From Fonticula alba ATCC 38817 (Eukaryota > Protista > Nucleariida), in NCBI GenBank assembly GCA_000388065.2, contig KB932203.1: a DNA stretch of 40,297 nt. One strand, given 5' to 3'. Within the stretch, counting starts at the first letter, position 1. The number at the start of each line of letters is the position of its first letter. Made by a program: the position numbers and the translations under genes. Positions 1-40,297 of this stretch are shown here, piece by piece. Below the pieces are notes generated by a model. That model was given only the letters and a program-made list of their open reading frames with translations. It was not told where the DNA came from and searched no databases.

Positions 1-118
1 GGGGGGGGGGGGGGGGGGAGTGTCAGTGGGCGACAGGCTGTCGGGCCGGGGCGGAGCAGGGCGCCGGGAAAACGGGGGCATGGACAAAGCGCCGCAACGG
101 GCACGGCCAAAGACGCAC

Positions 119-1659
119 CCTCAAAGTGCTCGGGCGTCGGGGCGCCAAGCTCATCGGCCGGCTGGCCGGCATTGGGCTCCGGCTGCGTGGGCGGGGCTGT
201 GTCGTGCGTGTGAGAAGCCGAGCCACTCGGAGAAGGCCAAACGGGGAGGGGGAGGAAGTGCATGTGTGTGTGTGCGCGCGCGCGTGGAGGGGGAAAAAAA
301 AGAGCAGCGACGCACTGGAGGCCCGCGAAGAGGCGGCCGTGCCCTGCGGCGTGGCGGCGGCTCCCTTGCCGGCGGCCGGCGAGGTGGCCTTGAGCTGCGA
401 CTGGGCCGGCTCCTCCGGGTGGGGCGTGGCCGACTCGTCGGCCGACGATGAGTCGGAGTGCTCGTCCGACTCGTCGCCCGGGCCGCCGCCCGGGGCCGGG
501 GTCGACGCGGCGCTGGTGGCCGGCGACCCGGACACCGACGCCCGATGCGAAGACCCCCCGGTCGGCAGATCGTCCTCACTCTGGGGGAAGAACTCATCAT
601 CATCGATGCTGATGATCGAGTCGTATGGGACCGAGTCGTAGGGCACGTCGTCCGGGTCCCCGCCATCCACATATTCGCTGTTGTCCACGTAGTACATGAC
701 GTCCTCGCGGATCCGGTCCACGTCCTCCGGATTCACGGTGTTGTTGTCGATTTGCCGCTGCAGGCGCTCCAGGATGTTGATGTGATATTGGTACTGGCGG
801 ATGCGCTCCAGCAGGGCCTCCTTCTGCTCGATGACCTGCCGGCCCTTCTTGGTCTGGAGGAGCTCCAAGTCGGCGTCCAGCTTCTCATTCTACGGCGGTG
901 GGCGCGAGGAGGGGAAGGGAGATGTCAGGAAAGGGGTCCCATGTGTGGGCGTGTGCGGGTGGGGAGGGGAGAGGGCGTGGGGGACGCACCTGGAAGGTCA
1001 GGCGCTCGACAGCCTCCGAGATCCACTTTATGGTGTCGTTTTTGGCCTGGGCCCGTGGGTCCACGCGTGTTGATGCCAGCCCCTCCTTGGAAAAGGCCTT
1101 GGTTTTCATCTCCTTTTCCAGGGCTTTGAAGCGTTCCATCGCCTACGCGCGAGGGAGGCAACACAAGAGGGGGGGGGGGGGGCCGGAGGAACCGAGCGAA
1201 GGAGAGAGCGCGGGAGCGAGGGCGGGAGGGTGAGCAAGAGGCCGATGGCCGACGCGGGCGGCAGCGGCCCCGTGGCAGCAGGAGCGACACGGCATGCGCA
1301 CATGTTCAATCTGGCGCCGGTGTTCCGACAGGGCCTTCTTGTCCTTGATCTCGCTGGAGGAGCCCCAGGTCTTGATCTGGTCGCGGTAGCGCTGGAGCTT
1401 CTTGATCTCGCGCTTCAGGTCGGCCTCATACTTCTCCTTGAGATTGGTGGAGGTGGAGTTGGGCTGGAGTTTGGAGTAGATGTCCTCGAAGGTGTTCAGG
1501 CCCTCGGACACCCGCTTGAAGGTCTTTTCAATCTCAGCTGCGGGTCGGCGGGGCGGGGCATGTTAGTGCGCGATCGGAGCGAGCGCCTGGCCGGCAGGGC
1601 GAGGACAGGGCGAGCGCGCGCGCTCAAATGAACGGACATTGTAGTTTCCGTTGAGCCAT
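119..1659 (-). CDS. NOT3: CCR4-NOT complex subunit Not3/CNOT3, 5' part (gene continues beyond the left edge)
   Basis: Spliced model with exons 1659-1638, 1537-1302, 1142-990, 889-316 and 196-119 (last exon less certain), all with GT-AG introns. It gives [31 protein letters not shown]...[25 protein letters not shown]...[22 protein letters not shown], the diagnostic Not3 N-terminal domain, followed by an acidic/Ser-Ala-rich linker. The NOT box is not in the window. Confidence 0.93.
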
Positions 1660-1710
1660 GACGCCTGCCGGGAGAAAAGGGGATCATGAACAGTCCACCG
1701 AGCAAACTGT

Positions 1711-2021
1711 CTGCGGTGTGGGGGGGGGGGGAGGGAAAGGGGGGAGCGCGTGCGGCGGGGCGTGTGAGATGGGGCGCTGGCGAGCGAGCGGGAGAGAGAG
1801 AGAGAGAAAGAGAGAAAGAGCGAAAGAGCGAAAGAGCGAAAGAGAGAGATTGGTGACTGTGGCGGTGGCGAGTGACGGGGGGCGGGACCTGGGGGGAAGG
1901 GGAGGAAGGGGGGCACAATGCGAAGGGGTGAGGGGGAAGGAGGGGAGGAGAGGGGGTGGGGGGAGAGAGAGAGAGAGAGTTGTTATGCTGGGGCGCCCCC
2001 GGGAACCGGGGGCGGGCGCAC
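1711..2021 (-). other. Probable 5' UTR intron of NOT3
   Basis: On the minus strand: GTGCGC donor at 2021, C/CT-rich body, CTCAC branch-like motif and poly-C then CAG acceptor at 1713-1711. Confidence 0.55.
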
Positions 2022-4365
2022 ATCGCGGCCGACTAAATATGCCACCGGGGCCAGAGCAAGGGGCGCGGACGAGAGGACGGCCCCCTCCGCATCAACGGTG
2101 GGACTTCAGCGCGTCCCCTATCCAGCTGGCCTGCAGGGACTGGGCCAACGCGGGCGCAACAACAGCCATAGCGGTTGTGTCCCTTCGCCCGGTACCCACC
2201 GGCGCTGCTCGGGGGAGGGGGGGGAGACAGTGGCAAGCCTCCGTCGGCCCTGCCCGGCGTCGAAGGCCACCCGGCCGGCCGGGAGACCGGTCTTGAGTCC
2301 CCGGCCTCCCGGGCTGGCGTTGCGCCTTTGGGAACTTGTCCCCGGGCCGGCGGCATGTGTTGGGCGAGCGTGAGGCGCGGCCACACCACGTCTCTCTCTG
2401 GCTTCTTGCCCGCTCGCTCGCTCGCTCTCTCGGCGTCTCCCCACCAGAAAAAGCAGAGGCACTTCTTCGCCCTCCCAAGCAGGGGGGATTGCCCGGGCGG
2501 CGGCTTTGGGACGGCGGCACCCCGGCGGCAGCCCGCCCGCAAAGTTGCTGCCCATTAATCGCGCGCCCGCGTCTCGCCCCCCCCCCCCCCCCTCCCGATG
2601 CCCGCCGAGCAGCACAAGCCGGGGTGCTTCTCCTTCTCCGCACTGTGTCCGGCATTCCAGCGGCGCCTCCAGGGGGGGGGGGGGATGGGGAGGGCGAGAC
2701 AGCCACGGGGGACTCACGCATCCTCCCGCCGGTCCCCCGGCAGGAACGCGTAGATAGGGGCGTTTTGCCCCGAGGGACATGCATGCCCTTGCCGCAGCCG
2801 CAGGGGCGGGTGCACACACACACACACACACACAGCATCCGGGCGTCCACCGCCTGGAGTGGCCGCACACCGGGGGCACCTTAGAGCCCGGCGCGTACGC
2901 CCTTCTTCTGGGTCTCTTCCCCCCCCCCCCCCGCACGCGGAGAGATAGGGGGTCAAAGGCTGGCCGCGCGCCGTTCCGCCGGTTTCCTCAGCGCTCGGCC
3001 GCCGAGCCGCGGCCACGGTTCCCACGCCCCACTGCCGGGCGCCCGCCCGGCAGATGCTCTTCCCCCCCCCCCTCCTGCCTCCGTCGCCGCCCAGGGCCCG
3101 AAGCTCAATAGCCGCTAGGGGGACCGGGACGGGGAACAACAGGGACGGCGACACACACACACACACACACACACATACACACGGCCGGGCGGGGAGGCGC
3201 NNNNNNNNNNNNNNNNNNNNNNNNNNNNNNNNNNNNNNNNNNNNNNNNNNNNNNNNNNNNNGCGGCGACTGGCCGCGACTACTGACGGCCGGCTCGCTAG
3301 ATTGGGGCGTCATCACGCCCGCACAAGCGCACTCATGCACAGCACTTGTACAGACAACTCTGCGCATGTCCCCCCCCCCCCGCCCGGAATGCACCGCCGG
3401 CCCCCATCCGAGACCGGCGTCCCCCCCTCCGGGCGCTGATGACCGTTCACGCCGAATCGCCGGAGGACCGAGACAGCAGGCGGGCGTATGTGCGCGCGTC
3501 CTGTGCCCCGCCCATCCCCCGAAATAGCGGACGAGTTTCACGTCGAGTGAGGGTCGAGAGCTTGGGAAAGGGGGGCGGCGGCCGGCGGCCGGCGGGGTTC
3601 TCAGCCCCCGGGCGTGATGCCTTCCCTGGTCGGCTGATCACGGTGTGATCGGGTCCCGGCGCCGACATTTGTCCCCGCCCCTCTCGAGCAGAGACAAGGC
3701 TCGGGGAATGTCCGTGCGCCGCCGCCCAGAAAAGGCGCCGGGGGGGGAGGGGGGGGGGGCGAGCCACGATCCGAAGGGCACGGACAGGTAAATGGGCCGT
3801 ACGTCCCCCATCCCCCCCCCCCCCTCCCCCCCGGCAGGCCCCGGTTTGTGGGGAGTCCAGCCGAGGAGCTGGCTCCGAGGAGGCCAAGGACACGCCCAGG
3901 GGATCCGTGGGCATGCGCGCCGGCGCAAGTGGTCGGGCCGTTTTACAGGACCACCGCCCGAGGCCTGCGCCAGGGGCAGGGCAACCAGCCGCGCATGCCC
4001 GGGCAGGCCGGTCCCACGGACACAGAGAAGACAACGCGGCGGGTTTCCCAGCTCTGTCCTTATTGTCCCATTTATATGGTCGAGCATTAATATGCCCGCG
4101 TCCCCCCCTGTTTTTTCGTCCCCAGGTCCGTCTCAGTGGAAGATCAAGGGCCGCGCTGGGGGGGGGGGGGGNNNNNNNNNNNNNNNNNNNNNNNNNNNNN
4201 NNNNNNNNNNNNNNNNNNNNNNNNNNNNNNNNNNNNNNNNNNNNNNNNNNNNNNNNNNNNNNNNNNNNNNNNNNNNNNNNNNNNNNNNNNNNNNNNNNNN
4301 NNNNNNNNNNNNNNNNNNNNNNNNNNNNNNNNNTCTGCCCCTGCCCCCTCCCCCCCTCCGCCCCC

Positions 4366-7300
4366 ATGTCCGTCGCGCTCTTCATTCTCGAGCTGGTCGT
4401 GGCGGCGGCCCTGGTCGGCCGCCTTCTTTGGTGGTATGGCCAGCGCCTGAAGACCGAGTGGTTTGTCTACCTTTTCGCCTTCATCGGCTGGTTCGCCGCC
4501 TTCTCCGTCATCGGCTCCCTGCCCGTGGATATCCTGTCTGTGCGTCCTCCCCGCGCCGGGGGCTGCCATTTTTGCTGCCCCCCTCCGTGGCTGCGCCACC
4601 TCCGCCGTGGTCGTCACCTCGCCGCTGCCATGCCCTCCGCCCGCCCCCCCCCCCCGAAGCATGATCCTCACGCTGACGCGTGCCCCTGTGCGCCGCTCCC
4701 GCCGCCATCACCTCCAACGTCTCCCCCTGCCCCGCCCCGTCCCCCGTCCCCCGTCCCCCCCCCTCACCACCACCAGGGCCGCTACCGTGAGTGCCTGGCC
4801 GAGGCCGCCCTCTCCGGGGAGCTCTGCCAGGAGCCCATCATCTACATGGATTTCGATGCCATGACCTACTACTGGCGGACCCTCTACTGGTCGGCGTTCA
4901 CATTGACCTGGTCCATCTGCCCCTTCCACCAGGCCTTTGTCAATGCCGGGGGCTTCACCTACCTGCAAAAGGCCTGGATCGCCCTGCGTACCAACCTCAT
5001 CCTCTACTCGCTCATGGGCGCCGCCGGTCTGGTCGGGCTGATCATCATCCTGTCCACGCAGAAGCTGGGCTTGTGCGTCCCCTCGCCCCCGCGCCCCGCG
5101 CCCCGCGCCCCGCGCCCCAAGCTGACACCCCCTCTCTCTCCCCCCCCCCCCTATCCTCCCCCGGCCGTTGGCCCGCAGTGCCGACCTCTTTGACTTGATC
5201 ATCGCCCTGGCCAACATCTACGGTCTGGTGATGATCGTCGGCTTCATGGGGTACGGCTTTGTTGAGCTGCCACGGACCCTTTGGCGCAACAGCAACCGCA
5301 TCCGGCGCATGCACTATTTGGAGTTCTACACCGAATCCCGCTACCAGGACTATGTCAAGGCCGAGCGCGAATTGGCCGACCTCCTGGCCACGGTCAAGGG
5401 CCTGGACCTGGCCATCGGCCCGCGCGACCCGCTCCGTCCCAAGGTTAACATCATCGTCGGAAAGGTGGGTTTTCTTCTGTCGCCCCCTTTACCCTCCTCC
5501 CCGCACGCGCGCATGGCCCCCTAACCCAGGCATGTCCAGTGCCCGATCGACTACATGGCTGTCGTCGAGTACAACACCGTCAATCCCTACGACTTTGACA
5601 TCGACTCGCTGATGGATCTCCACGGGAGCCTCCTGTGCATCAGCCAGGCGCGCGATCGCTGCCGCAAGTGCGCTCCTCATTGCCCCCGCCCCCCCCCCCC
5701 CGCCCCCCCCCCCCCCCCCCCCCTCCCTCACCTCTGGCATTTCGTCCTCGCTGACTTGTGGTCCGGTCTTTCTGCCGCCCTCTCTCTCTCTCTCCCCCCT
5801 CCTCCTCTCCTTGGCGTTGCAGCGAGTGGGAGCGCCACCTTCGTGAGGCCTTCCATCTCATGGACATCGAGCTCTGCAAGAACAGCCCAAATGGCCTCTT
5901 CACCGAGCCCTGGAAGCGCACTGACATCTCCAAGTATGCTCGGCAGAAGCAGCAGCTCAGTGCGTTCTCTCTCTCTTCCTCTCTCTTCCTCTCTCTTCCT
6001 CTCTCTTCCTCTCTCTCTCTTCCTCTCTCTCTCTCTCTCGCTCTCTCGCTCTCTCTGCTTCCCACATACACTCCCGTCTGCATTGCCCGCACGATTTGCT
6101 CCATGAGCTCCCGCCCCTCTGACGCTCCCTCCCATCACCCACAGAGTGGTACTGGTATTGCCGCGCGGAGACCATCGTCATGAAGATCATTTCCCTGGTC
6201 TTTGTCTGCCTCTCGCTGCTGGTCCTCTGGTCGGAGCTGGTCCTGCCAGTCAAGACTCCGCCTCTGTCCATCATGGAGTTGATCTTGCACTCGCCAAACA
6301 CCAGCCACGTTTTCGTGACCGTGCGTCCTCCAGCTCTCCCCNNNNNNNNNNNNNNNNNNNNNNNNNNNNNNNNNNNNNNNNNNNNNNNNNNNNNNNNNNN
6401 NNNNNNNNNNNNNNNNNNNNNNNNNNNNNNNNNNNNNNNNNNNNNNNNNNNNNNNNNNNNNNNNNNNNNNNNNNNNNNNNNNNNNNNNNNNNNNNNNNNN
6501 NNNNNNNNNNNNNNNNNNNNNNNNNNNNNNNNNNNNNNNNNNNNNNNNNNNNNNNNNNNNNNNNNNNNNNNNNNNNNNNNNNNNNNNNNNNNNNNNNNNN
6601 NNNNNNNNNNNNNNNNNNNNNNNNNNNNNNNNNNNNNNNNNNNNNNNNNNNNNNNNNNNNNNNNNNNNNNNNNNNNNNNNNNNNNNNNNNNNNNNNNNNN
6701 NNNNNNNNNNNNNNNNNNNNNNNNNNNNNNNNNNNNNNNNNNNNNNNNNNNNNCCGCCCCTGCAGCTGGCTTTGCCGCCTTTGCTTCACCTTGAGCTACA
6801 ATGTGGTTCTCCTGTTTGATGCCCAGGAGACCGCCTTCCGCGCGGTGTACGGCACCCTGGAGTTCATTCCCTTCCTTGGGATCGGGTTCAACATCTACTT
6901 CCCGATCATGATTGCCGTCGTCTGCCTGGTGGTCTTCTTCGACATCATGCCGAAGCTCTTTTCGGTCCTGCCCTTCACCAAGGTCTTTGCCTTCAGCGAG
7001 TATTCCGATGGTGATGGCGAGGACCTGGCCAAGGGCCGCGACATGCTGGAGTCCCGTGCGTGCCTTCTGCTCATCTCCTCCGCCCCCCCCCTCCTCGATG
7101 GCCAAATGTTTGTGCACATGCCACAGGCCCCTGACCGACACACCGTTCCCCCGGGCCACAGTTCGCGCCCAGGCCGAGCGGGCCCCGAACGCCGAGTTGC
7201 ACACCCTCAAGCCGGCCAACATCGCTGATGCCCCGGCCGCTCCCCGGTCCCAGCGGACCAACAAGGTACATCCGCTCCTTTCCTCTCTCTCTCTCTCTCT

Positions 7301-8079
7301 CGCTCTCTCTCGCTCTCCCCCTCCCTCTTCCTCTGGCTATGCGTCCTCCCTTCCTGGCCTTCGGCTTCTGACCACCGATGCGATGCTCACCGTTGTCACC
7401 TCCTCTCCCGCCTCGCCGGGCGTTCCTCCCCGGTGCAGCTCGTCAACGAGCTCTTTGGCGGCACCGCGCGCAACACCTCGGCCGAGGTCACCCAGAGCGC
7501 CCTCACCCGGCAGGCCATGCAGGAGAAGTACTTCTCCAAGGGCCGGACCCCGGGCACCCCCTCGCCCTCATCCTCCTCCTCCGGCAGCAGCGCCATGCAG
7601 TCGTACCAGGCCCTGGAGGGCGGCCCCGAGGGCGACGGGCTGGCCCCGGCTCCGGCCTCCGGTGGCGGGTTCTTCCAGCGCTTTGTTTCCGGCTGGGGGG
7701 GAAGCGCCACGACTGTGCCGGCGCCTGTGGGCTCGGCCGGCGCCGATCTGGAGGCCGCCACTTCCGAGCCGGTTCTCTCGTCGCTCAATCGCTCCGACCT
7801 CGGGTACGGGCGCCATCCGTCACAGGCCGGCCCCCCGCGCGAGGTCAACACCAGCTCCTACAACGACGTGCGTGCCCCTTCGGCGCTCTTTCCCCCTGTA
7901 CCATGCGTTTGCGACCCCCCCCCCCCCCCCCCCCTGGCCAGTTTTTCTCCATGGACGCCAGCGAGCATGACGCCTTCACCAGCGCCCCAAGCCAGTCGTC
8001 CCGCGGACGGGTCTTCGGCACCGGGTCTACCACCTCCCCGTCCACCTTCACCTTCGACGGGACCACCAACTTCCGGTGA
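4366..8079 (+). CDS. LMBRD2: LMBR1-like multi-pass membrane protein (LMBRD2-like)
   Basis: Exons 4366-4539, 4777-5072, 5179-5464, 5540-5667, 5823-5959, 6145-6320, [gap 6342-6753 hides exon(s)], 6766-7055, 7162-7265, 7439-7867, 7942-8079. Motifs LPVDI, YWRTLYWSAFTLTW, LANIYGL...GYGFVELPRTLW, WYWYC, LWSELV, LCRLCFTLSYN and GFNIYFP match the LMBR1 family. There are multiple hydrophobic TM segments and a low-complexity C-terminal tail. Confidence 0.88.
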
Positions 8080-8910
8080 GCAGCCCGGTCCTTGTCCTCC
8101 TTCTGTGCCTCTCCTCCCCTGCCACGAGCCCCGGGGGCACTGGAGACCCATGCGAAAGGGACCGCGCATCTCCCCGACACATCTCTCTCCCCTCCTCTTC
8201 CCCACACGCACGCACGCACACACGCACGCACGCGCAATATACCTTCTTAGATACCGCCCTCCCTCTCCGTTGTGTGCCCGTATTTGGCCCCGCTGAGCAC
8301 CGGGCGCTAGATCGGACCGATCGATCGCGCGGATCACATGATCATCTTCTGACGTCGGGTCATTGTTTTCGGCTCCTCCCGGCCAGCGGTGCCGGAGGCG
8401 GCCCCAGACACGGTGGGCCCCCCCTCTCTTTGTTGTTGGCGAGCCAGCGAAGGGGGGGGGGGCGGGGGGCGACTGGGCGCATCGCACTGCCTCGGGGGCG
8501 GAGCACCTTCTTGGCGGCCCGACGCGCCGGGGGCTTCCCCGACCACTGGTGGATGTGTGTGGGTGTGTGGGTGTGTGGGTGTAAATGCGAGTGCTTGTGC
8601 GCACTCTCTTGAATTCCCCCCCCCCCCCCCCCGGCCCCCTGTGCTGGCGGGGCCGGGCAAGTGGGGAGTGTTTTTTTTGGGCCGCCCATGGGCCGGGAGC
8701 GCCCTCCCCCCCTTGCGCGCGTGACACTCCACACCTACCTTCCTTCCTCCCCTCTCTCTTCCCCCCCCCCTCCTTCCCTCTTTCTTTGTCTACCTCCCGC
8801 CGCGCTTCTCCTGCTCGGCCTCCCCCTTTCCCCACCCTCCCTCTTCCCTCTCCCCGCTCTTTTAACCGTACGCGGTCGGCCATCGTGCGCACGCACCCGG
8901 CGCCCCGCTA

Positions 8911-9812
8911 ATGGCTACGCCACTTCGGGCCGATACGGTTCCCAGTGGGGAGGACCCCCTCTCGGCCCCGGCCCCGGCCCCAGCCCCAGCCCCGGCCCCG
9001 GCCCCGGCCACGGTGTCGGAGCCGATGCCAGACCCCGCGAGCCCAGCCAGCCCGGCGGCCGGCGAGCCGGCTGAGGACCCGGAGGACGCGTATTCCCGGA
9101 TCTTCGAGCGGCGTCGGCAGCAACGGGCCCGTGAGGCAGCTCCTCCAGGGCCCTCCGGCGAGCCGGCCGGTCCGGCCATGCAGGATGCTTCTGTTGAGCC
9201 GGCGGCCGGGGCCACCGAGTCCCTGGCGTCTACCGTTGCCTCGGTAACGCCGGCCGTCCTGGCCAGTGTGCCGACCTTCCTGTCTTCGCTGTCGTCGTTT
9301 GTTCGGCCGGCAGCTGGCGGACCGGCCGACAACCAGGCCAAGCAGGCGTCGGCTACCACCACCACCACCGCCGCCGCCGCCGCCGCCGTTGCCGCCGGCG
9401 GGGCTGTCACTGCAAATGCTCCTTCGCCGGCCACGCCGGCCACGCCGGCCACCGGGCCACGGCCGGCGCCCGGCGAGGGCCCGCCTCTGGCGGAGCAGCT
9501 CCGCAAAACGCAGGACGAGCTCCAGCGCCGGTGCACCCAGATCACTCGACTGGTGGCCGAGCTCAAGCGGCAAATGTCCCACCGGGACGCCTTGACCGAG
9601 ACCTTCCGGCAGTTCACCCCCTTCGACGATTTGACCGATGTCCCGGCCATTGGCCAGTTCTTCGAGATGCAAGCGGCCAGCCTAGAGGTGCGCTGCTGGG
9701 CGGGTCTCCGTGCCGGCTCCCCGCATTCTCTCCCTCTCTCGCCTTTCCCTTTTCTGCCACACTTTCCCCTGCTCACCCCCCTCTTCCCGGCTGCCCCCCT
9801 CGCCCCTCCCCG

Positions 9813-9861
<49 letters not shown>

Positions 9862-12800
9862 GTCCCTCTCACCCGGGCAGGTCGCTCGCAAGGAGTACTC
9901 CGAGGTGTCGAAGCAGCTGGACTCGCTGAAGCAGGCCAATGATCGGCTACTAAGCACGCATGCACGCCTGACGGCCGAGCACGAAGCCACCCGGACCCAG
10001 GCCGAGGCGGCCAAGGCCGGGCGTCAGCAGCTCGAACAGCAGGTGGCCCAGCTGCAAGAGCGCCTTGAGGAGGCCGCGCAGCTGACTCAGGTCCTGGAGG
10101 CCTCGGCCTCGGACCGGATCAGCCAGATCGAGCAGAGCCTGTCGACCCAGCTGGAGGCCGAGCGCGGGTCCCTTTTGGCGGAGCGCGAGGCATTTGCCTC
10201 GGAGCGTGCCACCTCCGAGGCCAAGTTGCGTGCGGCCATCGAGGCGGAGCTGCGCGGCGTGGTGGAGTCCGAGCTTCGCCAATCGATCGAGGCCGCTGTC
10301 CAGGCCTCCGCCGAGGCGGACCGGGATGCCCGTGAGGTGGCCATGCGCGCCTCGCTCGAGGAGGAGCTTCGCACGTCCCTCGGACGGGAGCTCCAGGCGT
10401 CCATTGAGGCCGACCTGCGGGCTTCCATCGAGGCCGACCTACGGGCTTCCATCGAGGCNNNNNNNNNNNNNNNNNNNNNNNNNNNNNNNNNNNNNNNNNN
10501 NNNNNNNNNNNNNNNNNNNNNNNNNNNNNNNNNNNNNNNNNNNNNNNNNNNNNNNNNNNNNNNNNNNNNNNNNNNNNNNNNNNNNNNNNNNNNNNNNNNN
10601 NNNNNNNNNNNNNNNNNNNNNNNNNNNNNNNNNNNNNNNNNNNNNNNNNNNNNNNNNNNNNNNNNNNNNNNNNNNNNNNNNNNNNNNNNNNNNNNNNNNN
10701 NNNNNNNNNNNNNNNNNNNNNNNNNNNNNNNNNNNNNNNNNNNNNNNNNNNNNNNNNNNNNNNNNNNNNNNNNNNNNNNNNNNNNNNNNNNNNNNNNNNN
10801 NNNNNNNNNNNNNNNNNNNNNNNGACCTGCGCCAGTCGATCGAGGAGGACCTGCGCACCATGATTGAGATCGATGCTCGTGCTTCCATCGAGCAGGAGAT
10901 CCGCACTTCTCTCGAGCAGGAGCTCCGCCCGGTGGCCGAGGCCAGCCCCCGATCCGTCAGCTCTCCGGCCCCTTCTGGCAGCATGCAGCTCGTGACCGAC
11001 CTGTCACGGCCGCTGCCGGATGAGGGCGACCTGGCGGCGCTGGGTCCCCTGGACCGGGCCCTCTACGAGCGGGACCTCCTGGCCGCCGAGCTGGAGTCGC
11101 TGCGTGCGGCGCGCGCCCTTGGCCTGGTGGCCGACGCGGCCCCGGTCGAGCGGGGCGCCTCGGCCGAGGCCCTGGAGGCCGAGCTCCGGGCGGCCGCCGA
11201 CCAGCATGCCGCCCGGGTGGCGGCTCTTGAGGCGGAGCTCCAGGCGGCCGGCGAGCGGCATGGCGCTCTCCAAAGGGAGCTCCAGTCCTTGACCGAGCAG
11301 CACACCGGCCAAGTGGCCTCCCTGAAGGCCGAGCTCCGGGCCGCGGCCGACCGGCACACCGGCCAAGTGGCCTCCCTAGAGGGCCAGCTCGCGGCCATGG
11401 CGGCGGGTGGCTCGGAGCAGGCCGGCGCCCTGGCGGCCGAGCTCCAGGCCGCGGCCGACCGGCACGCCGCCCAGGTGGCCATCCTCGAGGGCAAGATTCA
11501 CGCGGCCACCGGTCGGCAAGCGGACCTGGAAGCCGAGCTGGAGGCGGCCCTTCAAAAGCATGCTGGGCTTGAGGCCGAGCTGGGGACGGCCCTCCAGGCG
11601 CGCGGGGAGTTGCAAACCCAGCTGGAAGCGACCGAGCACAAGCACGGTGACCTGCAGGCCCAGCTGCAGGAGCTAGCCCACGCGCAGGAGGCCGAGGCAG
11701 GCGCCCTACAGGCTCGGCTTCGGGAGGCGGAGCAGGCGCACGCGGTCCAGGTGACCGAGCTCCAGAGCAAGCTGGACCTGGCCACTCGCGAGCATGAGGC
11801 GCACCTGGCGCAGCTGGCCCGCGAGTCCGGGGCGGCTGGCGACGAGGCGGCGGCCCTGCGCCTGGCCGTGTCCAGCCTGGAGGCCGAGCTCCTGCGGGCG
11901 CGTGGCGAGCTGAAGCAGCAGCAGGCCGCTGTGACCGAGCAGGTCAAGCAGCTGGCCGAGCAGGACAGGCAGCTGGCCGCGCAGACCAAGCAACTGGCCG
12001 AGCAGGACAAGCAGCTCCAGGCGGCCGAGGAGGAGCGCCGGGGGTTGGGCGAGCGCCTGGCCCAGGCCCGGCAGGCGGCCAAGCAGCTCCAGCGCCAGCT
12101 GGCGGAGGCCGAGCAGGCAGCCGAGCAGGCGGCCGCCACGGCTGCCGAGCAGCACCGCTCCGCGCTGGCCGCCCAGCAAGACGCCCATGCGCGGCAGACG
12201 GAGCAGCTGCAGCAGGACCTTGACCGGCAGATGGCCGATGCACGGGAGCAGGCCCGGCGCGAGGTGGAGGCCGCTCGGTCGGAGGCCGATTCGCTGGTGG
12301 CTCAGGCCCTGGCCGAGGCCGAGCAGTCGCTGGCTCGTGGGGAGGCCCAAGCCGCCGGGCAGTTGGAGGCCGAGCGCAATCGCCACGCCCTGGCCCTGGA
12401 AAACCTGCGGACCGAGCACTCCCTCAGGGTGGACGAGCTCCGGGCCTCGGTGCAGGAGCGCCTGGCGCACCAGCAAAAGCAGCACCAGCAAACGCTGGAG
12501 CGTGTCCGGGGGGAGCTGACCGCCGGGCAGGCGCAGCTCCGGGCCGATTTGGAGGCCGCCCAGGCGGCGGTCGCCGCGCTGGAGGCCGACTTGCAGTCCG
12601 TGCGCCAGGCCTACGAGCAGGCCCTGGTGGCGGCGGCCGACGCCGGCATGGAGGCCGAGCGGGCCCAGGAGGCCGCTCGTCAGGAGGCCGCCCAGCTGGA
12701 GGAGCGCCTCCAGTGGGCCGAGGAGACGGCCGAGGCGGCCGAGCAGCGGGCCCTCGGGGCCGAGGCCGGGGCCGAGGCCGCGCGCGAGCAAGCCCGCTCG

Positions 12801-13208
12801 GCCGAAGCCCGCGCCCGTGCCCTGGATAAGAGCCTGCGCGAGGAGCTCCGCCGCGCCGGGGATCTGCAGCTGTACGACGTGCCGCTGGTGCCGGGGTCCG
12901 GGTCCGAGCCATCGACCGCGGGCCCGGGATCGGTGGCCTCGTCGGCCGGCGGGTCGTCGGCTTCGCTGGCGGCTGGTGCTGCCGGTGGTGGCGCTGGCGC
13001 CGGCACCGGCGCCATGGTCGCCGCACCGCCCGAGTCCCGCGCCTACCTCAAGCACACGGTGCTGACTTTCATCGAGCAGCGGACCCTGCGCCCGGCCCTG
13101 GTGCCGGCCATGGCCACCCTATTGGAACTGTCGCCCGAGGAGGAGAAGCGCCTGCGGGACAGCGCCGCGGCGGATGGCACCATCGGCGGCCTGCTGGGCA
13201 TCTGGTGA
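8911..13208 (+). CDS. Long coiled-coil golgin with C-terminal GRIP domain (Imh1/golgin-97/245-like)
   Basis: Exons 8911-9687 and 9881-13208 (intron GTGCGC...CAG), interrupted by gap 10459-10823. The protein is an E/Q/A/L/R-rich coiled coil ending in AYLKHTVLTFIEQRTLRPALVPAMATLLELSPEEEKRL, a GRIP signature with the conserved Tyr, then an aromatic terminus GGLLGIW-stop. Confidence 0.85.
8961..9008 (+). repeat. 6-bp GCCCCG/GCCCCA tandem repeat encoding (AP)n in the golgin N-terminus
   Basis: ctcggccccggccccggccccagccccagccccggccccggccccggcc translates as SAPAPAPAPAPAPAPA. Confidence 0.8.
10406..10840 (+). repeat. 24-bp coding tandem repeat (EADLRASI)n, collapsed into an assembly gap
   Basis: Units gaggccgacctgcgggcttccatc (10406-10429) and gaggccgacctacgggcttccatc (10430-10453) run into the N gap. 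Sequence resumes with gacctgcgccagtcgatcgag (DLRQSIE). Confidence 0.85.
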
Positions 13209-14927
13209 TGAAGAGCCGAGCACCGGGGCCGGGACCGGAGGCGCGGTGCAGCCGGGGCGCCGGCCAATGTGCGCGCTGGCGAGGCCCCTGCTCGCGGGCG
13301 GCCGTGCGCATGCCGCTAGATCCCGCGGGGCGCCGGGGGTGGGCGGCGAGAAAACCACCTGGCCGGCAGACCGAAAGGGCAGCCTGCCCCATGCGCCGAT
13401 TGTTGGGCCCGGGGCAAATGACAATACACCCAGATCCCTTCGTGTCCTCCCTGCCGCGGTCGGTGCCCGGCCGATGTCCCTCTCTCTCCCTCTCTCTTGC
13501 TCGACCGGGGAAGCCGGCGTATGCGGGGGGGGGGGGGGGGGGGGGGGGGGGCGGCGGCGCGCTCGCGCAAAAATGGCGGATCCTGGGATGGGGCGGGGCA
13601 CGAGACCCGGGGGCGCGGTCAGCCCACAGGGTGCGCCGATCGCGGTTTTCCAACCCTAGACGTTGGCGCGCTCGTGGGTTAGGGTTGGACGCCCCGGGGA
13701 GGGACGGCTGGCGCGCGATCGCACGCCAAGCACGGGGGGGGGGGCGGGGCCCAGGGACCCAGGGACCGCTCGTCCTGGGCCCGGTTGACGCCGGTTGACA
13801 GAGGCCGCTGGAGGAGGCCGGGAGACAGAGAGAAGGAGGGCCGGCCCGCGGCGGACGAACACCGGCACCCGGTGCCCGTGGCGTGGTACCCACTTTCAGG
13901 TCCTGGCGTCGCTCGGCGGCGGCTCGCGTGCGATCTCCTCCCCTTGGCGGCGCTGGCGGTGGCGGTGGCGGTGGCGAGGGAGGGGGGGCGTCGTTGGTTT
14001 TCCCTCGCCCCCATCGCCCCTACCCCAGGGGCGATTGTTGTTTTCCGGCCGGAGCCGCGGCCCCCCCGCCCGCCCTGCCCGTCGTTGGCGATCGGCGGGC
14101 GTGCGCCCGGAAGCTGCCCTTTTTTGTTCTTTTTTTCCCCGTCCTGCTTGTTGTTGTTGTTGTTGTTTTTGTCGTCCCACCTCGCCGCCCGGGCGCCCAA
14201 TCCTGGGCGCCAGGGTCGGGCCGGCACCTCGCCGAGCATCCCCGTCGATCCTGGCGCGCGCACGCGCGCGCGTGTGTGTGGGTATGGCTATCGGCGCCAG
14301 CCGGCAGGTGGAGGGCCCCCTCGCTGCTGCCCTGCCCTGGGCCAGTCGTGGCCGAGAGGCGTGCGACGAAAACCCCGAGCCCATGACTGTGGAGTCTCTC
14401 CCTCTCTCCCTCCCCCTGCCTCTCTCCCCCCCGCTTGCCCCCGCATTCTGTCTCGTTCCCTGTCTCAGCGAGGCTTGGCCCCGGGCGCGACACCTCCCCC
14501 ACAAGAAGGAGTCCACCGCCAGGGCCCGCCTCGGGGCCATCGGCAGCCCCCATCTTGCTCATATCCTCCTCCCTCCTCCAACCGCCCGCCCGGCCGCCAG
14601 AGCATGGCCGTGCCGTGAGAAGTTTCCCCTTCCCGAGGAAGCTTCCCCTCCCCCGCTCCAAAAACACACACACACACCCAACACAAGCGCACCCCCCTCN
14701 NNNNNNNNNNNNNNNNNNNNNNNNNNNNNNNNNNNNNNNNNNNNNNNNNNNNNNNNNNNNNNNNNNNNNNNNNNNNNNNNNNNNNNNNNNNNNNNNNNNN
14801 NNNNNNNNNNNNNNNNNNNNNNNNNNNNNNNNNNNNNNNNNNNNNNNNNNNNNNNNNNNNNNNNNNNNNNNNNTGGCCTCGTTCCCCCTCCCCCCTCACC
14901 CCACCCCACCCCCGAGCGCACGTAGGC

Positions 14928-15991
14928 ATGTACGCTCCGCGCGGCTTCGGCCGAGAACTCATCCGCCGGGTGGGCCAGGTAACCGGGCAGATCCCGGGAC
15001 TGGTGGCCCGGCCGCCAGCGGCCCTGACCGGGGCCGAGCTCCTGACGGCCGACCGGGCGGACCTGCCGCCGGCCTCGCGCTTGGATCGCGTCTACCGGCA
15101 GTTCATCTACAACCGGTTTTTCCCCGATGGCTACGGGGACCTGCACATGGTCGGGCGCTTCCTGCAACTGAAGTCCCAGGCCTTTGACCGGGTGGACCCC
15201 CGGCATCTGGTGACCATCGACTCGGTGGAGACCCTGCTCCCTGGGGCCGGGGTCGGCTCCTTCCGCGGGGCCGGGCCCGGGGCCGGGGCCGGGACCGAGC
15301 CCCTCCGCATTGTCCATGCATCGCTCGAGTCGCCGATTAATGAGCACTGGCCGGATCTCCTGCCGGCCGAGTGCCGACGCGCGCGCATCCAGATCGTCCT
15401 GCCGGCCGGCATTGGTGCCGGCGCCGGCGCCAGGGGCGGCATCGCTGGCAGGCAGTCTGCCCTCGGGCCGCAACTGGCCGCCGCGTTGGGGGTCGAGCCG
15501 GCCGCCGATCAGGACACCTCGCCCCCGGGCCCGGCGACCTTTGTGCAGCTCAGCGCCACGGGCGACCACTCCTTCTGGCGCCGGCGCATGCTGACCGCGG
15601 TCCCCCTGGCCCGGGACCATGGCATCGCCAGCATCATCCTGGAGAACCCCTTCTACGGGGCGCGTAAGCCAGCTGGCCAGGTCCGCAGCAACCTTCGGAC
15701 CATGATGGATCTTTTCCGCATGGGGATCGCCATCCAATACGAAACGATGGCCCTGCTGCATTGGGCCGAGCGGGAGCTCCGTACGTCTCTCTGGGCCCGC
15801 GCCTTGTCGGTTGCTGTGTCGCGCTGTTACTCACCCCATCTTGCGTTGAAAAAAAAACCCCGACGGGCACGTGCGCACACACGCCTGTATTTTCGTACCT
15901 TCCCCCTTCCTCTTGTGCATGCACATGGACGCGTCTACATGCGTACGCGTACACACACACACACGCACGCACATACACACACACACACGCA

Positions 15992-16035
<44 letters not shown>

Positions 16036-16040
16036 CGCAC

Positions 16041-16071
<31 letters not shown>

Positions 16072-16694
16072 TAGGATGCGACGGCCGCCTCGGTGTGGCT
16101 GGACTCAGCATGGGCGGGCACATGGCCGCCCTGGCAGTGGCCTCCTGGCCGCGCCCCTTGGCCCTGGTCAGCTGTCTCGGGCCCTTCAGCGCGGCCGGGG
16201 TCTTCACACATGGCGTCTTCGGGGCCGTGTGCGATTGGCCCTCCCTGGCTGGCCAGCTGGCGGCCATGTCGCCGGAGGAGCGGGATGCCCTGCTGGCCCT
16301 CCTGCCGGAAGGGTCGCTGGACTTCGGCCGCGACGAGGACCCCAGCCCCCTGCTGGACTCCCTGGCGCATGTCATCCCCCGGGAGTACCATCCGGCGGTG
16401 CGCTTCACTGCCCGACTGTTGGATGCCGGCACGGCACTGGCCGGGCGCAATGTCGGCCGGCCGGCCGAGCCGCGCGCCGCCCTGGCCTTCGCCGCCCAGC
16501 ACGATGCCTATGTCCCGCTGCTGGACACCCGGCGCTTCCACAAGCAGTGGCCCGGCTGCGAGGTTCGCCTCATTCCCCACGGACACATCGGCTCCTTCCT
16601 GACCGCCAACGGGACCTTCCGCGCGGGCATGGTCACCGCCATGGCCCGGCTGAATGAGGCCCTGGCTGGGGCGCCTTCCGCCGCGCGGGCCTAG
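14928..16694 (+). CDS. ABHD18: Alpha/beta hydrolase ABHD18 (DUF2048 family)
   Basis: Exons 14928-15780 and 16075-16694 (intron GTACGT...TAG with a CA microsatellite). Motifs: RLDRVYR...FFPDGYG, LSATGDHSFWRRR, SIILENPFYGARKP, DLFRMG, nucleophile elbow GLSMGGHMA, AQHDAYVP (Asp) and PHGH (His). The start codon is uncertain because ATG directly follows a possible TAG acceptor and a gap. Confidence 0.9.
15945..16072 (+). repeat. Compound (CA)n/(CACG)n intronic microsatellite; representative of many (CA)n, (CT)n and poly-C tracts in introns and UTRs
   Basis: Seen directly. Similar tracts occur at about 2812, 3150, 5968, 9815, 16825, 20810(-), 25295(-), 30020 and 33750(-). Confidence 0.9.
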
Positions 16695-16955
16695 CGCGGT
16701 GCCCGGTCCGTGTTTGTATGTCCCTCCTCCGTTCCCTGCTTCCCCTTTCCCTCCCCCCTCCCCCTGCAACCTCTCTTCCGGCCCCGGGTGACATCACCCA
16801 TATGTGGCATCCCCCGTGCCCTGCCTTTGCACATACACACACACACACACACACACACGTGTGTACAAGCACAAGCACAAAGATGCACACGCGCGCTTCA
16901 CTCAACTATAGACAACAGAAAAGACGCCGCCAGATGCGGCGCGAGCAGCTGTGAC

Positions 16956-16961
16956 AATAAA
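16956..16961 (+). terminator. Candidate polyadenylation signal for ABHD18
   Basis: AATAAA about 260 nt after the ABHD18 stop, in an otherwise GC-rich genome. Confidence 0.35.
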
Positions 16962-17138
16962 ACGCAAAACAACTCCCCAGCCCCAGCCCCCTTGTGAAGG
17001 CCCACGCACACATTTGCACAGACAGGACGAAAGGCCGGGAGACAGGGCTACACAAGCGCCTGGCGACACACGTGTATGTGGCATTGTGACAGGCAGGTGG
17101 GACATGGGGCTTGAGGGTGCGACAAGCCCCGGGGGCCT

Positions 17139-20100
17139 TTACCGAGGCGAGTCGGCCACCTCGCGCTGCAGCGCGGCAAACAGCTCGCCAAGACGCCGGC
17201 CGAAGGCCGGGCATACAGGCCCGCCGGTGGCCGGCGACGACCCGGCCGGCTCGATCGCCAGCACGCGGTGGACCCCGGCCGCAAAGAACTCCAAGTCCAG
17301 GGCCACTTGCCGGCGGATCTTGTCCTCGTCCGAGTGATGGCCACCGGGCCCGGTGCCGGTGCCGGCGACACCGGCCCCCGGAGCTGACGGAGCTCGCTTC
17401 TGCAGGCGCTCCAGGCTGGCGGCCGTCTTGCGCACCAAATCCAACAGCTGACGCGTGGCCACGGCAAAGTGCCAGGTCAGCTGGGCGGCCAGGTGCATGC
17501 GCACCGCCGCCGGCAGCCCGGTCCCTTCGCCCGGCAGGAAGGTGGCCAATACCGGGGCCGGGAAGTGCCCGCGCAAGCGCTCGGCATAGGTGGCCTGCAG
17601 GGTGTCCAGCCGTCCGAACAGGGCTACCAGATGCGGCGACGGGGCCCCTGGCAGGCCGAGGCTTGTCATGCGATACCGGGCCGAGATGGCGCGAATGTCG
17701 CTGGCCAGCCGGCTGGGCAGCGATCCGGCCGCGTCCGGCCCCCCGGGACAGGGACAGCCCCCGTCTACGGCGTGCGTGCCGGCCCCGGGCTCGAGGAAGA
17801 CGTACCGCCCGCGGAAGGCCTGCACCTCGGCCAGGGCTTGGACGGTCAGTGTCCGAGCGTCGGGCCCGGAAACACCGAGCAGGCTATCGGCCACGGCAGA
17901 TGCCAGCAGGGCTGCGGCACTGCGAGAGAACGTCTCGAAGGGATCCAGTGCGTCGGCAAATGCATCTGCATGCATTCAGGCGGGCGAGCGAGAGGAGGGA
18001 AGGGGGGCAGAATGACAGAAGCGGAGACCGATACCGAGGGAAAGGGTGTTGGAGAACAAGAGCGACAAAGAGTGGGGGGGGAGAGAGAGAGAGAGAAAGA
18101 AAGAAAGACATGGAGGACCAAGTGACGCGTAGGAGGATGTGTCAGCGGAGCAAGCGCAAAGTCAAGGCGCAGAAAAGACAGGCGGCCACGCACCGCGAAG
18201 CAGGGACGAGGCGCCCACCACATCCGGCAACTGAGTCTGCATATCGCTGCCCACGACCCGGTGGACTGCCTGCTGGAAGTACTCCGCGCAGGCCAGGATG
18301 TCCAGCAAATCAAACACACCCTCGGGAAAGGCGTCAGTGGCACCGGCACCAGCGCCACCCGGTGCCGGGGTCACATTCAAAGCCACCTTGGCCGGGGTGA
18401 AGGCCCCGGACACCTGGGCCACCAGCTGCAGGGAGAACTTGCACATGCGGTGGACGATCGGCGGAAGGATCACCTCCGGTGACCAGGCCCTCTGCAGGGA
18501 CAAGGCCGCCTTCTGCACGAGCAGCGGATACATGGTGACTGGAGTCGCGGGGAGAAAGAGAGGGTGGGGGGGGGGGGGCGAGAGAGGGCATATGCGTTTG
18601 GGAGTGCGCCCATGCGCGTGTCCATGCGGCCATAATACACGCATGCGTCGATGGGGGGTGTCAGCGCAAATGCCACCAAGGAAGGCGAGGGAATGCCGAG
18701 CGCCACCGGGAAACCACGCACCTGGGCTCGTGAGAAGCTCGTCGATGGGTGCCGCCAGCTCACGGAAGCGGATCTGATAGTACACCGGCATCAGCTGCTG
18801 GCGGAGGCGATTGTGCAGCAGCATCTCCGACTGGCAGATGGGACCGGCGGCCGAGGGGACCGGGGCCAGCACCGGCGACCCGCCCTCGCCCAGCACCATA
18901 TGCAGGGCATTGGCCTGGCGGATTTGCTCGGTGAACTGGCAGAAGAGCCGGTAGTGCGCATGGAAGAGATCCGGCCGACCGGGCTGGAAGGCCATCTTCA
19001 TGTGGTTGGCAATCGACCCGGACAGGGCAGGCCAGAAGGCTGGCAAAGCGACCACGCGCGGGCACCCCGCAGGCGAGACACAGACACGGCGCCGAGGGGG
19101 AGAAGCATGCGACGCGATGACAGGGTAAGCCAGGATCCCCGGGCAGGGAGGACATGGAGGCACACTGCGGCTGGAGGGCGAGCAGGAAAAAAGCATGGAC
19201 AGGGGATCGACGCACAGTTGGAGAAAAAGTCGAACTCCAGCCGCGACGCCCGAGCCACGGTGATCAACCCACAGGGATCATGCTGCACCACCTTGGCCAG
19301 CGAGGCGTATAGCTGCTCGGTTAGCCGGAGCTCCAGCTGCTCCTGGCGCGCGGCGCCGCCGGCATCGGTCGAGGCCCCGGCGTGGTCAAAGAGCATCGGC
19401 AATTGGCGGTTGTACTGCTCGAACTCGCGGGCAATGAGCGGCTCGTACAGGTGCGTCCGGCACAATTGCTCCGCATAGCCGGCCAGCCCGAGGCAATCGT
19501 ACGTCCGCAGGAAGGATAGAAGTTGGTCCTCGTGCGAAATGGCGCCAGGCTCGTTGGCCATGGAGCCGAGCCCGGCTGCCGCGGCCGCCCCGGCCACCGA
19601 CGAGGCAGAGGACGATGGTGGCGATGACGATGACGAGGACAGCGACGATGCCAGCGGGCCTGGCTGCTCGGCGCCGGGCCCGGCACCGCGGATCTGGTCG
19701 AGCAACAGCAGGAAGGCACTCTCCAGGCGCTCGCGCAGGACCAGGGACAGACGCTCAATGCGCTACACGCGATGACGAATGGCGGGACGAGGACCGAGGA
19801 CAGGAGGTGGCCCGATGGTAAGTCCGCGGGGAGCAGGCGCGACCCACGGGGCCGGCCATATGGGCAAGGACGTCGGCAAGCAGCCACACGCACCTCACGC
19901 AGCTGTGGCAGGGCCTGCTCCAGCTGGGTCGAAATAAAGCGCACAGCCTGCACCGGGGGCAGGGCCGCGGTCCCGGGCGGCGCCAGGTCGGCCACCGTCC
20001 CGCCGGCCGGGGCCGATGTGTCGTCGGCCGTGGATGCCGCCGCGGCCGCGGCCGCCGCCGTGGCCGCACATGCTGCCAGAAGCTGCTCCGCCGGCAGCCC

Positions 20101-20816
20101 AGCAGGCAGGGCCAGGGGGATGGGCCTCAGGCACAGCGGGTCCGCCCCGGCCACCATGGCCACAAAGCCCCTGACGAAGGCCGAGCCGGACCCCTCGGAC
20201 GTGCCCGGCTGCAATGACGGCGCAATCAACGCCTGGAAGCCACACCGCCGGGGGTGGCCGCCAGCACCGGCCGACGCCTCCGGGTCTTTGCCGGTGCCAC
20301 CGGAGCCGGCGCCGGAGCCGGGGCCAGGCCCCGCACCCCCGGGCCCCGGTGCCCCGGCAAGGGCCGCCGGCGTCGCACCGACCATGCCGGAGGTCGGTCC
20401 AGTGGCCGCCAGGCCGGGCGACAGGACGCCGACCGCGGGGTCCGCCCCGGCTGAGGCCAGGCGTGCCAGCGGATCCGTCGCCTCGGCTGCCAGACTCTCG
20501 TAGAAGTAAATTTGGTTCAGAGAGGAGGCCGCGCTCTCGAGGGCCACGCAAGACCTGCGCGGGGGTCCAGACGGCACACCGTCACGCCGGGGGGGAGGGA
20601 GGGGGGGGGTACAGAGTGCAGGATCCGCCGAGAAAGAGCAAGCGCGCGTGCAGAGAGAGAGAGAGAGGGGGGGGGGCAGGAGTGTGAGAAGCGGGTCAGA
20701 TTGAGGGACAGGACAGAGCCTCTCCCTGGGGAGAGAGAGAAAACATAGAGAGAGAAGGAAAGAGAGGAAGGGAGGGAGGGAGGGAGGGAGAGGGAGGGAG
20801 AGAGATAGAGACAGAC

Positions 20817-20855
<39 letters not shown>

Positions 20856-21518
20856 AAGAGAGAGACAGAGAGAGAGCCAGGGGACAAGGGCGCACTGGAC
20901 GGCATCCTGCTCGGTCAAACGCTCGGCCTGGTTTATGGTCTCCACCAGACGCCCGAAGGCCTCGAGCCGCGAGCGGACGTGCACCAGCCGCGCCCGGCGC
21001 AGGATCACCGCCGCCAGGCAGTAGTACGATGCCAGGAGCTGGTCGCGCGTGGTGGCCAGCTCGGTGGCCAGGTCGTCGAGCGGCGCCCGGGACGCCTGCA
21101 CCACGGGCGTCAGGCTGCTCAGATCCGACGCCAGCGTCAGGAGCCCGGTGTAGTCACGATGGATCAGGTCGATGAGGGAAGTTTTGATCTCTGCTCGATG
21201 GCCAACCGGTGAACGGGCCGGCAAATCCCCGGGCAAGACAGCGGGTCAGTCCGATGGCCTCGGTGGCCGGGCGCAGGAAGGCCAGCACTCGAGGCCGGGC
21301 GCAGGGCCAGTCCGGCAGGCCGGGCGCGCACCATTCAGTTGCGTGGTGAAATCCCGGCGCAGGGTGTCGAGCGACCGGCCGGCCGCCGCCTGCTTCAGGA
21401 TGTACGTGTCCAACTCGGAGAAGTCCGCGAAGGAGGCCACGGTGTCAGGGCCTCCGGTCGGGGCGCCGGCCACGCGCGGCCCGGGCGCCGAGGCCGCAAG
21501 ACCACCGCGGTCCGCCAT
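17139..21518 (-). CDS. COG2: Conserved oligomeric Golgi complex subunit 2
   Basis: Exons 21518-21332, 21190-20896, 20554-19894, 19762-19216, 19039-18722, 18538-18194 and 17965-17139, with phases consistent throughout. Motifs: LDTLRRDF..QL..EIKTSLIDLIHRDY (COG2 N-terminus), LNQIYF, LRTY, AFQPGRPDLFHAHY, PVYYQIRFRELA, RAWSPEVILPPIVHR and SDEDKIRRQVALDLEF. There is a possible extra upstream 3-codon exon 21719-21711. Confidence 0.9.
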
Positions 21519-22003
21519 CTGCACAGGGGCCAGGCACAGGGAGGCTGGCGCACTCGAAGAGGGGGAAAGCCAGCGACAGAAAAGCGGGCGGCAAGGCTCA
21601 AGAGGGGAGGGAAAGAGGAGGGGAGGGGGGAAGGAGGGAGAAGGGGAGAGGCTGGGGTAGGATGCCGCGAGGCCTGGGCATGGCCCCGGCCAGGCGCGGG
21701 CCGGGCGCACAAGATGCATGCGCGTGAATCGACTGAGCGTGCGCGAATTGGGCCTGTGGGTGTGCCGATCGGCCGGCCTCTGTCGCCGGCCCTCTGCGCG
21801 CGCCCGGCCGCCGAGCCAACCTGTCAGGGCAGTGGCCTTCTGGAGATGTAGAACATCTCCCTTTCCCAGAACCGGGTGCCCACTTAAAAGTCGCAGAGCG
21901 CACAGGTGTCCCCGCGCTCTCCGGCCGGCCGCCTTCTCCAGGGGCGGGGAGCGGCCGCAGGACCCGGGTGTTGTGCCTGCCCCCCCCCCCCCCCCCCCCC
22001 CCC

Positions 22004-22383
22004 CGCCGCCCGCCGCCCAGTGCTGGGGGGGGTGGGGGAGGCCGCACGCCGGACCAACTGACGGGGTCGCGTGAAATTCCCTCCTGCGTCTAGGTCCGGG
22101 CGCACGTTTGTCATGCCGCGCCGGTCTGCCTGTCCGGGGAGACCCAAGCACCTGTTGATGGGTGGACGGAGGGGGGGGGGGGGGGCGGGGGATGCGGGGG
22201 GGGGGCCTATGCGTCGGTGGCTTGCCAGGAGCGTCCCGTCTCTCTCTTCCTCTCTCTCTTTCTCTTTCCCGATTTCCCGATGTGCGCTGGCGTCACACGG
22301 CTCGGGTGCCTTCCCCCCCCCGCCGCCCGCCGCCCAGTGCTGGGGGGAGTGGGGGAGGCCGCACGCCGGACCAACTGACGGGG
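22004..22383. repeat. 63-bp direct repeat, two copies 317 bp apart (22004-22066 and 22321-22383)
   Basis: cgccgcccgccgcccagtgctgggggg(g/a)gtgggggaggccgcacgccggaccaactgacgggg, with one mismatch. Both copies are preceded by poly-C and the second is cut by a gap. Confidence 0.85.
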
Positions 22384-22842
22384 NNNNNNNNNNNNNNNNN
22401 NNNNNNNNNNNNNNNNNNNNNNNNNNNNNNNNNNNNNNNNNNNNNNNNNNNNNNNNNNNNNNNNNNNNNNNNNNNNNNNNNNNNNNNNNNNNNNNNNNNN
22501 NNNNNNNNNNNNNNNNNNNNNNNNNNNNNNNNNNNNNNNNNNNNNNNNNNNNNNNNNNNNNNNNNNNNNNNNNNNNNNNNNNNNNNNNNNNNNNNNNNNN
22601 NNNNNNNNNNNNNNNNNNNNNNNNNNNNNNNNNNNNNNNNNNNNNNNNNNNNNNNNNNNNNNNNNNNNNNNNNNNNNNNNNNNNNNNNNNNNNNNNNNNN
22701 NNNNNNNGCCTTTGCCCCCTGTCTCTCTCTGCTGCTTTCTTTTTCTGCCCTTCTCTCCTTTCCGTGCACCTACTGATCCGCTCCCCCCCCCCCCTTCCGC
22801 TCCGTCGCTCCCTCTCTCTCTCTCTCTGCCCTCTTCCAGGCC

Positions 22843-24443
22843 ATGGCCGCTCGCAACTTTGCCTCGGCCGCCCCCAAGAACGCGGTCCTCGTCGTTGCCG
22901 AGCACGATGGTGACAAGGTATCCCCTCTCGCGCATACACCCGTCCGCACATGTGCATGGTTCCTCTGTAAGGAGGGGGCGGACTGTGGCGGTCCCCCCAC
23001 GCCGCATGCACCTTGACTGACCCGGGCTGTGACCCTCCCCACGCACACGCACATGTCGTAGCTCAACCCCTCCACCCTGTCGGCCATCACCGCCGCGTCC
23101 AAGCTCAACCGCCCCATTTCCCTGCTGGTTGCTGGTAGCAAGGCTGACGCCATTGCGCAGGAGGTGCGTCTGGACAACCCCTCCCCGCCCTGCCATTCCT
23201 CGCCCTACTGACGGCCGGCGTCCCTCTGCGCCCCCTCCACCCGCTCTGCCCCTGGAAATGCCCCCAGGCCGCCAAGACCGCCGGTGTCGCCGAGGTCCTC
23301 TCCGTCAAGGATGCCGCGTATGACAACGCCCTGGCCGAGAACGTCGCCAGCCTGATTGTCGACGTGCAGAACCGCCACAGTACGTCCGGCCAGCCGCGCG
23401 CACGAGCCCATGCACCCGTCTTCCCTGCTGTGCGAGGCGCCTCGCTGTCCGCCCTATTCACCCGTCCGTCCGCCCGCCCGCCCGCCCGGCCGAAGCCTTC
23501 TCGCACATCTTCGCCCCCCACTCCTCCTTCGGCCGCAACGTCATGCCCCGCGCCGCCGCCCTGCTGGACATCGCCCAGATCTCCGACATCACCGCCGTCA
23601 AGGACGAGGCCACCTTCGTGCGGCCCATCTACGCCGGTAACGCCATCTCCACCGTCAAGTCCAACGATGCCGTGCGCGTGGTCACCGTTCGCTCGACCGC
23701 CTTTGAGAAGGCCGACACCACCGGCGGCAACGCCACCATCAAGGAGGAGGCCGCCGCCGCCACTTCCGGTGCGTCGTGCTGCTTTGTGGCTGGTGCTGCC
23801 TCCCTGCACACCCACCCACATTCGCCCATCCGCCACCCATCCGCCGCTCATCCGCTCATCCACTCACACTGATGCACATGCAAACAGACAAGGCCAAGTT
23901 CGTCGGCCGCGAGATGGCCGTCTCTGATCGCCCCTCTCTGGGCACCGCCGCGCGCGTTGTCTCCGGTGGCCGCGCCCTCAAGAGCCGCGAGAACTTCCAG
24001 ATCATCTACGACCTGGCCGACGCCATGGGTGCCGCCGGTGCGTCCTCTCTCCCCCCCCCCCCCCCACCCCCACCCCCTCCTCCTCCTCGTGCCGCTCAGC
24101 GCAGCCCCCTCTCTTCCGCACCTAACCCGCCCGGATCCATATGACCCCCTCCCCTGGCTCGGCCGCCCTCCCGACAGTCGGTGCCTCTCGCGCCGCCGTC
24201 GATGCCGGCTACTGCGATAACTCGCTGCAGATTGGTCAGACCGGTCAGATTGTTGCCCCCCAGCTGTACCTGGCCGTCGGTATCTCCGGTGCCATCCAGC
24301 ACGTCGCCGGCATGAAGGACTCCAAGATCATTGCCTGCATCAACAAGAACCCCGAGGAGCCGATCTTTGCCCTGGCCGACTACGGTCTCGAGGCGGACCT
24401 CTTCGAGGCGGTCCCCGAGATGATCAAGCAGCTCAAGAACTAG
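22843..24443 (+). CDS. ETFA: Electron transfer flavoprotein alpha subunit, mitochondrial
   Basis: Exons 22843(22840)-22917, 23062-23163, 23268-23379, 23496-23768, 23888-24037 and 24178-24443. Motifs: [100 protein letters not shown]. Confidence 0.97.
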
Positions 24444-24841
24444 ACGCCTGCTCGCCAGCCCGCATCCCACCCCGAGCGCGAGTCCCAGGACCAGGGGTAG
24501 TAGGGCGGCCTCCCCCGCAGGGGGCATGCCGCATGGGCATCATCCGCGGCCCATCCTTCTCCCCCGCTCTCTCTCTCTCCCTCTCTCGTCCATTGTTGGT
24601 GCTGTTGCTGCCGCCGTTGCTCAGGCCGTCGGTGGTCCTCGCTGTGCCCCCCCCCCCCCCCCCACCTCGCCGACTTCTCCTCTCCGGTACAAGGTGGTAC
24701 ATACGAAGGTGAACACAACTGGGGGGATGGCACCCCGGCGAGAGGGGAGGACCGAGAGGTCGGGACCCGTGGTCGCTCACGCGCGCACCCACCCACTCAA
24801 ACACAAACACATACCCCGTGCGCACAGCGCGCACCTCCGCG

Positions 24842-24847
24842 AATAAA
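24842..24847 (+). terminator. Candidate polyadenylation signal for ETFA
   Basis: AATAAA about 400 nt after the ETFA stop, between convergent genes. Confidence 0.35.
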
Positions 24848-25044
24848 CACCCAGAAAGCCAATGTCCCACGCTCCGCCCGCCCCCCCTCCCCACCCTCTT
24901 CTTCGCGGTCCGACGCATGTGGGAACGTGTCTCGAAGGTGCAAAACATGCACACGCGTACATCGGTGAATGTATGTCCATGTATATTGGCAAGCGAGGGG
25001 GGGGGGGGGCCGTGCCCGGCGCCTCGGCGCGGCAGTAAGACGCA

Positions 25045-25328
25045 CTATGATTGCTGCTGCTGGGCCACCGTCGAGACGGGGGCTATCGACGTGTTGATCG
25101 GAGCCCCTGGTGATGATGGCGGCGGTGGTGCCAGTGGCGATGCCGGTGGCACATCACCAGACGGCAACAGGGCCGCTGTCGAGGGGGGCGGCGTGACACC
25201 TGGGTGGCCGGTAGGGGAGATAGAAACCCGACGAGGTCCCGAGGGGGGAGGGGAACGCACGGAGGGATCGCCAGATTGGTCAGGACTCACCAATGAAGAG
25301 AGAGAGAGAAAAAGAGAGAGAGAGAGAG

Positions 25329-25372
<44 letters not shown>

Positions 25373-26940
25373 AGAAGATAGAAGGCCGAAGAAGAGAAGG
25401 AGGCAGGGCGTACTGGTGGGCTCGGAGCGGATGGTCGCGGCCGCGGCCGACACGGCCGCCGGCGGGAGTGAGGACTGAAGGCGTGGCCGGGCGCGTCGGA
25501 TGGCGGGCCCCGCATGCAGAGGGAATGGCCGGATGGAACTCAGGCCACGCACCGGCCGGGCGGCGCTGCGCCGGGCAGCCACCGCCGCCATGGCCGCCGC
25601 CTCGGCCGCTGCCGATGTGAGAAGCAGGTCCTGCTCGGAGGTCGAGTCGAAGATGGACTCCAGCTCCGGCGGCAGGGCAGCGCTGTCGACCCGGGCCGAA
25701 AAGCAGAGGGCAATATCGGCCGCCGTGGGCAGGGCCGCCGGCCGGGAGGGCGCATTGCCGCCCGGGGGCAGTTCCGCGCCCTGGTGGCTGGGCGAGTGCG
25801 AAGGCAGCCCCCCGGGCGCCGGACCCGGCCCGGTGCCTGGCCGGACTTCGAGGCCAAAGGCCCCGGAGCCTGGGGCCAGAGCAAAGTGCGAATCGGCCCC
25901 GGCGCCCGCGGCCTGGCCAGCCCGGGGGCCAGCCAGATCGGAGGCCGCCGTGTCAGGCGACATGTCGGTGGTCCCGGCCGATGCCGCGGTTGCCGCGGTT
26001 GCCGCGGCTGTTGCTGAGGTCGCGGCGGCGGCGGCGGCCGCCGCCGCCGCCGCCGCCGCCGCTGCTGCTGCTGCTGCTGCTGCACCCGATCCCGGCAGCA
26101 GTGGCAGCAGGAGCCCCGACCCGGCCGGGTCCGGATAGAGGTCAGGCTGCGCCGGCAGGGGGAGGACCGCGCCCGGGGGGGCGCTCGGGCCGCCGGTCGC
26201 CGTCGACGATCTCCCCTTGGAGGGCACGTGCGCCTGGAAGGTGAAACTCGGACCGTCGGTGGCGCTGACGGCATTGGCCACGGCCGGGGCGCGTGGCACG
26301 CGCAGCACCGGCGGCTCGGGCCTGTGTGGCGCGGTTTTCGCAGCACGTCCCCGGGAGCATGAGCCGGCCCCGAAGGAGGGGGGGAGGGGGCGGGAGTGGG
26401 AGCACGCACGGTCAGAGGAGCCAGCAGGGGGGGGGGAGAGTAGAAAAGGAGGGTGAAACGAAGTGACCACCAATGTGGGGCACTCGGGCTCGGCGCGTAC
26501 CGAGGGAAGCGCAAGTGCGCCTCCGGGTCAGTCGGATCCGGTTGGTACTCCTCGGCCAGGGCCTGGATGCAGTCGCTGGAGATGCCCAGGTCGAGCATGG
26601 CCTGCGTGGTGTCGGTGACGTTGGGGACAGTCCGGCCGGAGCTCTGGAGATGGGCCAGCCAGGTGGCCGGGCGTGTTAGAGAGAGCGGCGGGCGGCACGG
26701 CGGCAGGGCGGCAGGGCGGCAGGGAGAGGGGATGGGGTGACACGATGGCACAACCGGGCATCCCCCGGGCAGACGCACCTCGGCCGACACCTTGGAGCGA
26801 TACACCAGCAGGTCCAGGCGCTCGAGCCACAGGTCGGTCAAAGTATCCCAGGCGGTGCGCCGCGCCGAGTGGAAGCCCACCCGCGCGCAGACATGCGCGC
26901 TGGCCAGGCGCGCCAGGCGAAAGACCGTGTCCTCGGACAT
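25045..26940 (-). CDS. Bromodomain-associated (BTP) histone-fold TFIID subunit, TAF3/TAF8 family
   Basis: Exons 26940-26779, 26643-26501, 26321-25414 and 25199-25045. The N-terminus LARLASAHVCARVGFHSARRTAWDTLTDLW...SAESSGRTVPNVTD...AMLDLGI is a typical BTP histone fold. The remainder is Ala/Pro/Gly low-complexity sequence with a poly-Ala tract. Confidence 0.75.
25981..26082 (-). repeat. GCN trinucleotide repeat encoding poly-Ala in the TAF-like gene
   Basis: (gct)n/(gcc)n/(gcg)n runs on the + strand translate on the - strand as about 19 consecutive Ala plus ATSATAAATAATAAS. Confidence 0.85.
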
Positions 26941-28101
26941 CGGTGCCGGGCGGGGTCCGGAAAGCGGCGAGGGGAGGTGGGACGGGAGCGAGTCGGGGGC
27001 GGCGGGCGGATGGCACCCAGCCGGCGGGGGCATAGGACGAGGAAAGGGGGCGGAGCAGGGGCGAGAGGGGGGGGGGGGAGAGGGTCCAGACGTGCGAGAT
27101 GGGCCGTTGCAAGCGGCCGGGACAGGGCGGCGCAAGGGCGAGGGGGCAGGGAGGAGAAGGGGGAGGGGAAGCAGTGCCGCGTATGCGCCGGCGCGCGCTG
27201 GCCGACTGGGCGGCCCAAAGAGAGGAAGCGGCGCCCGGGGGCGTGATCTCGCCGGGGCTGTGGGCCCCCCCCCCCCCCCCCCCCCCGCTTGCCGGACCCC
27301 GCAGACCAGCGAGACGGGCAGAGGCGCCCCTTCCGCGCGGGTCGACGACGGTGGCCGCCGCCCGCCCCGTTTCTTACGCCCCCGCCCCCGTTCAGGTCGA
27401 GGACCCCCCCCCCCCCCCGGCCCGAGCGCCATCGTCGGGCGGATCAGCGGGCGCGTCGTGCGTTGGCACTGATCGTTCGCTGCCGCCGGAACAGGCTCCA
27501 AATAAAACAGCGCCGTCGGAGTGAATTTAATAATAATCTAAATATCCCCTGGTGGATCTCGTGCTCAGCCTAAAAGGGGCTCGTGCTTGGTCACCCGTTC
27601 CCCGGCCTGTCCCCCCCCCCCCCCCCCCGTTGGCCGGCTTCCCTGGGGGGCCCGCCCCCCCCTTCCCCCCCCCCCCGCGTTCGGCTGGCATGTGTGCGAT
27701 CTTCCGGCTGTGAAAAAACCCGGCGGGGGGGGGGGGGTTACGCCACATTCTGCTCGCCCATGCCGCCGGCGCTGGCCCGGGTGTGTGTGGGCGCCGGTGT
27801 GGGTGCGGGTGCCGGCGGTGTCGGCGCGTACACGTACCCGCTCGAGCGGGGGAGCGCCCTCGCGCCCTCGCGCCCGGGGCTTCTCCCTGGCGCGTTATCA
27901 CATCACAACGCAATCGCGCACCGGCTCCGGGCGAGCGGCGGGCGCCGGTGGCGGGGGCTGCGGTCCGGAGGGGGGGAGCCTGTGTGAATGCAGGTAAATG
28001 GGCGGGCATCCATGCGCCAGTCGGGCACCGCGCGCACACACACGCCATGTTGACCATGGTCGGCGCGCGGCGGCCGTCTGGAGGGTAGACCTATCAAGGA
28101 G

Positions 28102-28145
<44 letters not shown>

Positions 28146-29787
28146 ACGCCACCCGCCACCTGGCACCGTCTCCCGCCGCCGCCCCGGTCCCTGGCGGGTT
28201 TCCCCCGGGGCACAGGCGGCCAGGCACGCCCTCACGGCACATACTCCCCCCCCAAAGCCCCGGAGCTCTCCCACCCCCGTCCCCCGCGCTCCTGTTGTAG
28301 CAGGCCGGCTCTTATCTGGCACCAAGCTCCGCCCCAGCGCACAGCCTGGCGCCCTGTCCCTGTCCCGGCATCCCGGTATTTAAGTGGGTGGACGCCGGTT
28401 GACCACCCCGCGAGGGGGGGTCCCGCACCCCTCGTTGAATGAGAGAAATATCCGCGCTGACCCCGGTGGGCCTGTTTTNNNNNNNNNNNNNNNNNNNNNN
28501 NNNNNNNNNNNNNNNNNNNNNNNNNNNNNNNNNNNNNNNNNNNNNNNNNNNNNNNNNNNNNNNNNNNNNNNNNNNNNNNNNNNNNNNNNNNNNNNNNNNN
28601 NNNNNNNNNNNNNNNNNNNNNNNNNNNNNNNNNNNNNNNNNNNNNNNNNNNNNNNNNNNNNNNNNNNNNNNNNNNNNNNNNNNNNNNNNNNNNNNNNNNN
28701 NNNNNNNNNNNNNNNNNNNNNNNNNNNNNNNNNNNNNNNNNNNNNNNNNNNNNNNNNNNNNNNNNNNNNNNNNNNNNNNNNNNNNNNNNNNNNNNNNNNN
28801 NNNNNNNNNNNNNNNNNNNNNNNNNNNNNNNNNNNNNNNNNNNNNNNNNNNNNNNNNNNNNNNNNNNNNNNNNNNNNNNNNNNNNNNNNNNNNNNNNNNN
28901 NNNNNNNNNNNNNNNNNNNNNNNNNNNNNNNNNNNNNNNNNNNNNNNNNNNNNNNNNNNNNNNNNNNNNNNNNNNNNNNNNNNNNNNNNNNNNNNNNNNN
29001 NNNNNNNNNNNNNNNNNNNNNNNNNNNNNNNNNNNNNNNNNNNNNNNNNNNNNNNNNNNNNNNNNNNNNNNNNNNNNNNNNNNNNNNNNNNNNNNNNNNN
29101 NNNNNNNNNNNNNNNNNNNNNNNNNNNNNNNNNNNNNNNNNNNNNNNNNNNNNNNNNNNNNNNNNNNNNNNNNNNNNNNNNNNNNNNNNNNNNNNNNNNN
29201 NNNNNNNNNNNNNNNNNNNNNNNNNNNNNNNNNNNNNNNNNNNNNNNNNNNNNNNNNNNNNNNNNNNNNNNNNNGCGGCGTCGGCCCGCGTGTACCCGCC
29301 GACGGCTGGCGGGCCTGTTGGCACCGGCCCGGCGGCCCCGGCGCCTTGGTGCTCGCCGGCCCGATCGTCCCCCCCCCCCCGCGCGGCTCGGTCGCGGGCC
29401 TCCCCGGTCCGCCCGCCCCGGGGGTGCGGGGCGTGTTCCCAGGCCGCCCGGGGGTGGCCGGCCGCGCCCCCATGCTGCCCTGGGCGGCGGCGGCCCGCGG
29501 CTTGCGCCCGCTCGCCGAGGGAGCCTCGCCCCCTGCTCCTCCTGCCCCACCGGGGGGAGGGTTATGCATCACTTGCTAAGGTGGGCATCTCGCGCCCTTG
29601 GGGCACACGCTGACCCCCCCCCCCCCCCCGCTCGCCCTCGGCCGCGTGTGTTCGCACGCGCCCGGATTTCCCCCGCCTGCTTCCACCGGCACACGCGTGT
29701 GTTCCCCGCCGCCGCCGCCGCCGCCGCCGCCACCGTCTGCCCCGGGCCGAATCGCAGGCTCGTGCCGCCCCGTCCCCACTCCCGCGA

Positions 29788-30017
29788 ATGGTGCGCCTCC
29801 TATTTGACACACCGACCCCGGCCGGGCCCAGGCGCCGGCGCGCGCTTGGGTTGAAGACCACCGATCTCCTGCTCTCCCCCCCTCCCCCCTCTCCTTTCCT
29901 CCGCGCACGCCCCGCTCTCCCTCCCCCTCCTGTGAAGCCTGGGTCCATCCCCCGTGTAAGCCCCCACCGCCTTCCTTCTGCATTGCCCTCCCTCCTTACG
30001 CACCGCCCCCGCCCCCT

Positions 30018-30052
<35 letters not shown>

Positions 30053-30505
30053 TTTCGCCGCGCTCGCTCACCCCGTCACGCCCTGCCCCTCCCCCCTTTC
30101 TGTCGTTCCAGAGCACAGCCCCCGCCATCCCTCCCCCCCTCGCCACCTTTTCCCCAGTCTCATGCTCCTTCGTCCGCGAGCTGAATCACGGTTTATGGTG
30201 TCTGCCAGTCAGCCTTCCGCAGCTCCCCCCCCGCCCCCTCTTGCCCGCCGCTGTCTTCGTCGTCACCCGTCGTTGTCCGCCGCGTCCCCCTGTTTTTGAG
30301 CCCCACCCTCTCGTCTCCCCCCTCCTTGTTTGTTAGTCCCCCCCCCCTCTTCCCCCTTTCCCCGCGAGTGCCTCTCCTTCCCCTCCCCCCCTTCGGAGCA
30401 CACGCCCTTCACACAAAGTAGCATCAACCATGTCCGTCAATATCAACCGTCAGATCGACGACATGTTCTACCGGTACAAGATGCCCAAGCTCACGTCTCG
30501 CGTGA
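29788..30505 (+). promoter_or_regulatory. Candidate spliced upstream ORF overlapping the eIF5 start codon
   Basis: ATG 29788-29790 is directly followed by a consensus donor GTGCGC. Splicing to the TAG acceptor at 30419-30421 gives an out-of-frame ORF ending at TGA 30503-30505. Confidence 0.45.
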
Positions 30506-31539
30506 CTGGCTCCGGTAACGGCATCAAGACCCTCCTGACGAACGTCGTCGAGGTTGCTCGCGCTCTCGAGCGCCCGCCCGCCTGTGCGTCGCCCCGCCCC
30601 TTCCGTGTCTCGCCTGCTCCATCGTATTCACCCTCACTCGGCCGTTTGTTCCCTTCGGGACTCCGCGCGCCATGTCCGTGCATGCGCGCGCGCGCGACAC
30701 GCACACCTCCAGACATTACCAAGTTCTTCGGCGGCGAGCTCGGTGCCCAGACCTCCATCGATGAGAAGACCGCCCGGTACATCGTCAACGGCGCTCACCA
30801 GACTTCCAAACTGGCCGACATCCTGGACATTTTCATCAAGCGCTTCGTCCTGTGCCCCTCTTGCTCCAACCCCGAGACCGCTGTTGTGCGTGTGCTGTTC
30901 TGGCCCCCCCCCCCCCCCCCCGTTGTTCCTTCCGGTCGTTCGCCCTGGCGGCATTCGGCCCCTTCATTCTCCGCGACCCTCCCCACCCCGCCCTCCCCCT
31001 TTCATGCATCATGCGCTCACACAGCTCACACCATACCCACCGTGCACACACACACACACCCACACATCTAGACGATCACCCGCAAGGGCGAGATCTTCCT
31101 TGCTTGCAAGGCCTGCGGCTCGCGCAACATGATCGACATGACCCATCGCCTGGTCCCCTACATCCTGCGCAACCCGCCTGATGGTGCCAGCGATGACACC
31201 CTCACTTCCTCTTCCGCCGGCAAGGAGGTCCGTCGGCTATCCCTGCCATTGCCGGGGCTCCCTCCCGCTCCCCCCCCTCCCCTGTTCCTTCCTGCACACA
31301 TTGACTCACGCACACGCGCACCGCATGTCACCGGCTTGGATCCGCCTTCGTAGAAGAAGCGCTCGTCCAAGTCCAAGGGCGAGACCGAGGAGGAGCGCCA
31401 GGCCCAGCGCCAGGCCCGGCGTGACGCCGCGCGCGCCCTGCGTGCCGGCGCCGCCGACGCCAAGGCCTCCGAGGACGCCGAGGACACCAAGGACGACCTG
31501 GAGACCACCGCCGGGTCCCCTGCCCTCATCAACACCTGA
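30430..31539 (+). CDS. EIF5: Eukaryotic translation initiation factor 5 (N-terminal GAP domain only, 222 aa)
   Basis: Exons 30430-30583, 30713-30885, 31072-31227 and 31354-31539. Sequence [21 protein letters not shown]...GSGNGIKT...[18 protein letters not shown]...YIVNGAH...[16 protein letters not shown]...CKACG is the eIF5 signature with a C4 zinc finger. Confidence 0.93.
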
Positions 31540-32142
31540 GCCACACGCCGCTGCCGCCTCTCGGCAGGCGCCTGGTGCTGGACCCCGAGGGCCGACCGCG
31601 TCGAGCACTTGCTGTGTGCTGTTGCCGGTTGCTCCCCCCCCCCCCCGCCTCGGCCCATGGATGTCGCGTTGATGGTTGTCAGCCACATTTCCCCCCCACC
31701 CCCCCCACATGCTCCTCCGCTGTCGCCCGTCAGCAGCAAGAAAGGGAGAGCGGCATGCGAGGAGATGCATAGAATTCGCTGACTGGTTGCGCGCGTGCGT
31801 CTACGGTCGTGGGCGCACACGCACACTTCTTCGCGCCCGATAATATACAATTACACAGCCCCCCTTCTCCTCCCCCCTGTCGGTGATATGTGTGCCTTCG
31901 CGGCGGTCTTTGGTGCAGGAGTGCGCGCCGCATGCACACAAAAGTGCCTCCCCCCAGAAGAAGCAAGAAACGAGAGGTAGGATCGGAGAAAGAGAGGAGA
32001 GAGGGAGGGGAAAAGAGGGGGTCTCCTTGTGCAGGAGACGTGTATTTTGCTAGCTCGGGCACGATCTACCGCCCTGATGCCGGGGGAGGGGAGCGGGAAG
32101 GGCCCGGGGTGCGGGTGAAACTCAAGGACAAGAAGGGAAGAT

Positions 32143-32173
<31 letters not shown>

Positions 32174-32418
32174 GGGGGGGGGCGGGGGGTCCACGCGAGG
32201 GCGAAGGGTGGGAGGGCATTTGTTGCCCGCTTAGCCCCCTGTCTTTCTCCCGGGGCGGGGCACAGGGAGAGAGAGAGAGAGAGAGGTGGCGGCGGCGACG
32301 GCGGCGAGGGGCAGGCGCAAGATCGACTGGCGGCGAGGATGGCGGGCCACGCGTCCAGCCGTGTCTGCCAATCCCCCCCCCCCTGCTCCACCTCGCACAC
32401 GCTGGTCCCGCGGCGGCA

Positions 32419-35400
32419 TCAGGAGGCCACCTGGTCTAGCACCGGCACATCCGGGCACCAGGTGCCCAGCCAGCCGGGCAGTCGGCCCGCGTGGACTTCA
32501 CGCGCGATCAGGACCTCTCGGCACCGGAGCAGCCACCGAGCGTCGGCCAGGGACAGGCGCGGCCGAGCGCCCAGCCCGGCCCCGGGCAGGTACGCATGCA
32601 GGTCGACGCCGGAGGCGGCGCGCGACAGCGGCCGCGGAGACCGCGGCGACCCGGGCGCCGAAGCCCATCCCGACCCGGGGGAGGGCGACGGCATGCCCCC
32701 GGCGGGGCTGGCGATGCCAGCCGCCGGCAGGGCATCCAGGAAGATGGCACCCGGATCGACGCCCGCCGGCGGGTCAGCCGGGAGGTCCGGTGCCAGGGGC
32801 GACCGCGGCGACACGTCCACCTTCTCCATGCCGGCGGGGCCGAAGGGAATCGGCGCAAGGACCGGCGAGGGGCCATTGGCCATGCCGGCCGTCCCTCCGC
32901 CGTGGGGGGCCATTTGGCGGCCCTCCTCCAGGACGGCCTCCGGCAGCAGGCCATTGTCCGGGAAGACCACCGCCGGGGAGAACATCCGCCAAAGGCTCCG
33001 CTCGGAGATGGCCACCACCAGGGCCAGGCCGTCCAGGCCGTCCAGCAGCCAGCCCAGGCGCCCCAGGGCCCCGGTCGAGTCGACGCACTTGCTCAGCGCC
33101 ACGGCCAGCTGCCCCGGGGCCCAGTGCAGCATGGACCCGGCCGGCACTTGGGCCAACGACAGCCGGGGATTGGCCACCAGCGAGGCCAGCAGCATGGCCC
33201 GGCTGGCCTGGCCGATGGACACCTGCCGGTGCCAGTACCAGCACAGCGAGGCGGGCCCCTGGATGCGCCCGGCGAAGTCGCCTGGCGTGAGGCCCGTCAG
33301 CAGGGCCAGGCGCGCGGCCTCCGGCAGGCCGACATCCAGCAGCCACCCGGCCAGCAGGGCCGGCAGTCGCGAGAGAGAGCGATGCGCGAAGAAGTCGATG
33401 TATGTCATGGCCGGTGTCAGGGCCCCGGCGTCGGTGAGGATGCGTAGATCGTGTTGCCGGACGCCGGCGCCGGCGGTGGCGACGCAATCCCCAAGCACAT
33501 CCGCCCCTCGGGGCTGCTTGGCCACCGGCGGGTCGTCCTGTGGGGAAGCAAGCCCGGCATCAGTGCCTCCTGGCAGGGCGGCCAGCAGGCGCATGCGCTC
33601 CGGTGTCAGGGCCGCCTCGGCGGCTTCCAGTTCATGTAGCATGGCGCCCAGCGCGTCCAGTGCATCGCGCCGGGCGATGAACGCCTGTGTGTCGGTAGCC
33701 AGGTGGAAGTATGACAGGCCTGGGCGACCGCGCGAGGAGGGGGCATCATATGTGTGTGTGTGTGTGTGTGTGTGTAGAGGTGTGTCAGGCATGCATGTGC
33801 GTGCGCGTGTGCGTGTGCGTGTGCACGAGTCAGCGCAGCACACAGGCAGGTGCACAGGAAGCAGCCAGGAGCCAAAGCAGGGGGCATCGAAGGGGGAGGG
33901 GGGGGGGGAGATAGGAACGCACGAGTGAACCCCCGGTAGAAAAGGACCTCCTCCAGCTCGGTCAGGCAGGCGTCCAGCGAGGTGTCGGCCGCGTGCCCGG
34001 CACCGGGGCACAGACAGAAGGCCACCCCGGCGTTGGAGGTGATCCGGGTCAGGACCGGCGGGTGCGCCAGAGCCGAGGCCGGATCGAAGTTGAAGGAGTT
34101 GTACACGCGATCGAACAAGTCGGCCACACGGGCCCGGCGGTGGACCAGCTGCCCGGGCAGGGTGGCGGCCAGGGTGTGGTCGTTGTCTGCGCGCCGAGGG
34201 GGGATGGTTTTGGATGGGACATTCAAAGAGGGAGAGAGAGAGAGAGAGAGGGCAAGAGTCGAGTCAGGAGCAGGCCCCCAAGCGGCAGCAGCCAAGCACC
34301 CGTGTCGGCCCGTGCAGCGAGGCGCCGGCAAAGGAGGTTCCCCCCCCCCCCCCCCCCTGCCCTCCTACGAGACCCGGACACACGCACCGGACAAGTTGCA
34401 GAAGGCAGCCCGGGCGCGCAGGTGCGCGGCCACCTGTGTCCGGACCACCTCGCCGGTGATGGGCCCCGGCATGTCCGGCAGGACGATGTCCGTCAGCGAG
34501 GCATAGCGGGCCAGCAGGGCCAGCAGGGCCCGGGCGCCGGCCGGCGTGAAGCGATTGCGCCCGAGGCTCACCCGGGTCAGGGAGGCCGCTCGCGGGGCCA
34601 GCACCTCCACCAGGCCGGCGGTCAGCAGGTCGCCCAGCTGCCCGGCGCGGATCTGGAAGGCCGTCAGCCCCGGGGCCCGGGCCAGCAGGTGCGCCAGCGC
34701 CCGGACCGTGCCCGAGGACAGGCCATTCTCCCCCAGGTGGAAGGCCTCCAGCCGGACCGGCGCCGCCAGGGCCGCGTCCGCCTCCGGGCCGGCGGCCAGG
34801 GCCAGCTCCCCGAGGCAGGCCCCGGGCCGGTGGCCAGCGGCCAGGTCGGCCCCGCCGCGCTCCTGCCCGGCCAGCAGCAGCCCGGCCAGCAGCAGGGCCA
34901 CATCCCCCGGGGCAAAGCCATTGCGCCCGAGGACGAAGCACCGCAGCCCCGGGGCCAAGCGCAGCAGGCGCTCGAAGGCCGCCACCGCCGGCGCCTCGGC
35001 CAGGACCCCGCGCCCGAGGAAGAGCTCGGCCAATTGGGCCAGGCGGCCGACGGCCGCCGGGGCCAGCCGCGCCGCCGGGTCCAAGTGCAGCGCACGCAGG
35101 CGCGAAGCGCTGCCCACCCGCAGGACCCCCACCAGGGCGGTCTCCTGGGCCGCGGTCGCTTGGGCCAGCGTCCCGCCCAGGAACAGGGCCTTGAGGGAGA
35201 CATTGCCGGCGAGGGCGGCCCAGAAGGCGCGCGCGGCGGCCATCGCCGCCGGCGGGGCCACCCCCGAGCAGGGGCCCACATACCGCCGGCCCAGGCGGCC
35301 CTCCAGCAGGGCCTCCCGCGCCAGGGCCCCGGAGCACGAGTGCCCATGCAGGTGCAAGTCCCGCAGGGAGATATTCCGCCCGAGGGCCTCGGCCGCCGCC

Positions 35401-36968
35401 AGGGCCAGCGGCCCCTCCAGCCCCGACAGGAAGACCCGCCGCAGGGATGACCGCAGGAGGATGGCATCGACCAGGGCCTCGGCCGGGTGCTCCTGCGCCG
35501 GCAGCTCCAGGCACAGGTGCCCGAGGGCGCGGGACGCCGGCCGGCGCTGGAGCAGGTCCAGCAGCCCGGCCAGGGCCCGGGAGCTGGAGCGCCCGGCACG
35601 CAGGGCCAGCACCCGGAGCCCGGCCGGGCCCTGGGCCGCCAGCGCCCCGGCCAGCTGCCGGCCCAGCTCCGGATCCAAGATCACACAGTCGCCATCGCTG
35701 CGGCCGGCCAGGGACAGGTGCAGCAGCCGGCCCTGGCAGATGGCCAATGCCCCGGCCAGCAGGCACCCGGCCATCGGGTCCAGGCGCACGGCGCCCAGGC
35801 GCAGGGTGCGCAGCTCGGCCCCGGCATCGAGCCCGGCCGCCAGGCAATTCAACGACCCGCCAGCGTGAAGAGCCCCCCCGGGGAGGGCCACCGTGGCCAG
35901 ATGCCGGTGCCGGGCCACGGCACGCAGGAAGACCCCCACATGCGGGTCATCGGCTTCGGCCGGATGGCCGGCCGGGTGGGTGGCCGGCCGGTGCGAGCAG
36001 GCGCCCGGGCCCCGGGCAGGACCGGCGCCCGGCGGCTGGCCCTCCAGGCGCAGGTGGCTGGTCTGCCCCCGGCGAAGCACCGGGGCCAGGGCCACGCGCG
36101 CGCCCTCCGCCGTCAGGCCCAGGTGCGCCAGCCAGACGCACCGGAGCGGCAAGGCGGCGCCGCCGGCGCCGGGCCCCGCCATGTCCGCCACCGGGCCCGG
36201 GCGATCGACCATGGCCCGGCACACGGCCGACAGCCCGGGCCCGCGGAGGCCGCGCTCGGCCAGCACCAACGACCGGAGGTCCGCCCGGGAGCGCAGGGCC
36301 GCCAGCAAATCCTCCAGCCCGGAGTGCCCGGCCCCCGGGGTCAAGGCCCCGGGGCCGGCGTCGATCACCAGCTCGGCCAGGCCCGACGCGCCGACATGCT
36401 GGAAAAGCCGGGTCGCGGCCTCCGGCGTCAGGCCGGCCCCTTCGCCCAGCACCAGGCACCGGAGGTCCTGGCCTCGGGCCGACGCCAGCAGGCTCAGCAG
36501 CGCGTGCAGCCCCTCCGGGCCCAGGTCATTCCCCGGGCCGATGTACAGGAAGGGGATGAGGCACCGCCGGGTGAGCTCCGGCAGGGGGTCCGCCTCCGGG
36601 GGCCCGGCCGGCCGGCGCGCCGCCCTGGCCAGGTCGCCGGATCGCGCGTGCATCTGCCGGGTGCGCGGGCAGAAGACCGCGCTGAAGCAGGGCCCGTCGA
36701 CCGGGACCCCGGCCAGCGAGCCGACCATGGCCGGCGGGGCCCCGGGCGAGATGCCCCCGGCCGAGAGCGGGCTCGCCGGCATCAGGGCCCCGGACCCCAG
36801 CAGCAGCGCCGCATAGTCCTGGGCCGTGCGCGTCAGCACATCGTCCAGCAGGGCCGGATCGGCCACATCATCCAGCGTGGCGCCCGGGGGGATGGCCCGC
36901 GGCCGGGCGGCCGCCTGGCCGAGAAAGCCCCGCAGCTCCGAGGCCGCGGTCGCGTCGTCGGAGCTCAT
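32419..36968 (-). CDS. Large RNI-like leucine-rich-repeat protein with an uncharacterised C-terminal region (~1381 aa)
   Basis: Exons 36968-34388, 34186-33923 and 33719-32419. Both introns have GTGCGT...CAG and phase 1, joining three ORFs of the track into one frame. LRR units include LRCLVLGEGAGLT, LRSLVLAERGL, LRDLHLHGHSC, LRCFVLGRNGF, LEAFHLGENGL and LTRVSLGRNRF. The start codon is inferred. Confidence 0.75.
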
Positions 36969-39106
36969 GTGCGAGGGAGGGCGCGGCGCGCGGGCGTATG
37001 TGCGCGCGTGTGGTCGTTGGTGCAAGAGGGGGAATGTGTGTGTGTGCGGAGGGAAGGAAGAGAAGATGTGTGCGCGCGCGTGCGTGCAGCGAGGGGGCGG
37101 GTGAGCGAGCAAAGGAGAGGAGGAGATGGGAGGGGAGAGGGAGGGAGAGGGAGGGAGAGAGAGAGGAAAGTGCGCGGTGGCCCCCGGCGGCGGGGGCGGA
37201 TCGGGCTGGCCGAAGAAGGCGTCGCCCGCGGCCGGCGATCTGTCGTCTGGCCCCCCTGGGCGGCGGGGCCAGGGGCGCCGGGTCCCCGGGCATGGGCGCG
37301 CTCCGACGCCTGGGCGGGGGGGGGGGGCCGCGCCGGACCCGGGGGGTTGCGCGTGCGCGCGCCCCGGCTACGAGCCGGCCTCGCCGCGGGCCCGCCGCTT
37401 GTGGGGGAATGTGCCGGTGAGCGTCGGCCCACAACGAGGGCGGGGGATCCCTGCTGCCCCGCCGCCCTTCCCCGCGCCCCCGTGCCGGTGCCGGTCTCTG
37501 GCGTGCCCGTAATCCTCGCTTCGATCAGGGGGGGGGGGGGGCGTGGACACCTTCGTACAAGCGACGCGCCCGCGCTCACGGATCCGTCTGGGTGCGCGCG
37601 TGTGTGTGTGTGTGTGTGGTCATGCCCCCGGATCATCGTCTTGTGGCTGGTGCCCATGCCACCGAGAGCGGCCCCNNNNNNNNNNNNNNNNNNNNNNNNN
37701 NNNNNNNNNNNNNNNNNNNNNNNNNNNNNNNNNNNNNNNNNNNNNNNNNNNNNNNNNNNNNNNNNNNNNNNNNNNNNNNNNNNNNNNNNNNNNNNNNNNN
37801 NNNNNNNNNNNNNNNNNNNNNNNNNNNNNNNNNNNNNNNNNNNNNNNNNNNNNNNNNNNNNNNNNNNNNNNNNNNNNNNNNNNNNNNNNNNNNNNNNNNN
37901 NNNNNNNNNNNNNNNNNNNNNNNNNNNNNNNNNNNNNNNNNNNNNNNNNNNNNNNNNNNNNNNNNNNNNNNNNNNNNNNNNNNNNNNNNNNNNNNNNNNN
38001 NNNNNNNNNNNNNNNNNNNNNNNNNNNNNNNNNNNNNNNNNNNNNNNNNNNNNNNNNNNNNNNNNNNNNNNNNNNNNNNNNNNNNNNNNNNNNNNNNNNN
38101 NNNNNNNNNNNNNNNNNNNNNNNNNNNNNNNNNNNNNNNNNNNNNNNNNNNNNNNNNNNNNNNNNNNNNNNNNNNNNNNNNNNNNNNNNNNNNNNNNNNN
38201 NNNNNNNNNNNNNNNNNNNNNNNNNNNNNNNNNNNNNNNNNNNNNNNNNNNNNNNNNNNNNNNNNNNNNNNNNNNNNNNNNNNNNNNNNNNNNNNNNNNN
38301 NNNNNNNNNNNNNNNNNNNNNNNNNNNNNNNNNNNNNNNNNNNNNNNNNNNNNNNNNNNNNNNNNNNNNNNNNNNNNNNNNNNNNNNNNNNNNNNNNNNN
38401 NNNNNNNNNNNNNNNNNNNNNNNNNNNNNNNNNNNNNNNNNNNNNNNNNNNNNNNNNNNNNNNNNNNNNNNNNNNNNNNNNNNNNNNNNNNNNNNNNNNN
38501 NNNNNNNNNNNNNNNNNNNNNNNNNNNNNNNNNNNNNNNNNNNNNNNNNNNNNNNNNNNNNNNNNNNNNNNNNNNNCCCCCCCCCCCTCCCCGCTGTGGG
38601 CGTTCGTCGGTGTCCGTTACAGCGGCGCCCACGGGCGTGTGCCAGCGCGAACGCGAGCGTGCCCGGCATCCCGGCGCGGCTCGGGCGCACGGCCCTTCTC
38701 CGCCCCATGCGTGCGCGCTCACCCAGGTGCCCACCCGCCCCGACGCGCCGGGACGCCGCTCGCCCTCATGGACGAGTCAAGGGAAATCCCTGCCCGTCCC
38801 TGGGCCTGGCGCGCGGCGCCGAAGCTCGCCCCCTCCCCCCCCCCCCACGGGAGCCGCCTTCCATGGAAAGGCTGGTCGTTCCCCGCGTCCCCCGCCTGCC
38901 GGGGACACCAAAGGGATAAGGAACCACGGCGGGACGGGACATTCCGCCGCCCGCCCGCCCCCTTCCTCGGCAACGGGGCCGGTTTGCCGGGCCGACCGGC
39001 CGGAGCAGCGGCACCTCCCCCTGGGGCTATTTTTTCGCGAACGCGCGCGCCCCGTCGGCAGGCTCATCTCCGCCGAATGTTCGCCTGCACAGCGGCTGGG
39101 TGGTGC

Positions 39107-39129
39107 CGCGCGCGCGCGCGCGCGCGCGC
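39107..39129. repeat. (CG)11 perfect alternating repeat
   Basis: cgcgcgcgcgcgcgcgcgcgcgc in the divergent intergenic region. Confidence 0.85.
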
Positions 39130-39786
39130 ACGCACTCGCTCGCACGCTGAGCTCCCAGCCGACGCAGTCAGCTGCCAATCCGCGGCCCCCCCCCGGGCTC
39201 GCCGCCCGGCGCCCGCCCACACCCGGACGCCGAATACCCTCCCCTTGTCGGTTCGTACACGCGGACATGGTTTCCCGGCAGGCCCCGCCGCGGCTGCCCT
39301 CACTCCCAGCCGCAACCCGCGCGAGATGGCAGGCCCTGGGGCCGGGGGGACGCGCCCCTGGCGGAATGCGCGGGCGGCACATTCCGAGCACCAGACCGAA
39401 GACAAGAAGGAATGGTGTTGCCGGATCACAGGGACACTCCCGACCATCCCCCGGGAGCCGCGGTCCACATGATACTCCGTTGGATGTTTGTCTTTCCCGC
39501 CCCCTCCGCGATCTAGCACCCCCCCGCCCGGCTTCGGGACGCCGCGCCGGAGGCTCTCCGCCGCCGGTCAGTGCGACCGCGCGACCTTCACCGGGTGTGT
39601 TTTCTTCGTCGCTTTTTTTTTTTTTTTGCAGCCAGCTTCACGATCTGCCGGCTGGCCAGCCGCATCAGTTTCCCGTCCCTCCTCCTCCTCCTCCTCCTCT
39701 GCCTCTGCCTCCGCCTCCGCCGCCGCCTCTTCCTCCCCCTCCTTCCCTTCCTCGCCGACTCGTGCCCCTACCGCCCTCCCCCAGCC

Positions 39787-40151
39787 ATGATGAGCCCATC
39801 CTCGGTGGCGGCGGTCCCCGGCCCGCACGGCCACGGCTCACGAGCATCCCCCGCAACGGCGCCGGTGCAAGGGGCCCAGCGCCTGCTGGCCAGCCACACG
39901 GCCACACGGCTGCCGGAATTTGCGCAGCTCTGCCTCGGGTGTCACGAGCAGCTGCAGAGCGTCTTCAATGGCAACCACATCAAGTCGTCGGCCGGGACCG
40001 GTGGTCCGCCGACGGCCGCCGGGGCCGACGCCCTGCACGATGCGGCGCTGCCGGCCCTCGGCCAGTGCCTGCAGGCCCTGCGCGACGTGTGGGCCATCCT
40101 CTGCTCGCACACGGCCCCGCCCGCGCTGCCCGACTTCCTGGTCCGGTCCCT
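39787..40151 (+). CDS. First visible coding exon of an unidentified protein (continues beyond the right edge)
   Basis: The open frame MMSPSSVAAVPG...RLPEFAQLCLGCHEQLQSVFNGNHIK...LPALGQCLQALRDVWAILCSHTAPPALPDFLVRS has coding-like codon use (C/G third positions). It ends at a consensus GTGCGT donor (40152) followed by C-rich intron-like sequence. Confidence 0.6.
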
Positions 40152-40297
40152 GTGCGTGCCCTGCGGCCTGGCCGGGCGACACCGCTGCCCACTTTTGCCC
40201 CCGCCATTTCCCATCCCACCGGCGGTGTCGCCGCGCATTGGATCGACTGCTGTGCCGGCCCGACTTCCCCCCTCCCCCTCACCCGCCCCCCACCTCC

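Follow-up and report, generated by a model that had tools for sequence, protein, structure and literature searches.

Canonical eIF5, as represented by TIF5 of yeast and EIF5 of human, is a protein of about 380-480 aa in which a GAP/zinc domain at the N-terminus is accompanied by the DWEAR motif and a W2/HEAT domain (PF02020). Structures of the N-terminal domain have been determined in isolation (2G2K, 2E9H) and on the 48S complex (6FYX, 8PJ2), and this is the part of the factor that is seen by cryo-EM on the 40S subunit, where eIF1 gives way to it once the start codon has been recognized (PMC12224906). The C-terminal domain, which binds the K-boxes of eIF2-beta as well as eIF3c, eIF1, and eIF1A, cannot be seen in the yeast and mammalian complexes (PMC12224906). 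In yeast, it is crucial for the integrity of the multifactor complex, and its mutations impair initiation in vivo (PMC13055193). In one single-molecule study, mammalian eIF5 was proposed to arrive only once the start codon has been selected (PMC12224906). Start-codon stringency is known to vary with the level of eIF5 (PMC3326321).

The eIF5 of Fonticula alba described here has in common with the canonical factor the GAP/zinc domain with R15, K33, K55, and four cysteines, as well as the Lys-rich segment that follows it, but it is only 222 aa long and lacks both PF02020 and the DWEAR motif. In that, it is the counterpart of the 5MP/BZW proteins, which have the opposite half, i.e. a W2/HEAT domain without the GAP, whereas the Fonticula protein has the GAP without W2; both are one-domain relatives of eIF5 and both would be expected to shift start-codon stringency (PMC4176352, PMC12224906). 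The eIF2-beta and aIF2-beta proteins, too, have the PF01873 fold and a zinc ribbon, and the archaeal aIF2-beta is also short and devoid of W2. The match to eIF2-beta is far weaker, however, and the eIF5-specific N-terminal GAP segment (FYRYKMP, with R15) is present in the Fonticula protein.

Gene model and locus

The window, that is, the whole stretch of 40,297 nucleotides that was analysed, consists of GC-rich eukaryotic DNA, in which introns are short and of the GT..AG type. It is interrupted by eight N gaps of 61-901 nt, poly-C and poly-G runs are numerous, CA/GA microsatellites occur as well, and most of the 1-kb bins in which the GC fraction goes down to 0.33-0.47 contain the larger N gaps. 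The coding exons of the eIF5 gene (30430-30583, 30713-30885, 31072-31227, and 31354-31539), bordered by GT..AG throughout, give a spliced reading frame of 669 nt for 222 aa. The 222-aa spliced ORF of the initial annotation was thus reproduced by our own splicing, and the product is identical to the NCBI protein P0001, "translation initiation factor 5 [Fonticula alba]", of 222 aa, the gene of which is located on a 3.6-Mb NCBI scaffold. P0001 was also the top match of a word search with a 213-aa ORF that includes intron 1, and the same gene model is found in the NCBI record KB932203.1 of assembly GCA_000388065.2. The features of the locus are as follows.

30338-30429, plus strand: 5' UTR without AUG; its extent is as far as the RNA contigs reach
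30430-30583, plus strand: coding part of exon 1, residues 1-51 and one base; GAP segment with R15 and K33; joint 30583/30713 in 4/4 RNA runs
30584-30712, plus strand: intron 1, 129 nt, GT..AG, in frame and stop-free; joint in RNA contigs
30713-30885, plus strand: exon 2, with K55, C99, and C102
30886-31071, plus strand: intron 2, 186 nt, GT..AG; implied by adjoining RNA pieces
31072-31227, plus strand: exon 3, with C121, C124, the end of the folded domain, and an NPP motif
31228-31353, plus strand: intron 3, 126 nt, GT..AG; RNA joint 31225/31352 (cut +2) in 4/4 runs
31354-31539, plus strand: coding part of exon 4, residues 162-222, in turn Lys-rich, Arg/Ala-rich, and acidic; TGA at 31537-31539
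31540-31663, plus strand: 3' UTR covered by RNA, contiguous with exon 4; end at 31663 in 4/4 runs
31664-32418, no strand: intergenic low-complexity stretch with poly-C, poly-G, and GA/CA repeats; no W2-like coding by three-frame translation, tblastn, or HMM

When intron 1 (30584-30712) is left unspliced, the 213-aa ORF results, in which exons 1 and 2 are bridged by 43 Pro/Ser/Arg-rich codons; the RNA contigs contain the spliced form only. The distance from the stop of eIF5 (31539) to that of its convergent neighbor (32419) is 880 bp. This neighbor occupies 32419-36968 on the minus strand and is annotated as a protein of 1381 aa with no Pfam hit on record; its long minus-strand ORFs are Ala/Leu/Gly-rich and had been described as LRR-like in the initial annotation, and RNA contigs of the runs X1 and X2 lie over its 3' end, beginning at about 32373. 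N gaps come nearest at 28479-29274 and 37676-38576, with none on the eIF5 gene or on its 3' flank; the earlier statement that there is no gap here therefore holds for at least 1.1 kb upstream and 6 kb downstream of the gene.

The conserved N-terminal domain

PF01873 is the sole Pfam family detected in the 222-aa protein (E 3.7e-26). The domain begins at residue 1, there being no N-terminal extension, and the N-terminal K-boxes of the eIF2-beta type are absent. Among solved structures, the chains of human eIF5 (9h6y, 8pj2, 8oz0, and the N-terminal domains 2g2k and 2e9h) are matched at 3e-59 to 2e-57 and those of yeast eIF5 (6fyx and 6zu9, both of 48S complexes) at about 2e-51, with the matches spanning residues 1 to about 150-174, whereas the chains of eIF2-beta and aIF2-beta are matched at about 1e-12 only. 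It follows from this difference that the protein is an eIF5 and not an eIF2-beta.

In an alignment of the Fonticula protein with 11 other eIF5s (alignment A2), R15, K33, and K55 as well as the cysteines C99, C102, C121, and C124 occupy invariant columns, which bears out what had been said initially of the GAP residues; likewise, the C4 zinc finger is intact as described, its region being modeled at pLDDT 85-90. The AlphaFold2 model made from an alignment of 12 sequences is folded over residues 20-150, with block pLDDT values of 79-90. Over residues 8-148, the mean identity to 17 diverse eIF5s amounts to 56.5%, as compared to 49-63% for the means of those proteins themselves, and the only departures from near-invariant columns in the N-terminal domain are K24R and E26T. 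Residues 1-150 constitute an entire and conserved eIF5 N-terminal domain, in which the Arg15 finger, K33, K55, and the C4 zinc ribbon are all present; this domain is under normal constraint, being as conserved as in other lineages.

Absence of the W2/HEAT domain and of the DWEAR motif

No Pfam match to PF02020 was obtained in the 222-aa protein, and the last exon, which encodes 61 residues, contains no Pfam family above threshold. The absence extends to the surrounding DNA: tblastn with nine eIF5 homologues, several of which carry W2, matched only exons 1-3 within the 40-kb window, and a profile built from five eIF5 C-terminal domains found no W2-like coding in the six-frame translation of the whole window with filters off. 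The initial annotation had reported none in the 880 bp that separate the gene from its convergent neighbor, and that result can thus be widened to the window as a whole. It had also remarked on a tail without Trp; in fact, the entire Fonticula eIF5 contains not a single Trp residue.

For the tail, which is about 70 residues long, disorder is predicted, with pLDDT values of 42-57 over residues 151-222 and a single weak helix at 174-188 in the AlphaFold2 model. In the alignment, it opens with a Lys-rich stretch, as is seen after the N-terminal domain of ordinary eIF5s, and in this respect the tail resembles the start of a normal eIF5 linker. The end of the protein falls at about the point at which the DWEAR motif and the HEAT domain would start, which is also what would be expected if the gene had broken within the linker and the W2/HEAT half now resided in a separate gene, alone or fused to other domains. 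Such a split of eIF5, in which the separate W2 protein would bind eIF2-beta and eIF3c and work non-covalently with the GAP module, is a tentative possibility, which is taken up again below together with the searches for the missing half.

The DWEAR motif was searched for with a profile of 30 columns derived from 57 full-length eIF5s. One of these 57 sequences (P0152), which was also included in one Pfam scan and in the composition table, looks like a mammalian, possibly human, eIF5 that has been read into junk; it did not serve as a query in any search. The tail scored -2.7 bits, as compared to -2.75 +/- 5.1 for shuffled versions of it, and 1386 of 2000 shuffles scored equally well or better. 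As the tail does no better than its shuffles, the motif is not detectably present, in agreement with the earlier claim that the DWEAR linker motif is missing. Two candidate remnants were considered and rejected, since the motif profile gave no signal above the shuffles: the placement by MAFFT and phmmer of "...KDDLETTAG" against "DDW.VDTS.EA", and a likeness of the tail, seen by eye, to "DTSEEAVRAR".

A likeness of a different kind was seen in a 592-aa eIF5 (P0164), where residues 191-258 align with residues 150-215 of P0001 and the linker segment GETEEAYRERRAAEKAARRLERAA resembles the Fonticula tail; phmmer reports this as a second domain, at 7.2 bits and E 0.0011. It may reflect a basic helix that recurs in eIF5 linkers, or else mere shared composition.

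Transcripts of the eIF5 gene

Transcript contigs were available from four runs (X1-X4), which represent two samples of one 2012 study; being assembled, such contigs may drop rare isoforms and give no proof of the transcript end. Of the words sampled from positions 30300-32400, about a third occur in the four runs, and each of the runs contains one eIF5 contig, of 838-885 nt, that covers 30338-30583, 30713-30885, 31073-31225, and 31352-31663. Since the introns are absent from these contigs, the runs are RNA. Intron 2 is not a recorded joint, its row having been dropped owing to a repeat; it is implied by the pieces 30713-30885 and 31073-31225, which adjoin at positions 419 and 421 of the RNA record.

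At the 5' end, the contigs start at 30338 (X1 and X2), 30345 (X3), and 30385 (X4). They may break at the poly-C run 30330-30337, and the true end of the eIF5 transcript may lie upstream. The leader 30338-30429 is without AUG, and no RNA contig supports a longer, spliced, uORF-bearing leader.

At the 3' end, the contigs are colinear with the genome across the TGA at 31537-31539 and for 124 nt beyond it, with no differences or indels listed, and they end at 31663 in 4/4 runs. Between 31664 and about 32372 there is no substantial RNA contig, merely 23-nt low-complexity matches at 31985-32007, and no splice from the eIF5 mRNA to downstream W2 exons occurs in the contigs of the four runs. Given this colinearity through the stop, and with nothing substantial downstream, neither splicing to W2 exons nor a sequence error at the stop, the two ways in which, according to the initial annotation, the truncation could have proven false, is seen in the RNA contigs of the four runs, and the truncation has thus survived.

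Two further ways around the stop codon were considered. An alternative donor at 31511 (GG/GTCCCC), the use of which would remove the stop, is a weak candidate and was rejected, all of the RNA contigs passing straight through it. Readthrough of the stop, which stands in the context TGA-GCC, was likewise rejected: the downstream frame reads as junk that is rich in Cys, Trp, and Pro, and 124 nt further on the mRNA contig comes to its end.

These data also bear on the possibility that the short protein is an artefact or the product of a dying gene, i.e. that it results from wrong assembly, from an error in sequencing, or from a truncation that occurred recently and is turning the gene into a pseudogene. 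The assembly is a draft with its eight N gaps in the window, and low-complexity runs flank the eIF5 gene. However, the sequence is free of gaps for 1.1 kb on the upstream side and 6 kb on the downstream side of the gene, no differences or indels from the genome are listed for the RNA contigs of two samples, which follow it through the stop, and the gene is transcribed and correctly spliced, with an N-terminal domain under normal constraint. An artefact or a decaying gene is, therefore, highly improbable.

Relatives and other short forms of eIF5

An exhaustive phmmer search over 1.84 billion representatives yielded 3722 matches. The comparison with relatives, which had been proposed in the initial annotation, shows that the nearest non-self eIF5s are 52-57% identical and mostly 380-480 aa long, and PF02020 is present in all of the scanned relatives that are longer than 400 aa (6/6). 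The closest sequences thus have the full-length architecture as a rule, and the short form of Fonticula is derived. In the two closest full-length relatives (P0130 and P0132, loci L003 and L002, the sequences of which come from Logan runs), Phe takes the place of the DWEAR Trp, as seen in DDAFSVDTSEAA and NEEFTVDEATLKAA.

Short forms that share with the Fonticula protein an eIF5-like N-terminal domain without W2 are found in three other settings. The first is a cluster of salmonid proteins of 226-230 aa, comprising the cDNA-derived protein ACM09539.1 of Salmo salar and predicted entries in other salmonids; their tails look, on our reading of the alignment, like read-through junk, and salmonids also have a full-length eIF5. 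The second is a 222-aa eIF5 ORF of Colponema vietnamica, labeled as complete in a single transcriptome. The third was found in the ESM Atlas, where the nearest feature-level clusters are PF01873-only, with 172 and 216 aa and 132 and 409 members, respectively; their commonest labeled phylum is Nucleocytoviricota, and they are look-alikes at the level of features only. Giant viruses may, accordingly, carry eIF5/eIF2-beta-like proteins that consist of the N-terminal domain only. Unlike these other short forms, the short protein of Fonticula is the annotated eIF5 of the organism.

The salmonid and Colponema proteins are relevant to another explanation, namely, that the 222-aa protein is a paralogue or short form with the GAP only, next to which a full-length eIF5 is encoded elsewhere, and that it would tune start-codon stringency in competition with eIF1 or the full-length factor. 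In salmonids, a form of 230 aa with the N-terminal domain only is supported by cDNA and coexists with full-length eIF5, the Colponema transcriptome also has such a form (222 aa), and start-codon stringency is known to vary with the level of eIF5 (PMC3326321). On the other hand, the NCBI name of the Fonticula protein is translation initiation factor 5, and its N-terminal domain is conserved like that of orthologues elsewhere. Together with the outcome of the searches described in the following section, this makes a paralogue of this kind unlikely.

Search for a second eIF5 or a separate W2 protein

The exhaustive phmmer search of the 1.84 billion representatives returned no close Fonticula paralogue. 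As the best non-self matches reach 52-57% identity only, there is no recent paralogue. From the best 150 relatives, 30 representatives were named, including the 20 richest in Ala/Gly/Pro/Arg, and no second Fonticula eIF5 was among them (0/30 from Fonticula). The most Ala-rich candidate, a full-length eIF5 of 522 aa (P0186), was considered as a possible second Fonticula gene and rejected, on composition only: the codons of its contig (ATT, GCA, GGG) are clearly unlike those of Fonticula, and its run of origin is an unrelated one. All of these results count, as weak negatives, against a paralogue beside a full-length eIF5.

With regard to a separate W2 half, the five-sequence C-terminal-domain profile gave 86 matches of 85-271 aa, and a query with residues 330-476 of P0244 gave just 6 matches of 302-960 aa, with no Fonticula protein in either set; these are weak negatives, as the searches need shared 5-residue words. 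A look-up in the Atlas found no cluster that combines RRM/CCCH with W2. These outcomes speak, at that limited strength, against the split of eIF5 considered above, the place at which the protein ends being a point in its favor.

A probable stand-alone GAP module

Since the N-terminal domain is conserved, expressed, and provided with all of the catalytic residues, the simplest reading of the 222-aa protein is that of a working GAP and eIF1-displacing module. That the eIF5 gene of Fonticula alba produces a stand-alone GAP module that serves as the working eIF5 GAP of the cell is considered probable. This assessment divides about evenly between two versions, neither of which can be held with more than tentative confidence on its own: one in which the C-terminal function is supplied in trans by a W2 protein and one in which the W2 function has been lost outright. 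Such a loss had not been listed in the initial annotation, and it is as likely as either of the two models given there, the GAP-only paralogue and the split eIF5. It is correspondingly possible, if somewhat doubtful, that Fonticula alba is without any eIF5-type C-terminal domain genome-wide and that the 222-aa GAP module is its only eIF5.

In the proposed model of the stand-alone GAP module, which draws on what is known of other eIF5 N-terminal domains, the Fonticula protein would stimulate GTP hydrolysis by eIF2 and would take the site on the 40S subunit that is vacated by eIF1 upon AUG recognition. On its way to the ribosome, it would have to dispense with a covalently linked C-terminal domain and, hence, with the usual bridge to eIF2-beta, eIF3c, and eIF1 within the multifactor complex. 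Its recruitment might then occur by mass action after start-codon recognition or might be aided by a W2 protein encoded elsewhere. It has to be noted that, because the C-terminal domain is crucial in yeast (PMC13055193), a cell with only the 222-aa eIF5 would be a surprise.

Significance

The 222-aa protein has already been public under the name eIF5, and a full-text literature search found no papers on Fonticula eIF5 or its truncation. This eIF5 without W2 is a solid, expressed, and unusual variant. It would represent a very unusual initiation system only if there is no second eIF5 and no separate C-terminal half elsewhere in the genome; should it contain a full-length copy elsewhere, all that would be left is a short paralogue with a possible role in the tuning of start-codon stringency.

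The interest of the locus derives from the position that the C-terminal domain of yeast eIF5 is given as the hub of the multifactor complex, in which it contacts eIF2-beta, eIF3c, eIF1, and eIF1A (PMC13055193, PMC12224906). The time at which eIF5 joins the scanning complex and the role that its C-terminal domain has there are questions with which this eIF5 would help. If no eIF5-type C-terminal domain exists genome-wide, Fonticula would initiate translation without an eIF5-nucleated multifactor complex and without the GDI activity of eIF5. If the domain has indeed been lost, the organism would provide a natural test of which of the C-terminal functions of eIF5 a free-living eukaryote can spare. 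Fonticula, a free-living relative of fungi, would thus offer either a natural separation-of-function mutant of eIF5 or a split factor, the halves of which can be studied separately.
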